The notes below the pieces were generated by a model. The model did no database searches. It was not told where the DNA came from and worked only from the letters and a program-made list of their open reading frames with translations. Below are positions 1 through 49,534 of a stretch of 49,534 bases of DNA, piece after piece. Each line of letters opens with the position of its first letter. Within the stretch, counting starts at the first letter, position 1. Position numbers and translations under genes: made by a program. Origin of the DNA: a virus (Duplodnaviria; Caudoviricetes); IMG/VR virus record IMGVR_UViG_3300029822_000015, positions 1 through 49,534 of that record. One strand, given 5' to 3'.

Positions 1-454
1 AGATACCGCGATTTCCTGCGGTGTTGTAAGCAAAGAAATTGATTGATGCGCGCCCGTACATTCCGGAGTAGATCTCACCGGCATCCATAATCGGGTTGAC
101 ATCGGCATCAACAATCCCTGGTTTAGTCTTACTGGACACCCGGATAAAATAATGACCCGCATATTCGGGGTTCTCGTCAGGATCGACACTTTCATCGGTG
201 TCGCCATCGCGTAAAGTTGTTTTAAGTTTTGCCGGAATTTTTCCGTTGAACTTAGCTTTCCCAGCTTCTTTAGCAGCTTCAATTGCATCCTTCATGGCCG
301 CCAGAGTTTTCTTATCCGACTTTGGGATCAAAAGAGTAGCCGAGTAAGCCGGGTCTTGCCCATCAAATGAACTGTAAGCCTCTAGTAGGTGTACATAGCT
401 GAAACGAACCTCACCAGTAATAACTTTTGTTGTTTTTGCACCATTTGTTGTCAT
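1..454 (-). CDS. DUF2815-family phage single-stranded DNA-binding protein, 5' part (runs off the window start)
   Basis: Manual translation MTTNGAKTTKVITGEVRFSYVHLLE...LRDGD...YSGMYGRASINFFAYNTAGNRGI; AGGAG RBS; follows the DUF2800 gene as in PolA-type replication modules. Missed by the ORF track. Confidence 0.85.
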   Translation of the reverse strand, partial: MTTNGAKTTKVITGEVRFSYVHLLEAYSSFDGQDPAYSATLLIPKSDKKTLAAMKDAIEAAKEAGKAKFNGKIPAKLKTTLRDGDTDESVDPDENPEYAGHYFIRVSSKTKPGIVDADVNPIMDAGEIYSGMYGRASINFFAYNTAGNRGI

Positions 455-518
455 AATTTAACGATCTCCTTTTTATTTAGTAGCTACAAACCAATCTGTT
501 ACCATACCCATCTATTTT

Positions 519-1682
519 CTATCCAAAGTCAGCCTGGGCACTTGATGCCGATCCAATCGCTGGTCGCTTATCCGTTTCGGGGACCAAAGTAGGCTTGCCT
601 GCGGGCTTAATCACTTTTGGCGAAATGATGGTGTCATAGTCCTCGGCCTTTACCAGCTTATCTAGCTTAGTCAATGGGATAAGTTTTTCTTGGACTAGAT
701 CGGACTTACGATAGCCCTTAGCTCGCAGGTCTTCGTAAACTGCATCTTGATCAGTCAACTTACGATTACTGCGACCCTCGACCAGCTTATATCCTGGAAG
801 CTCCATCTTGCCATCTCTGACTTGAGTCATGGCATAATACTCAACGGCATCAAGCCAATGGGTAATGCGGTCTTTCATGCCAAGGATTTCAGCAATATCT
901 TCTGGTTTTAAAGTATTGGCTTCCATGAACTTGTACTTACGGATCTTGAGATTTTCTTCGGCTAGCGCTTTACAAAACCCCTCGGCTTTAAAAAAGTGCC
1001 AAGTCGCTGGTTTGGAGAAGTCCCATTCACCACGTCCATTTAAAGCGTTGTCTGCGGCCGGCTTAACGACTTTGTCACCCCATTCGAGTAAATCATCAAG
1101 GGACATGTCAAACTGGCTTAGATTGTCAATACGGGGCTGTGAGATGGTCATGCGGATTTGACTAAAGTCGTAGATCAGACTGTATTTTGCATAGCACCCT
1201 AAAGCGTAAAGCATGAGTTGAAAGTTGTGGTCAGCATCAACGCGGATCCCTTTGCCATATTTTAGATCCCATATCTCTAGTCGGTCATCGGCTAAGATAA
1301 CACAATCAGAAGTCCCAAATCCGCCTGGCGCCCAGTCGCTAAAACTGACCTTTTGTTCAAGCATCATCTCCGCATCATCAAAACGGTTGTAGTCTTCCAT
1401 GACAGAGCTAACGTGGCTATCAATAAAATCCTGCATGCTTTGATTGTAAAACTCGGCGTGCTGTTTAAAGACCTTAATTGCATCGCTAAATTCAGAATCA
1501 GTTAGCTGACCAACTTCATGCTTCAAAGTCAATTCTGCCAATCGGTGTGCTTCAGTACCCTCTTGCGCAAAAGTAGATGTCGTGTTGGGCATGCCTTCTT
1601 CGATCCAGAGGGTCGGTGGGTTGTTGATCCACTTGGCTGCTGAACTGGCAGACAGGGTTGCGTGTTTTGTTGGGCTAGCCAT
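519..1682 (-). CDS. DUF2800-family PD-(D/E)XK (Cas4-like fold) exonuclease
   Basis: HATLSASSAAKW, EGTEAH, FGTSDCVI, DLKYGKG and QLMLYALG motifs; likely start MASPTK at 1682. Confidence 0.85.
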   Translation of the reverse strand: MASPTKHATLSASSAAKWINNPPTLWIEEGMPNTTSTFAQEGTEAHRLAELTLKHEVGQLTDSEFSDAIKVFKQHAEFYNQSMQDFIDSHVSSVMEDYNRFDDAEMMLEQKVSFSDWAPGGFGTSDCVILADDRLEIWDLKYGKGIRVDADHNFQLMLYALGCYAKYSLIYDFSQIRMTISQPRIDNLSQFDMSLDDLLEWGDKVVKPAADNALNGRGEWDFSKPATWHFFKAEGFCKALAEENLKIRKYKFMEANTLKPEDIAEILGMKDRITHWLDAVEYYAMTQVRDGKMELPGYKLVEGRSNRKLTDQDAVYEDLRAKGYRKSDLVQEKLIPLTKLDKLVKAEDYDTIISPKVIKPAGKPTLVPETDKRPAIGSASSAQADFG

Positions 1683-2079
1683 TAAGCAACCCACCCATCT
1701 TTTCATAAAACGCCGGATAATCAGCTTCCGGCAGATCAGATAGCTTTGCCGCATTAAATTCAAGGAATAAGGCTTTTAGCTCGTCACGGTGCTTCGCGTC
1801 AAGCACTTCTTTAGCCCGTTTTTGAATGTCGACCTTTTTAACTGTCTTAGTAGCTGGTTCTGGTTCAGGATTATCCGCTGTTTCCTCGGTCGGTGAATCC
1901 GGTTCAGAATTAGCTATGGTTTCCTCGGTCAGTGAATCTGGTTTGATCTCACCTTTTGGATCAACCGGTTTAACTGGATCCCAGGTAAGTGCATCACCTT
2001 CATAGTCACCTCGTGCCATGCCATCAATCTGTGAGAATATCTCGGCCATCGTATGACCCGTAATCTTAACTTCAATCAT
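1675..2079 (-). CDS. Hypothetical acidic protein, first gene of the replication operon
   Basis: GGAGG RBS before MIEVK; Pro/Glu-rich linker; C-terminal KLSDLPEADYPAF motif typical of the gene upstream of DUF2800. Confidence 0.7.
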   Translation of the reverse strand: MIEVKITGHTMAEIFSQIDGMARGDYEGDALTWDPVKPVDPKGEIKPDSLTEETIANSEPDSPTEETADNPEPEPATKTVKKVDIQKRAKEVLDAKHRDELKALFLEFNAAKLSDLPEADYPAFYEKMGGLLNG

Positions 2080-2118
2080 GTTGGTGCCTCCTAAAAATTT
2101 ATTTTTTGAACAACTCAA

Positions 2119-2147
2119 ATAGTAAACCTTTATCTGCCTATCGTCAA
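2119..2147 (-). promoter_or_regulatory. SigA-type promoter for the replication operon
   Basis: TTGACG-17 nt-TACTAT on the minus strand, upstream of the 2079 start. Confidence 0.7.
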
Positions 2148-2193
2148 TACCTTTTGCAAAAAAGTTTAAAACCCGAAACCACCCCAAAAATAG

Positions 2194-2430
2194 ACACGAC
2201 CCAACTTTTTTCGAAAAACTTTTTAATTACGAAACAAGAGGTAAATACGTCTTCTTACTCCTTATATCTATATATAATATAATTTAAGAAAAAAGAGTGC
2301 TTTTGTGCACTTGTATAATACAAAATTAGAATTACCAAGAGGTTAACACGACCCAACATTTAAAAAAAAGAGTGCAAATGTGCATTAAATTTGTGCACTG
2401 TCGTTTTTCGCTATTTTTTCGACCCAACAA
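2194..2430. repeat. Copy A of a duplicated AT-rich non-coding element with CGACCCAAC and GTGCA repeats (candidate origin)
   Basis: CGACCCAAC at 2197, 2349 and 2420; 2345-2398 is identical to 28588-28641. Confidence 0.8.
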
Positions 2431-2519
2431 TTTGCCAAAAAAAGTTTGCCATACTTTTTATGCCCTTAACTATTTTTTCGTTCGTGACGTGACGAACAAT
2501 GCCTATTTTTGGAGGGCAT

Positions 2520-2551
2520 AAAAAAAAACCTCCCCGCTGTAATCGGAGAGG
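2520..2551 (-). terminator. Rho-independent terminator after the endolysin
   Basis: CCTCTCCG/CGGGGAGG stem followed by a T9 tract on the minus strand. Confidence 0.75.
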
Positions 2552-2589
2552 AAAAAATAAATGTTAGGATTAACTATAATGTAACATCA

Positions 2590-3420
2590 TTATAACTTTT
2601 TGACAAGCTTAACTAGGTCTTTGTTAGCAGTGCAGTAACCGATCTTAGTCTTAAGCGAGTAGATCGACCCATTCTTCACTGCGGTTGCGTAAAAACGTGA
2701 TCCCTTAGCCCATCTTACATAACGCTTATTGCCATCACCCTTGAGGGGTAGCTTGTTATAAGCGCTGATCATGCTTGCTGTCACCTCATATAATCCCGCA
2801 TCTTTATAGTATGATGGCTTGGCGGATGTGGTAGTTGAAGATCTACTCTTGGACCGCATAATGTCCTTAAAATCGATTGATGCATCGACTGATAAGCCTT
2901 TCCAGTTGTCGGTGTGCTGCCATAAGTCGACATTGTTAATGCCAGGAGCAACATTATTGTAAGCAGCGCACCAGATCTTCGCATAGCTTGGCAAGCTGGA
3001 TTGCTTAATACGTCCTGCTTTAAACCAGGAAGCTGACCCGTAAACCATCAAATTATGGTAACCAGCAGCGTGCAAATATCTAAGAAAGGTATTTACACCT
3101 GTTGTGGTGTAGTAAGTGAGCGAAGTAGATTCAACATCAATTGCTAACCAAGTTGAGGTATCAAGCCCCATCGATTTAACTACTTTTAAAAAGTAAGCGG
3201 CTTCAGCTGTTGGTGATCCTTGGTAAAAATGGTAGGCCCCCACAACTCCGAACGTTGCATAAGCATTTCTCACTTGAGTGGCTGCTTTAGGGTTAGTATA
3301 GTTTGTTCCCTCGGTCAGCTTAACGATCACACCAGCAGCACCCTTTGACTTAAGTTTTTTCATAAAAGCTGTTGAGCTATCTTGATAAGCAGATAGATCA
3401 ATAATTGTCGAGTTGGCCAT
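2590..3420 (-). CDS. Endolysin, GH25 muramidase with C-terminal cell-wall-binding domain
   Basis: IIDLSAYQ, VKLTEG, GAYHF, AIDVE and LWQHT GH25 motifs; Ser/Thr linker; basic C-terminal domain. Confidence 0.9.
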   Translation of the reverse strand: MANSTIIDLSAYQDSSTAFMKKLKSKGAAGVIVKLTEGTNYTNPKAATQVRNAYATFGVVGAYHFYQGSPTAEAAYFLKVVKSMGLDTSTWLAIDVESTSLTYYTTTGVNTFLRYLHAAGYHNLMVYGSASWFKAGRIKQSSLPSYAKIWCAAYNNVAPGINNVDLWQHTDNWKGLSVDASIDFKDIMRSKSRSSTTTSAKPSYYKDAGLYEVTASMISAYNKLPLKGDGNKRYVRWAKGSRFYATAVKNGSIYSLKTKIGYCTANKDLVKLVKKL

Positions 3421-3422
3421 GG

Positions 3423-3869
3423 CTATTTCACCTCGGTGTTTAATTCCTTTAATTCGGCGGCTGAATCATCAGCAACTGTGGTAGCTGTCCCTGAATCGTC
3501 CTCTGGCGTGTCCGAAGTGGCTACTGCATGGTTATCATAGCCTAGCTTCTTAAACTCCTGGTAGGCTAATTCTACGATGCTGGTGGCTACCGAATCATCA
3601 ACCCAGTTGATGTGTAGTGCATTAGCTAGACTCGTCAATTCGCTAACGGCAGCTTTATTACGATCGGTTTTTGACAAGCCTGCAAAAGTAGCAAACTTAG
3701 TTACGATCGACAACGCTGCGGTGGCCAGTGTCTCTTGCTGCTTGCTTTTAGCATGAGCTTTTACCCAAGGGTAAATGGCCTTATATAAAACTGCTGCAAA
3801 AGTAACGGTTGCCGCAATAACCCCTGAATCTTGAAGCCAACTAAAAATTTTAGTAATGTCTGATAACAT
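3423..3869 (-). CDS. Holin (LL-H-like)
   Basis: N-terminal hydrophobic helix, KAAV and IVELAY pattern, directly upstream of the endolysin. Confidence 0.7.
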   Translation of the reverse strand: MLSDITKIFSWLQDSGVIAATVTFAAVLYKAIYPWVKAHAKSKQQETLATAALSIVTKFATFAGLSKTDRNKAAVSELTSLANALHINWVDDSVATSIVELAYQEFKKLGYDNHAVATSDTPEDDSGTATTVADDSAAELKELNTEVK

Positions 3870-3881
3870 GTTAAAACCCTC

Positions 3882-4244
3882 CTAGTTTTTAAGTGCTAAT
3901 TCTTTACGCAGTTTTTCGATTTGTTCTGAAAGTCCTTGAATCTGACGGCTACTCTCAAGGCGTTCCTGCTCGCGTTGAATCTGTTCTTGATGTAACTGAT
4001 CTTTAACGCTATCAAGTTGGTTGGATAGCTCGATAATTTTGTTACTCAAGTTAACATTCTCGCGGGTTGCTCTGATAAGTTGTGCAGATAAAGGGACTTC
4101 ATTATCACCTTCTTTGTCTTTTTTGGTAGCACGGTTATTGATAATACTAATAAAAACATTAGCTAATGCTGCGATAATGGCTGCTACGATGGCCGCGTCG
4201 CTGGCAATTGGCGGAATATGCACCCAAATCACTTCCGATCCCAC
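3882..4244 (-). CDS. Membrane-anchored coiled-coil protein of the lysis cassette
   Basis: One TM segment (AAIVAAIIAALANVFISII) followed by a Q/E-rich coiled coil. Confidence 0.65.
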   Translation of the reverse strand: MGSEVIWVHIPPIASDAAIVAAIIAALANVFISIINNRATKKDKEGDNEVPLSAQLIRATRENVNLSNKIIELSNQLDSVKDQLHQEQIQREQERLESSRQIQGLSEQIEKLRKELALKN

Positions 4245-4675
4245 TGGTCATTAGCCACCCTCGATATTAATTTTACCATTAATGCTGACCGTATGGGTTC
4301 AATATAAAGTCGTAATGACACAACCGCTAAAAATCCAGTTGTCCATGACAGTGCCCCCGTGTGTAGGTCAAAATCAATAAAGTCGATTAATAGTAGGGTA
4401 AACATAAATTGTGCCATCGCGATAGCAATAAGTTGTGCATGTAAAAATCGAATGTCAAAAAGCGCAATTACAATGCAGTAGCAGCCAACGACCGCAAAAA
4501 CTAGTGGCATGTATAGATCATTGATGTGGTGTAGCAACCCACTTAATACATCGGGATAAGGGCTAAGAAGTGCCCGGTGGCTATATTCTAGGTAGACGGC
4601 TACCCATAGTTCTTCTAGCCCGATCTCGATCCAGTTATGATTTTTAAAGCCATTATATAGCATTTTTCTTAGCAT
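4229..4675 (-). CDS. Multi-pass membrane protein, first gene of the lysis cassette
   Basis: Three to four hydrophobic segments; overlaps the next gene; its RBS is interrupted by the IS607. Confidence 0.65.
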   Translation of the reverse strand: MLRKMLYNGFKNHNWIEIGLEELWVAVYLEYSHRALLSPYPDVLSGLLHHINDLYMPLVFAVVGCYCIVIALFDIRFLHAQLIAIAMAQFMFTLLLIDFIDFDLHTGALSWTTGFLAVVSLRLYIEPIRSALMVKLISRVANDQWDRK

Positions 4676-4686
4676 ATTACATAACC

Positions 4687-4845
4687 TGCTACAATAAACC
4701 TATAAAATATTACTGATATAAGTTTAAATTCCTGTTTCTTCCTGTCCCCGTTCTACTATTAGTTTAGTAATAGCTACTTAGGTTTGTATGACAGTCCACA
4801 AGCGTAAATTCCTGTCTAGCCAACAGTACATATTTAAGTAGCATT
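4687..4845 (-). ncRNA. Putative omega-RNA (right-end RNA) scaffold of the IS607 TnpB
   Basis: About 160 nt of non-coding sequence between the tnpB stop and the right end; positional inference from TnpB biology. Confidence 0.5.
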
Positions 4846-6057
4846 TTAATAGGCTAACTTAAATTTTGAAGTAATACAAATGTTCTCACTAGCATTAATA
4901 TCTCTATCTAACATAGATTTGCAATTAGGACAAGTCCACTTTCTTACGCTAAGAAATTTTTGGCCCATATTTCTAAACTCTTCATTATAGAATCCACATT
5001 GAGAACATGTCTTAGAGCTGGGATAAAACCTGTCTACCAAATGTACTGGTATTCCCAACCATTGACATTTATTAACTAGTCTAATCCGAAATCTGTAAAA
5101 CTTCTGTTGCTGAACTTGCTTAGCTAAATGGTGATTTTTAATCATTCCACTAACGTTTAAATCCTCTATCGCTATATACTGTGGCTTGGTTCTCACCACA
5201 TTGGCAATAATTTTATCCTGATAGTCGTTTAAAGCATTAGTGATCCTTCCATTTAGCTTAAGAATTTTATCTTGTGTCTCTGACAGGTTGAAATCAGTAG
5301 TGGCTCTCCTTTCGTATTTGTTTTCTCTCAGTCTTTGTTTATAGTCCTGATACTGACGGGACTCTTTTCTTTGTAGCCTTCTTAATCTTTTCCTAAGCCT
5401 TTTTAATCTAGTAGACTTATTAAGATTCTTATAGACTGTACCATTATTTAATATGGCAAAGTCTTTAATGCCTAAGTCTATTCCAATAGATTCTCCGGTA
5501 AGATTAAGTTTACTAAAATCTGGTTGCTCTACTAAAACAGTTAGATAGTACCTACCCGCCCTCTCTTTTATTCTACCAGAGACAACCCTAAAATCATCAC
5601 CTACTGGAATATACCCCTGCTCTTTGTATCTAACAAATCCTATCTTAGGCAACTTTATTTGATAAGTATCATACCTAACATGTTGAGACTTACCATTAGC
5701 ACAAAAGTAATAGGAACCTTGATGCTTTCTAAGACTTCTAAATTTAGGTTTCCCTCTTTTGTGTTTAAAGAATGCTTTCATGTTGGTATCAGCATCTATC
5801 ATGGCTTGTTTAACGTGTTTAGAATAATATTCCTTTATCCATAAGTCGCTAGGATTATCCTTTAAATACTGGTTATTAAACCAAGTAGAAAAAGTATAAG
5901 CACTCATATATGATTTGGGATCATGCGTTTCTTGGTAGTTTTTACTATTTATTTCAAGAAATTTATTGTAAGCCCAACGACTAACACCAATATAAGAATC
6001 AATCTGTTGCTTTTGAGTCTTATTTAGTTTTAATTCAACTTTATATGCTATTTGCAT
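4846..6057 (-). CDS. tnpB: RNA-guided endonuclease TnpB (IS607 OrfB)
   Basis: RuvC motifs IGIDLG, IAIEDL and DRDINA; Zn ribbon CSQC...CPNC. Confidence 0.95.
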   Translation of the reverse strand: MQIAYKVELKLNKTQKQQIDSYIGVSRWAYNKFLEINSKNYQETHDPKSYMSAYTFSTWFNNQYLKDNPSDLWIKEYYSKHVKQAMIDADTNMKAFFKHKRGKPKFRSLRKHQGSYYFCANGKSQHVRYDTYQIKLPKIGFVRYKEQGYIPVGDDFRVVSGRIKERAGRYYLTVLVEQPDFSKLNLTGESIGIDLGIKDFAILNNGTVYKNLNKSTRLKRLRKRLRRLQRKESRQYQDYKQRLRENKYERRATTDFNLSETQDKILKLNGRITNALNDYQDKIIANVVRTKPQYIAIEDLNVSGMIKNHHLAKQVQQQKFYRFRIRLVNKCQWLGIPVHLVDRFYPSSKTCSQCGFYNEEFRNMGQKFLSVRKWTCPNCKSMLDRDINASENICITSKFKLAY

Positions 6058-6638
6058 TTAAAGTCATCCCCAACCTTTTTCTTGTATTTTCTTAATCCAT
6101 AAACTCGGCAAGAAAATACATGAATAATTGCTATTAAGTCATCAACAACTTCCTGCTCTGGAGAAGTTTTTTCATTATTAACAACTATTAGGTTAGTTTG
6201 ATGCTTTTTACACAGTTGCTCAAACCATTCAAACCCGAATCTAACAAATCTATCCTTATAAGAAACATAGATGTTATCTACTTTATCCTGCATAACCATG
6301 TCAAGTAGTTCATTCCACTTTTTGCGTTTATAATTCATATCAGAACCAATATCAGTTAGGCAGTCATCAACTATAATTCCTTTAGCATTTGTATACTGCT
6401 TAAGAAATTCAATCTGATTCTCTAAATCATCCTTTTGATTTCTAGTGGATACCCTAGCATAAATATATGACTTTTTCTGATTTTTACTAGAAATACCCAT
6501 ATAGTCATTGTAGTCATCCTCTGTATAGAAACGATGATTGCCTTTAGTTCTTTTAGCAATTAGCTTACCTGTATTATCCCAGTTACGAAGAGTTTGCTCT
6601 GATACACCTATTCTATTTGAAAATTCTGCTGGTTTCAT
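6048..6638 (-). CDS. tnpA: IS607 transposase (MerR-type HTH + serine recombinase)
   Basis: GVSEQTLRNWD HTH, YARVS catalytic motif, KDRFVRFGF, DDLIAIIHVFSCRVYGLR. Confidence 0.95.
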   Translation of the reverse strand: MKPAEFSNRIGVSEQTLRNWDNTGKLIAKRTKGNHRFYTEDDYNDYMGISSKNQKKSYIYARVSTRNQKDDLENQIEFLKQYTNAKGIIVDDCLTDIGSDMNYKRKKWNELLDMVMQDKVDNIYVSYKDRFVRFGFEWFEQLCKKHQTNLIVVNNEKTSPEQEVVDDLIAIIHVFSCRVYGLRKYKKKVGDDFKCK

Positions 6639-6666
6639 TTTATCACCTCATATATAATATAGCATC

Positions 6667-6695
6667 ATTATATAATATTTTACAGAATCTGTCAA
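6667..6695 (-). promoter_or_regulatory. Consensus SigA promoter in the IS607 left end
   Basis: TTGACA-17 nt-TATAAT. Confidence 0.8.
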
Positions 6696-6747
6696 GTTTT
6701 TATAGGTAATAAGTTACTATTATTTTCCTCCCACCGCCCTCATGGCT

Positions 6748-6756
6748 ATTATACCA
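6748..6756 (-). promoter_or_regulatory. Extended -10 promoter of the lysis cassette
   Basis: TGGTATAAT about 20 nt upstream of a GGAGG SD. Confidence 0.55.
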
Positions 6757-6758
6757 TC

Positions 6759-6788
6759 AAAAAAGCACCCGAAAGTACGAGTGCTTTT
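6759..6788. terminator. Terminator at the end of the tail operon
   Basis: AAAAGCAC...GTGCTTTT inverted repeat with a T tract on the minus strand. Confidence 0.7.
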
Positions 6789-6863
6789 GTAGTTTATCAA
6801 ACTTGATAAGAGATTACTTTTTAATGAAACGGTATTAGAGCCGGATAGTGCTCATTTACAGGC

Positions 6864-6941
6864 TTAGTTAGTGGTGCTTGTGGTCGTTGCTTGAGTTGTT
6901 GGTGCCACATAATCTTTGCCGGTGATCTGTTTGTAATCGTC
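6864..6941 (-). pseudogene. 3' remnant of an XkdX-like small tail gene
   Basis: Frame reads DDYKQITGKDYVAPTTQATTTSTTN*, resembling the XkdX C-terminal YKxITGxDY motif; no start codon. Confidence 0.5.
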
Positions 6942-6973
6942 CTTTCTAAGTCTTGTAAGATACCCACTTTTGA

Positions 6974-7939
6974 TTAATAATAGTTATCTGTATTTGATCC
7001 CGCGGGTGTTAGCTTATATACTGAACTTTCATAGGTACCAGCATAAACATTCCCACTAGTATCTACCGCTACACTATACACATGCCCATCAGCAGTAAAC
7101 TTCCATACTTGAGTACCAGTACTATCTAGCTTATATACTGAACTTTCATAGGTACCAGCATAAACATTCCCACTAGTATCTACCGCTACACTAATCACAC
7201 CAGCATCAGCAGTAAACTTCCATACTTGAGAACCAGTACTATCTAGCTTATATACTGAATTTCCATCAGTACCAGCATAAACATTTCCACTAGTATCTAC
7301 TGCTACACTATGCACAATATCATCAGCAGTAAACTTCCATACTTGAGTACCAGTACTATCTAGCTTATATACTGAATTTCCATCAGTACTAGCATAAACG
7401 TTTCCATTAGTATCTACTGCTACACTATTAACACTATTGTCCGCAGTAAACTCCCATACTTTAGAACCAGTACTATCTAGCTTATATACTGAATTTCCAT
7501 CAGTACCAGCATAAACATTTCCACTAGTATCTACTGCTACACTAAACACATAACCGTTAGCAGTAAACTTCCATACTTGAGTACCAGTACTATCTAGCTT
7601 ATATACTAAATTTCCATAGGTACCCGCATAGACATTCCCATTAGTATCTACTGCTACACTATTAACACTATTGCCAGCAGTAAACTTCCATATTTGATGA
7701 CCAGTACTATTTATCTTATATACTGAATTTCTAGAGGTACTCGCATAGACATTCCCATTAGTATCTACCGCTACACTAATCACACCCGCATCAGCAGTAA
7801 ACTTCCAAGGAGTATCAATACTATAGACTAACTTGTAACCAGTTGGTGTGAATTGATATACTTTAGACAATTTTTTACCTGTTTTTATATCATATATATC
7901 TTTTAATTTTTTACCTGTTTTTACATCATATAAAGACAT
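6974..7939 (-). CDS. Seven-repeat beta-propeller protein, candidate receptor-binding protein
   Basis: Seven 40-aa repeats WKFTAxxxVxSVAVDTxGNVYAxTxxxSVYKLDSTG; last gene of the tail operon. Confidence 0.8.
   Translation of the reverse strand: MSLYDVKTGKKLKDIYDIKTGKKLSKVYQFTPTGYKLVYSIDTPWKFTADAGVISVAVDTNGNVYASTSRNSVYKINSTGHQIWKFTAGNSVNSVAVDTNGNVYAGTYGNLVYKLDSTGTQVWKFTANGYVFSVAVDTSGNVYAGTDGNSVYKLDSTGSKVWEFTADNSVNSVAVDTNGNVYASTDGNSVYKLDSTGTQVWKFTADDIVHSVAVDTSGNVYAGTDGNSVYKLDSTGSQVWKFTADAGVISVAVDTSGNVYAGTYESSVYKLDSTGTQVWKFTADGHVYSVAVDTSGNVYAGTYESSVYKLTPAGSNTDNYY
7010..7810. repeat. 120-bp tandem repeat array (~7 units) inside the propeller gene
   Basis: CAGTAAACTTCCA-like and CTTATATACTGAA-like blocks recur every 120 bp. 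Confidence 0.9.
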
Positions 7940-7951
7940 GTTAGCTCCTTT

Positions 7952-9484
7952 CTAGCTCACAGGTACTCCTACTATTCCAGAGAATCCAGATGATTGCAAT
8001 GATGCAATTAAAGTAGCTGCATCTGCATCAGTACCTACAGTAGCATATATTGGGTACACTTGAGTACCATTAGTAGGATTAGTAGAAAATATTTGCCGCT
8101 TACTGAAAGTATTCGCTTGTCCGGTTCGTGCTAAGTCAGACGGTAAACTGCTTGCTAGTAGTAACGGATTGTTGTTGACCGTTGGGACAGTGTCGAAATT
8201 GTTTGCTCCAGATAGGTGGGCTACTTTGGAATCGTCAGATTTCGTTAAAATTTCTACTGGATTAGGACACCAATCAGTAGCTACACTACCTTTTTCAAGC
8301 TTCATATGATGGAAAGTTACCTTGTTTCCGTGTGTGTTACCTTTATTACCTGCATAAACTAGAAGAGTATTGTATCCATCTGTTGGCTTGACTAATCCGG
8401 ATATTTTGCCATTAACAATAGGGAATGTGGTATAAGAATCATCAATGGTTGTATTGGTCGTTAGACTATATGCTTTAACGTCTATAGAAGTAGCGGTTCC
8501 TACAACGGATACATCGGAACTAAAAGTATATACAGACCCCACAATTAGATTATTATATATAATCGCACGTACCCATCCTTGAGAGGTATTAGACGAGTCA
8601 TCTACTATTAAATCACTACTGGTACCTGTTAATAGATTAGTTCCTACAGCACTGTTATCAACTTGAGTTTGTAATGTGGAAACCTCTTCAATTCCAGCTA
8701 CATCGCTAGCTGGTTTACGCATATCAGCTACGTTAACTTTTTTATCCAGTTGCTGATTAACGTCAACTGTCTTGGCGTAAGCATTCCCCGCACCGTCAAC
8801 TGGATCAACTTTAAAGGCCTTTTTACCATCAATTGTTTCATCGCCGGAATTATGGACAACCGTGCTATTATTAGCCGGTGTAAATTTAGACTCGCCATTA
8901 TCTAGTGAGATACTAGCTCCGTCAGTTAACACAACATCTGGTGTGTTGCTATTAGATACTTCGATTTTCTCAAAGGTTTTAGTCCCAGTTGATGTCTCGT
9001 TACCGCTGGTGTGTAAAACCGTGTCATTCGTTGCAAAGGCATCATTTGACATGCTTAAGCTAATACTCGAAGCATTATTTAAAGCTGTTGCAAACTTATA
9101 ATTATAAGTTACTGGTGTGCTGCCAGAGTACGCTGGGATTGTGTCAGGTGTACCGGTTGTAGTGATAACCTCAATTAAGGTAGAAATACCATTCGCGCTA
9201 TCTGATCCCCAGATACCAAAAACCCAAGCCTGATAATCAGTAGTTACATTAGCGTTTGAAACTGCAGTTGAGATGATAAAGCTATTGCCTGATTTTTGAA
9301 GGCCATTAGCACTTGTTGTCTGAACCACATTGTCAATTTTAGTCATACTGGTAATAACTGTTGATGCGGCTAACTGTACATTACTAATTTCAATTTTATC
9401 GATTGAAAGTGAGGACTTGTTAGCAAGGATTTGCGCGAATAACGCATTACCTGCATCCGTTACTTGTGCTTTGTTATAAGCCAT
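7952..9484 (-). CDS. Tail fibre / upper baseplate protein
   Basis: N-terminal VTDAGNAL baseplate-attachment motif; VVHxSGDETIDGKKxF-type repeats; NLLTGT...KLEKGSVATDWCPNP carbohydrate-binding-like module. Confidence 0.8.
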   Translation of the reverse strand: MAYNKAQVTDAGNALFAQILANKSSLSIDKIEISNVQLAASTVITSMTKIDNVVQTTSANGLQKSGNSFIISTAVSNANVTTDYQAWVFGIWGSDSANGISTLIEVITTTGTPDTIPAYSGSTPVTYNYKFATALNNASSISLSMSNDAFATNDTVLHTSGNETSTGTKTFEKIEVSNSNTPDVVLTDGASISLDNGESKFTPANNSTVVHNSGDETIDGKKAFKVDPVDGAGNAYAKTVDVNQQLDKKVNVADMRKPASDVAGIEEVSTLQTQVDNSAVGTNLLTGTSSDLIVDDSSNTSQGWVRAIIYNNLIVGSVYTFSSDVSVVGTATSIDVKAYSLTTNTTIDDSYTTFPIVNGKISGLVKPTDGYNTLLVYAGNKGNTHGNKVTFHHMKLEKGSVATDWCPNPVEILTKSDDSKVAHLSGANNFDTVPTVNNNPLLLASSLPSDLARTGQANTFSKRQIFSTNPTNGTQVYPIYATVGTDADAATLIASLQSSGFSGIVGVPVS

Positions 9485-9486
9485 TA

Positions 9487-10101
9487 TTAGTTGCCTCCTT
9501 GAACGGGTATTGTTTGATTTTTAACCTCATAAACAGCCACTCCTGTAAATAATTGAGAAGTTGAGCCATTTATGAAGTTAACAGCCTTAATAATTACGTC
9601 AGCTACGGTTGCCGACCCTAAGCGATCCATTAAGACTTGTAAGGATTGGCTTGAAGTGACAAGCGATGTTGGTAGCGACTGCACATCAACAACCTGCGGT
9701 TCCCCAATCATTTTACTACCATTCCATTGATAATCATTATTAACCACAATTCCGCTTGTTGTTGGGTCAGCACCCAGCGAATTACAAATGATTGTAATAA
9801 TGTCATTAGTTGTCCCCGACGAATTAGCTGCGATGATCTTTGTTTTAAGCAAAAATCGATAATCGTCATCATTACGACCATAACGTGGTTGCTGTAGATC
9901 ATCGCCAATGTTGTCTAGCTGTAACCCAACCGCTTCATCAATGATGTGGCTCAAGGCTATCTCATCAGCATTATTATCCATCAATAGAATAGTTTGCGCT
10001 ATAATTTTAGCGAAATTAACCATCTCGTTACCATCATTAAAGTTAAATCCGTTGTCAAAATACTGTCGAACTCGACCATACACCTCATCTAAATCAGCCA
10101 T
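9487..10101 (-). CDS. Baseplate wedge protein (DUF2612-like)
   Basis: AVGLQLDNIG...R...DDDYRFLLKTKI motif; follows baseplate J. Confidence 0.8.
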   Translation of the reverse strand: MADLDEVYGRVRQYFDNGFNFNDGNEMVNFAKIIAQTILLMDNNADEIALSHIIDEAVGLQLDNIGDDLQQPRYGRNDDDYRFLLKTKIIAANSSGTTNDIITIICNSLGADPTTSGIVVNNDYQWNGSKMIGEPQVVDVQSLPTSLVTSSQSLQVLMDRLGSATVADVIIKAVNFINGSTSQLFTGVAVYEVKNQTIPVQGGN

Positions 10102-11245
10102 TGTAAACCACCTCTATGTTGTTGTCATCGATAGTTGGTAGTTTAAAAGTGCTTAGCTGAATATCGGTTGAACTTAAGGCGTCTGCACTTAATCCGATTT
10201 TAACGTCTGCATACTCTAAACCATCAATAGCATATAAGTCAGCAAAGAATTGACTGATAGCAATTTTAGAACCCATGGTCAAGCTTTCAATATACCCACT
10301 AACAGCTAGTTTAATGTCTTCTGTGCCGCTGTCCTGATCAAAACTGCTATCAACGGTGGCGGTTACTTGAGCATAGATTGGTGCTTCAACCGGTCGGTCA
10401 AAATAAACTGTGTGGCTAACTCCCGCGCTGTCGGCAACCGCTTGGCTTAGAGTGCCATAGGTTGCGATACCTGCGCCGATATTTTCAAAAATCGCGGTGG
10501 CCACATCCTCATCTGTCCCACCATAAACGTAAAAATGAATTGTTTTCGCGGGATTACCATCTGCATCAGCTACTGTACTTGTATTTTGAATGATCTTAAC
10601 CGAAGTTACCCCCGTAACATTATTGAGTGCGGTATATAAGCCATTTAAAGTTGAGGACTCACTAGCTTGTGAGGCGAGCTTGATTCGTGCTCTAAAATCA
10701 AGGTCAGTCTCCATATCCTGACCACCAGCGGCAGCGGCCACGTTAGTGACTGTATCGATTTCTTCAACGGGCTGTTGTTGATTGGTGATCGTCCCTGCCG
10801 CAACATTATATTCTTCGCCTAAGTCACTAGAGACCGCAAGGGTAGACCCTACTCCATTCGCGTCAAGTTGTAGATCATCAACTGTGTAAAACTCGTTGCC
10901 GTTGTCATCGGTAAAAATAGTCCCCGTTGGGATGACGTAACCGACTGTTCCGGTAAAAGATAGCGTTACTTGCGCCATAGTTGCTTGCTTACGCATTAGT
11001 CCGTAATTTGAAGCTAATTCGTCAAGCTGCACACCAGAAGCGTAATTAATTGACCCTGCGTCATAAGCTGTCTCGCCTTTTTCGTCATTATCTACTAGCA
11101 GTTGTGCTAATGCCATCGATAACGTCCCATAAAATGATCGGCTAGAAACGTTGGTTGTTTCACCGCGGACATTACGGATAATGCTTTGAACCATTTCTAG
11201 CGCATCGTTATAATCAAGAGCTTCATAGCCGTTTTCATCAAGCAT
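10094..11245 (-). CDS. Baseplate J-like protein
   Basis: ASGVQLD, GGQDMETDLDFRARI, V.GV.SV and FDRP motifs. Confidence 0.9.
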   Translation of the reverse strand: MLDENGYEALDYNDALEMVQSIIRNVRGETTNVSSRSFYGTLSMALAQLLVDNDEKGETAYDAGSINYASGVQLDELASNYGLMRKQATMAQVTLSFTGTVGYVIPTGTIFTDDNGNEFYTVDDLQLDANGVGSTLAVSSDLGEEYNVAAGTITNQQQPVEEIDTVTNVAAAAGGQDMETDLDFRARIKLASQASESSTLNGLYTALNNVTGVTSVKIIQNTSTVADADGNPAKTIHFYVYGGTDEDVATAIFENIGAGIATYGTLSQAVADSAGVSHTVYFDRPVEAPIYAQVTATVDSSFDQDSGTEDIKLAVSGYIESLTMGSKIAISQFFADLYAIDGLEYADVKIGLSADALSSTDIQLSTFKLPTIDDNNIEVVYNG

Positions 11246-11606
11246 AAATATCACCTAGATTCGTTCTTAGTGGCACATACTGCCCATTTACCTCAATGTT
11301 AATGCTAACTGTTAATTGTCGATTTGAGTCGGTTTCAAGAGACTCAACGGTGACCCCAGTAATTCGTGGATCCTGTAACAGTGTGTCTTGAATGGCGGTT
11401 GTAATCAATTGCTTATTCATTTTTTTACGAAAGAAAACAGTCTGATCTAGCCCTTCGTCAGGATCTAAAACCCAGTTACCCTTGGCCATATTTAACGCAA
11501 TTCGAGCACACTGCGCTACCTCTTGTGCGTCTTCGACCATTGGGACATCACCATCAGCAGTTACTGCCAGATCACCAGCTTCTGTAATTGTCGCGTCCTG
11601 TGCCAT
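11238..11606 (-). CDS. Baseplate wedge / sheath initiator (DUF2634, gp25-like)
   Basis: GNWVLDPDEG and LLQDPRITGV motifs; synteny. Confidence 0.75.
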   Translation of the reverse strand: MAQDATITEAGDLAVTADGDVPMVEDAQEVAQCARIALNMAKGNWVLDPDEGLDQTVFFRKKMNKQLITTAIQDTLLQDPRITGVTVESLETDSNRQLTVSINIEVNGQYVPLRTNLGDIYA

Positions 11607-11611
11607 ACTTA

Positions 11612-12001
11612 TCACTTCCCATCATAAATTTTGCCAATAATGATGCCGTCGTTAACATCGTGCGTACGGGTAGAGTCTAATGAATAATTACTATCACGTT
11701 TAGTATTAGAAGTGTCCCGGTCATCAAAAACAACTTGGACAACATCACCCACCTTAAAATCTGGTTTAATAGTGGCCGTTTGGTCACCGATCTTTACGGT
11801 CATCGGCGTGTATAAAATTGGTAAATACAGCAACATAGCTCGCTTTTTACCGTTGCTATATAACGCTAGCGGCTGGCAATTAAAGGTGTTGTTGCCGTTA
11901 TCCTTGGTAATTTTACACCGTTGTGAAACCGCAATTCCCGCGCTAATCTCGGTGTTTAAGCTCTCAATAAGCTTGCTTAGGTAATCTGTTTTGACCGCCA
12001 T
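11612..12001 (-). CDS. Baseplate central spike-like protein (Gp138-like OB fold)
   Basis: CQPL...KVGDVVQVVFDDRD...RTHDVNDGIIIG. Confidence 0.75.
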   Translation of the reverse strand: MAVKTDYLSKLIESLNTEISAGIAVSQRCKITKDNGNNTFNCQPLALYSNGKKRAMLLYLPILYTPMTVKIGDQTATIKPDFKVGDVVQVVFDDRDTSNTKRDSNYSLDSTRTHDVNDGIIIGKIYDGK

Positions 12002-12003
12002 TA

Positions 12004-13239
12004 TCAGCTCTTCTTTCTTTTGGCTTGCTTGGCCTTTAATTTTTTCTTAGCAGCGGCATCAGCTTTCTTCTTAGCCGCTGCTTTCTTCTTAGCTTCGGTT
12101 TTAGCCTGTGCCTTTCTATAAGCATCATAATCCACGAAATTACAGGTCGTTATCTGCTGGGTGTTATCAATAGTGTGCTCACCGTCTTTAACTAGCACCC
12201 ATTTGTCCATGGTAACTGACTTTAAGTGAAAGACATAACCGCCGGTAATGCTGTTTCGCATTAAAAACACGGCCTGATACTCGGAAGTTGCTGTTGCTGA
12301 TGTCGAATCATCTTGCAGTGTTGGCTCCTGCAATAGCCCAGAGGTGTAGTCAATGTAAAGATCGCTCTTTTTATTGTTAGCATATTGCCTAATATAAAGT
12401 TTACCACGGCTATTATAAACTGGCGTGTTGCATTTCGATGCAATTGCTTTAATTGCAGCCATCGGTTTTGATTTAGCTGTGTAGCCCTTCGTAAACTTAG
12501 TGTCATCGACCAGCTTCATACTGTAAATTTTAATCCCCGCGGCCTTAGCGATTTTTTTAATGATTGTTGATCCTTTAGTATTCTTAGCGAACGATAACGG
12601 CGCATAGACCGTTTTTTTAGTGTACTTCTTATTCGCGGCAAGTGCTTTTTTTTGCTTTAAATAGGCCGCTCGCTTCGACTTAGCATAGTTATCTTTTTTA
12701 GTCCGGATCTGCTTATAATAGGCACTTACTTCTTTAGCCGTAGCATTAGGGTGTTCATCACGCCATTTTTTACGTTGTGCGTTAAGCTTGCTATTGTACT
12801 TGGTAATGGCTTGGTCAAGTGTTTTTTGTGAGGCAACAACCCGTGTTTTAGATGTTGTCTTAACTTTTATTTCTTTGATTGTGTCATAGTTTGACCCACT
12901 TCTTATTGAGAACTGAAATGTTTTATCGCCGACTTCGTAATCACTTGGTGTTAGCGCACTCACAGTACCCTCAAAAGTAGTTGTAATTGTATTATAAGCA
13001 CCTGTCTCACTGATCCACCCTGCCTCTATTTTAGCATAACTGTTTTTAACAATTATCTTTTGTTGTGATTTTGGTAAGTTGTGTATTGTAACCGTAGCCG
13101 TTTGGGTTGTCCCGGTTGTGCCAAAAGGGATTGACATTTCCATAAAAGCACTATTGCCAAACTTTGATTTATTAATCACCGTTAGTGTTTCTGATTTACC
13201 CTCAACCGTTAATTTTTGATAAGCTCGTACTAGTTTCAT
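12004..13239 (-). CDS. Baseplate hub protein with Lys-rich insert and tail
   Basis: ATVTIHNL, IEAGW and SGLLQEP hub motifs; synteny. Confidence 0.7.
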   Translation of the reverse strand: MKLVRAYQKLTVEGKSETLTVINKSKFGNSAFMEMSIPFGTTGTTQTATVTIHNLPKSQQKIIVKNSYAKIEAGWISETGAYNTITTTFEGTVSALTPSDYEVGDKTFQFSIRSGSNYDTIKEIKVKTTSKTRVVASQKTLDQAITKYNSKLNAQRKKWRDEHPNATAKEVSAYYKQIRTKKDNYAKSKRAAYLKQKKALAANKKYTKKTVYAPLSFAKNTKGSTIIKKIAKAAGIKIYSMKLVDDTKFTKGYTAKSKPMAAIKAIASKCNTPVYNSRGKLYIRQYANNKKSDLYIDYTSGLLQEPTLQDDSTSATATSEYQAVFLMRNSITGGYVFHLKSVTMDKWVLVKDGEHTIDNTQQITTCNFVDYDAYRKAQAKTEAKKKAAAKKKADAAAKKKLKAKQAKRKKS

Positions 13240-13709
13240 CACAGATCACCGCCATTTGTAGGTAGCGCATAAGGATTCGCAGCATATGAAGCGTCATCAT
13301 CAGTTGTTGTGGTTTCATCATCGGTATCTAGCAGGTCATCAGAAACATCAGTATCGTCAGTATCACCATTTGTTGGATTAGTAACACTAGCTGGCAGGTC
13401 ATCATAATAAACGAACACATCTTGTTGAAAATTTAAGTAGCTAACGGTACTCTCAACACCGGTTTCATCAAGGACAATTAGAGTTGTACTTGGTAATCGC
13501 GCATCATTGATGTTCCATAATGGCATGCCATAGACAAGTTTTTCACCTAGGATCAGTGGCTCACCAGAATCATTATAGAGATCTAGGTAAAAGGTGTCTG
13601 TTAGATGCCGATAACTAAGACTGATCGTGAACTGTTCGGTGCCGATAGTAATATCTGAACTGCTAGGAAATGCGCTTGTATCAAACATTAATTTATCTCT
13701 TACACTCAT
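13239..13709 (-). CDS. Small baseplate (plug-like) protein with acidic tail
   Basis: FYLDLYNDSGEPLILGEKLVYGMPL motif. Confidence 0.65.
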   Translation of the reverse strand: MSVRDKLMFDTSAFPSSSDITIGTEQFTISLSYRHLTDTFYLDLYNDSGEPLILGEKLVYGMPLWNINDARLPSTTLIVLDETGVESTVSYLNFQQDVFVYYDDLPASVTNPTNGDTDDTDVSDDLLDTDDETTTTDDDASYAANPYALPTNGGDL

Positions 13710-13720
13710 ACTTACCCCTC

Positions 13721-15712
13721 CTACTTAACCCGCATTTTTTTACCGATCGGGATCTTAGTGTCAGACCAGCCGTTCCATTTTCTTAGCTGCGCTACGGTTG
13801 ATCTGTACTTAAGGGACATCTTGTAATAGGTGTCACCCGATTTAGTTGTGACATACTTTGCAGTAGTTTTTTTTCTACCGCTGCCACCTGTTTTAGTAGC
13901 TTTTTTGGTGGTCGTCTTTTTCTTTTTATTTGCATTAGAATCAGACCAATTAACATAGTTGATCGTTGCTGTTACGGGGATCGCATTATCATAGTTTTTG
14001 TCCTGATCTTGCGTAGTTGTCTCGATTAAGCAGTGCGTGTTGCTACCAGTAGCGCTGGAGTATTCGACTTCAATTAAGTCTCGGCTCCACCTAAATAGCT
14101 TTTCCCAACGCTTTCTAAGGCTGGCTTCAGAACCGGGTTCGCCCATAATATGGCCAGTTACCGTAATTTGTGGCGCGCCTGGCGCAGTAATTGTGCTGAT
14201 CGGTTGGCCCTTGATAATTGGGTTGCTGTTAACTGTTGATGATACTTCACTACTAATATTATCGGCTGAAATAACCACAAAGCTGTCGGCACTTCCGGGG
14301 TTAACTGGCGTGATAACCACATCATCGTTACCACCAAGCGCGGCGAGCGCGTCATCGATATTGGCTGAAACTGCTTGTCTAAGGATAGTTCTTGCCGCAG
14401 CCTTAGCGTTAGTCAAAGCAGTTGCTTGCGCGCGAGACAGCGAAGTTTTTGCCTTATATAAAGCCGTCTTAAGCTTTGCTTCTTTAGCTTTGCTTTTAGA
14501 GATTGTTGCCTGCACCCGCGTTATTTGTGCTTGGAGCCTAGTTTTAGCTGAACCTTTGGCCACCGCTTCTTTTTTCTTCAAAATTTGTAATTCAACCCTT
14601 TGATTAGCAATAATGTTAGCTTGATTTTTGTAAGCTGTTTGGGCTTTTTTTTCAGCCTTGGTCGCCTTAGCAGTAGCCGTCCCGCCAGTATCATATTTAG
14701 CTTTAGCCGCTTTGGCTAAATTATAAGCTTTGGCAGCTTCTGCCAGAGCCTTTTTTGTTGCATTTAAGGCCAGCAGGTATTGGTCAAGCGAGCTGTTAGC
14801 ATTTATCAATGGGATACTGAAAAGATAATTAATTGCATTACCACTTGAGTTATGGTTATTAAAAGTAACTAACAAAACATCGCCATCAGGATAGACTCCC
14901 TCTGGTTCGGATAGTGCGTAGGCCATACCAAACAGGCTAGTGTCGTAAACCTTGCTAAACTGTACTATACCGGTCTCAACATTGACACAGCTTACTGTAG
15001 CGGGATCGCTAGTTGAGTATTGTCCAACATGCCAGTAAACATAAGGTAAAGACAAACCGGTGCATTGAAAAGTTTGATTAATTGGGTCTAAACCGACTGT
15101 AGTTAAGTCGATGCTGTATTTAGCAGTGCTTAAATCAATTGGTTCGCACACGTAGTAGATGTAGCCCTTCTCGAACCCGACTAGGTTATTAGTTCGGTCG
15201 TAGTTAACGTGGACAATATCAGTTGACTTTAAAAGCGCGGTTTGACTGTAAGCTGATATTGTGGTGCTTGCTTGATAGGCAAACTTACTTATCTGATAGC
15301 CGCCACTTTGTGCTTTTGTACAAGCCCAGATGTTGCCATCATTATCAACCCCAAATGACCCGCCATGGCCACCATTGGTAACTACCATGGCCGACTCGTA
15401 CTTAAGTGAGCTAGTCATCTTTTCGTAGACCGTATCACTCCCCTTTGGGTAAGAGATAAGATAGCCATCAGCATAGGGTACGGTGTACTGGGAGCCATTA
15501 TAGGTTGTCCCTGATTTTTCACTATATTTCGCGAGTAGCTTATAGCCAGCTTGGTTAATGTTCATAAGCTGGCCACTTGAGTTTTGGTCAACGTTTGCGC
15601 TACTCATTTTAAGATAAGTTTGTTGTGCATTATCATAGGCGCTTTTTGCCGCTGTATAAACAGAAAGCGCCTGATTATAAGCGGTTTTTACCGTATCAGA
15701 CGCAGTTGACAT
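13721..15712 (-). CDS. Tail-tube initiator-like LysM protein with large N-terminal extension
   Basis: C-terminal LysM (TKSGDTYYKMS...LRKWN...IPIGKKMRV); tube-like domain; K/A coiled coil; N-terminal GGHG propeller-like domain. Confidence 0.7.
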   Translation of the reverse strand: MSTASDTVKTAYNQALSVYTAAKSAYDNAQQTYLKMSSANVDQNSSGQLMNINQAGYKLLAKYSEKSGTTYNGSQYTVPYADGYLISYPKGSDTVYEKMTSSLKYESAMVVTNGGHGGSFGVDNDGNIWACTKAQSGGYQISKFAYQASTTISAYSQTALLKSTDIVHVNYDRTNNLVGFEKGYIYYVCEPIDLSTAKYSIDLTTVGLDPINQTFQCTGLSLPYVYWHVGQYSTSDPATVSCVNVETGIVQFSKVYDTSLFGMAYALSEPEGVYPDGDVLLVTFNNHNSSGNAINYLFSIPLINANSSLDQYLLALNATKKALAEAAKAYNLAKAAKAKYDTGGTATAKATKAEKKAQTAYKNQANIIANQRVELQILKKKEAVAKGSAKTRLQAQITRVQATISKSKAKEAKLKTALYKAKTSLSRAQATALTNAKAAARTILRQAVSANIDDALAALGGNDDVVITPVNPGSADSFVVISADNISSEVSSTVNSNPIIKGQPISTITAPGAPQITVTGHIMGEPGSEASLRKRWEKLFRWSRDLIEVEYSSATGSNTHCLIETTTQDQDKNYDNAIPVTATINYVNWSDSNANKKKKTTTKKATKTGGSGRKKTTAKYVTTKSGDTYYKMSLKYRSTVAQLRKWNGWSDTKIPIGKKMRVK

Positions 15713-18700
15713 TATATGGTTGCCTCCTCTTGTTGTGAAATAGCTTGTGCCATCATCTGCTGAACGATGCTCTTGATCTGCGGTTCAGCTTGCTTAATAG
15801 CTTGTGATGTAGCTGTGCCAGCAGTTGCACTTTCAGCATTGATCGTGAAGTTAAAGTTAGCATTGATCGTAATACTACCAGTAGATGAAGCTTTAGATGC
15901 TTTTTTAAACACATTATTAGTTAGCGGGTTAGTAGTCGCAATTCTAGTAAGCTGCTTAGCAATGTTCTCGGGATTGAAAATTGAGTTCTTATACTTAGAA
16001 CGCGCGCTAACTGCCGAATTGATAAGGCCATCAGCGCTATTCTTAGCAGGATTAATAGCAACTTCGCTATTCTTCTCGCCGAAAATGTTAAGCTTGCCTT
16101 TTTTAGACCAGCCGCCATTATCATTTAGAATAGCTTCAATTTTTTTAGCTCCAGCAACGTGTTGCGCGTTATGGCCGCCACGCTCCCATGTGCTTGAAAA
16201 CTCGTTAGCCAAGGATGAAACGCTGGCGTTACTTCTAAGGATTCGCTTAAAAATAGCGCTATCTGAACCATCACCATTTAAGGCAAAGGATATTTGTGCC
16301 CCAGCATTCTTCCAACTCTTGCCATGTTTTTTAGCATAGTTCTTTAAGGCGGTAAATCGGCCGTTAAGCCATTGCCCTAATCCAGAAGCACCAATACTGT
16401 TTTGGCTAGCGGGGTTCAAGCTAGATTCAAACTCCCAGTTGCCCAAAATTGCGGCGATACCATTGTTAGTAGCATTAGGATAGAGATTTTTAATAATTTT
16501 CTCAAGTTGTTTAGCTCGGCTCGCAACGTTTCCGGAAATCCCAGCCCCGCTGAACGATTCTTCTTGCAGATTTTCACTGATCCATTTGAGTTGTGGTGCC
16601 AGTTGCTTAGCAACGAGTTTAGATAATGCGCTCGATTTTTTACTGCTATTTTTAGAGCCTGTGCTCTTACCCGACATCTTAGTGACATCATACCAGCCTG
16701 CAGTTGACAACATGTTCTTAGTCATCGGGTTACCCTTGGTGATCCCGATATGAACATGAGGCCCAGAACCAGCACCAGACAAAGATCCAAGAGTAGCAAT
16801 CTTTTGTCCTGTCTTAATCGTATCACCAACGGCCGTCTTAATGTTATTCATGCCGCCGAATTCTTGATAAATTTCTTCATAACCATCATCCGACTTGACA
16901 ATGATGACCTTACCTAGATCGCTAATACCCGTCCCGCCGGTCTTGATAACTTTACCGCCATGGACAGCTAAAATACTTGAACCGAGCGACCCGCTAAAGT
17001 CGACCCCGTCATGCCTGGCACCTCCCCCGTACATTTGTGCTCTTGATGCACCGAAGGGGTCGGTTTCTTTAAGACCAGGGTTATGCCGCCAAGTACCGCC
17101 AGCACCAGAGCCGCCACCAGATTCAGCGCTTGCCATTTGTGACCAGGCTTCGTTAGACCATGGGTAGCCAAACCGCTTAGATGCTCGTGAGCTTAATCCA
17201 GAGATGCCACTAGATAAGCTAGTTTTACCAGCCTTGATCTTGCTTGCGTATTCGCTATTAAAAGCAGCGTCCGGGTGTTTAGAATTGGTGCTGATTATTT
17301 TACGTAAAGCGCTTTTGGAAACACCAGAACCCTTAGCAAAGTGATTATAACCCATGGATTTGGCCAATTCTTGCGTCTGTGAGCCATTTAAGATCTGGTC
17401 GCCCCTCTTGATAGGCACCATTGCATTATGACCTCTAGGTAGCAAAATATTGTTATCACGAATGATTGCTTCCTGACGGGGGCCAGTTTTAGCATCGTTA
17501 ACGATACCAATTTGATTGTTACCTACTTGGCCGTTAGACCCGTGTGCATAATGCACGGTCTTGATGGCTGAACTGTTACCACCAAACTGACTAAGAACCT
17601 TATCAATGCTTGAAATACCAGTGTTCAACTGGTCGACTGTGTCAGACATGGCTGTGTGCGAATACTTCTTCATCTTGCCTAATGCGGTCCCAAAGTTTGA
17701 AGCAGTGTCCTTAGCAGAGTTAGTAACACCCGTGTTGAGTTGATCCATCTGCTTTTGAACACCTTTTTGCATGTCATTATAGTCACTGATGGAGTTCTTT
17801 TTAGTCTTGGCTGTATACGAGCTGGTGTCCTTATTAATGGATTTCCAACGATTAGTGTTGCGCTTGTCGAACTGTTGCAGTTGCTTATAGCTACCTTTTT
17901 TCAGGTCAGCGTAGTCTGAAACAGTTTGCTTCTTAATTGACTTGGTGTGCTTGCTGGTGTCTTTGCTGATGATAGCCCAATCTTTTTTAGATGATTTAGC
18001 TAACTTAACTACGCTCGCAGCGGCCTTAGCTGTTCCGATGCCGGTTGTCCCACCAGCATAAGCTAGACTAGTTGTACCACCTACATAACCAGGGAGCACT
18101 CGGTTTTTTCCAAGGCCACCAGATAATACTTTTTTAGTATCACGAGCAGTTAAAATCCGTTCACCAGAGTAAACCTTTTCAAATGCGGGCCCGTTTGACC
18201 CTAAAAGCCGAACAGACTTGCCGCCCTTCTTATAAGCAAGCTCGATACCGTCTTCACCAACTAACGCGGTTCCAGTAGTATGGATCGACCCGCCAAGAGC
18301 GTGACTTTTCTTAGTCTTAGGTGAGTGCGATTTAGAACTAGACTTGTCAGTAACATCTTTATAGATTCCGGTAAACAGCGATTTAACACCGCTGCCAATA
18401 TCACCTACAATGTTACTAATTGTCTTATAAAAAGTATTAAAAAGGCCTGTTATAGTCCCTAAAATGCCCTTTATTTCATCACCGAAACCAGAAAAGATTG
18501 TTTTAGCGTCTTTCCAAGCTTTCTTCCAGCGTCCATGGATTAGATCATCAATCCCAGAAAAGGCACCAGAAACAATTTTAAAAACGCCCTTAGTTACTGT
18601 TGCTAAGCCCTTAATAACAACCCCGGCAGCCGAAATTACACCACTCAAGGCATGTCCAAAGACTTTAATAGCAGTTACCAGCTCAACTTTAAAAACTGTT

Positions 18701-21168
18701 ACATATAGTTTTCCGAACTTTTTAAGATGGGGTTCAGCCCTTTTAAGGGTGCTATTCATAATCTTAAAAGTGTCTTTATAGTCCTTGCCAAAGCTCTTAA
18801 AGGATCTTTTTATTGATTTAAAAGCGCTGCTTAATGGCTTGTGCAAAGATTTTGTCATTTTTGACCATGACTTAGAGATGCCCTTACCAGCAGAATAAAC
18901 TGCTTTCCCCACGGGTTTCATTTCTTTAGCTACATAAGACGCTACACCCGCAAAGGACTTACCAATTTGCTTACCCATTTTAGTCTTGCTGAACTTTTTA
19001 GCTGCTTTACCAGCCCAGCCGCCAACAACATTACCAATAGTGGCTCCGACTGCAGCTCCTAATGGTCCGCCAAAGAATAAGCCGACACCGCCGCCGACTG
19101 CGGAGCCGATACCTTTACCATAGTCTCTAAACTTTTTGGTCGAATTTTTCTCTTTAAATGCTTTATAAATATCAAGACCCGAAGTTGCGGCTACCCCAAC
19201 ACCTGCGCCAACCGTAGCTACTTTACCCAAAGTTGACAGAGACTTAAATCCGCTTGAAGCTACCCGTGAACCAGCCCCTGATTCTTTGCTTAGGACTGAC
19301 TTGCCCAGTTTTCCGCCAAGTAGTCCGGAGCTTGCAGCTTTAGAGATAATTCCTCTTTCGGCGCCCCCGCTAGCTGCTGATCGCGATACCATCGAACCCG
19401 TATCAGCTATACCTGACAAGCCACTTTTTTTACCACCAAGCATGCCAGCAGTCATGCTAAACATTTTGTACGACACATATAATGAGCCAACCGCTGCTGC
19501 TAATCCTGTGGTGTAAGCAATTGCTCTTTTAAGTGGACTTGGCAGGTTATCGACTGTCTTAAGAAAGCCATTAAGCTTGGATAGAACTTTAGTAATTCCC
19601 GGCAACAGGTAAACTGCAAATGACTGTCCAAGATTATCAAGATGGGTCTTAAATACCTTAACTTGATTAGACCATGACTTCATGTTTTTAGCGGATAAGG
19701 CTTCAATATAGCCTTTACCCTTGTAGTTAGTCGCTTTTTGAACTTGACCGGTTAACGATTCCATCTGCTTAACATTATTGGATAAAATAAGCGCTGATTC
19801 TTGTCCAGTCGCGCCAAATAGATTATGGAAAATAGTTGCTTTTTTACCATTAGAAGCACCCTTCATGTGATCATTCAAAATGGTAAATTCCTTGTCTAGC
19901 GAGTACAAGTTACCCTTTGAATCTTTTAAATCACTAGGTGATAGTCCAATTGATTTAAGGGCTTTTAACCCTTTTCCATTGGGGCCACCTGTTGGCGCAA
20001 TCAATGAATTAATGACCTTACGTAACCCAGTACCAGCGATACTACCATCTTGCCCGTTGTTAGACAAAACACCAATTGATGCGATAGTTGACGCCAAGGA
20101 CTGATTGTTACTATGGGAAGTAGCCCCAGTATAACGTAGGGCGTTCCCCATCCCAGAGAAGTCAGTAGCCGTTAAATCAGCCCCATAGGCCATCTCGTTA
20201 AGCACTTTGTTAGTGTATGACCGCATCTTTTTAACGGAGTTACCAGCGGCCCTTTTTAGCCCAAATTGTTCCAGCGTTGAAGCACCATAGTTGACAACCG
20301 AGTTATAATCGTCGCCAGATGCTCTTGAAGCCTGTAAAAACCTTTTATGCGCTGCTAGGTCTTGCGCTCCTGAATATCCCCGCCGTAGTAGTGTTTCACT
20401 ACCTCTTGCCAAACTGTTTTGAGATTCGCCATATTCGTTAGAAAGCTTGCGGTTCTCTTTTTGCATCCGTTTAGCAGTAGCTGCTGAAACGCTAGCTGAT
20501 GAGCCAGATGTGTTCATCAAGTTTTTAATGGTAGTGTACGTGTTCTGTAGGTTAGTCGCTTCATCAGCGGCCTTTTTGAAAGCCGCTGCTACCGGGATCA
20601 TCGCAAGTGACACAGTTGCCGCTATATTGCTAAGCTTGCTCCCTGCTGATGACAACCTGTTAAAAGATGTCCGAGTCTCATCTGAACTTCGTCCAGCTTT
20701 TGACATGCTTTTATGAACACGTGTTCCCATAGCGTCCGATGAGTCACCGACTAGCTTCATCTCATCCTTAGTTTTAGCAAAGTTGGTCTTTAGTTTGAAA
20801 CTTTTGCTTTTAGGGATGTCTTTAATAGAATATTTAATTGCCCGCGATGAATCAGAAAAATCCTTGCGCATGGCACTCGTAGAGTCACGAGTATCTGCCG
20901 CAAGGATTTTAACGCGTTCAGATGCAGACAAAAAATTATCATTGACTTTCTTGATAGAGCTGTTAGATGTGTCTACCAGCTTATCAAGGGCATCATTAAA
21001 TTTAGTAAGGTTCCTAGTTGATAAACCTTTACCAAGTTTAGATAACCGGTCGTCTGCTACCTTAGCTTTGTCAACGAGCTTATCTAAGGCTTCATTAGCT
21101 TTAGTCAGCTCGTCCATATTTTCTGAAACAACGCGGAAGCGTACTTTTGAGCTACGTGCGTAAGCCAT
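15712..21168 (-). CDS. Tape measure protein with M23 peptidase and phage lysozyme-like domains
   Basis: 1818 aa; GSIAGTGLR core; HDGVD...GPHVH M23 motif; IAAILGNWEFES...GLGQW lysozyme motif. Confidence 0.92.
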   Translation of the reverse strand: MAYARSSKVRFRVVSENMDELTKANEALDKLVDKAKVADDRLSKLGKGLSTRNLTKFNDALDKLVDTSNSSIKKVNDNFLSASERVKILAADTRDSTSAMRKDFSDSSRAIKYSIKDIPKSKSFKLKTNFAKTKDEMKLVGDSSDAMGTRVHKSMSKAGRSSDETRTSFNRLSSAGSKLSNIAATVSLAMIPVAAAFKKAADEATNLQNTYTTIKNLMNTSGSSASVSAATAKRMQKENRKLSNEYGESQNSLARGSETLLRRGYSGAQDLAAHKRFLQASRASGDDYNSVVNYGASTLEQFGLKRAAGNSVKKMRSYTNKVLNEMAYGADLTATDFSGMGNALRYTGATSHSNNQSLASTIASIGVLSNNGQDGSIAGTGLRKVINSLIAPTGGPNGKGLKALKSIGLSPSDLKDSKGNLYSLDKEFTILNDHMKGASNGKKATIFHNLFGATGQESALILSNNVKQMESLTGQVQKATNYKGKGYIEALSAKNMKSWSNQVKVFKTHLDNLGQSFAVYLLPGITKVLSKLNGFLKTVDNLPSPLKRAIAYTTGLAAAVGSLYVSYKMFSMTAGMLGGKKSGLSGIADTGSMVSRSAASGGAERGIISKAASSGLLGGKLGKSVLSKESGAGSRVASSGFKSLSTLGKVATVGAGVGVAATSGLDIYKAFKEKNSTKKFRDYGKGIGSAVGGGVGLFFGGPLGAAVGATIGNVVGGWAGKAAKKFSKTKMGKQIGKSFAGVASYVAKEMKPVGKAVYSAGKGISKSWSKMTKSLHKPLSSAFKSIKRSFKSFGKDYKDTFKIMNSTLKRAEPHLKKFGKLYVTVFKVELVTAIKVFGHALSGVISAAGVVIKGLATVTKGVFKIVSGAFSGIDDLIHGRWKKAWKDAKTIFSGFGDEIKGILGTITGLFNTFYKTISNIVGDIGSGVKSLFTGIYKDVTDKSSSKSHSPKTKKSHALGGSIHTTGTALVGEDGIELAYKKGGKSVRLLGSNGPAFEKVYSGERILTARDTKKVLSGGLGKNRVLPGYVGGTTSLAYAGGTTGIGTAKAAASVVKLAKSSKKDWAIISKDTSKHTKSIKKQTVSDYADLKKGSYKQLQQFDKRNTNRWKSINKDTSSYTAKTKKNSISDYNDMQKGVQKQMDQLNTGVTNSAKDTASNFGTALGKMKKYSHTAMSDTVDQLNTGISSIDKVLSQFGGNSSAIKTVHYAHGSNGQVGNNQIGIVNDAKTGPRQEAIIRDNNILLPRGHNAMVPIKRGDQILNGSQTQELAKSMGYNHFAKGSGVSKSALRKIISTNSKHPDAAFNSEYASKIKAGKTSLSSGISGLSSRASKRFGYPWSNEAWSQMASAESGGGSGAGGTWRHNPGLKETDPFGASRAQMYGGGARHDGVDFSGSLGSSILAVHGGKVIKTGGTGISDLGKVIIVKSDDGYEEIYQEFGGMNNIKTAVGDTIKTGQKIATLGSLSGAGSGPHVHIGITKGNPMTKNMLSTAGWYDVTKMSGKSTGSKNSSKKSSALSKLVAKQLAPQLKWISENLQEESFSGAGISGNVASRAKQLEKIIKNLYPNATNNGIAAILGNWEFESSLNPASQNSIGASGLGQWLNGRFTALKNYAKKHGKSWKNAGAQISFALNGDGSDSAIFKRILRSNASVSSLANEFSSTWERGGHNAQHVAGAKKIEAILNDNGGWSKKGKLNIFGEKNSEVAINPAKNSADGLINSAVSARSKYKNSIFNPENIAKQLTRIATTNPLTNNVFKKASKASSTGSITINANFNFTINAESATAGTATSQAIKQAEPQIKSIVQQMMAQAISQQEEATI

Positions 21169-21193
21169 AGTATTACCTCCGTCGTCATTTAGT

Positions 21194-21415
21194 TTAAATC
21201 ATACTGCTTTTAGCCATAAATTCAGCTCGTTTGTTATTAGCCCAGTTTAACATCGATAGCTCATCGGCGTTCATAAGATCAATTGGTCTTGGTAAGGCAT
21301 TAGGAATCCCAGAATAGATGTAACTATTCCACTTGAACCCCAAAATAGGATTATCTTGGATCATCTTAGTGACTGCTGCTTCACTACTGATATTACTAAT
21401 CAAGTTGTTCGACAA
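21194..21415 (-). CDS. Second tail assembly chaperone ORF (probably a frameshift extension)
   Basis: Overlaps the end of the chaperone gene in the +1 frame; no clear RBS; MNADEL motif. Confidence 0.6.
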   Translation of the reverse strand: MSNNLISNISSEAAVTKMIQDNPILGFKWNSYIYSGIPNALPRPIDLMNADELSMLNWANNKRAEFMAKSSMI

Positions 21416-21791
21416 GAAACTGCGCAGCCGCGTTCATGACCGGCAACATCTTACTATGGCCCTCCCAGTATTCCCAATCTAGCTTTTGAATACCATCAAT
21501 ATCGGGATTTTGGATAACCTTTGGTAAATCAAGGTCTTCATCACCCTTCATCAAAGCGCCATACAGTGCTCGTAAGTCTCCGCTTCGTACTAATTCTAGG
21601 AAGCCTGTCGCTTTTTCATAACCCGGGAATCGAAAGTTGTATGTGACATTTCGCTTAGCCTTTTTGTCCCAGATCTTATAAGTCCCGACAATGTATTTCC
21701 CGCTAACCTTAGTAACCGTCTTAGGGTCTAAGATTTTATCTTCTTTGTGTTGTTGTTCGTCTGGCTTACGATTTTGTTGTTGTTCAGTCAT
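21396..21791 (-). CDS. Tail assembly chaperone
   Basis: Between tube and tape measure genes; AGGAGG RBS. Confidence 0.7.
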   Translation of the reverse strand: MTEQQQNRKPDEQQHKEDKILDPKTVTKVSGKYIVGTYKIWDKKAKRNVTYNFRFPGYEKATGFLELVRSGDLRALYGALMKGDEDLDLPKVIQNPDIDGIQKLDWEYWEGHSKMLPVMNAAAQFLVEQLD

Positions 21792-21813
21792 GAGTAAGCT
21801 CCTCCTTTAGTTT

Positions 21814-22221
21814 CTATCGAACTGCTTCTAGCTGATAATCTGGGCATTCAAAGACGATTGACCGTGTTGGATAAGCCCCGTCGCCAATTGAAACATCGCC
21901 CCACTTTTGCAAAACAGCATGCTCACTATGGATATATTCATCAACCGTCTTGCAAGAGATGGCAACTTCTTGATAGCTTTGACCCATGTCAACAATGTCC
22001 TTGTAAGCATCAGTTGCTGGATCGAGGTTAAAGGTCATTCTCCCAGTAGAATCGTGGTTAATAACGACTTTACCATTACCAACGGCATCAGTAGAAGCCG
22101 TTGAGTTGTTGTTTGATTGTGAGCCGGTAAACATCGAACCAGCACCCCAAACAGTGATCGGTACGCCATTGATTGAGACCGCGGCATCTGCTGGATCAAA
22201 AATTGTGTTTGTTGTAGCCAT
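21814..22221 (-). CDS. Tail tube protein (DUF3277-like)
   Basis: FDPAD...INGVPIT, DAVG and GRMTFNL pattern; downstream of the sheath. Confidence 0.75.
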   Translation of the reverse strand: MATTNTIFDPADAAVSINGVPITVWGAGSMFTGSQSNNNSTASTDAVGNGKVVINHDSTGRMTFNLDPATDAYKDIVDMGQSYQEVAISCKTVDEYIHSEHAVLQKWGDVSIGDGAYPTRSIVFECPDYQLEAVR

Positions 22222-22237
22222 GTTTTAGTTCACCCCT

Positions 22238-23020
22238 TTAAAGTGTGATCTGACCGGTGATATAAGCATCATCAATTGAGTTTGCTGGTTTGTACGACCA
22301 GCTAAGACCCTTATACTTACGGGCCGAAACATCCGCATTTTTTAACTCATCTACTGGCAACGCGGTAACTGTGGCGTCCATGGTACCATCATCTTTATCG
22401 GCAACGATCCCATTTCCCCAAGCTGTTGAGAACACGCTATTAAGCGCAGCTTCCAACACGTTAATACCCGTTGCGTTAAATGGCAGCTTGTTATTTTTGA
22501 TCATAACATCTGTCAAGGCAGTGTTGCTATGACGAATGACCCAATCAAGGCCAACGAAGGTGTCAATATAATTACCACTAAGAGTTTTACCGTCTCGGAG
22601 AATCGGTGTGCCTTGTGCGTAGTAGTAGGTGTTTACATTAGCTTGCGTGTAAGGCTCCAATTGGTTCTGTTGGAAGTTCAATTGATCTTGTGCCAAGATG
22701 CCAACGAGGCCGGTCTTGTTAGCAAAATCAAATGAACCTACTGTTAACCCGCCAACACGACCCACCGTAGCTGCCGAAGCAATGTTTTGATGGGTGTCAT
22801 CAGTTGGAACGCTAAAGCCGGCTACCCGGTTGTTGTAAGACAGTGGCGCAAATTTTGATAGGTCGTTGCTATCGTAAAGCATAAACCCAAGACCCTGCGC
22901 TTCAATAAAATTTGAAACTGCGATGACTTCATCATCATCTAAACCCACTGGGATCAGATATTCGGAGCCATCATGATAGTATTTCTGGACTGCAGAAATA
23001 ACATTATCTGTGTTTGCCAT
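22238..23020 (-). CDS. Tail sheath protein, C-terminal part (DUF3383-like)
   Basis: GKTLSGNYIDTFVGLDW, KLPFNATGI, ARKYKG...SID; own AGGAGG RBS. Confidence 0.8.
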   Translation of the reverse strand: MANTDNVISAVQKYYHDGSEYLIPVGLDDDEVIAVSNFIEAQGLGFMLYDSNDLSKFAPLSYNNRVAGFSVPTDDTHQNIASAATVGRVGGLTVGSFDFANKTGLVGILAQDQLNFQQNQLEPYTQANVNTYYYAQGTPILRDGKTLSGNYIDTFVGLDWVIRHSNTALTDVMIKNNKLPFNATGINVLEAALNSVFSTAWGNGIVADKDDGTMDATVTALPVDELKNADVSARKYKGLSWSYKPANSIDDAYITGQITL

Positions 23021-23032
23021 GAATTATCCCTC

Positions 23033-23839
23033 CTATGATCCTGCGCTGACAGTAACTGCTGCCGTTGCAGTAAAGCCACCATCAACCGTGGTAACAGTAA
23101 TTGTTGCAGTACCAGCTTTAAGATAAGAAACCTTACCGTTAGCGTCAACGGTAGCAACCGTTTCATCTGAACTTGCCCAGGTAACCGATGAGTTGGTAGC
23201 AGTAGCTGGTTTAACTGTTGCAGTTAAAGTATCACTACCATTAACGGTCCCTGATAAAGTGGTCTTGTTTAAGGTAACCCCAGTAACAGCAATGTTAGGT
23301 GCGGCTGCGCTCACTGACGCAGTAGCCGTAATTTCATTGCTGGTACCAGTCTTAAAGGTTAATGTTGCATGGCCTGCGGCTTTAAGTGCAACACTGAAAC
23401 TGCCATCAAGGTTAGGTGAGACCGTAGCAACTGAAGTGTCGCCTGAAACTGCTGTAACCGTCTTATCAGTAGTGGTTGCTGGTAACACCGTTGGTATGAT
23501 CTTAAGCGTATCGCCGACTGTGCCAGACAGCGTTGCATTATCCAGAGTAATTGACTGTGGTGAAACATATGAATCAGAATCGACACAGGTCAATACGATA
23601 ATTGCTTCTGGCGGATTAGTCCCGTTAAAAATAGCATTGGCCATTGTGTAAACTGCGCTATCCGTTGGATAGTCATTTTGAACATCGTCCAATGAGTTAT
23701 ATTGAACGTTTGTCGCTTTAGTAATCGTTGAGTCCTTAGTAATGATCTTAGGGACTTGATCGCCCAAGGTCTGAACAGGCGTTGAAACTGTGACCTGCGT
23801 ATGAACTGGCCCTAAAGGCTGATTTGTTACATAAGCCAT
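23033..23839 (-). CDS. Sheath N-terminal domain fused to two Ig-like (Big_2) domains
   Basis: YNSLDDVQNDY...VYTMANAIF...P sheath N-terminus, then VTWASSDETVATVDANGKV-type Ig repeats. Confidence 0.75.
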   Translation of the reverse strand: MAYVTNQPLGPVHTQVTVSTPVQTLGDQVPKIITKDSTITKATNVQYNSLDDVQNDYPTDSAVYTMANAIFNGTNPPEAIIVLTCVDSDSYVSPQSITLDNATLSGTVGDTLKIIPTVLPATTTDKTVTAVSGDTSVATVSPNLDGSFSVALKAAGHATLTFKTGTSNEITATASVSAAAPNIAVTGVTLNKTTLSGTVNGSDTLTATVKPATATNSSVTWASSDETVATVDANGKVSYLKAGTATITVTTVDGGFTATAAVTVSAGS

Positions 23840-23840
23840 T

Positions 23841-24338
23841 TTAGTTACCCTCCTCATTTGTAAGAGAATGGCTAGGATCATCATAATCGCTAAACATCGG
23901 CGTGGTGTTTTCAAAATCACGCTGTAAGCGAAGCTGTAGATCAAAGCCGAATTGATAATCTGAAACAATAGTACCTAAGCTAGTCCGGTTAGTTGGATCT
24001 AGCACATCTAGCAAAACAATTCCTTTAGCTGATAGGTCGTGATGGGGTGTATACTCACGCAGAACTGCTTGTAAGTTATCCATCACCCGACCAGCCTGGG
24101 ACTTGATGTTAGAATGCACGGTGATCGAAACTGTTGTCTCAAAAGACTCGTCACTAGGCGAATGCGCCCAGCGATCGCGAACCGTATTATATTGTGGGGA
24201 CACCGTGATAAACGGGTACGCGGGCTTGTTACCAGAATAACCATCAGTGATCATTTTATCGGCTGGTAGCCCTGTAATACTCATGATCTCTTGTTGTAAG
24301 ACAGCAATCATGCCGTCCCAGTCAAAGGTTTGGATCAT
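23841..24338 (-). CDS. Neck / tail terminator protein
   Basis: KPAYPFIT and YQFGFDLQLR motifs; synteny. Confidence 0.7.
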   Translation of the reverse strand: MIQTFDWDGMIAVLQQEIMSITGLPADKMITDGYSGNKPAYPFITVSPQYNTVRDRWAHSPSDESFETTVSITVHSNIKSQAGRVMDNLQAVLREYTPHHDLSAKGIVLLDVLDPTNRTSLGTIVSDYQFGFDLQLRLQRDFENTTPMFSDYDDPSHSLTNEEGN

Positions 24339-24735
24339 CGTTATTCAGCTCCCCACTATTGAGTTTCAGATAATATATGTGAATGTCGGCTAAGGAGTTG
24401 TAAACATCCTCACCGACAATAACTAGCTGTGTCCCGTCTGGGTCATCATCGGTCATGCCAATTGCAATAATAGTACCAACCTGGTGCTTAGATAGGCTGT
24501 ACCACTCGTACTGGTAATTAATGGTGGCACCGGTGCTGTCCATGTAAACAAGATCTGAATCGCTAGAGTTACTTGACGGAATAACTGGTTCATTAACCTC
24601 AACGTATGGCTGACTTGAAGCATCTGGCAAGATGTGCTCGCCGTTCTTTGCACCGCCATCACGGATGAGGTTAGACTGATAAACTCGTACTGGAATTGCG
24701 TAGCGACGAATGAGCCGCTTTTTGATAAACTTCAT
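24322..24735 (-). CDS. Head-closure-like structural protein
   Basis: EPVIP and IYYLK motifs; position in the neck cluster. Confidence 0.55.
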   Translation of the reverse strand: MKFIKKRLIRRYAIPVRVYQSNLIRDGGAKNGEHILPDASSQPYVEVNEPVIPSSNSSDSDLVYMDSTGATINYQYEWYSLSKHQVGTIIAIGMTDDDPDGTQLVIVGEDVYNSLADIHIYYLKLNSGELNNDDPNL

Positions 24736-25343
24736 GCTTCCACCACCCGATAACTAATCGAATTAAGCAATGAACCCTTATCAATCAACGGGTCATCTTT
24801 GCCTTTATTGGCGATCGTCAGTGGCGCGTTTTTAGGGCTCATTTTAAGCCTAATCTCAATCCTAATATATTTGGCCAGTTGTCGCCCTAAACGCTCGTAC
24901 ATGTCACGAGGAGTCATCTCAAGGTTAAATACACGTTGTAGATTGTCCTCAACTAGCTCTGCCATCTTGTACATGTTGTCGTCTAGCCCCGAACGTAAAA
25001 AAGAACGTTCAGGAATCCGAACATGCGATTTTAAAATGAAATAGATGTCAATGCCGCCATTGTTGTTGCTCTTAGCTAACACATGTTTGCCTTTAGGGAC
25101 AAACAAACCGTCAAAATCTCGAGGACTGTGGCCAAGACCTAGTTTTGTCGGAATCGCTAGATACCGGCTGTTCTTAGGCACAATGTCCGTCCCAAATTCG
25201 TTAGCTGTGGCGATCATCTGCAAAAACTCGATGCCTTTGCTACCCACATCAAGAATCACGCCAACCTCAACAGCTAACTTCGATACCTCTCGCATGGCAC
25301 CTTTGATCTCGCTAATGTGGTTTTCCTCTTTAAAGTCAGGCAA
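24732..25343 (-). CDS. Neck / virion morphogenesis protein
   Basis: IATANEFG, IPERSFLR and KGKDDPLIDKGSLLNSI motifs; probable TTG start. Confidence 0.8.
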   Translation of the reverse strand: MPDFKEENHISEIKGAMREVSKLAVEVGVILDVGSKGIEFLQMIATANEFGTDIVPKNSRYLAIPTKLGLGHSPRDFDGLFVPKGKHVLAKSNNNGGIDIYFILKSHVRIPERSFLRSGLDDNMYKMAELVEDNLQRVFNLEMTPRDMYERLGRQLAKYIRIEIRLKMSPKNAPLTIANKGKDDPLIDKGSLLNSISYRVVEA

Positions 25344-25695
25344 GATGAACACCCCACGATGAGTAGCCAAGTTGCTCAATCAAGGAATTATAGGCTGACA
25401 GCCACTGATTAATGGCGCCGGAAGCTGAATACTGTGTGGTTAGACGACCCGCGATATCGGCAGAAATGCCATTAGCAACCGCAGTTGAGTTCCACAAGTT
25501 GATCAAGGTTAAATATTTAACCACGGCCCGAATCAGGGTAGGGTCAGTTTGTGGGTCAAGCTTAAGCATCGCAATAGCATACTGCTCGTTTACAACACTT
25601 GTTACATAGTCCGTCGTTAAGTCATCAAAGGACCCGTTACCGGCGATCATTACCTCGCTTACTAATGCCGAAACATCAAAAGGTGGTGTTGTCAT
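25336..25695 (-). CDS. Head-tail adaptor (DUF4054-like)
   Basis: Size, position after the capsid genes, GGAGG RBS. Confidence 0.55.
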   Translation of the reverse strand: MTTPPFDVSALVSEVMIAGNGSFDDLTTDYVTSVVNEQYAIAMLKLDPQTDPTLIRAVVKYLTLINLWNSTAVANGISADIAGRLTTQYSASGAINQWLSAYNSLIEQLGYSSWGVHLA

Positions 25696-25711
25696 GCTGC
25701 CCACCTCCTAG

Positions 25712-25915
25712 CTAGTTGTTAATTGCAATAATTAATTTTTTACCTGCTGAAAATGGCCCTACTGTTCGACGTAAGTGGTTGATGGTAGCTAAATAGCCAG
25801 TTGAAGTGTGGTTTGCTGTAGCAATCGCCCACAGCTCATCGCCATCGTTAGTCGTGTAATAGGTTTTGCCATTGTCGGTAAAGTTAGTCGTAATGTCAAT
25901 GCTTGATGGTAACAT
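25712..25915 (-). CDS. Stand-alone LysM domain protein
   Basis: YTTNDGDELWAIA...LATINHL...GKKLII; own GGAGG RBS. Confidence 0.75.
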   Translation of the reverse strand: MLPSSIDITTNFTDNGKTYYTTNDGDELWAIATANHTSTGYLATINHLRRTVGPFSAGKKLIIAINN

Positions 25916-25926
25916 GCTCACACCTC

Positions 25927-26961
25927 CTAATAGGCTGTCAAGACATACTGTGCACGGGCGTTGGTAAAGGTTGGGATAAATTGTTCGTCGACCTTAGTGT
26001 AGACCGAGACAGGATCATAGTCAGTCCGAGTTAAGACTGAAACGCCAGTGTCAACAACAGCAACTTGGCCTAACGTGGCATCGCCAGCAGCCTTTTCTTC
26101 GGGCGTTGGAACAAATACGGTGTTACCAATAGCGGCATTACCAGAACCCGGCAGCAGAATGATCTTGCCATCAGGAATAAACTTGGTGAACGTACCGTTG
26201 GCATCATAGCCCTTGTCATAGACAACGACATTCAGACCTAGAACTGCGCTAAAGTAACTTTGAACTGCACCCTGGGTCAAAATAGCGCCTTGTGGGGCTA
26301 CTGTGCCAGCAAAGATTGAGTTATGCAAGGCCGTGTTATGTTCCAGCGCGTACATTGTGGCCTGATTCATGATAGCCCGTTGCAGTTGCACGCCAGACTT
26401 CGAAGATGCAATGCTTTGGACAGCTTGAATGTCATCATAAGGGTTTGACCCATCAGCATTCCATTTGTTCGTAGCAGCGTAGAATTGGCTATCCTGATAA
26501 CCATAATCAGCTAACATTGAGCCAATGGTCAGCTTCCCGTTAAGCAGTGCTTGCATCGCATAATACTCACGAGTAAAACGCGCTTGAACTAAAAGCTTTG
26601 ATTGGTCATTGTACAATTTGTTGAAGATCGTGGTGGTCAAAACAGTGTCACCGGTTGCTTGTGCGTTTGACAGGTCGGTTAAGTCTGACTCGCCGACATT
26701 TAAGAAGTTCTTGAACCGCTTAGTTGGCAAAGTACCAACGTCAAGGCCAGAACGACCAACAGGAAGTGCTTTTGAACCATCGCTGGTTGGGTCAAGCAAT
26801 TCAGGTAATGGATCGGATCCGGTAATGTTCTTAACATTGTCGGACATTTGCTTGGTAGCTGGTAAGAGCGCTTCAAGCAAGTATGGCGCGGTGTATTGGG
26901 GGTTGGTGTTCCAGAACCCGGCAAGGTAAGGCGCTTGTAGTAAATCGAATACGGAAGCCAT
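25927..26961 (-). CDS. Major capsid protein (phage cap E family)
   Basis: 344 aa; REYYAMQALLNGK, W....NPYDDI, FIPDGKIILLP and DPV motifs. Confidence 0.9.
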   Translation of the reverse strand: MASVFDLLQAPYLAGFWNTNPQYTAPYLLEALLPATKQMSDNVKNITGSDPLPELLDPTSDGSKALPVGRSGLDVGTLPTKRFKNFLNVGESDLTDLSNAQATGDTVLTTTIFNKLYNDQSKLLVQARFTREYYAMQALLNGKLTIGSMLADYGYQDSQFYAATNKWNADGSNPYDDIQAVQSIASSKSGVQLQRAIMNQATMYALEHNTALHNSIFAGTVAPQGAILTQGAVQSYFSAVLGLNVVVYDKGYDANGTFTKFIPDGKIILLPGSGNAAIGNTVFVPTPEEKAAGDATLGQVAVVDTGVSVLTRTDYDPVSVYTKVDEQFIPTFTNARAQYVLTAY

Positions 26962-26983
26962 TACAGCTTCACCTCCTCATGTT

Positions 26984-27370
26984 TTAACGATTGACCAGGG
27001 TAACCCCGGTAGTTTTACCCGCAACAGCTTGTAGAGCTGCAACAACCGTTGTGTCAAGCATTTTTTGACGTAAGTAGACATTGGCAAAGAGAATTGTGGC
27101 TTCCTTGTCGCCAGTGGTCAAGTCAACATCATCCGCAACGACGCCGGCGAAGATCTCACCCTCGGCTGCGGTAAATTCTGATAATTTCGTAACTGCGGTG
27201 GACTGATCAGTGGTCAGCCAATTAACATTTGCGCCAACTGGTGTGCCAGCCTTGATGATTTTTCTACCATCCGTGCCAGCAGTCACAACCGAGCTGTCCA
27301 GAGTTCCGGGTAAGCCGATTGCCTGGTCGGGCGCAATTAAAGCATTTTGGTTTGCCATATAAGTGGCCAT
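26984..27370 (-). CDS. Head decoration protein
   Basis: DGRKIIKAGTP and G....DVDLT.GD motifs; between scaffold and capsid genes. Confidence 0.75.
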   Translation of the reverse strand: MATYMANQNALIAPDQAIGLPGTLDSSVVTAGTDGRKIIKAGTPVGANVNWLTTDQSTAVTKLSEFTAAEGEIFAGVVADDVDLTTGDKEATILFANVYLRQKMLDTTVVAALQAVAGKTTGVTLVNR

Positions 27371-27390
27371 GCTATATCACCTCTGTGATT

Positions 27391-28149
27391 TTAGTTTTGA
27401 TCGAAGAATGAACCCTTGAAGCGAGTCGGGTCGGTCGCAGTTGACTTAGCTACGATCTCACCGAAGTTTGGCGTATTGCTAGTAGACTTACCGCCAGCGT
27501 TTGCATCTGTTTGGTAAGCACTTTGCTTTGCGCCTTTAACTAGACTGTCTAACAGATCGTTAAACCACTTGATGTTTGCATTTGTATCTTCCGGTGTATT
27601 ACCGATCAGCTTATCAGCATCTTTTGTCGCAAAGGTAACCCCAGCTTTAGCAAGCTTCTCAGTGTCTAGGCTACTAAGAACAGTTGCCTGCATATCACGA
27701 TGATCTCGTTCGGCTTTAAGCGCTTTGTTGTCATCGAGGGCGGCTTGTAGTTGCGCTTGCAGCTTCTCGTCGTCGGTCATCTTAGCAAGCTTTTCAGCAG
27801 CCGACTTGCCTTGGTCTTTACCCTCAGCTAGTCCTTTAGCATAAGCCCGGTTAGCACGCTCGGTAACAATTGCATCAATTTCGGCTTGAGTTTTAGGCAA
27901 GTCAGTTTGCTTTGATTGCTGTGTACCAGTCTGCTGTTGCTGGGTGCTAGATTGCTGTGTATCAGTCTGCTGTTGCTGGGTGCTAGGTTGCTGTGTATTG
28001 GTTTGCTGTTGCTTATCAGCAAGAGCTTGGTCAACAATGCCTTGAATAAAATCTTTACCCGTCTGTTCGCCACCCGCTGGTGTCGTCGCATCAGCTGGGC
28101 TACCTGCTGGGTTCTGATTCGTGGTTTGTGTGTTGTTAGTTTCAGTCAT
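27391..28149 (-). CDS. Capsid scaffolding protein (DUF4355-like)
   Basis: Q/T-rich N-terminus, TQAEIDAIV..R and AEKLAKMT motifs. Confidence 0.85.
   Translation of the reverse strand: MTETNNTQTTNQNPAGSPADATTPAGGEQTGKDFIQGIVDQALADKQQQTNTQQPSTQQQQTDTQQSSTQQQQTGTQQSKQTDLPKTQAEIDAIVTERANRAYAKGLAEGKDQGKSAAEKLAKMTDDEKLQAQLQAALDDNKALKAERDHRDMQATVLSSLDTEKLAKAGVTFATKDADKLIGNTPEDTNANIKWFNDLLDSLVKGAKQSAYQTDANAGGKSTSNTPNFGEIVAKSTATDPTRFKGSFFDQN
27917..28013. repeat. 36-bp tandem repeat (~2.7 copies) in the scaffold gene
   Basis: TGCTGTGTATCAGTCTGCTGTTGCTGGGTGCTAG-type units encoding QQQTDTQQSSTQ. Confidence 0.85.
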
Positions 28150-28226
28150 GGTGGAACCTCCGTTTTAAAGTCTTGTTTGACTATTCCTTGATGGGATTTA
28201 TGTCACCGCATGTTTTGGACGACTAA

Positions 28227-28235
28227 ATTATACCA
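28227..28235 (-). promoter_or_regulatory. Extended -10 promoter upstream of the scaffold/capsid operon
   Basis: TGGTATAAT about 80 nt upstream of the scaffold start. Confidence 0.55.
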
Positions 28236-28369
28236 CAGGTTAAAAGGGCATGCACCTCTAGCCCCGCAAGCTTTCCAGCAATTCACAGCAATAGGCTTGC
28301 AGCAGTTACTTTGTGATATTTTTACCAAAGTCGACCAAAACACATCAAATAAAAATGTTACAGAAAAAT

Positions 28370-28834
28370 GTTGGGTCGTGTCAATCCCTTCTCGCAGTAA
28401 GTAAAACCCGTCAGACGACCCAACAATTCGCCATTTTTGCCAAAAACTTTTCTCTATAGGCGTTAAGTACCCCCATTGGACCGGTCCACTTCTCTTATTA
28501 CTCCTTATTTCCAATTATAATATTATTTAAGAAAAAAGAGTGCTTTTGTGCATTTGTATTATACAAATTGAGTATTACCAGTAGCTCAACACGACCCAAC
28601 ATTTAAAAAAAAGAGTGCAAATGTGCATTAAATTTGTGCACCTTCATTTTTCTCGAAAATAGACGACCCAACATTTTTTTTAAAAAGATGGTTAGTACAT
28701 TATTCACAAGCTACCAAAAACAGCTAAAAAATACTTTTTTGGTAAAATCGACAATTGTGTGCACTTTTTAGACTGAAATGCTGTAATAGCAGTGGGTTGA
28801 CACGACCCAACATTTAATGCAAAAGTTTGGTCGT
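28370..28834. repeat. Copy B of the duplicated non-coding element (candidate origin)
   Basis: CGACCCAAC at 28416, 28592, 28664 and 28803, inverted at 28370; aligns with 2255-2430. Confidence 0.8.
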
Positions 28835-28847
28835 AAATTTTCGGCAC

Positions 28848-28876
28848 AAAAAAACAGCACCTCATTTGAAGTGCTG
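28848..28876 (-). terminator. Terminator (second of a tandem pair)
   Basis: CAGCAC...GTGCTG stem plus T7 on the minus strand. Confidence 0.65.
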
Positions 28877-28892
28877 ATCCTATCTTTTAAGT

Positions 28893-28928
28893 AAAAAAAA
28901 AACACCAGCTACCAGAAATAGCTGGTGT
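28893..28928 (-). terminator. Terminator after the minor head gene
   Basis: ACACCAGCTA...TAGCTGGTGT stem plus a long T tract. Confidence 0.8.
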
Positions 28929-29003
28929 AACGATTATAAGAAAGATGTGGCGCCAATAAAGTATGTTATGGAGGAAAATAATTGGTATGCCTATATGGTA
29001 GCA

Positions 29004-29981
29004 CTATTTCCCAACGTGTGCAATCTTAGTACAGCGGCAATTCGGGTGGCTATTATCGGGAATACTTGGGCTATCCGGATCATCAACTAGGTACGGGTTG
29101 CCAGACTCGATGTCAACACAGACACCGCAAGCCCCGGCTTGGGTTACCCAGTCGAAATACTTAATCCCCTTAGCCTTAAACACGGCCATTGTGGCCTGAT
29201 CTAAAACTCGCGCTCTCTCGGTGACAATGATGCGCTTAATGTAGGTATTATTAAGCTCAAACTGTTCCGTAACACTTCCGCCGGATGGCTGTTTGATGCT
29301 TGGGAATAGTTTGTTAAGATCGGCTTGCTTAAGTCCACTTCGCAGCGACTTAGTGACTAGATTTTGGACATTGTTTACTAAGCTGTCATTGTAAAGCCAG
29401 ATGTTGTTAGACCAGTCTTCGCCAGTTACCGTTGTGCTAACGATCTGCTTGGATTGTCGGAGTATCTTGTGCTTAGTCAAGCCACTGGTCAGCATCGTTT
29501 CAGCGCCAGACTTGAGGGCTAGTTGGCTGGCATTAAATTGTCGGCTTACTGCTGTTTCAAAATCGTTTGTCAGCGTCTGCTTTAGTAGCGCTATGGTGCT
29601 TAACGACGCGCCTGCTATACTCCAACCAATTAAAGCATTAAGCGCCTGAAATCGGCTTATTTTAGCTTGATCGGCCAGTAGCTTCTCACGCTGCTTAACT
29701 TGTTGATCTGAACTGCTGGCCAGTCTAGCTGAACGATCGGCTCTCTCAATCTCGTCATTATCTTGCCAATCATTATGCTTGAGTAGCGCAACATACTTAA
29801 GCACACCAGCAGCACCAAAGCGGCGAAGATAGTAGTTGAGATGGGCCAGAATGTCTTTTAACGCATCTTGATAGTAGGTATTGGCTTGACCACTAACCCG
29901 AATATCATCGGCTAATAGCTTGTCAATGTACGCCTTTTCGATTGCTGGTGTTAAAAGCTGCATACTAATCATCGTCCTCAC
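29004..29981 (-). CDS. Minor head morphogenesis protein (SPP1 gp7 / Mu F-like)
   Basis: WSNNIW, RIIVTE, ACGVC and HPNCRC motifs. Confidence 0.85.
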   Translation of the reverse strand: MRTMISMQLLTPAIEKAYIDKLLADDIRVSGQANTYYQDALKDILAHLNYYLRRFGAAGVLKYVALLKHNDWQDNDEIERADRSARLASSSDQQVKQREKLLADQAKISRFQALNALIGWSIAGASLSTIALLKQTLTNDFETAVSRQFNASQLALKSGAETMLTSGLTKHKILRQSKQIVSTTVTGEDWSNNIWLYNDSLVNNVQNLVTKSLRSGLKQADLNKLFPSIKQPSGGSVTEQFELNNTYIKRIIVTERARVLDQATMAVFKAKGIKYFDWVTQAGACGVCVDIESGNPYLVDDPDSPSIPDNSHPNCRCTKIAHVGK

Positions 29982-31650
29982 TTTGAATGGTCGTCTCGTT
30001 GTTGCTTACCTGTGTGCCGCCATTTTGCGGCTTAGCGTTCGAGTTATCAGCATTCTGGGTATCGGTTAGCACATCACCATACGGGTCATCAGGTAGGTTA
30101 TTTTGGGCTTGTGTGGCCTTCTGCTGGTTCTCATTAGCAATCTTGTCCATCTCTTTTTTAGGATCGTCAACATTAGATAACGAGCTTAAAGCTGTCTCTT
30201 GTGACGTGGTGCTTTGCAGTTCGGTAGCCGTTTGTGCTTCGGCTAGTAAGTTGTGCGGAATGGTCTGCGTGAAGGTGTAGGTAAGATCCTTTACTAAGTC
30301 CGGGTTATCTTCTTTAAACTGCAGGAAGCAGGTAAAAATAGCGTTTAATGCCCGCTTAAACTTGGTCTCTTTAGCAAGGGCTTTAGTCTTCATCGAATGA
30401 ATCTTAAAGTCCAGGGCTTGTGCTGCGGCGGTGTTGAACTCAACATTGTCCAGGTCAGGGATCTGACTGATCTGATAAATAAAGTCGGTGTCGTGTTGAA
30501 TCTGGTGCTCTTGGATGTCATCACCGGTTGGCCGTTCAAGATAGTAGGCTGACGGTACCTGGGCTTTATCGGTAATGTCCATGTTATTCGAGTTTTTAAA
30601 TAAATTAATTAGTCGTGTTTGCTTGATCTTTTTGCGCTCATCATCGCTAAGCTCAACCCCGGCCATAACTAAGATGGACTGTTCGAAAGATTCGCTGTCA
30701 TTAGACTTGTTACTCATGGCGTAGTCTAGGTCATCGATCAGGCTAAGCACATCATCAAACACACCGAGACGTTCCGAGTTATCCATCACCTCAACAAAGG
30801 GCAACACCGGATAAGCCGGGTGCGCATAGTTCGGGTCAAGGCTAAGGTCATCATCTTCATCCACAGCAAAAGCCATATCACGTGCTGAATCAGAAGCATT
30901 AAACGGATAATTTTTGTCCTTAGTAACGAGGGTGCCAATCAGGTTAATATTGCCATTCGTGTCTGGTGTAAATGAATAAATAACCGCAAATAGTGGCTCG
31001 TCAGAAAACGAATCATACACAACAAAACTGTGGTCTGGTGTGACTGAAGCTACATGTGCCTGTGCTGGGGTTTGATTATCTGTATAAAAATACAGGTACG
31101 ACCGGCCAAAAATAGAGGCTTGTTTCGAGCACTCGGTGAGCGTGTCATCGAGTGTGTCTTGACTACTAAAATCATTAATATCCTGGTTGATTTTGTCGGA
31201 CTTGTCGCTGTTTAGGTCTTCCGGATCATCATAAGAAATCTTGACCGGTGTGCCCATAAAGTAGCCGTTAAAAGTATCAACTAACTTTTTAGGCATGTTG
31301 ACAACCAGCCGATTATCCGGGTCACCATCGGGCGTTTTTGGCCGATTAAGGATGTTAACATGGCGGCCTTTATAGTAGTTCTGTTTAGCTACGTAAGCCG
31401 GCGAGATAACCATTCGATGGTAGTTGATCATGTTATACAAGTCCTGCTTGCCATCTGCGGAAATGATCAAATTATTGACCTTTTGTTTCGGGTATCGAAT
31501 GACATCATTTTCATCTACAAAAGCCCCTCCCGATAGGTTAATCGCTTGCTGTGGCTGCCATAGACCCTGTCCTGATACCTTAAGACCGGAAATAAAATTA
31601 TCTTGTAAACTCTTGAAAAAAGAGATAATACCTGACATTGCTGTAAACAT
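29965..31650 (-). CDS. Portal protein (SPP1 gp6-like)
   Basis: YYKGRH, DNRLVVNMPKKLVD...GYFMGTP and SQETALS motifs. Confidence 0.92.
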   Translation of the reverse strand: MFTAMSGIISFFKSLQDNFISGLKVSGQGLWQPQQAINLSGGAFVDENDVIRYPKQKVNNLIISADGKQDLYNMINYHRMVISPAYVAKQNYYKGRHVNILNRPKTPDGDPDNRLVVNMPKKLVDTFNGYFMGTPVKISYDDPEDLNSDKSDKINQDINDFSSQDTLDDTLTECSKQASIFGRSYLYFYTDNQTPAQAHVASVTPDHSFVVYDSFSDEPLFAVIYSFTPDTNGNINLIGTLVTKDKNYPFNASDSARDMAFAVDEDDDLSLDPNYAHPAYPVLPFVEVMDNSERLGVFDDVLSLIDDLDYAMSNKSNDSESFEQSILVMAGVELSDDERKKIKQTRLINLFKNSNNMDITDKAQVPSAYYLERPTGDDIQEHQIQHDTDFIYQISQIPDLDNVEFNTAAAQALDFKIHSMKTKALAKETKFKRALNAIFTCFLQFKEDNPDLVKDLTYTFTQTIPHNLLAEAQTATELQSTTSQETALSSLSNVDDPKKEMDKIANENQQKATQAQNNLPDDPYGDVLTDTQNADNSNAKPQNGGTQVSNNETTIQSEDDD

Positions 31651-31652
31651 TT

Positions 31653-33122
31653 TTAGATCCCCTCCTTAAATAAATGAATCCCCGTGTGGCTACTGCTACC
31701 TTTCCCAAATTGCAACGCTTGGGTCATGCTATCAACCTCATCATCGTGAGCCATATTAGGAAACCCGGTCCACTCATCAATCGTCTGCATGATCCAGCCT
31801 TTGTATTTAGGATGTGGCACATAAATATTCTCGGCGTCCCAAAGCCCGATAATAGCATTCGCACGGGTCACTTTGTCTTTAACAGGTGTGACCGGGGTTA
31901 GCCCAGATACTTGGCCAGCTATCTCGGATAAAACCGCTGCGCCATTGGCCTTTTTTTCGATAAAAATTTGATGGGCTTCTGGCCAGCGCTTAGCCATAGC
32001 CTTGATCTGTCTGACCTGTTCGGGAAACTCCATGCGGGCATGCACCCGGTCAAGCAGGTAATACCTTGACCCGACAATCCCCCAGGTCTGGCCAGCAACG
32101 TAGTCTGATGTGTCGCTCGATGAGAAGGTTAGGTCCCAGCTACTAAAGACCTTGTCAAAGGCTTGTGGTAGCACACTAACACGTGGATCGCCCTCCTCAC
32201 CATAGTCCTTAAGCGACATGTCATCAGGCACCCAGTAGTGGAGCTTGCTCTCTTTGAAGATGTTACCACCTTCTTTAACTGGTCGCTGCTGATAGATCGC
32301 GTTAAACATCCGCTGGCCTAGCAGGTCGCGTTGGGACTCGACCAGTTCTTGGCTCTTAACTGGCGGGCACAAGGTCTCACCAAGTTCACGTCCTAGTGGG
32401 TCGTTTTCCTCGGCGAGCGCTGGTAGCTTGATCTCTTCCCATGGAAGGTCAGCCTGCTTGAGTAACCGGCCCGGTAGATCATCAACATTCCAGCGGGTCA
32501 TGATGATAATAATAGAAGCATTATTCGATCGCCGAGTGGCGAAGTTAGAAGCAAAGGCTTCCCAGACTTTTGCCCGCTGAACGGGTGAGTCTGCACTGAC
32601 CATGCCGGAGAATGGGTCATCGATAATTAGCAAATCTGATCGCATACCAGTCGACTGCCCTAAGATCGTAGTGGCAAACATGCTACCATCGTGCTTGTCG
32701 ACTTTCCACTCGTTAGATGTGTGCTTTTTATGCGAGACATGAAGCTGGTACATATCGGGTGCCAAGGTTGAGAATTTTAGCATGTTGGCGCTCCCAAAGC
32801 CCTTAACCAGTCGGTCAGAGTAAGATGATATGACCACGCGCTTATCAGGGTTCTTCATCAGAAAGTAGCTCGGAAAAGTCTCGGTAATGGTCATGGACTT
32901 ACCATGCTGGGGTGGCATCTCGACGATATAGAACTTTTGTTCGCCATCGATAATTTTTTGTAGCTTGTCACAGATCAGCTTAGTGTGGGGATAAAGCTTA
33001 CCACGTGGGTTAAGCATCTCCGTCGCTAAGGTGAAGTAGTCCGCATAGCTGCGCTTAGCCAGCTCGCACTTCGCATAGTGTGCGATGACTGCCAGTTCTT
33101 TTTTACTCGTCAATTTCTTCAC
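31653..33122 (-). CDS. terL: Terminase large subunit
   Basis: MPPQHGKS Walker A, LLIIDDP Walker B, IMTRW, YQQRP and HDDEVDS. Confidence 0.95.
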   Translation of the reverse strand: MKKLTSKKELAVIAHYAKCELAKRSYADYFTLATEMLNPRGKLYPHTKLICDKLQKIIDGEQKFYIVEMPPQHGKSMTITETFPSYFLMKNPDKRVVISSYSDRLVKGFGSANMLKFSTLAPDMYQLHVSHKKHTSNEWKVDKHDGSMFATTILGQSTGMRSDLLIIDDPFSGMVSADSPVQRAKVWEAFASNFATRRSNNASIIIIMTRWNVDDLPGRLLKQADLPWEEIKLPALAEENDPLGRELGETLCPPVKSQELVESQRDLLGQRMFNAIYQQRPVKEGGNIFKESKLHYWVPDDMSLKDYGEEGDPRVSVLPQAFDKVFSSWDLTFSSSDTSDYVAGQTWGIVGSRYYLLDRVHARMEFPEQVRQIKAMAKRWPEAHQIFIEKKANGAAVLSEIAGQVSGLTPVTPVKDKVTRANAIIGLWDAENIYVPHPKYKGWIMQTIDEWTGFPNMAHDDEVDSMTQALQFGKGSSSHTGIHLFKEGI

Positions 33123-33684
33123 CTCTTACCGCGATCCGGCGTAGGTCATCAGTGCCAAGCTTAGCCATCTCTTTAGCGATGTGCACCGTTCCTTCGACTT
33201 CGATGTGCTGGGTGTCGCGCCAAGACGCCGGTTGTCGGTTCATCAACCACCAGCGTTGCGTAGATTGGTTAGCAGGCTGCCACTTCTGTAGTCTGGCCAC
33301 AGTCCCGTTTCCGGCCATGACATCTTCTTCATAATAGTAGCCGGTCGCGTTTTTAAAGGTCGCGTACTCGACTTGCGCGTCAGCGATGCTTTTAGACAGC
33401 TTGATCGCAGCTGCTAAGCTAGGTGACTGGTGGCACCAGTTCCGCAGCGTCCGTGTCGTGATCTCCATCAAGTCAGCCAGCTCCTCGCTACGCATGCCGC
33501 GCATGCACCACACCTTGACCTGGGTGATAGCTGGTTCAGTTGACCAGAACTCTAGTCTAGGGTTACGGCGGTTACGGTGCTTGATGCGGACTTGCTTTGT
33601 CTTAAGATTCTCGGCTTTTTTCAGGGCTGCCGAGTTAGCTGCTATTGCTTCTTTATCAACGGCTTTTCTGCCTCTTTTTCCCAT
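33103..33684 (-). CDS. terS: Terminase small subunit
   Basis: HTH ELADLMEITTRTLRNW; GYYYEE and WLMNRQP..WRD motifs; AGGAG RBS before MGKRGRK. Confidence 0.8.
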   Translation of the reverse strand: MGKRGRKAVDKEAIAANSAALKKAENLKTKQVRIKHRNRRNPRLEFWSTEPAITQVKVWCMRGMRSEELADLMEITTRTLRNWCHQSPSLAAAIKLSKSIADAQVEYATFKNATGYYYEEDVMAGNGTVARLQKWQPANQSTQRWWLMNRQPASWRDTQHIEVEGTVHIAKEMAKLGTDDLRRIAVRGEEIDE

Positions 33685-33718
33685 AATTCTCAGCTCCTTT
33701 ACCACCCCATTATACAGC

Positions 33719-33753
33719 AAAAAACGCCACAAACCAGCATTGGTAAGTGACGT
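33719..33753 (-). terminator. Terminator-like hairpin before the packaging operon, followed by TATAAT at 33709-33714
   Basis: CGTCAC..ACCA/TGGT..GTGGCG stem plus T6. Confidence 0.55.
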
Positions 33754-33772
33754 CTTAGGTAAAGGCGGAAAG

Positions 33773-34009
33773 TTAAGCGGTGGTAGTAGCTGTGGAAGCG
33801 GCTGCTGTAGATGAGTCAGTTGCTGCAGAAGAATCCGCATCTGCGTCATCTGTAAAGACTAAGTCAGCGGCGTTCGCGTAGTTAATGGTCGCAAAAGAAC
33901 GCAGGTTCTCATGTGCGACATGCAGTGCGCGTTCAGCGTCTTCTAAGTCTAAGCCGTTCAGAGCAGTTAAAACTGCCTTCGTGTTTTTAGTGACATCGGT
34001 TTGAGCCAT
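33773..34009 (-). CDS. Hypothetical protein with A/T/D-rich tail
   Basis: GAAGGTG RBS; ORF track. Confidence 0.6.
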   Translation of the reverse strand: MAQTDVTKNTKAVLTALNGLDLEDAERALHVAHENLRSFATINYANAADLVFTDDADADSSAATDSSTAAASTATTTA

Positions 34010-34011
34010 GA

Positions 34012-34266
34012 TCACACCTTCTTTCGCTTCAAGTACATCATAGCCAAGCTTAAATGGAGCTTAAGTAGTTCACCTAGCTTGCGTTTGAGCCATGCATTGA
34101 TACTGTCGATTTGGTCCTGAGCAGTCTTCTTAAAGTCCTTATCCTGTTCATCAAAAGCTTTCAGTTTACGCATTGCCCAGGTAGCTGATCCAATATCGTT
34201 CACCTTAAAAGTTGGCTTCTCAGTGCTGGTATCTTCTAGGTCGTCCTTAATCAATGTATTCATCAT
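34012..34266 (-). pseudogene. Truncated Mu Gam-like host-nuclease inhibitor
   Basis: FKVNDIGSATWAMRKL...I..W resembles the Gam N-terminus but the ORF ends after 84 aa, about half the usual length. Confidence 0.6.
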
Positions 34267-34448
34267 GCTTGATCACTCCTACTTTCTAATAAAAACAATT
34301 TTGCTTCCGTGGCATATAGTTGCCTGAAATCGTGAGTTAATTGCTCGATATCATTTAGCTTGGTTTTGCTGATACGTTCCTTTAGGCTTTTAACCATCGT
34401 TTGATAGGCTATAATCAAGGCGTAGTCTGTTGTTCGAGTACGAATCAT
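34263..34448 (-). CDS. Hypothetical protein
   Basis: GGAGG RBS; start/stop overlaps with both neighbours. Confidence 0.6.
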   Translation of the reverse strand: MIRTRTTDYALIIAYQTMVKSLKERISKTKLNDIEQLTHDFRQLYATEAKLFLLESRSDQA

Positions 34449-34582
34449 TAGCTGTCTTCCTCCTCGTCTTCAACCTGATCCCAATATTCTGCATCAGCTT
34501 GTTCTTTAGCTTCTTTATCAGAATCCTGTTCCTTGTAGTACTGATCTTCTAACTGCTGGTAATATCTATCTTCGTTGTACAT
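34448..34582 (-). CDS. Small acidic hypothetical protein (44 aa)
   Basis: MYNEDRYYQQLEDQYYKEQ...EEEDS*; GGAGG RBS; absent from the ORF track. Confidence 0.55.
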   Translation of the reverse strand: MYNEDRYYQQLEDQYYKEQDSDKEAKEQADAEYWDQVEDEEEDS

Positions 34583-34754
34583 ATGGCAGTCCTCCTGGTG
34601 ATTGAAGTAACACGCCATTTGCTGTAGAATTGAATTGAAATATATTTGCCTGAGCCAATAACTCTGGTGTGAACTTCGGCTGGCCGGTCGGGGTTCTTTT
34701 TTTATGCTGTTTTGGAGCGGTATAAATCATTGGCGAACTTAGTTTTAATTGCAT
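34566..34754 (-). CDS. Hypothetical protein
   Basis: AAGGAGGT RBS; ORF track. Confidence 0.55.
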   Translation of the reverse strand: MQLKLSSPMIYTAPKQHKKRTPTGQPKFTPELLAQANIFQFNSTANGVLLQSPGGLPYVQRR

Positions 34755-34766
34755 GTTGTTACCTCC

Positions 34767-34910
34767 TTACTTGATCCCAAAAAAGTCTTGTGGGTCTTTG
34801 ACGGCTTGACTGATTGCCCAAGCTAAACCACCAGCAAGCAATAGGCCAATTAGTCCAATAAATCCGTCAACCAAGCAGCGGCCAAAAAATATATAGTCCT
34901 GTGCGTTCAT
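34767..34910 (-). CDS. Small membrane protein (47 aa)
   Basis: MNAQDYIFFGRCLVDGFIGLIGLLLAGGLAWAISQAVKDPQDFFGIK*; AAAGGGTG RBS. Confidence 0.6.
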   Translation of the reverse strand: MNAQDYIFFGRCLVDGFIGLIGLLLAGGLAWAISQAVKDPQDFFGIK

Positions 34911-34944
34911 CTAATCACCCTTTCAAATTAACCCGCCTAGGTTT

Positions 34945-35208
34945 TTACTTTGTAGTTTGGTGATTCATAATCCATTCATGCACCGCGGGGACATAGTAGC
35001 GTGTCAATTTTCCGTCCTTAAAACTCGGGAAGCCTGGCTGATACCTGAAGTGATCATCAAAGGTGTTTACATCAATGTTTAAAACTTGTTCACAAAGTTC
35101 CTTGCGGGTAAGCAGTTGATAGTCATTTTGCTGACCGGCCTCGAACCCACGTTTAACCGCTTGATTGACCAGGTCTAAAATACCCTGTTCCAATACTGAT
35201 TCAGTCAT
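34945..35208 (-). CDS. Excisionase-like HTH DNA-binding protein
   Basis: LLTRKELC...IDVNTFD.HFRY..GFP....G...RY....V.EW winged-helix pattern. Confidence 0.7.
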   Translation of the reverse strand: MTESVLEQGILDLVNQAVKRGFEAGQQNDYQLLTRKELCEQVLNIDVNTFDDHFRYQPGFPSFKDGKLTRYYVPAVHEWIMNHQTTK

Positions 35209-35220
35209 ATGATCACCTGC

Positions 35221-35931
35221 CTACCGATTAGTATCAATCAGCTTTAAACCAGCTTCGGTGTATAACCACTGCGCAACTTCCTTATCAGAGTGCTGCGACT
35301 TACTGTTTGACCAGCGACCGTATTCGTTTTGACCGGGCTGTTCAGCCTTCAAACCAATTCGACTTGCAATTCGGCCAACCATGTTGGCTGAGATACCTAA
35401 TTGCTCACCAACTTGCCCCGCCGAAAACTCTTTGTCCTTCATGATTGGGATCGTCATTTCACCAGTGATGGATTCGGCTGCACGAGCCAAAATTGATTGC
35501 TGAGATGAATGAGATTCAGTCTTCATTGCAATTCGGTAAAGTGCATTAGCTTGATGTGTCTTGGCCTTAGTCATTTCGATCTCCGCCTGCTTCACGGGAT
35601 CAATTTTTTCCATTGGTAATCCAATGAGAGTCTCTTCCATGGCATTGAAAGCCTCGATGTACTTGAGCTTGAATTCCAGTGCCTTTGTTCCCGTAAACCC
35701 CATTGCTAGTAAGGTGAAACCATCACGGTTCATGTAATACATTGGATATTGCTTACCACGATTTTCATAAGTTCCTGTAGCAAACATCTCGCGGCTCAAT
35801 TTTGAGCCACCAAATTCCAGTAGCTTATCAATGTCTCTCATGATATTTTTGTGTTCTTTCTCAAACGTATCAGCTACCTGCAAGCTACTAGTAACAGCTT
35901 GCTTATTCTTCATAATTACTAAATCATTCAT
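35221..35931 (-). CDS. Rha-family phage regulatory / antirepressor protein
   Basis: TSSLQVADTFEKEHKNIMRDI and MNRDGFTLLAMGFTG.KAL.FK..YIEAFN motifs. Confidence 0.92.
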   Translation of the reverse strand: MNDLVIMKNKQAVTSSLQVADTFEKEHKNIMRDIDKLLEFGGSKLSREMFATGTYENRGKQYPMYYMNRDGFTLLAMGFTGTKALEFKLKYIEAFNAMEETLIGLPMEKIDPVKQAEIEMTKAKTHQANALYRIAMKTESHSSQQSILARAAESITGEMTIPIMKDKEFSAGQVGEQLGISANMVGRIASRIGLKAEQPGQNEYGRWSNSKSQHSDKEVAQWLYTEAGLKLIDTNR

Positions 35932-35955
35932 GCAGATCATTCCTTTCTATACTGA

Positions 35956-36243
35956 TTACTCCTGATAATCGTATGGTGGCTTAATATCTGCGCCAAAAGT
36001 AGCGATCAGCGCACCATAAACGGCTAGGTCGTCAGAGACGTTGTTTTGACTGCTAAACTTATCCAATGCCTTGCTAAAGATCTTAGATTGCAGGTCAAGC
36101 GACTCATCGATAACGCCCTCTTCGTATCGTTTTTTAAGGTCGGTTACAGATGTGATGCTTTCAGCCAGTGACTGGTTTAACTCTTTTTTAAACTGATCTT
36201 GAACAACGCTGACGATCATGCTGGTATCAAATTTTGTTTTCAT
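35956..36243 (-). CDS. Hypothetical protein
   Basis: GGAGG RBS; ATGA overlap. Confidence 0.6.
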   Translation of the reverse strand: MKTKFDTSMIVSVVQDQFKKELNQSLAESITSVTDLKKRYEEGVIDESLDLQSKIFSKALDKFSSQNNVSDDLAVYGALIATFGADIKPPYDYQE

Positions 36244-36428
36244 TTGTTTTCCTCCAATTTCAAGTTTCTACCAAGTATAAATATAGCTTTGTCATCAATT
36301 TCAATAACTTTCTTCAAGTAATATTTTTCATGCCAAACCATCGGAAAGGTTAACTTGCCAGACATCGCAATCAGTCTAAACAGGTCAAACATTATTGGAT
36401 AACAATCTGAATCCTTAAACTTAATCAT
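36240..36428 (-). CDS. Hypothetical protein
   Basis: GAGGAG RBS; ORF track. Confidence 0.55.
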   Translation of the reverse strand: MIKFKDSDCYPIMFDLFRLIAMSGKLTFPMVWHEKYYLKKVIEIDDKAIFILGRNLKLEENK

Positions 36429-36441
36429 CGTTGCTGTCTCC

Positions 36442-37956
36442 TCATGCTAGCTCCATTCTATCAGCAATCGCCTTAATAACGGGCACTGTCACACTATTAC
36501 CAGCCTGCTTGTATAATTGACTGTCACTTAATCTAGCTTGTTTTGCACGATTGAACGCCCAATCTGGGAACCCTTGTAAGCGCCACGCTTCTAATGGGGT
36601 TATTTTCCTTATACGCCACTTACTTTGTTTTTGTGATACAAAGGATCCCCGTATTTTTTCCATCTGATGTAATGTTTGTTGCAAAGATGGTATCCTTTTG
36701 CTAGCTTTCCACAAATTTTGCATATATTCCTTTTTCTGTGTTGCTTCATGTGGCAACTTCTGCACAAAGCAATTAAATTCTCTGGTGAATTGTTCTGAAT
36801 ATTTCCGTCGGTATGATGGGTATCTATATTCTTGGTTGCTCCACAAATCTTGCAAGTTGTATCCGTATCGATTTCTCTGGCTCTCTTGTGGGCTACATAC
36901 CAACTCACATTTCCTGATTTTTGATGAGCCTTGTGATAATAATTGCTCATACATAATCTGTCGCAAAACTTCCGTCGTTGAAACCAGCTTGGAGATTCTT
37001 TCACTCCATTTGGCATAATTTTCATTTTTAGCTCTTTCCCACAATTGGGACAAAATTTTTGTTTCATGTTTTATAAGGTCTCCATTATCCTCCACCAACG
37101 TAGCTTGCTCTTGCCCAGTAGTCAAAGTGTTGGCTTTACTACGCCCAACTCTTCCCCGTCTAGTTTTTGAATTCGGCTGTGAAAGATTAATTGCGTCACC
37201 AACAGTTGCAATATCAAATCCTTTTTTTGTAGCTTCTTTAACCATTACTTTAGGCTCTTGTCCGCCACCTTGCATAGTGCTAAGTGTTGGTGCAATCCCG
37301 TTAGTCCCATATACTCGTCCCACCTGTGGGTTACCACCGAAGGGCTTCGAATTGCTGATGTTACCAACCTGGTTTACTGCTTTATCTGGCTTATCAGTTT
37401 CTCCGTTTTTTCTGACGATAGGAAATACTTTTCTGGTACGTCTTCCTCTAAGATGTCCGATAATGAACAGGCGCTCCCTGTGCTGAGGAACGAATTGGGC
37501 TGAATCGAAAACGTCCCATTCGCAGTCATACCCGATTTCATCCAGTTCAGCTTGCACTTGGAGGAAATCCCACCCTTTGTTGATTGATAACAGGTTTTTA
37601 ACGTTTTCAATGAATAAGTAGCTGGGTTTTCGTTCTTTCGGTGTTTCTCTAAGAAGTTTTGTGACTGTAAAGAATAAACTCGATCGTTTTCCATTATTAA
37701 TTCCTTTCTGTTTTCCAGCAACTGAAATATCCTGACAAGGAAAGCCAAAACACCAACAATCCGCTTGTGGAATTTCAGTAGATATAACATCATTAATATC
37801 TTTGGCGTTCCAAATTTTATTTGCGTTATCATGAATAGCCAGATAGCTTTGGCGTGCGAAATTGTCCCACTCTACCCAACCAACACACTCATGTCCTGCC
37901 TGCTCCATTCCTAAATGAAAGCCACCAATTCCAGCAAATAGATCAATGAATTTCAT
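36442..37956 (-). CDS. C5-cytosine DNA methyltransferase with a ~150-codon insertion before motif IX
   Basis: Motifs I FAGIGG, IV GFPCQD, VI ENV, VIII QHRERLF, IX RKITPLEAWRLQGFP and X YKQAGNSV. Confidence 0.93.
   Translation of the reverse strand: MKFIDLFAGIGGFHLGMEQAGHECVGWVEWDNFARQSYLAIHDNANKIWNAKDINDVISTEIPQADCWCFGFPCQDISVAGKQKGINNGKRSSLFFTVTKLLRETPKERKPSYLFIENVKNLLSINKGWDFLQVQAELDEIGYDCEWDVFDSAQFVPQHRERLFIIGHLRGRRTRKVFPIVRKNGETDKPDKAVNQVGNISNSKPFGGNPQVGRVYGTNGIAPTLSTMQGGGQEPKVMVKEATKKGFDIATVGDAINLSQPNSKTRRGRVGRSKANTLTTGQEQATLVEDNGDLIKHETKILSQLWERAKNENYAKWSERISKLVSTTEVLRQIMYEQLLSQGSSKIRKCELVCSPQESQRNRYGYNLQDLWSNQEYRYPSYRRKYSEQFTREFNCFVQKLPHEATQKKEYMQNLWKASKRIPSLQQTLHQMEKIRGSFVSQKQSKWRIRKITPLEAWRLQGFPDWAFNRAKQARLSDSQLYKQAGNSVTVPVIKAIADRMELA
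36609..37067 (-). CDS. Zinc-finger HNH endonuclease nested in the +1 frame of the methyltransferase gene
   Basis: CPNC...FC..LC; CKIC...DTHHTDGNIQNNSPENLIALCRSCHMKQH HNH core; CKIC...LCNKHY.R...GDP; upstream GGAGG and GGAG. Confidence 0.85.
   Translation of the reverse strand: MKQKFCPNCGKELKMKIMPNGVKESPSWFQRRKFCDRLCMSNYYHKAHQKSGNVSWYVAHKRAREIDTDTTCKICGATKNIDTHHTDGNIQNNSPENLIALCRSCHMKQHRKRNICKICGKLAKGYHLCNKHYIRWKKYGDPLYHKNKVSGV
37374..37694 (-). CDS. Nested +1-frame ORF resembling a methyltransferase beta-type polypeptide
   Basis: AGAAAGGA RBS 7 nt before ATG 37694; W.KSGM...CSLSDILEEDVPEKYFLS motif. Confidence 0.6.
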   Translation of the reverse strand: MENDRVYSLQSQNFLEKHRKNENPATYSLKTLKTCYQSTKGGISSKCKLNWMKSGMTANGTFSIQPNSFLSTGSACSLSDILEEDVPEKYFLSSEKTEKLISQIKQ

Positions 37957-38315
37957 CTTCTGCGCGCCGCCTGTCCTTTTTGGTGTAGGCGCCGTCGTTC
38001 TGCGTTGCTAAGTCGCTTACGCTTGATGGTGCTAAGCCCCATCACTTCTAATCGCCTGGTTACCCAAATTTGATCATGCCCCATTAGACGTCCTATTTTT
38101 TGTGCATTGTGAACGCCATGGTCCCAATAATATTTAATTTCAACTGCATCGTCATGACTGATGTTAGTGCTAATTATTGGATACCTAACTTGTGGATCGT
38201 CTTCGTTACCAATCGCAGACTTTCTTAACTTGCGCAATAACGGATTGTCTTCTGGTACTAGCTTAATATTGCCATATTGTTTTTCTAACTTATTTAATGC
38301 CTCATAATCAAGCAT
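37953..38315 (-). CDS. Hypothetical protein, possible HTH
   Basis: GAGGGTG RBS; YG.I..VPED.PLL motif; ATGA overlap with the methyltransferase gene. Confidence 0.6.
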   Translation of the reverse strand: MLDYEALNKLEKQYGNIKLVPEDNPLLRKLRKSAIGNEDDPQVRYPIISTNISHDDAVEIKYYWDHGVHNAQKIGRLMGHDQIWVTRRLEVMGLSTIKRKRLSNAERRRLHQKGQAARRR

Positions 38316-38347
38316 TATTATCACCCTCATTATCCATGTGTGCTTAT

Positions 38348-38779
38348 TTATCTGCCAGTTGACCCAAAACCCGCTTGACCTCTATCAGTGTCTTCGCCAA
38401 CGCTGTCTACTTCAATTGCATCTGCCGCAGTATCATGGCGGACGACTAGCTGGGCAACCCGATCACCAATATTGACTACTCGAAGCGTGTTTGAGAGATT
38501 GATCAGAATAGCGTTTATCTCGCCACGGTAGCCGTTGTCTAGCGTCCCTAAAATGCACTTTAGCGGCGTTTTAAGTGACATGCCTGATCGTGGTCTGATT
38601 TCCGCCGAATAGGTAGCTGGTAGCTTAATTTTGATGCCAATTGGGATAAGCTTAGTCTCCCAAGGGTTTAGGATAACTTGTTCTGCTGCGTAAAGATCAA
38701 ACCCCGTGTCACCCTGATGCGCGCGAGTTGGTAGCTTGGCATTCTGGTTAATTTTTTCAGTCTTGATGTATACTTTCAA
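38348..38779 (-). CDS. dut: dUTPase (trimeric)
   Basis: GFDL, RPRSG, GTLDNGYRGE, GDRVAQL and RGQAGFGSTG motifs. Confidence 0.95.
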   Translation of the reverse strand: MKVYIKTEKINQNAKLPTRAHQGDTGFDLYAAEQVILNPWETKLIPIGIKIKLPATYSAEIRPRSGMSLKTPLKCILGTLDNGYRGEINAILINLSNTLRVVNIGDRVAQLVVRHDTAADAIEVDSVGEDTDRGQAGFGSTGR

Positions 38780-38783
38780 TTTT

Positions 38784-39008
38784 TTATCGTTCCTCTCGAG
38801 ACGTTTTTAGCACCTTAATAAAATTTTGTAAATCGACAATATCATAGCTGGTTCCCTGCACCAGCTCTAGTGTGTCAGCAAAAAACCGAGCACAGGGCTG
38901 ATCATTTTTTAGCAAGAAGTCATAGCTATCCTGACGCTTTTTGTAGCTATAATCGACATCTTCGTCGGTATTCTGTTCAAGTTCAAAAGCTAATTCGTTG
39001 TATTTCAT
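38784..39008 (-). CDS. Hypothetical protein
   Basis: GGAGG RBS; ATGA overlap. Confidence 0.6.
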   Translation of the reverse strand: MKYNELAFELEQNTDEDVDYSYKKRQDSYDFLLKNDQPCARFFADTLELVQGTSYDIVDLQNFIKVLKTSREER

Positions 39009-39301
39009 AAGCGGTTAACGGCCTCCTGACTAGCCTTGTTCAAGGGTTCCCAACCGCTATTTAACATTTTAGCAATAAAGTATTTGTTGTATAGGGCGGC
39101 AAAAACCGCATCGATAATCAGCTCTGCGATGTAACCGCCTAGGAAGTATACGGATAAGTTAAGCACCATAAGCACGATGGTTGCTTGCCAGTCTTTTCTA
39201 AAAAGTGGGACAAACGCGCCAAAAAGCAGTAGTGTCCATGAGTAGCCCACAGGGGCTTCCCTAACCCGCTGCGTAAATTTATTTTTGAGCTGAATTTTCA
39301 T
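39005..39301 (-). CDS. Small membrane protein (DUF2628-like)
   Basis: PVGYSWT...FG.FVPLFRKDW...YNK......GW motif. Confidence 0.75.
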   Translation of the reverse strand: MKIQLKNKFTQRVREAPVGYSWTLLLFGAFVPLFRKDWQATIVLMVLNLSVYFLGGYIAELIIDAVFAALYNKYFIAKMLNSGWEPLNKASQEAVNRL

Positions 39302-39512
39302 GATTATTTTCCTCCTTGGATAGTGCGTAAATGTCTGATACTGTCATACGATAGGCTCCTGCTACCGCATAAGCATTTTCGAGTGATAAACTCCGAATGT
39401 TTTTAGGGCTATGTTCAAGATCATAAATTCGCCGCTCTGACATGTTGGCGCGAACGGCGATGTCTGATGCTCGCAAACCTAGTTGTTGTCGGCGTTGTCG
39501 TAAAAAATTCAT
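39279..39512 (-). CDS. XRE-family HTH protein
   Basis: LRQRRQQLGLRASDIA...MSERRIYDLE. Confidence 0.8.
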   Translation of the reverse strand: MNFLRQRRQQLGLRASDIAVRANMSERRIYDLEHSPKNIRSLSLENAYAVAGAYRMTVSDIYALSKEENNHENSAQK

Positions 39513-40033
39513 TTTGTGTCACCTACTTCTACCTTGCCAAGTTCTGCAATTTTAGCTTGAACCTCGCCATTTGGAAGGGTCTTAATGTAAGCAATTAAAT
39601 CTTGATATTCTGATTCAGTAAATTGAGCGTATCTGTCGTCGCATAAAGCCTCTTTGTCAACCCATCTAATATGATGGTATTCTCCTTCTTTAACCCAAGC
39701 AAGAAAGGGGATTTGAGAGTCCCCGTCGTTAGCAATAATCACGTTGTATTTTTTAGAATCGCGTTTAGCAATCGGCGTGTTAGCGTATGCTGCTACAAGA
39801 TCAGCAACTTTTTCTCGTTCACTATGTGTCGTATCTAAAGCTTCACTGGTAAGATCTAAAACATATGAGGCACGATCATGTTTACTGATTCTTGCAATTT
39901 CTGTATCAGAATAAGCCATAGTCGGATCATAGTAGGCCAGTTTCACAAAAACATAATCTACGTTTTGGCTAATGGATACCCAATTAGTACCAAATAGCTC
40001 TACTAGTTTTTTGATAAAAGTTTTTGTATCCAT
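39509..40033 (-). CDS. Hypothetical phage protein
   Basis: GAGGAGG RBS before MDTKTFIKK; YANTP...R and QFTESE motifs. Confidence 0.65.
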   Translation of the reverse strand: MDTKTFIKKLVELFGTNWVSISQNVDYVFVKLAYYDPTMAYSDTEIARISKHDRASYVLDLTSEALDTTHSEREKVADLVAAYANTPIAKRDSKKYNVIIANDGDSQIPFLAWVKEGEYHHIRWVDKEALCDDRYAQFTESEYQDLIAYIKTLPNGEVQAKIAELGKVEVGDTK

Positions 40034-40148
40034 TTTATAGATCCTCCTCAATTTTTAATAACTCGGCATTAAGCTCGCTGTGCAGTGGCCATTTGCTTCG
40101 TAAGCCCCGTAAGTTATCTATAGTTAGTGGCTTAAGGTCAAGGGTCTT

Positions 40149-40300
40149 GTCAATTACTCGGTAATAAATTACCGAGCTTGTAACTCACACCCCTAACGGG
40201 GTCGTAGTACAAACGTCTGACAACTCCTACCAAAGTGGTTACATCATCGGGTGATTGACAGCACCCGTTTAACTACTAGAGTTTATCCAGTAGCTATTCT
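40149..40300 (-). ncRNA. Putative omega-RNA scaffold of the IS1341-like TnpB
   Basis: Non-coding right end with GTCAA (40253-40257, minus strand) complementary to the terminal TTGAC, and internal hairpins. Confidence 0.55.
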
Positions 40301-41502
40301 TGATTAGCTTGCAATTGATTAAAGGTGGTTTCTTTATTCGTTACCCAGTTAGCGCCAAGGAGTTGAATATTCATGGCGCCAATCCGATCATCGTTGCTGG
40401 TATAACCACAATGCTTGCAATGGTACTCATGAGTACCGTGGTTACGGGCTTGCTTATCAATCACGCCACATTTAGGGCAACGCTGACTGGTGTAATGAGC
40501 GTCTACTTTAACAACCGTTGAACCTCTCAGCTCAGCTTTGTAAGCTAAGAATTGTTCAAGTTGGTAGAAAGACCAACTAACCTGCTCATAATGTCTTGGC
40601 TTTGCTACTTTCTCGGTAGCAAATCGGACATTGGTTAAGTCTTCAATTACAAACACAGTGCCAGTGCCATATTTATCAACGAGTGTCTTAGTTACTTGAT
40701 GATTGATGTCACTCATCCAGCGGTTTTCTCGTTGACCAATGGCTTTTAGACGGTGCTTGGCTGACTTAGTACCTTTACTTTGCAATTGCTGACGTAATCT
40801 CTTGTACTTTCTACGTGTAGCCAGTATCTTTTTACCAGACACAAATGATACTTCACCCTGTTCATCAAAGGAGGTGGCTAGAAATCTTAATCCCCGGTCA
40901 ATACCTACTACATGTTTAAGCGTGGTTTTGTTGAACTCAGGATTATCAAGGGTACAAGAAACATGTAGGTAGTAACGACCACAAGACTTAACCAGCTTAG
41001 CGGTCCCGAGTTTCCCTTGTTTCAGATAATCTTCAAAGCCTTTAGCACTGTAATTAACCTTTTCCCTAGTAGCAATAGTATTGATGGAGAGCTGGGACTT
41101 AACAAAAGACCAGTCACGTACAGATACCAGGTCATATTGGGGACGGTTAAAACGAATAGGCTTTTGCAACCAAGTTAAATCTCGTTTTTCTTTGTACCAC
41201 TCCCTTGTATTTTTATCTTGGTACTTGTAAGGTTTCTTACTAATTTGGTTATTGACTGCTTTGTAGCGTGCCAAGACCGTTTTAAACACTGATTGAGTCA
41301 TCTGTGCTTTTAACCCAAATTTGTTTCTGATTAAATGATACAACGACTTTTGCAGGTCAGCCTGCTTTGGCTTAAAAATATGGTCAAAATAGTAGTTAGA
41401 AACTAAGTTGCAAGCCAACCGATACTGCTCCATAGTTGCTTCTAACAAGCTGGATTGCTTATCTGTAGGATACAGATGGATTTTTAAAGAAATAGTTGTC
41501 AA
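40294..41502 (-). CDS. tnpB: RNA-guided endonuclease TnpB
   Basis: VGIDRG, VIEDL, YTSQRCPKC...CKHC and NDDRIGAMNI motifs. Confidence 0.95.
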   Translation of the reverse strand: MTTISLKIHLYPTDKQSSLLEATMEQYRLACNLVSNYYFDHIFKPKQADLQKSLYHLIRNKFGLKAQMTQSVFKTVLARYKAVNNQISKKPYKYQDKNTREWYKEKRDLTWLQKPIRFNRPQYDLVSVRDWSFVKSQLSINTIATREKVNYSAKGFEDYLKQGKLGTAKLVKSCGRYYLHVSCTLDNPEFNKTTLKHVVGIDRGLRFLATSFDEQGEVSFVSGKKILATRRKYKRLRQQLQSKGTKSAKHRLKAIGQRENRWMSDINHQVTKTLVDKYGTGTVFVIEDLTNVRFATEKVAKPRHYEQVSWSFYQLEQFLAYKAELRGSTVVKVDAHYTSQRCPKCGVIDKQARNHGTHEYHCKHCGYTSNDDRIGAMNIQLLGANWVTNKETTFNQLQANQE

Positions 41503-41768
41503 TTAGTTCACCTTCTTTCACTAAAAAATAGTGTGACATATTTTAGTGAAACAGTCAATATCATAAAAACAATTGAAAGGAAGTGAATTGCCCAAGACGA
41601 CGATTCCTCTCGGCACTAAGGTACCGAGTTTCCTCGTCTGGCAACTCTTATGAAGCACCGTATTTGATACCCGTACAAAGCTATTATCACTATCACCAAA
41701 GGTCTCTACTCGTAAACTTCCATCAACATCTTTTCTCATGTTTTTTTCCTCCTTCTTTAACAAAACCT

Positions 41769-41797
41769 ATGATAGCATCTTCTGCAAAATATTGCAA
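41769..41797 (-). promoter_or_regulatory. SigA-type promoter for the accessory operon
   Basis: TTGCAA-17 nt-TATCAT with a TG extension. Confidence 0.65.
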
Positions 41798-41808
41798 CAT
41801 CTATTTTT

Positions 41809-41843
41809 AAAAAAGTCGAGCGCCCTATCAGTAGCGCCCGACT
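41809..41843 (-). terminator. Terminator after the helicase
   Basis: AGTCGGGCG...CGCTCGACT stem plus T tract. Confidence 0.75.
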
Positions 41844-41894
41844 AAAGGAGATTGCTCTGCCAGCTTGGTCAAACTAGCACCTTAAGTATAACCC

Positions 41895-43277
41895 CTATTT
41901 AGTGTTCTCATCAAGCTGGGCTTTAACGGCTTCTAAAAGTGCGTCTTGACCCTTAGCTTTATGCTCGATAATTGCCATGATGTGCTCATCGATTGTCCCC
42001 TTAGTAATCAAGTGGTAGACAACTACGGGCTTAGTTTGGCCCTGACGATCAAGCCTTTTATTAGCTTGCTGATACTGTTCGAGCGACCATGTCAAACCAA
42101 ACCAGACAATGATATGGCCGCCTGCTTGGAGATTTAGCCCATGCCCGCTAGACTGCGGCTGTGCTAACATTAAGGGGATCTTACCCTCATTCCAGTCCGT
42201 GATGTTGTCTTCGGTCAATCTGACCGCTTCGGGAAATCGCTTAAGGATCCGTTCAAGGTCAAACTTGAAGTGATAGAAGACCAGCACCGGCTGGCCGTTA
42301 GCGGCTTCATAGATGTCTGCTAGATCATCTAGCTTGTTATCGCTAAACTCAATGTAATGCCCGGTCGCGTTACCATCTAAGTCAGTAGTGTAAATTGCAC
42401 CGTTAGCAAGTTGTGAAAGCTTACCCGCTAAGACCGCCGCGTTAGCTGCTGAAACTTCCTCGCCTGCGCTGACTGGTAGCACGTAGTTTTTCTTAAGCTC
42501 GGCATAAGTCTTAGTTTGTTTAGGAGTCAGCTCGTTATAGGTGTTTTCATTTATCCGCGGTGGTAAGTCAAGATAATCCTCGGACTTCATCGAAACACAG
42601 ATGTCACCTATTTTTTTATAGATCTGTTCTTCGGCACCAGGGATTGGCGCCCACGAGTAGACCACGTGGCCATTTTGTTGGGCTGGATAAAAATAACTTT
42701 GTCGGTACTGGGTTACATTTTTACCTAGTCGCTGTCCGTGATCTAGCAAGTAAAGCTGCGGCCACAACTCAAGCAAGCTATTTGGTGCGGGGGTTCCTGT
42801 TAAGCCGATCATGCGTGTTATTTTTTGAGATAGTTTTTTTAAGACTTTAAAGCGCTTGGCTTTAGTTGATTTAAAGCTAGATAGCTCATCAATGATAACC
42901 GTTTTAAAAGGCCATCGTGATTTATAGTATTCTGCCAACCAAACGACGTTTTCACGATTAACGATATATAAGTCCGCTTTAACGTCTAAAGCCCTTAGAC
43001 GTTGTTTTTGGGTGCCCAGAATGCAGCTGTAGGTCATGTCTTTAAAGGCATCCCACTTAGCGATCTCTTTTGGCCAAGTGTCTTTAGCAACTTTTTTCGG
43101 CGCGATGATAAGCACCTTTTGATCTAGCACGCCAAAGTCATCAAGTTCTTGGAGTGCGGTTAGTGTGATCAGAGTTTTGCCAAGTCAAAGCCCCATATCT
43201 AAAAATAAGCCCGCGTGTGAGCGTTCCTCAATAAACGTTGCGGCATATTTTTGATATGGGTATAGATCTGCTTTCAT
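41895..43277 (-). CDS. SNF2-family helicase with an in-frame TGA (43185-43187) in Walker A
   Basis: MKADLYPYQ...GLFLDMGL*LGKT in frame with IIDELS, LTGTP, GHGLNLQ and RLDRQGQ; GGAGG RBS and ATGA overlap at 43274-43277. Confidence 0.88.
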
Positions 43278-43561
43278 AAGCTAACCACCTCCTTTTTGAT
43301 AAATCCATCGACCTCTTGCTTACTATGAAGCACATAAACGTCAACCTGCTTACTACGAATCACCCGATGCCATCTAAGCTGCAAGGGCCGTGGGTGGTGG
43401 TTAGCATCTCGTTTTAATTCGACAAAAACCACCCGGCCATTAGGCCAGATGATTAGTCGATCAGGGACGCCTGCATTACCAGGGCTAACAAATTTTAAGC
43501 ACAATCCATTAACTGCTTTAACGCGTTTAATGAGATAGCGCTCAACATCATTTTCAATCAA
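43274..43561 (-). CDS. VRR-NUC domain nuclease
   Basis: KFVSPGNAGVPDRL...FVELK...PRPLQ; probable TTG start. Confidence 0.9.
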   Translation of the reverse strand: MIENDVERYLIKRVKAVNGLCLKFVSPGNAGVPDRLIIWPNGRVVFVELKRDANHHPRPLQLRWHRVIRSKQVDVYVLHSKQEVDGFIKKEVVSL

Positions 43562-43635
43562 AGTCAGCACCCGCGTCATCAGCAATCAATGAATTTAGCT
43601 TTACCCAAAATGGGGTGTTCTTGTATGATCGTTTG

Positions 43636-43932
43636 TTATAGTCCATAATTTTTAAGCTCCTTTTTGAGTGCAGCGTTAGCATCTTTTAAGTCATCAGTAA
43701 CTGCACCTAAAGGACTTGGAATGTCCGCGCCAAACTGCTTAACCGCAATGTCTCGAAGTGCCTCACGATAGCCCACTCGTTTGGAAAGCATAACTAGCTT
43801 ATCCGCATCAGCCGCATCGTTTTTGCCATTGATAAAGTCGTCTACCAGTCGAATGATCAGCTTATCAAAACTGGCCCACGGCATGTCATTGAGTTGCTTT
43901 CTAAGTGCATCTAACTTTTTATAATCTTTCAT
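43636..43932 (-). CDS. Hypothetical protein
   Basis: AAAGGTG RBS; ORF track. Confidence 0.65.
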   Translation of the reverse strand: MKDYKKLDALRKQLNDMPWASFDKLIIRLVDDFINGKNDAADADKLVMLSKRVGYREALRDIAVKQFGADIPSPLGAVTDDLKDANAALKKELKNYGL

Positions 43933-44032
43933 TTTTTATCACCTTTCTCGATCCTAAATTCAGAGTTTGGATTGATCACTTTTTATGCCAAAGCTCAAAC
44001 CAACCAATAAACCCTAACATATTTTTATCCTC

Positions 44033-46465
44033 CTAAAAATCAGTTACTGCTAAACGGACACCAATCCAATAGTAGCTGCGATCACCCTTAATATTCTTGC
44101 GCTTACGCTCATAACCAAGCTCCTGCATGCGGTTGTAAAATTTGTACTTGCCTAGAGATTTCTCGCCAGAATCATCGGTGTAGTCCGTGTAACTTAAGTA
44201 CAGGTCTTCGCTGGCGGTGTCTACCGAGTCATCCTTAACGATCATTTCATTAGCGAATCGCCCAACACTGTCATTTGCGACCAGCCACTCATCTAACTCA
44301 TTTTTCATCTCTGCGGTTTCGCTAAAGCCCCCGTTAGCTAGTAATCTTTGCAAACCAGCAACCGCCAGGTTAAAAATACCGGCTAATTCAAGACGCATTT
44401 TTTTGAGCGGGTATTTTCGTTTATCAGCTTCGGTTATCTTATGGCCAACTTTTAAGATGATTGCCCGGCGCTCTAAACCGCCAGAAAAGTCGCGCATTGG
44501 CGGGAGGCTGTTCATCGAGAAGGTTAGCTTGGCAAAGTTGCTAAAAGTAAAAGGCTGGTCGTATTTCACATCCGCATAAAGCGCATCTTCACCGGTTAGG
44601 CTCTTAAGTGTCGCCGCGTCACCCAAATATTCTGGCTTAGCTTCAGTGTCAAAGTTGGCTGTCTTTTGATAAAGATTAGCTGTTGCGAAGTTTTTTGTCA
44701 TCAATGCTTCTAGTGAAACCGCGGAATAGGCATCATCTCCGATCATACTTTTACACAGGTTAAGCAGTGTGGTCTTGCCAGAACCCCCGATACCATATAA
44801 AAACAGCAATTTTTGAATTGGGTAACCCCGATAGAGACAATAGCCAAACCACTCGTAAACAAAATCAGCGGCTTTTTTACCAACTAAAAACTCAACAAAC
44901 TTTTTAAAAACAGGCGCGGTGGCCTTTGGATCATAGGTAATTGGGTGCGCCACTTGGACAAAATAATCGGGATCGTACTTTTTACTAAAGCTACTGTCCG
45001 AGATGTCAAGGACCCCGTTGTCAAGCACCAACTTGTCAATGTTGCTATCCGGAAACTTGTCGTTAGTCATCAAGATCCCTTGGCAAGCCGCGATCGTCTC
45101 ACGAATAATGTTAATTTTTGTTAGTTGCGCAAGGTAGTGATTAGTGATGTAAGATTTAAGAAATTCTTCTGCACCCCGGCGCCAAATTCCTGATTTATCG
45201 TCATAGTACATAAATTTTACGCCGTTATAGTAAAGCGGAATGTCAGCAATAATGTGCTTAGCAAGTAAGAACGTATTAACCTCTGGATTACCTTTAGAGT
45301 TGATCGACAGCCAGTCTTTATCATCTTTTTTGCTAGTGTCCTCAACCTGATCAAAATCCGACTTGGCCTCGGCCAGCTTAAGCCCAGTTAACTCATCTTG
45401 GTAAAGCGCAAAGGTCTCTTGGTCATTATCCTGGATAAACTGCACCATAGCTCGATAACTCGGCCGCTGTGTTGCAGGTGTTTTGTCTGACACCTCATCA
45501 TCAAGATCCAAGAACTTCTGCTTACGCACCAAGTCGAACGCGTTGTTGAGCGTATCACCAACGGGGTCAGTCCCGTGGTGGCTGTAAGCAAACTTATCAT
45601 CGTAGATCACTAAGCCACCAGAAGTGCTCCCTGGAATGTAGGTGTAGCGATCCTCATGTTCTGTCGGTGCATAAACATCGGATAAAAAGTCGTTGATAGC
45701 TTCCTCGATGGTATGTGTCCGACAAAAAGCACCAATGATACCCTTTTTAGTAAGCGGGTCACCCTGTTTTTTAGCCTCTCGTGCGTGTGCTTCATGTTCA
45801 CGCGAGCTGGTTGGCCAAAAAGTAGAATCCCGCCAGTCTTCGTATTCCGCGAGCACATCGTCCGGGTTGACCCAATCCGCGTCAGCCGACTTATAAAAAT
45901 ACTCGCCATCAATTGCGTGGCTTGGCCAGTACATCAAGCGTTCTGGCTGATAGGTCGTGTCATCGAAAAGGTTCATGCCAATTGTTGACGCCAGCTTACG
46001 CGCCAGTGGCTGGTATTCTTCTGGCGTCACCGGCCGTGATAATGGAATGATAAACCGTAGCCGTGGGTTATCAGATGAGTAGCTATGCGTTGAGTAAACG
46101 GCAATTGCATTCTCAAATAAAAGTTGTAGATCGTCCCACATGGTCGGAGTTGCAAAATCGGCATCTAAGGTTACCAGCGATCGCGTTTGTACGGCGTCAG
46201 CTTTACGGCGACCTTGCTTTAAAAAGCCACCAACATAACCGCCAACGTCTTTAACGCTGTCGCGCTTGGCCTTACTCATCTTCATGTAAGCCGAATAGCT
46301 CTCTTGTGTGATGGTTGGCTTTGATAAGCGAGCTAAGAAATCCGACCACTGCATGGTCTCGTTATGCCACTTCTTGTCAAGTCGAGATGTTCCAACCGCC
46401 ATATTGATCGTTCCATCATGCGCGATCGGCACTGACTGTTGGTCTAGCTTAGTTTTAGCGACCAT
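44033..46465 (-). CDS. Primase-polymerase / P4-D5-type SF3 helicase
   Basis: N-terminal KDVGGYVGG, TLDAD and YSTH AEP-type motifs; D5_N-like region; LYGIGGSGKT Walker A; LKSLTGED; C-terminal winged helix. Confidence 0.88.
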   Translation of the reverse strand: MVAKTKLDQQSVPIAHDGTINMAVGTSRLDKKWHNETMQWSDFLARLSKPTITQESYSAYMKMSKAKRDSVKDVGGYVGGFLKQGRRKADAVQTRSLVTLDADFATPTMWDDLQLLFENAIAVYSTHSYSSDNPRLRFIIPLSRPVTPEEYQPLARKLASTIGMNLFDDTTYQPERLMYWPSHAIDGEYFYKSADADWVNPDDVLAEYEDWRDSTFWPTSSREHEAHAREAKKQGDPLTKKGIIGAFCRTHTIEEAINDFLSDVYAPTEHEDRYTYIPGSTSGGLVIYDDKFAYSHHGTDPVGDTLNNAFDLVRKQKFLDLDDEVSDKTPATQRPSYRAMVQFIQDNDQETFALYQDELTGLKLAEAKSDFDQVEDTSKKDDKDWLSINSKGNPEVNTFLLAKHIIADIPLYYNGVKFMYYDDKSGIWRRGAEEFLKSYITNHYLAQLTKINIIRETIAACQGILMTNDKFPDSNIDKLVLDNGVLDISDSSFSKKYDPDYFVQVAHPITYDPKATAPVFKKFVEFLVGKKAADFVYEWFGYCLYRGYPIQKLLFLYGIGGSGKTTLLNLCKSMIGDDAYSAVSLEALMTKNFATANLYQKTANFDTEAKPEYLGDAATLKSLTGEDALYADVKYDQPFTFSNFAKLTFSMNSLPPMRDFSGGLERRAIILKVGHKITEADKRKYPLKKMRLELAGIFNLAVAGLQRLLANGGFSETAEMKNELDEWLVANDSVGRFANEMIVKDDSVDTASEDLYLSYTDYTDDSGEKSLGKYKFYNRMQELGYERKRKNIKGDRSYYWIGVRLAVTDF

Positions 46466-46849
46466 TTACTTGACCTCGCTTCTCTCACCTAACAAAACGC
46501 CATTGCAGTACGCCGAAGCAAACCGTTTTAAAGCCTGCTCACGATACCGTTGGAAGTAACCAGACTGACTGATACCCATAAGCTTGCAAACCTTTTTATA
46601 AGAGTTCCCCTCAACATAGACGGTTTTAATGATCAGCCGATCGGATTCATCAAACAGCATGTCGTAAGCCTTATTGATCCCCTCAAGCAGATCAATAGCT
46701 GCCAGTTTGTCGGGATAAGTCGTTCGTTCACGATCAATGCTCCAATCATGATCAGCAGCTAGGACATCAGTTCTGCGTGTTACTGTTAAGTCGAGTGCGT
46801 TTTGATAGTCCTCTTTAAAAAAATGTTTAACATTATCTACATAGCTCAT
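46466..46849 (-). CDS. ArpU/RinA-like (sigma region-4 type) transcriptional regulator
   Basis: RLIIKTVYVEG...KVCKLMGISQSGYF...EQALKRFA; GGAGG RBS. Confidence 0.65.
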   Translation of the reverse strand: MSYVDNVKHFFKEDYQNALDLTVTRRTDVLAADHDWSIDRERTTYPDKLAAIDLLEGINKAYDMLFDESDRLIIKTVYVEGNSYKKVCKLMGISQSGYFQRYREQALKRFASAYCNGVLLGERSEVK

Positions 46850-46880
46850 TTTATACGCCTCCAATACTTTTGATGACCTA

Positions 46881-46889
46881 ATTATAACA
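46881..46889 (-). promoter_or_regulatory. Extended -10 promoter
   Basis: TGTTATAAT in the AT-rich gap after the polymerase gene. Confidence 0.5.
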
Positions 46890-46972
46890 CCAATTTTAAA
46901 TAAATTATACTATTTTTACAAAAAAATTATTTAAAAAAGACACTCCACCATTTAGCAGAGCATCTAATCAAG

Positions 46973-48928
46973 TTAATCCTTACGATAAAACGGCGTTGTA
47001 TAGCCCGCGGCATTAAGTGGCAGACCCGTTGCCCAATCTGGACCCTGACACATGATGCGTTCCATCTCATCTAGCTTTTTACCAGCTGGAACTTCGGCCA
47101 CAACCTCATCATGCACATGGAAGACCGCATGATAGCCGGCTTCATCAAGTTTCTTCATGCTAAAAGCCAACAAATCACGGGCAGTGGCTTGAGTGATGTT
47201 TTCAACAAGCTTGCCACCGTAAGTTTCAAGTTTCATAAAACCGGCTTTCATGCCTTGACCGTAGTAGGTGATCCGTCCATCATCATTAACTGCTGCTTTG
47301 GCGTAGGCTAATTTACGGCCAGAAGGGATTTCGATAAAGAGATAACCCTGCTTCACGTAAGCCTTTAATCGTCCACCAGCGCAACGGTGCACGCCACCGT
47401 CTTCAATGGCAGCTATTGCCATGTCTTGAACAGCATACCACAGCTTGACAATGTGCGGGTTGGCTTTACGCCATGATTTTACTAGAGACGGTAACTCCTC
47501 TTCATCCAGGCCAAGATTTTTAGCACCCATTGCTAACATTGCGCCAACTGATCCTTGATAGCCTAATGCCAGTGTGGTGATCTTGCCTTTTTGACGTATC
47601 TTCTTATCAATTTTCTCTTTGGGGATCCCCAGCATACGAGACGCAGTAGATTTATAAATGTCCGCATTTTGCTCAAACTCCTTTAACGCCCAACTCTCGC
47701 CTGCGATCCAAGCGATCGTTCGAGCTTCAATTGCTGAAAAGTCACAAATTGCTAGATGATAGCCCTCTTTAGGGACAAAGGCTGTCCGGATAGACTGCTT
47801 GATGACGTCTTGCGGGCTATCAAATAGCATCTCAAGCCCATCAATATCTCGCGCCTTGATCATCTCACGGGCTACTTTTAACTGCTCTAGGCTCAAATAG
47901 TTACGTGGCAGGTTCTGGACTTGTACTAACCGACCAGCCCATCGCCCTGTACGGTTAGCACCATAAAACTGCAACAGTCCATGCACCCGACCATCATCAC
48001 ATGTCGCCATGATCATCTTCTCGTATTTTTTAGTCGAACTGTTAGACAGGCTAAGACGCAACCTAAGCGCCGTATTTACCCTGTCAGGAAGATTACCATG
48101 GTCAATGGCTGATTGTACCGTATCTTTTCCAAGGGTCTTAAACGGGCAATTTTGGGCTTCTAGCCAATCTTTAAATTGCTTGACTGAATTGGGGTTATCT
48201 AAACCTGTCAGCTCCTTTAGCTGCTTAGCACCACGCGCATTAAGTTCGTCCATAATCGCCACCGCGCCGTGTGCCAGGTCTTGGTCAACTCCAACACCTC
48301 GATCATTAATTAGTTGATCAAGTGTGTAGTACGACCACTCTCGATCGCTTACCGGGTATTTACTAAGCGCTTCATCGATAGCCAGCTCGGTGGCCACGTC
48401 TTGGCGGTTATACAGCAGATAGGTCTGCCACTTATCCGGCGCATCGCTGGGCAGGTTACGCGTACGACCGCCATTGGCCTTGGTTGGCTTGCAAGGTTTA
48501 GCAAAGTAGTTGATCAAGGCTCGACCACGAGTGTCTTTTTGCTCATCAAGATGCAGCCAGCTTGCGACTCGGCCTAAACCGGTTGGTAAGCTCATCTCGT
48601 TAGCTATAACCATCGTGTCGTGCCACTGTTGTGGGTCAAGCCACCCTTCTTCGCTGTACATTTTACCTAAGGCCAGCCGTTCAAACTGGGCGTTATACGC
48701 GTATTTAATGCAACTAGGATCGTGCAGAAGCTTGTAAAATTCATCGGTTATTTCCTCACCAGAAGCAAGATCAACTTGATGGAGCGCCCCGTTATCGATC
48801 GAGTAAGTTAAGATCATAATTTCAAAACTAGGGTCATTCACGTAGCGATAAACACCAACATCAGGTAAACTTGCTTCCGAATAGGTCTCAATATCGATTC
48901 GCATGTTATGACTAACCTTAGTCTCCAT
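46973..48928 (-). CDS. Family A DNA polymerase with 3'-5' exonuclease domain
   Basis: IDIETYS, YNAQFER, RTGRWAG, CDFSAIEAR, RQKGKITTLALGY and HVHDE motifs. Confidence 0.95.
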   Translation of the reverse strand: METKVSHNMRIDIETYSEASLPDVGVYRYVNDPSFEIMILTYSIDNGALHQVDLASGEEITDEFYKLLHDPSCIKYAYNAQFERLALGKMYSEEGWLDPQQWHDTMVIANEMSLPTGLGRVASWLHLDEQKDTRGRALINYFAKPCKPTKANGGRTRNLPSDAPDKWQTYLLYNRQDVATELAIDEALSKYPVSDREWSYYTLDQLINDRGVGVDQDLAHGAVAIMDELNARGAKQLKELTGLDNPNSVKQFKDWLEAQNCPFKTLGKDTVQSAIDHGNLPDRVNTALRLRLSLSNSSTKKYEKMIMATCDDGRVHGLLQFYGANRTGRWAGRLVQVQNLPRNYLSLEQLKVAREMIKARDIDGLEMLFDSPQDVIKQSIRTAFVPKEGYHLAICDFSAIEARTIAWIAGESWALKEFEQNADIYKSTASRMLGIPKEKIDKKIRQKGKITTLALGYQGSVGAMLAMGAKNLGLDEEELPSLVKSWRKANPHIVKLWYAVQDMAIAAIEDGGVHRCAGGRLKAYVKQGYLFIEIPSGRKLAYAKAAVNDDGRITYYGQGMKAGFMKLETYGGKLVENITQATARDLLAFSMKKLDEAGYHAVFHVHDEVVAEVPAGKKLDEMERIMCQGPDWATGLPLNAAGYTTPFYRKD

Positions 48929-49388
48929 AAGCTTTACCCGCAATAAATAGTTCTACAACATGCTTTTGTAAGCCGAGTTTTTCCGCAATGTCATCGATCG
49001 AAATGCCTTTAGCATGCAGTTTACGAATCAGTTTAAAATTATTTAGTGATACCGAATATTTGGCATATTTTACCTGGTCGGTCACAACAAGTAAATTATG
49101 CACATCATTATTAAATTTATCGCCGTTAATGTGGATGACGTACTCGCCATGGTCAACACCAATGTAAGCCTCCGCAACTAACCGAGACAACCTAAAATGA
49201 CGCTTAACGCCATCCTCGTATGTGACTGTTACATGTGGGTCGCCAACAATCCCTGGATCGCTCTTGTATTCGTGCGCGCGAGCGTATTTGCCTGATGGGT
49301 AATAGTGCGCCAGGGTTTTAGCATGGCCGAAGTTGCTTACTAATAAGAAGTTTGGCACCGATTTTGGTGATTCCCATTTTTCTCGCAT
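48918..49388 (-). CDS. NUMOD4 + HNH_3 endonuclease-like protein with C-terminal HTH
   Basis: EKW...LVSNFG, RLVAEAYI, HINGDKFNN..NL and SIDDIAEKLGL. Confidence 0.75.
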   Translation of the reverse strand: MREKWESPKSVPNFLLVSNFGHAKTLAHYYPSGKYARAHEYKSDPGIVGDPHVTVTYEDGVKRHFRLSRLVAEAYIGVDHGEYVIHINGDKFNNDVHNLLVVTDQVKYAKYSVSLNNFKLIRKLHAKGISIDDIAEKLGLQKHVVELFIAGKAYGD

Positions 49389-49403
49389 AACTATCCTCCT
49401 AAT

Positions 49404-49434
49404 AAAAAAGCGGCAGCGGATAGCCGCCACCGCT
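49404..49434 (-). terminator. Terminator after the SSB gene
   Basis: AGCGGTGGCGG...CCGCTGCCGCT stem plus T tract. Confidence 0.7.
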
Positions 49435-49442
49435 AGAGTGTT

Positions 49443-49534
49443 TTAATCTAACATGTCATCATCGGTTTCGCCAGAATCCCATTGACTAAAGTCATCGTCA
49501 GCTTTAGACCGGCCACCGAGAAAGTCACCATCAC
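49443..49534 (-). CDS. DUF2815 SSB, 3' part (acidic tail), continuing from the window start
   Basis: DGDFLGGRSKADDDFSQWDSGETDDDMLD*. Confidence 0.8.
   Translation of the reverse strand, partial: DGDFLGGRSKADDDFSQWDSGETDDDMLD

What the first reader, a model, noticed from the sequence alone, without database searches (positions are those of the whole stretch)
36609..37075. Overprinted HNH endonuclease that invades a methyltransferase gene without intron or intein
Seen: between ...EQATLVEDNGD and motif IX (RIRKITPLE) the methyltransferase has ~150 extra codons with no recognisable motifs and no stop. The +1 frame of the same DNA encodes a complete 152-aa Zn-finger HNH protein whose TAA lies in the codons for RIR and whose SD lies in the LVEDNGD codons. 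The ORF fills the whole insert, leaving no room for a group I intron core, and the host frame has no intein termini. A rough random-codon estimate, (61/64)^153, gives under 1e-3 for the host frame staying open by chance. Established: homing endonucleases normally avoid harming the host gene by splicing or by sitting between genes. Inference: another strategy, dual-frame coding within the tolerant variable region, possibly with the insert looped out or bypassed in translation.
Basis: partly seen in the sequence, partly recalled or inferred. Interest (0 to 1): 0.9.

Follow-up and report, generated by a model that had tools for sequence, protein, structure and literature searches.

The report
Hidden HNH cassette in phage cytosine-methylase
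A DNA-cutting (HNH) gene sits one base out of frame inside a phage cytosine-methylase gene whose own frame has no stop codon across it, so the likely selfish insert would be translated straight through rather than spliced out; this trick was published in 2025 for other phages, and here it turns up in a different, widespread nuclease family.

Summary
Observation confirmed; the strategy is already published. The 504-aa C5 methyltransferase (minus strand, lactobacillus-type phage) carries a 468-nt insert just before motif IX, absent from empty alleles. Its +1 frame encodes a 152-aa zinc-finger HNH; the host frame stays open (P about 2e-8 given the HNH protein). In 40 of 46 other loci with strong HNH relatives the layout is the same; the other 6 also lie in or beside C5 methylase genes (in-frame fusions, fragmented genes, adjacent). 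Host-frame residues swing freely (W/R, S/P) and model as low-confidence, so selection seems to act on stops only. Filled alleles are not one clade (AU p=0.009) and the insert is more conserved than its flanks, as homing predicts. No intron or intein signal; RNA data were inconclusive. Arsenault et al. 2025 (PMC11855218) described hidden HNHs in mycobacteriophage methylases; those use the +2 frame, other methylases and other HNH families. The host gene also has an overlapping beta-subunit-like ORF. This scan noted the same kind of element before on other DNA (16 notes, at least 15 genomes). Verdict: well-supported new variant; nuclease activity, homing and methylase activity untested.

The parts
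36442..37956 (-). C5 cytosine methyltransferase (alpha chain), 504 aa, read through the insert without a stop
   Evidence: AlphaFold: residues 1-170 and 450-500 mostly pLDDT > 85
36619..37086 (-). 468-nt (156-codon) inserted cassette, N291-K446 of the methylase; ends uncertain by about 2 codons
   Evidence: empty allele PWc; net 468-nt difference in an X19 contig; shared 5' end x-D-K/N-G among 11 filled alleles
36609..37067 (-). 152-aa zinc-finger HNH endonuclease ORF in the +1 frame; invariant C6 C9 C35 C39 C72 H84 H85 N93 N97 C102 C105 C116 C119 C129 H132
37080..37083 (-). GGAG, candidate Shine-Dalgarno of the HNH, 12 nt before the ATG
   Evidence: GGAG/AGGA/GAGG before 29 of 41 embedded HNH starts against 18% background; use is inferred
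36609..36611 (-). HNH stop codon TAA, supplied by host motif IX codons outside the insert
   Evidence: the empty PWc allele has the same TAA in its +1 frame; 21 of 41 embedded HNHs stop inside motif IX-like codons
36442..36618 (-). methylase motifs IX-X (labels recalled), the part that is lost if the host frame closes
37374..37832 (-). second overlapping +1 ORF, beta-subunit-like (start uncertain)
   Evidence: PHROG 16143 E 1e-13; 36% over 126 aa to the annotated beta subunit of Streptococcus phage MM1; open and conserved in 4 of 4 lactobacillus-type empty alleles checked

Best explanation
A 468-nt cassette encoding a zinc-finger HNH nuclease in the +1 frame is inserted just before motif IX of a phage C5 methyltransferase gene, and it is likely a selfish homing element that would be translated straight through in the methylase frame as a tolerated, probably unstructured spacer instead of being spliced. 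Shown: the two open frames, the empty alleles, the same layout in 40 of 46 related loci, patchy distribution. Follows from the genetic code: in a +1 overlap a host-frame stop needs a T in the HNH wobble position before AA/AG/GA, and every T-ending codon has a C-ending synonym, so all host stops can be avoided without changing the nuclease; the +2 layout is impossible for this HNH (P = 0). Inferred: the HNH is made by internal initiation at its own Shine-Dalgarno on the methylase mRNA, borrows its stop from motif IX, cuts empty alleles at or near motif IX in mixed infection or prophage encounters, and is copied by recombinational repair; the insert destroys the site; selection for an intact motif IX-X keeps the host frame open but does not care which residues fill it.
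For: P(open) 1.8e-8. 40 of 46 loci with HNH profile score >= 85, window excluded, have a stop-free -1 frame, 0 of 46 the other frame; 36 of 42 after dropping 4 near-copies. Of the 39 embedded loci besides the window and Staphylococcus phage CUB-EPI_14 gp45, 35 hit Pfam C5 methylase, 3 PHROG methylase and 1 is the beta-like frame of a C5 methylase gene; the search was by the HNH alone. Wobble T before AA/AG/GA: 0 of 1885 in 37 embedded ORFs (zero by definition of the class) against 135 of 434 in the 6 others. Host residues at invariant HNH codons flip W/R, S/P, Q/R; wobble identity is no higher between embedded pairs (0.303, expected 0.259) than embedded-vs-other pairs (0.305, expected 0.263). 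Insert 91% identical against 77% core and 76% C-terminus in 28 pairs of lactobacillus-type alleles, higher in 25. 9 filled and 8 empty catalytic cores: one clade rejected, p-AU 0.009. L026 and L027 have 85% identical cores but the HNH at different sites. Insert pLDDT < 50 while cores > 85.
Against: No activity was measured. Patchiness and a conserved insert also follow from ordinary phage mosaicism, and overlap alone slows change in the insert. HNH and host-core identities are correlated across 25 loci (Spearman 0.60), so spread is mostly among related methylases or partly vertical. The genuine variable region also models at pLDDT < 50, so low confidence does not show disorder. A small excess of wobble identity and of BLOSUM score over expectation (1.78 vs 1.51; 1.70 vs 1.56 in the control) leaves room for weak residue-level selection. 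The window's SD is weak and 12 nt from the ATG. RNA-library contigs do not bridge either junction by the required 31 nt.
Confidence: 0.75

Rival explanations
1. The HNH is domesticated: nuclease and methylase form a compact restriction-modification-like or competitor-cutting module, and the overlap keeps them linked.
For: All 46 strong relatives lie in or beside C5 methylase genes, including two in-frame fusions and one adjacent gene.
Against: Empty alleles are common and interleaved; the same cassette follows different variable-region modules, which a cognate nuclease should track; several insertion sites.
Confidence: 0.1
2. The methylase with the insert is inactive or dispensable and the open frame is inherited from one lucky ancestor.
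For: Orphan phage methylases can be non-essential (PMC11855218, discussion). One relative, P0011, runs into the HNH frame and loses motifs IX-X.
Against: Stops stay absent across HNHs only 40-60% identical and loci of 29-66% GC, while they are abundant (11-34) where the frame is not used.
Confidence: 0.06
3. The insert is removed by an unknown RNA splicing, protein splicing or ribosome bypass.
For: Length is a multiple of three; unusual phage introns exist (PMC11855218 cites one).
Against: No Rfam match at E <= 5 except a chance snoRNA; folding z -0.40; no Hint domain or intein termini; no conserved terminal residues; RNA removal or bypass would not need a stop-free frame.
Confidence: 0.05
4. 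The host-frame insert is a real folded domain (for example target recognition) and is selected as such.
For: Recognisable similarity (29-32%) between lactobacillus and staphylococcus host-frame peptides; predicted helices.
Against: The conserved residues are those forced by HNH codons; radical flips at wobble-controlled sites; no Pfam or PHROG family; empty alleles lack it.
Confidence: 0.04

Closest known systems
ShiLan domain and Pacc40 gp60 insertion (Arsenault, Gosselin, Gogarten 2025, PMC11855218; whole text read, GitHub supplements not seen)
   Same: Out-of-frame HNH with zinc fingers filling an insertion in a phage DNA methylase; host frame stop-free; no intron or intein; patchy distribution; proposed looping out; related free-standing HNH beside methylases.
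   Different: ShiLan and Pacc40 ORFs are in the +2 frame of non-C5 methylases (DPPY motif, label recalled; Pacc40 annotated N-4); here +1 in C5 methylases. HNH only distantly related to ShiLan (hhalign 92%, 26% identity) and not to Pacc40. Here SD-like motifs are enriched (29 of 41), whereas the paper found none and proposed leaderless initiation. Far wider GC and host range.
M.EcoHK31I-type two-frame C5 methyltransferases (PMC2836561, passages read) and Streptococcus phage MM1 alpha/beta (annotation)
   Same: A second chain encoded wholly in an alternative frame of the alpha gene; window ORF is 36% identical to MM1 beta, same +1 offset.
   Different: In EcoHK31I the beta chain supplies motif IX; here the alpha chain itself carries the RIRKITPLE motif. 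This concerns the host gene, not the HNH.
Inteins with out-of-frame homing endonucleases (bioRxiv 10.64898/2026.09.14.751524 and 10.1101/2025.01.02.630785, passages read)
   Same: Endonuclease hidden in another frame of a stop-free stretch.
   Different: There the stretch is removed by protein splicing; here no splicing domain surrounds it.
mobE-split nrdA of phage Aeh1 (PMC3045599, abstract read; phage name recalled)
   Same: HNH invades a gene without splicing and the host protein function is kept.
   Different: Host gene is split into two polypeptides; resembles loci L021 and L031, not the window.

Membership tests
Hidden out-of-frame HNH insertion in phage methylase (class of PMC11855218) | Insertion relative to empty alleles of a phage DNA methylase | tested here: met
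Hidden out-of-frame HNH insertion in phage methylase (class of PMC11855218) | No stop in the host frame; alternative frame encodes a complete HNH with zinc fingers | tested here: met
Hidden out-of-frame HNH insertion in phage methylase (class of PMC11855218) | No detectable intron or intein | tested here: met
Hidden out-of-frame HNH insertion in phage methylase (class of PMC11855218) | Distribution disjunct on the host-gene tree | tested here: met
   p-AU 0.009, 9 filled vs 8 empty
Hidden out-of-frame HNH insertion in phage methylase (class of PMC11855218) | Endonuclease activity and homing | not testable with these tools
   also untested in the paper
ShiLan element itself | +2 frame, same methylase family and site | tested here: not met
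   +1 frame in a C5 methylase
ShiLan element itself | Same HNH family | tested here: inconclusive
   distant homology only, 26% identity, lacks the CRSCH zinc site
Group I intron | Catalytic core RNA structure outside or overlapping the ORF | tested here: not met
   no Rfam match, z -0.40, ORF fills 448 of 468 nt
Intein | Hint domain, N-terminal C/S, C-terminal (H)N followed by C/S/T | tested here: not met
EcoHK31I-type two-frame methylase (host gene) | Conserved beta ORF inside the alpha gene in another frame | tested here: met
EcoHK31I-type two-frame methylase (host gene) | Motif IX on beta, absent from alpha | tested here: inconclusive
   alpha carries RIRKITPLE; motif labels recalled, EcoHK31I sequence not compared
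EcoHK31I-type two-frame methylase (host gene) | Both chains needed for activity | not testable with these tools
   bench test

The most novel reading that the evidence does not exclude
This is an old, large family of HNH homing endonucleases specialised on C5 methylase genes that has made splicing unnecessary: it hides in the one frame where every host stop can be cleared by synonymous change, spreads across phages of 29-66% GC and several insertion sites, and toggles between out-of-frame, in-frame-fused, split-gene and adjacent layouts. Hidden overprinted homing endonucleases would then be a third, common and systematically unannotated class beside introns and inteins.
Probability: 0.5. Interest if true: 0.62.

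Novelty: new variant of a known kind. Interest (0 to 1): 0.45.

Why it matters
The 2025 report rested on about ten mycobacteriophage methylases and one further case, without experiments. This family shows the strategy arising again with another nuclease, frame and host enzyme, quantifies the selection (stops only), and comes with matched filled and empty alleles in harmless lactobacillus phages, which makes splicing-free homing directly testable. It also warns that long 'variable regions' of annotated phage methylases (for example CUB-EPI_14 gp45) can hide unannotated nucleases.

Tried and rejected
Rfam scan and RNA folding gave no intron. Promoter scan: 4 sites against 4.1 expected; one minus-strand site lies inside the HNH ORF, none before it. 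Single-protein locus searches found almost nothing; only the profile did. RNA-library contigs X7, X8, X19 cover parts of the insert but reach under 31 nt beyond the junctions, and may be DNA: no evidence on splicing. The X19 joint is a diverged empty allele, not a splice product. Foldseek gave no match at E <= 0.001. The HNH tree (43 rows) puts 5 of 6 non-overprinted members among low-GC overprinted ones with weak support (94/78) and no root: direction of change not determined. Mycobacterium phage Jung hit is an annotated free-standing gene, not pursued. dN/dS in both frames on close pairs was not done: only proteins, not DNA, were available for the lactobacillus relatives. Literature searches found no paper on this C5/+1 family; subscription journals and the GitHub supplements of PMC11855218 were not searchable and may hold members. 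No complex prediction was run.

Full report
Context. The window is a 49.5-kb virus record with terminase, portal, capsid, tape measure, DNA polymerase, primase and helicase genes on the minus strand. Its methylase resembles those of lactobacillus phages and prophages.

Observation. The methylase ORF (36442-37956, 504 aa) contains, in its +1 frame, a 152-aa ORF (36609-37067) whose stop lies in the I-R codons of RIRKITPLE. Keeping the HNH protein and using the phage's codon usage, 13.7 host-frame stops are expected and P(none) is 1.8e-8. The ORF is a real HNH: PHROG E 5e-12, 62 homologues at E <= 0.001 among 153 candidates, 312 clusters at 50% identity with E <= 1e-10, invariant Cys/His/Asn positions in 45 aligned rows, model pLDDT 90.7 with HNH nucleases as the top structural rows; Pfam hits fall just below their cut-offs. 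Empty alleles exist (C3.1, SAC12B, Lenus, CRBO14221, PWc, Tbat2_7, MM1, CHPC1175). PWc shares the upstream module and fixes the insert at 156 codons, about 36619-37086. The cassette therefore brings the SD-like GGAG and the HNH body, and takes its last codons and stop from the host.

Family. Of 164 loci then held, 47 scored >= 85 bits; 41 of them (40 of 46 without the window) have a stop-free -1 frame across the whole HNH ORF and none has the other frame open. All 41 hosts are C5 methylase genes. Most inserts precede motif IX, three near-copies lie between motifs IX and X, and others precede motif X in methylases of another subtype. The six exceptions have 11-34 stops in that frame but are still methylase-linked: L038 and L039 carry the HNH in frame at the same site, L030 has it fused to a motif IX-like tail, L021 and L031 have it among fragments of a methylase with the C-terminal piece as a separate ORF (these may be pseudogenes or errors), and L036 has it right after an intact methylase. 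Among weaker hits, 7 of 53 and 7 of 62 have the -1 frame open.

What is selected. Host-frame conservation is explained by HNH codons: at invariant Cys, His and Asn the host residue flips between W/R, S/P or Q/R with the wobble base, and wobble identity is the same in embedded pairs (1879 sites) and control pairs (266 sites) (four near-copies dropped). T before AA/AG/GA is absent at 1885 positions, against 31% in the six non-overprinted ORFs. AlphaFold with 31 rows gives confident catalytic and motif IX-X regions and a low-confidence helical insert, though the true variable region is also low. By the genetic code a +1 overlap can always be cleared of host stops synonymously; the +2 overlap cannot for this protein. 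SD-like words precede 29 of 41 starts against 18% background, and 21 of 41 stops fall in motif IX-like codons.

Mobility. Among lactobacillus-type alleles the insert is 91% identical, flanks 76-77%, it follows different upstream modules, and filled cores are not one clade (p-AU 0.009). Across the family HNH and core identities correlate (0.60), so movement is mostly among related methylases. These patterns fit homing but also general mosaicism.

Splicing. No Rfam family, no Hint domain, no unusual folding. Read laying confirmed the filled allele in another study and showed empty alleles, but RNA contigs were too short at the junctions to test splicing.

Prior art. I recalled, then found and read in full, PMC11855218: hidden out-of-frame HNHs in ShiLan-like and Pacc40 methylases, stop-free in the host frame, not introns or inteins, untested at the bench. 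Their ORFs are in the +2 frame and are distant from or unrelated to this family. Out-of-frame endonucleases within inteins are also in print (passages). The host gene's second +1 ORF matches the annotated beta subunit of phage MM1, recalling M.EcoHK31I (passages). Six searches found no paper on the C5/+1 family. The scan's own notes hold 16 similar findings in at least 15 genomes (8 shown, unchecked, seen after my reading was formed); none matched this HNH by sequence.

Verdict. Real, strongly selected and widespread; works like the ShiLan class but is not the ShiLan element. New variant of a known kind, interest 0.45.

Noticed in passing
window 37374-37832 (-): Second +1 ORF inside the methylase gene, beta-subunit-like and conserved in empty alleles; the gene thus encodes three proteins in two frames.
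   Followed up: partly
L002 1966-2307 (+): In Staphylococcus phage CUB-EPI_14 the +1 beta-like ORF stops early and its C-terminal LxDILE...YYLS segment appears in the main frame, as if a frameshift had moved it.
   Followed up: no
L047 2168-2995, L061 2408-2920, L082 40-903: More distant HNH ORFs in the +1 frame inside inteins of terminase and helicase genes, host frame stop-free.
   Followed up: partly
L065 2261-2665; L118 2240-2776: Distant HNH ORFs in the +1 frame inside a UDG-PolA DNA polymerase gene (no intein hit in Pfam) and inside another methylase-like ORF: the trick may extend to essential genes.
   Followed up: partly
L031 352-3090; L021 130-2241: C5 methylase broken into many short, start-stop-overlapping ORFs, each like one variable-region module, with the HNH among them.
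   Followed up: partly
L038 1451-3067; L039 1397-3022: In-frame methylase-HNH fusions at the same site, lacking the last zinc finger.
   Followed up: partly
L171 601-2721: Lactobacillus phage Nyseid methylase has an intein-like insertion at the catalytic PC motif, absent from Lenus.
   Followed up: no
window 40294-41502 and 4846-6057 (-): Two TnpB/IS605 OrfB-like genes (Pfam Cas12f1-like TNB) in the phage genome.
   Followed up: no
window 48918-49430 (-): A second HNH (HNH_3) gene overlapping the start of the DNA polymerase gene.
   Followed up: no
P0011: A relative whose methylase shifts into the HNH frame near the end of the insert and so lacks motifs IX-X; mutation or assembly error.
   Followed up: no

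Follow-up and report, generated by a model that had tools for sequence, protein, structure and literature searches.

In phage T4, the mobA/gene 60 cassette combines an HNH homing endonuclease with a 50-nt translational bypass (Manning and Atkins, 10.1101/2022.08.31.505936, citing Bonocora 2011). It has been reported in the accessible part of that preprint that the bypass insert of gene 60, and not the polymorphisms, blocked nicking by MobA, and that loss of the nuclease with retention of the bypass is frequent (10.1101/2022.08.31.505936). In the available portion of a second preprint, a 5' stem-loop is placed 9 nt before the T4 take-off codon, it is proposed that the exiting mRNA, by pairing, drives the ribosome forward, and stop-hops without such aid are said to occur at a low level (10.1101/2024.12.09.627546). 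Synthetic stop-hops in E. coli, according to the same portion and to that of a 2016 review, turn nine nucleotides into one residue (PMC5009743; 10.1101/2024.12.09.627546). As far as the accessible text of this review goes, no natural in-frame stop-hop was known (PMC5009743), and a 2019 review, likewise available in part, names gene 60 and yeast mitochondria for bypassing (PMC7026636).

In this study, we analysed a 49,534-nt stretch of phage DNA, referred to here as the window, on the minus strand of which GAT ATG GGG CTT TGA CTT GGC AAA ACT interrupts motif I of an SNF2 helicase gene. Our reading, which we regard as probable, is that the six extra bases would be skipped by a ribosomal stop-hop and would be a patch left by a homing-endonuclease cassette. 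As in the T4 cassette, matched codons surround a stop within a conserved motif of a replication enzyme; in relatives an HNH gene adjoins the insert and is often lost while the insert stays, the take-off codon varies by lineage, and a 5' stem-loop, here predicted and supported in the clade of the window rather than family-wide, lies about 9-10 nt before the take-off codon. Unlike in T4, the gap is 6 nt (4-12 nt in the family) rather than 20-50 nt and contains no take-off/A-site stem-loop, the host gene is an SNF2 helicase of Bacillota phages rather than the Topo2L of T4-like phages, and the HNH gene lies upstream of an unsplit gene that has a normal helicase N terminus and is without CTE/NTE tails; moreover, the hop is here a prediction from sequence, and the window itself has no adjacent HNH gene. 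By analogy, the locus may work like the T4 bypass while differing from the cassette in the size of its gap, in its host gene and in having no take-off stem-loop.

With the synthetic E. coli stop-hops the locus shares an identical geometry, an in-frame codon-stop-matching codon, but it differs from them in being natural, conserved and apparently required, and its conserved hairpin may raise the efficiency. Short inserts skipped between matched codons are also described, in the accessible part of the 2016 review, for the byps of Magnusiomyces mitochondria and, as a suggested bypass, for the terminase of Streptomyces phage Hau3 (PMC5009743); whereas a rare or unused sense codon occupies the A site in these cases and the byps measure 27-55 nt, a true stop is nearly always found in the family described here. 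The literature searched, which included few subscription papers, contained no report of a hop in phage SNF2 helicases. In prfB, CUU-UGA-C brings about a +1 frameshift; the same seven bases occur at our site, but here a shift of +6 is needed, and the relatives use TAG and TAA as well.

The interrupted helicase gene and its genome

The elements that the initial annotation had read from this site were all recovered (Table 1): the CTT-TGA-CTT in motif I, which is present on the minus strand in several strains, the 30 upstream codons with their Shine-Dalgarno sequence, ATGA overlap with the VRR-NUC gene and PYQ, and the roughly 430 intact downstream codons, of which we count 429 open before a TAG at 41897-41895 (minus strand).

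Table 1. Positions within the window of the helicase gene, its break and the neighbouring features
Feature	Position	Strand	Remarks
SNF2-type helicase gene (PHROG 62)	41895..43277	-	single frame, one stop at codon 31
Helicase start ATG	43277	-	overlaps the TGA of VRR-NUC (ATGA)
GAT	43199-43197	-	codon before ATG in motif I
Motif-I ATG	43196-43194	-	sequence
Motif-I GGG	43193-43191	-	sequence
Predicted take-off codon CUU (Leu30)	43188..43190	-	CTT in the sequence
In-frame stop TGA	43185..43187	-	A-site codon at predicted take-off
Predicted landing codon CUU	43182..43184	-	next codon GGC = Gly of GKT
GGC	43181-43179	-	followed by AAA, ACT
5' segment, 30 codons	43188..43277	-	Q-motif PYQ, first strand, DMGL
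3' segment from GKT on	41895..43181	-	ATPase motifs intact: DELSS, LTGTP, QANKRLDRQGQ
Shine-Dalgarno-like AAGGAGG(T) of helicase	43286..43293	-	about 10 nt 5' of ATG
VRR-NUC nuclease gene	43274..43585	-	directly upstream of helicase; Pfam VRR_NUC
Predicted 15-bp mRNA stem	43192..43260	-	43260-43246 pairs with 43207-43201 and 43199-43192

The helicase product matches the Pfam domain SNF2-rel_dom (PF00176; E 3e-21) and phrog_62 (E 4e-155), and it has the ATPase domain and motifs I-VI by which membership of the SNF2 family is recognized; its best PDB match is the SNF2/Rad54 helicase 1z63 (E 6e-20), the alignment being gapped by two residues at motif I. Compared with plain alleles, which lack the insert, the window allele has six extra bases only. 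Neither the catalytic RNA core of a group I intron nor the splicing domain of an intein was found at the break. Among the 11 stops of the window that have at least 25 open codons before them and at least 150 after, the helicase stop alone has matched flanks, and relatives with 45-63% protein identity show the same arrangement, which is thus not, as the initial annotation had allowed for, a mutation absent from them; the site is therefore more than chance. A GGG sits 6 nt 5' of the landing codon, in the position of a mini Shine-Dalgarno sequence, although the Gly codon forces GGG there anyway.

A read or assembly error is excluded by bridging contigs from several studies, which have at least 31 letters on both sides and no gap at the site: the six bases are present in those of run X1, from which the window itself may stem, and of runs X3, X9 and X10, which represent three further studies, and the X10 contig has a depth of 206 and 30 differences in 501 nt. 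Contigs of X2 and X7 also cross the site, with 21-24 letters only on one side. The six bases are missing from the contig of X19, the sole run recorded as RNA (depth 4; 21 differences in 352 nt), and from that of X14, which is distant and has about 9 letters on one side. Twelve of the 20 runs, having a small share, were left out of this contig evidence. In the 3' segment, strain X2 differs from the window by 27 changes, 23 of them synonymous and 4 nonsynonymous. Several strains show a 3-nt deletion polymorphism at 43280, between the Shine-Dalgarno sequence and the helicase start. In addition, at about 43298 loose ends occur to either side in runs X3 and X7, beside TTGAT (43296-43300), which we take to be an IS200/IS605-like end motif, and some strains seem to carry an insertion of this kind at the VRR-NUC end, just upstream of the helicase start.

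The helicase belongs to a PolA, primase, VRR-NUC and SNF2 module of the 49.5-kb phage contig, which looks like a circularly permuted, nearly complete genome. An SSB-like ORF spans the contig ends (49445-49534 and 1-about 480, minus strand), with a short piece apparently missing, and the contig would therefore be a circular genome cut there. Among the ORFs scanned no lysogeny integrase was found, only an IS-type transposase. The runs with matching contigs are mostly fermentation metagenomes, and the host is presumably a lactic-acid bacterium. A C5 DNA methyltransferase gene (36442-37956, minus strand) contains two nested same-strand ORFs in other frames, one HNH-like (36609-37067) and the other a second methyltransferase-like ORF (37374-37832, phrog_16143). 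TnpB genes are located at 4846-6638 and 40294-41502 (both minus strand); one is accompanied by a serine-recombinase-like transposase, a pair that, from its family features, we assume to be IS607-like, and the other, a solo gene, lies just downstream of the helicase region. A free-standing HNH gene (48918-49430, minus strand) overlaps the PolA start and is a weak match (32 bits) to the profile of the helicase-cassette HNH.

Inserts at motif I in related helicases

Hundreds of related phage helicase genes have 4-12-base versions of the insert at motif I. An exact scan for DMGL-TRR-LGKT gave 15 viral loci, 15/15 with true stops, with CTN flanks and 402-439 open codons after the stop. When any two codons were permitted, helicases accounted for 75/120 viral loci (45/64 parts of the collection) and 43/120 genome loci (44/64 parts), the non-helicase matches (45/120 and 77/120) being dropped before the counts; a stop was present in 118/118 of these helicase matches and a sense two-codon insert in 0/118, and most are Gly-stop-Gly after the second Gly of DMGLGKT. 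The first-Gly register provided 24 of 35 matches (11/35 dropped as non-helicase), Met-stop-Met was seen in one case and Asp-stop-Gly in two, and inserts after the Lys or Thr of GKT were found in 0/11 matches. In a metagenome scan open to TAG and to sense codons with a last base other than A, there were 9 matches, namely 3 with TAG, 1 sense helicase and 5 unrelated (5/9 dropped). The sense helicase, L460, is a GL duplication of low coverage (0.99) in a gene that is broken 19 codons later. A false positive (L246) and a gene cut by a contig end (L637) were also dropped, and the DMYMG and DMDMG matches (L455, L456, L458) were judged by their spacing from the Q-motif to be plain genes.

In the second-Gly register, for which a variable-gap scan covered 28/64 parts, the gaps measure 5 nt (55 cases), 6 (31), 7 (8), 8 (1), 9 (4), 10 (3) and 12 (1), and while the scan would have accepted TGG in the distinct five-nt cases, 55/55 of them form TAG. 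The initial annotation had recommended aligning homologues for matched codons around the stop, and when this was done with 197 distinct cores, the first two bases of the flanking codons matched in 193, with 3 mismatches and 1 core without a stop. In the Leu register (n=17) the take-off codon is CTT in 14 and CTG in 3, never TTR, and the landing codon is CTN in 17/17; its stops are TAG (8), TGA (7) and TAA (2), which makes the sensitivity to RF2 that had been suggested for the site unlikely. The Gly cases combine a GGY take-off codon with a GGA landing codon in 45/91, a two-of-three match. Across the family, the stop is followed by GGN or by CTT/CTA/CTC/CTG, most of which are not start codons. 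The first Gly codon in the second-Gly register is GGC in 66/70 insert genes versus 14/75 plain genes, and the take-off codon is GGY in 68/70. This GGC bias could be cassette inheritance; a 3-bp C(YUNG)G hairpin explaining both the bias and the GGY take-off is only an idea.

Exceptions to the match are the unmatched landings of L106, L453 and L457 and the two 4-nt gaps of L656 and L657, and L500 has a sense codon in place of the stop. The odd forms seen in L453, L457, L106, L656, L657, L500 and L623 comprise Asp-stop-Gly, Leu-stop-Pro, the 4-nt gaps, a CTG codon in the A site and phage phiPaco; such unmatched or stop-less gaps are natural tests of the latitude of landing. A first-Gly form was also observed in a longer gene of a different SNF2 subfamily (L300:1801, IADDMG*GLGKT, 594+ codons after the stop).

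As the pattern scans impose much of the stop and match form, samples free of this bias carry particular weight. Of the scorable prophage genes matched in 400 Lactobacillales and 398 scored Clostridia genomes (assigned to these groups by their centre records; two centre genomes dropped, G510 and G770 unscored), 3/32 and 5/37, that is 8/69, are broken at the site. The stop comes right after a Gly in 7/8 of them, and two, the L656 and L657 genes, have a 4-nt gap with an unmatched landing; inserts longer than about 14 nt were covered only in these 69 genes. The hosts named in the genome matches are mostly Bacillota, and none of the GenBank phages among the best 60 of 63 and the best 60 of 685 records has the Leu form. 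With regard to the origin of the inserts, tandem duplication of GL/LG as the sole source leaves the 5-12-nt gaps and DMG*GTGKT unexplained, and a TnpB or IS footprint seems unlikely, given that stop, length and register vary and that TGG was never seen.

Proposed passage of the ribosome across the stop

According to the stop-hop reading, the peptidyl-tRNA-Leu would lift off the first CUU with the stop in the A site, slide by six bases and re-pair at the second CUU, with translation resuming at GGC. The predicted product is a helicase with a normal DMGLGKT loop and the junction peptide SHAGLFLDMGLGK. We favour re-pairing of the P-site tRNA because it alone covers, with one rule, in-frame and out-of-frame gaps, the take-off codons, the A-site stop and the matched landing. 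A matched-codon hop giving DMGLGKT had already been put forward in the initial annotation; it gains strong support from the comparison of relatives, the protein being still a prediction, and that account, right on the core of the hop, was silent on the 5' hairpin and on the spread through the family. The efficiency of the hop and any regulatory use that it may have are presumptive.

The 5' segment has a fold z of -3.3. A single base separates its outer 15-bp stem from the take-off codon, and the inner helix stops 10 nt short of that codon; the local fold at the gap has a z of -1.3 only. In eight insert-bearing Leu-register genes, which were picked after their folds had been seen and whose kinship inflates the covariation counts, 97.5% of cells are paired (0/500 shuffles) and three pairs have changed on both sides; in seven plain relatives, 73% of cells are paired (385/500 shuffles). 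Two strain SNPs on the stem keep the pairing (A-U to G-U). The hairpin is found in 7/15 Leu-register genes versus 5/75, a post hoc and kin-biased comparison. It is absent as a family-wide feature (median z -0.37 versus -0.31, p 0.56), and 102 insert and 75 plain genes do not differ in 5' or 3' RNA structure. By analogy with the pairing proposed for T4, the 15-bp hairpin would zip up as the mRNA exits the ribosome and may help to push the ribosome forward. A plain allele, L474:1507-1590, retains most of the 5' hairpin; it is perhaps a revertant, as X19 perhaps is too.

Several other explanations for the break have been considered. It is quite unlikely that the six bases are removed before translation, either by RNA micro-splicing or by a deletion between short direct repeats in a fraction of the DNA copies. 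This would agree with the 94%-identical X19 contig from RNA, which is without the 6 nt where the strictly bridging DNA runs keep them (4/4), and the matched codons do double as 2-3-nt direct repeats; however, X19 is one contig at that low depth, from an oligo-dT library whose sample has no DNA counterpart among the runs, and some close kin are plain in any case (L022, L400, Wes44). Furthermore, the 4-12-nt gaps share no ends except a stop exactly at the A-site position, an intron or intein would not fit, and we know of no bacterial machinery for such micro-splicing.

The inserts might instead be recurrent scars at an endonuclease target in a helicase that is dispensable, leaving dead or nearly dead alleles, which we hold to be very unlikely. 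Plain and insert alleles interleave on a tree of plain genes from 1/64 parts of the collection and selected insert genes, in which independent origins are not countable; this implies repeated gain, loss or transfer, and the scatter of insert alleles among plain ones would suit dead alleles, as would the unmatched landings. Downstream frames of complete genes are intact in 16/16 Leu, 20/20 first-Gly, 60/66 second-Gly and 91/93 plain cases, the broken ones being 6/66 complete six-nt Gly-register genes versus 2/93 plain genes. Against this, the median dN/dS downstream of the break is 0.04 (36 insert pairs) versus 0.065 (11 plain pairs), and the pooled upstream value is 0.075 (35 insert pairs, matching 22 codons) versus 0.061 (10 plain pairs). 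On these values, which lie near 0.04-0.08 on both sides of the break, purifying selection is judged to act on both gene halves; with alleles interleaved on the tree, pairwise dN/dS is weaker as proof and may partly predate the insert. Random scars would in addition be mostly sense or unmatched, contrary to the scans reported above, in which sense inserts are lacking and every five-nt gap forms TAG. Strains from several studies, differing by as much as 6%, keep the patch, the compensated hairpin accompanies it, and the GGC bias of the neighbouring Gly codon is likewise hard to reconcile with dead alleles.

Readthrough of the stop in the six-base allele, yielding DMGL-X-LGKT with two extra P-loop residues, is highly improbable. 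The six-base gap keeps the frame and UGA-C is a leaky stop context, but readthrough is impossible for relatives with 5-, 7-, 8- and 10-nt gaps and predicts sense versions, which are nearly absent; in alignments with SNF2 proteins of solved structure a gap of two residues falls at motif I, and the matching Leu codon would be left unexplained. We find it hardly credible that the gene is split and yields two products that assemble, a peptide of 30 residues and a C-terminal protein with a start of its own. There is precedent, in the accessible part of one preprint, in NrdA and Topo2L pieces made by homing endonucleases (10.1101/2022.08.31.505936), and in phiPaco, annotated as split, a TTG overlaps the stop and a restart there is possible; on the other hand, the family lacks a start codon after the stop in most members, the break falls in the middle of the P-loop with no terminal extensions added, and the first GTG-started ORF of the window gene (43130) lacks GKT. 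Reassignment of the stop was rejected, with the long minus-strand frames of the window ending in TAA (17), TAG (17) and TGA (12) and all three stops occurring at the site in relatives, and so was a +1 frameshift: the prfB-like shifty-stop bases are there, as the initial annotation had remarked, but the +1 frame after CUU-U (GAC TTG GCA AAA CTC TGA) closes after five codons, not the four it had counted.

A probable link to homing endonucleases

In 25/99 dereplicated insert genes versus 0/66 plain genes (p 8e-7), the 850 nt upstream contain an HNH gene, as detected with a profile derived from the HNHs that neighbour insert genes; L040 and L432, which are linked by BLAST to the HNH cluster and have no HMM match, were not counted. 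The upstream HNH is seen in every register, including the Leu-register kin L005 and L012 (about 59% identity to the window), and in the unbiased set it accompanies 1/8 insert and 1/59 plain genes. Relatives place it between VRR-NUC and the helicase, whereas in the window there is no HNH at the helicase site and the HNH genes sit before PolA and inside the methyltransferase gene. Insert alleles without an HNH retain the last bases of the cassette (L009 vs L012, L310 vs L320). No clear tract of co-conversion emerged: in most of 10 pairs compared, identity drops immediately 5' of the site, but the signal is noisy. In Bacillus phage Carmen17 an HNH occurs together with a 10-nt gap, and Wes44 has neither; Carmen17 was plaque-purified and is 95% similar to Wes44 (PMC6430321). 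Paenibacillus phage Pd_22F has an HNH and a 5-nt gap, and phiPaco and phi1605 are also broken at the site. Directly upstream of the insert helicases L103, L192, L212 and L523 there is an ORF6N-domain gene instead of VRR-NUC or HNH. L662 (reverse strand, about 1121), a plain gene whose motif is altered to DCGLGKT, has an HNH upstream of it and may have escaped by substitution rather than insertion.

In the scheme that we propose, the patch would have arrived with a free-standing HNH homing endonuclease sited, as in the relatives, between VRR-NUC and the helicase. Alleles free of the patch would be cut by the cassette HNH at their conserved motif-I DNA, and an insertion would block this cutting; a translated insertion would spoil the P-loop, and only skippable inserts would persist. 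The window phage has probably lost the HNH, or else received a copy of the patch alone. By analogy with the T4 cassette, the patch is likely to confer immunity to the cassette HNH. The association with an upstream HNH points to protection from the homing endonuclease more than to tuning of the helicase level, and a limit on helicase levels, which the initial annotation had offered as the purpose of the recoding, is unsupported as the main one.

Taken more broadly, we think it rather probable that natural stop-hopping is common, in that free-standing HNHs targeting the Walker A DNA in the SNF2 helicases of Bacillota phages would immunise their own allele with a skipped patch of 4-12 nt in about one in ten such genes, and that the Leu-register clade of the window would use a dedicated 5' hairpin for an efficient, minimal hop of nine bases to one residue. 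If the hop is true, many phage and prophage helicases are mis-annotated as split or truncated genes. Programmed bypassing is not known to be established outside T4 gene 60, its one phage case, and yeast mitochondria. The family supplies hundreds of natural variants in take-off codon, stop and gap length, a near-isogenic cultured pair in Carmen17 and Wes44 and a minimal six-base case, and therefore both the minimal needs of bypassing and the idea of endonuclease blocking would be testable in Gram-positive hosts.
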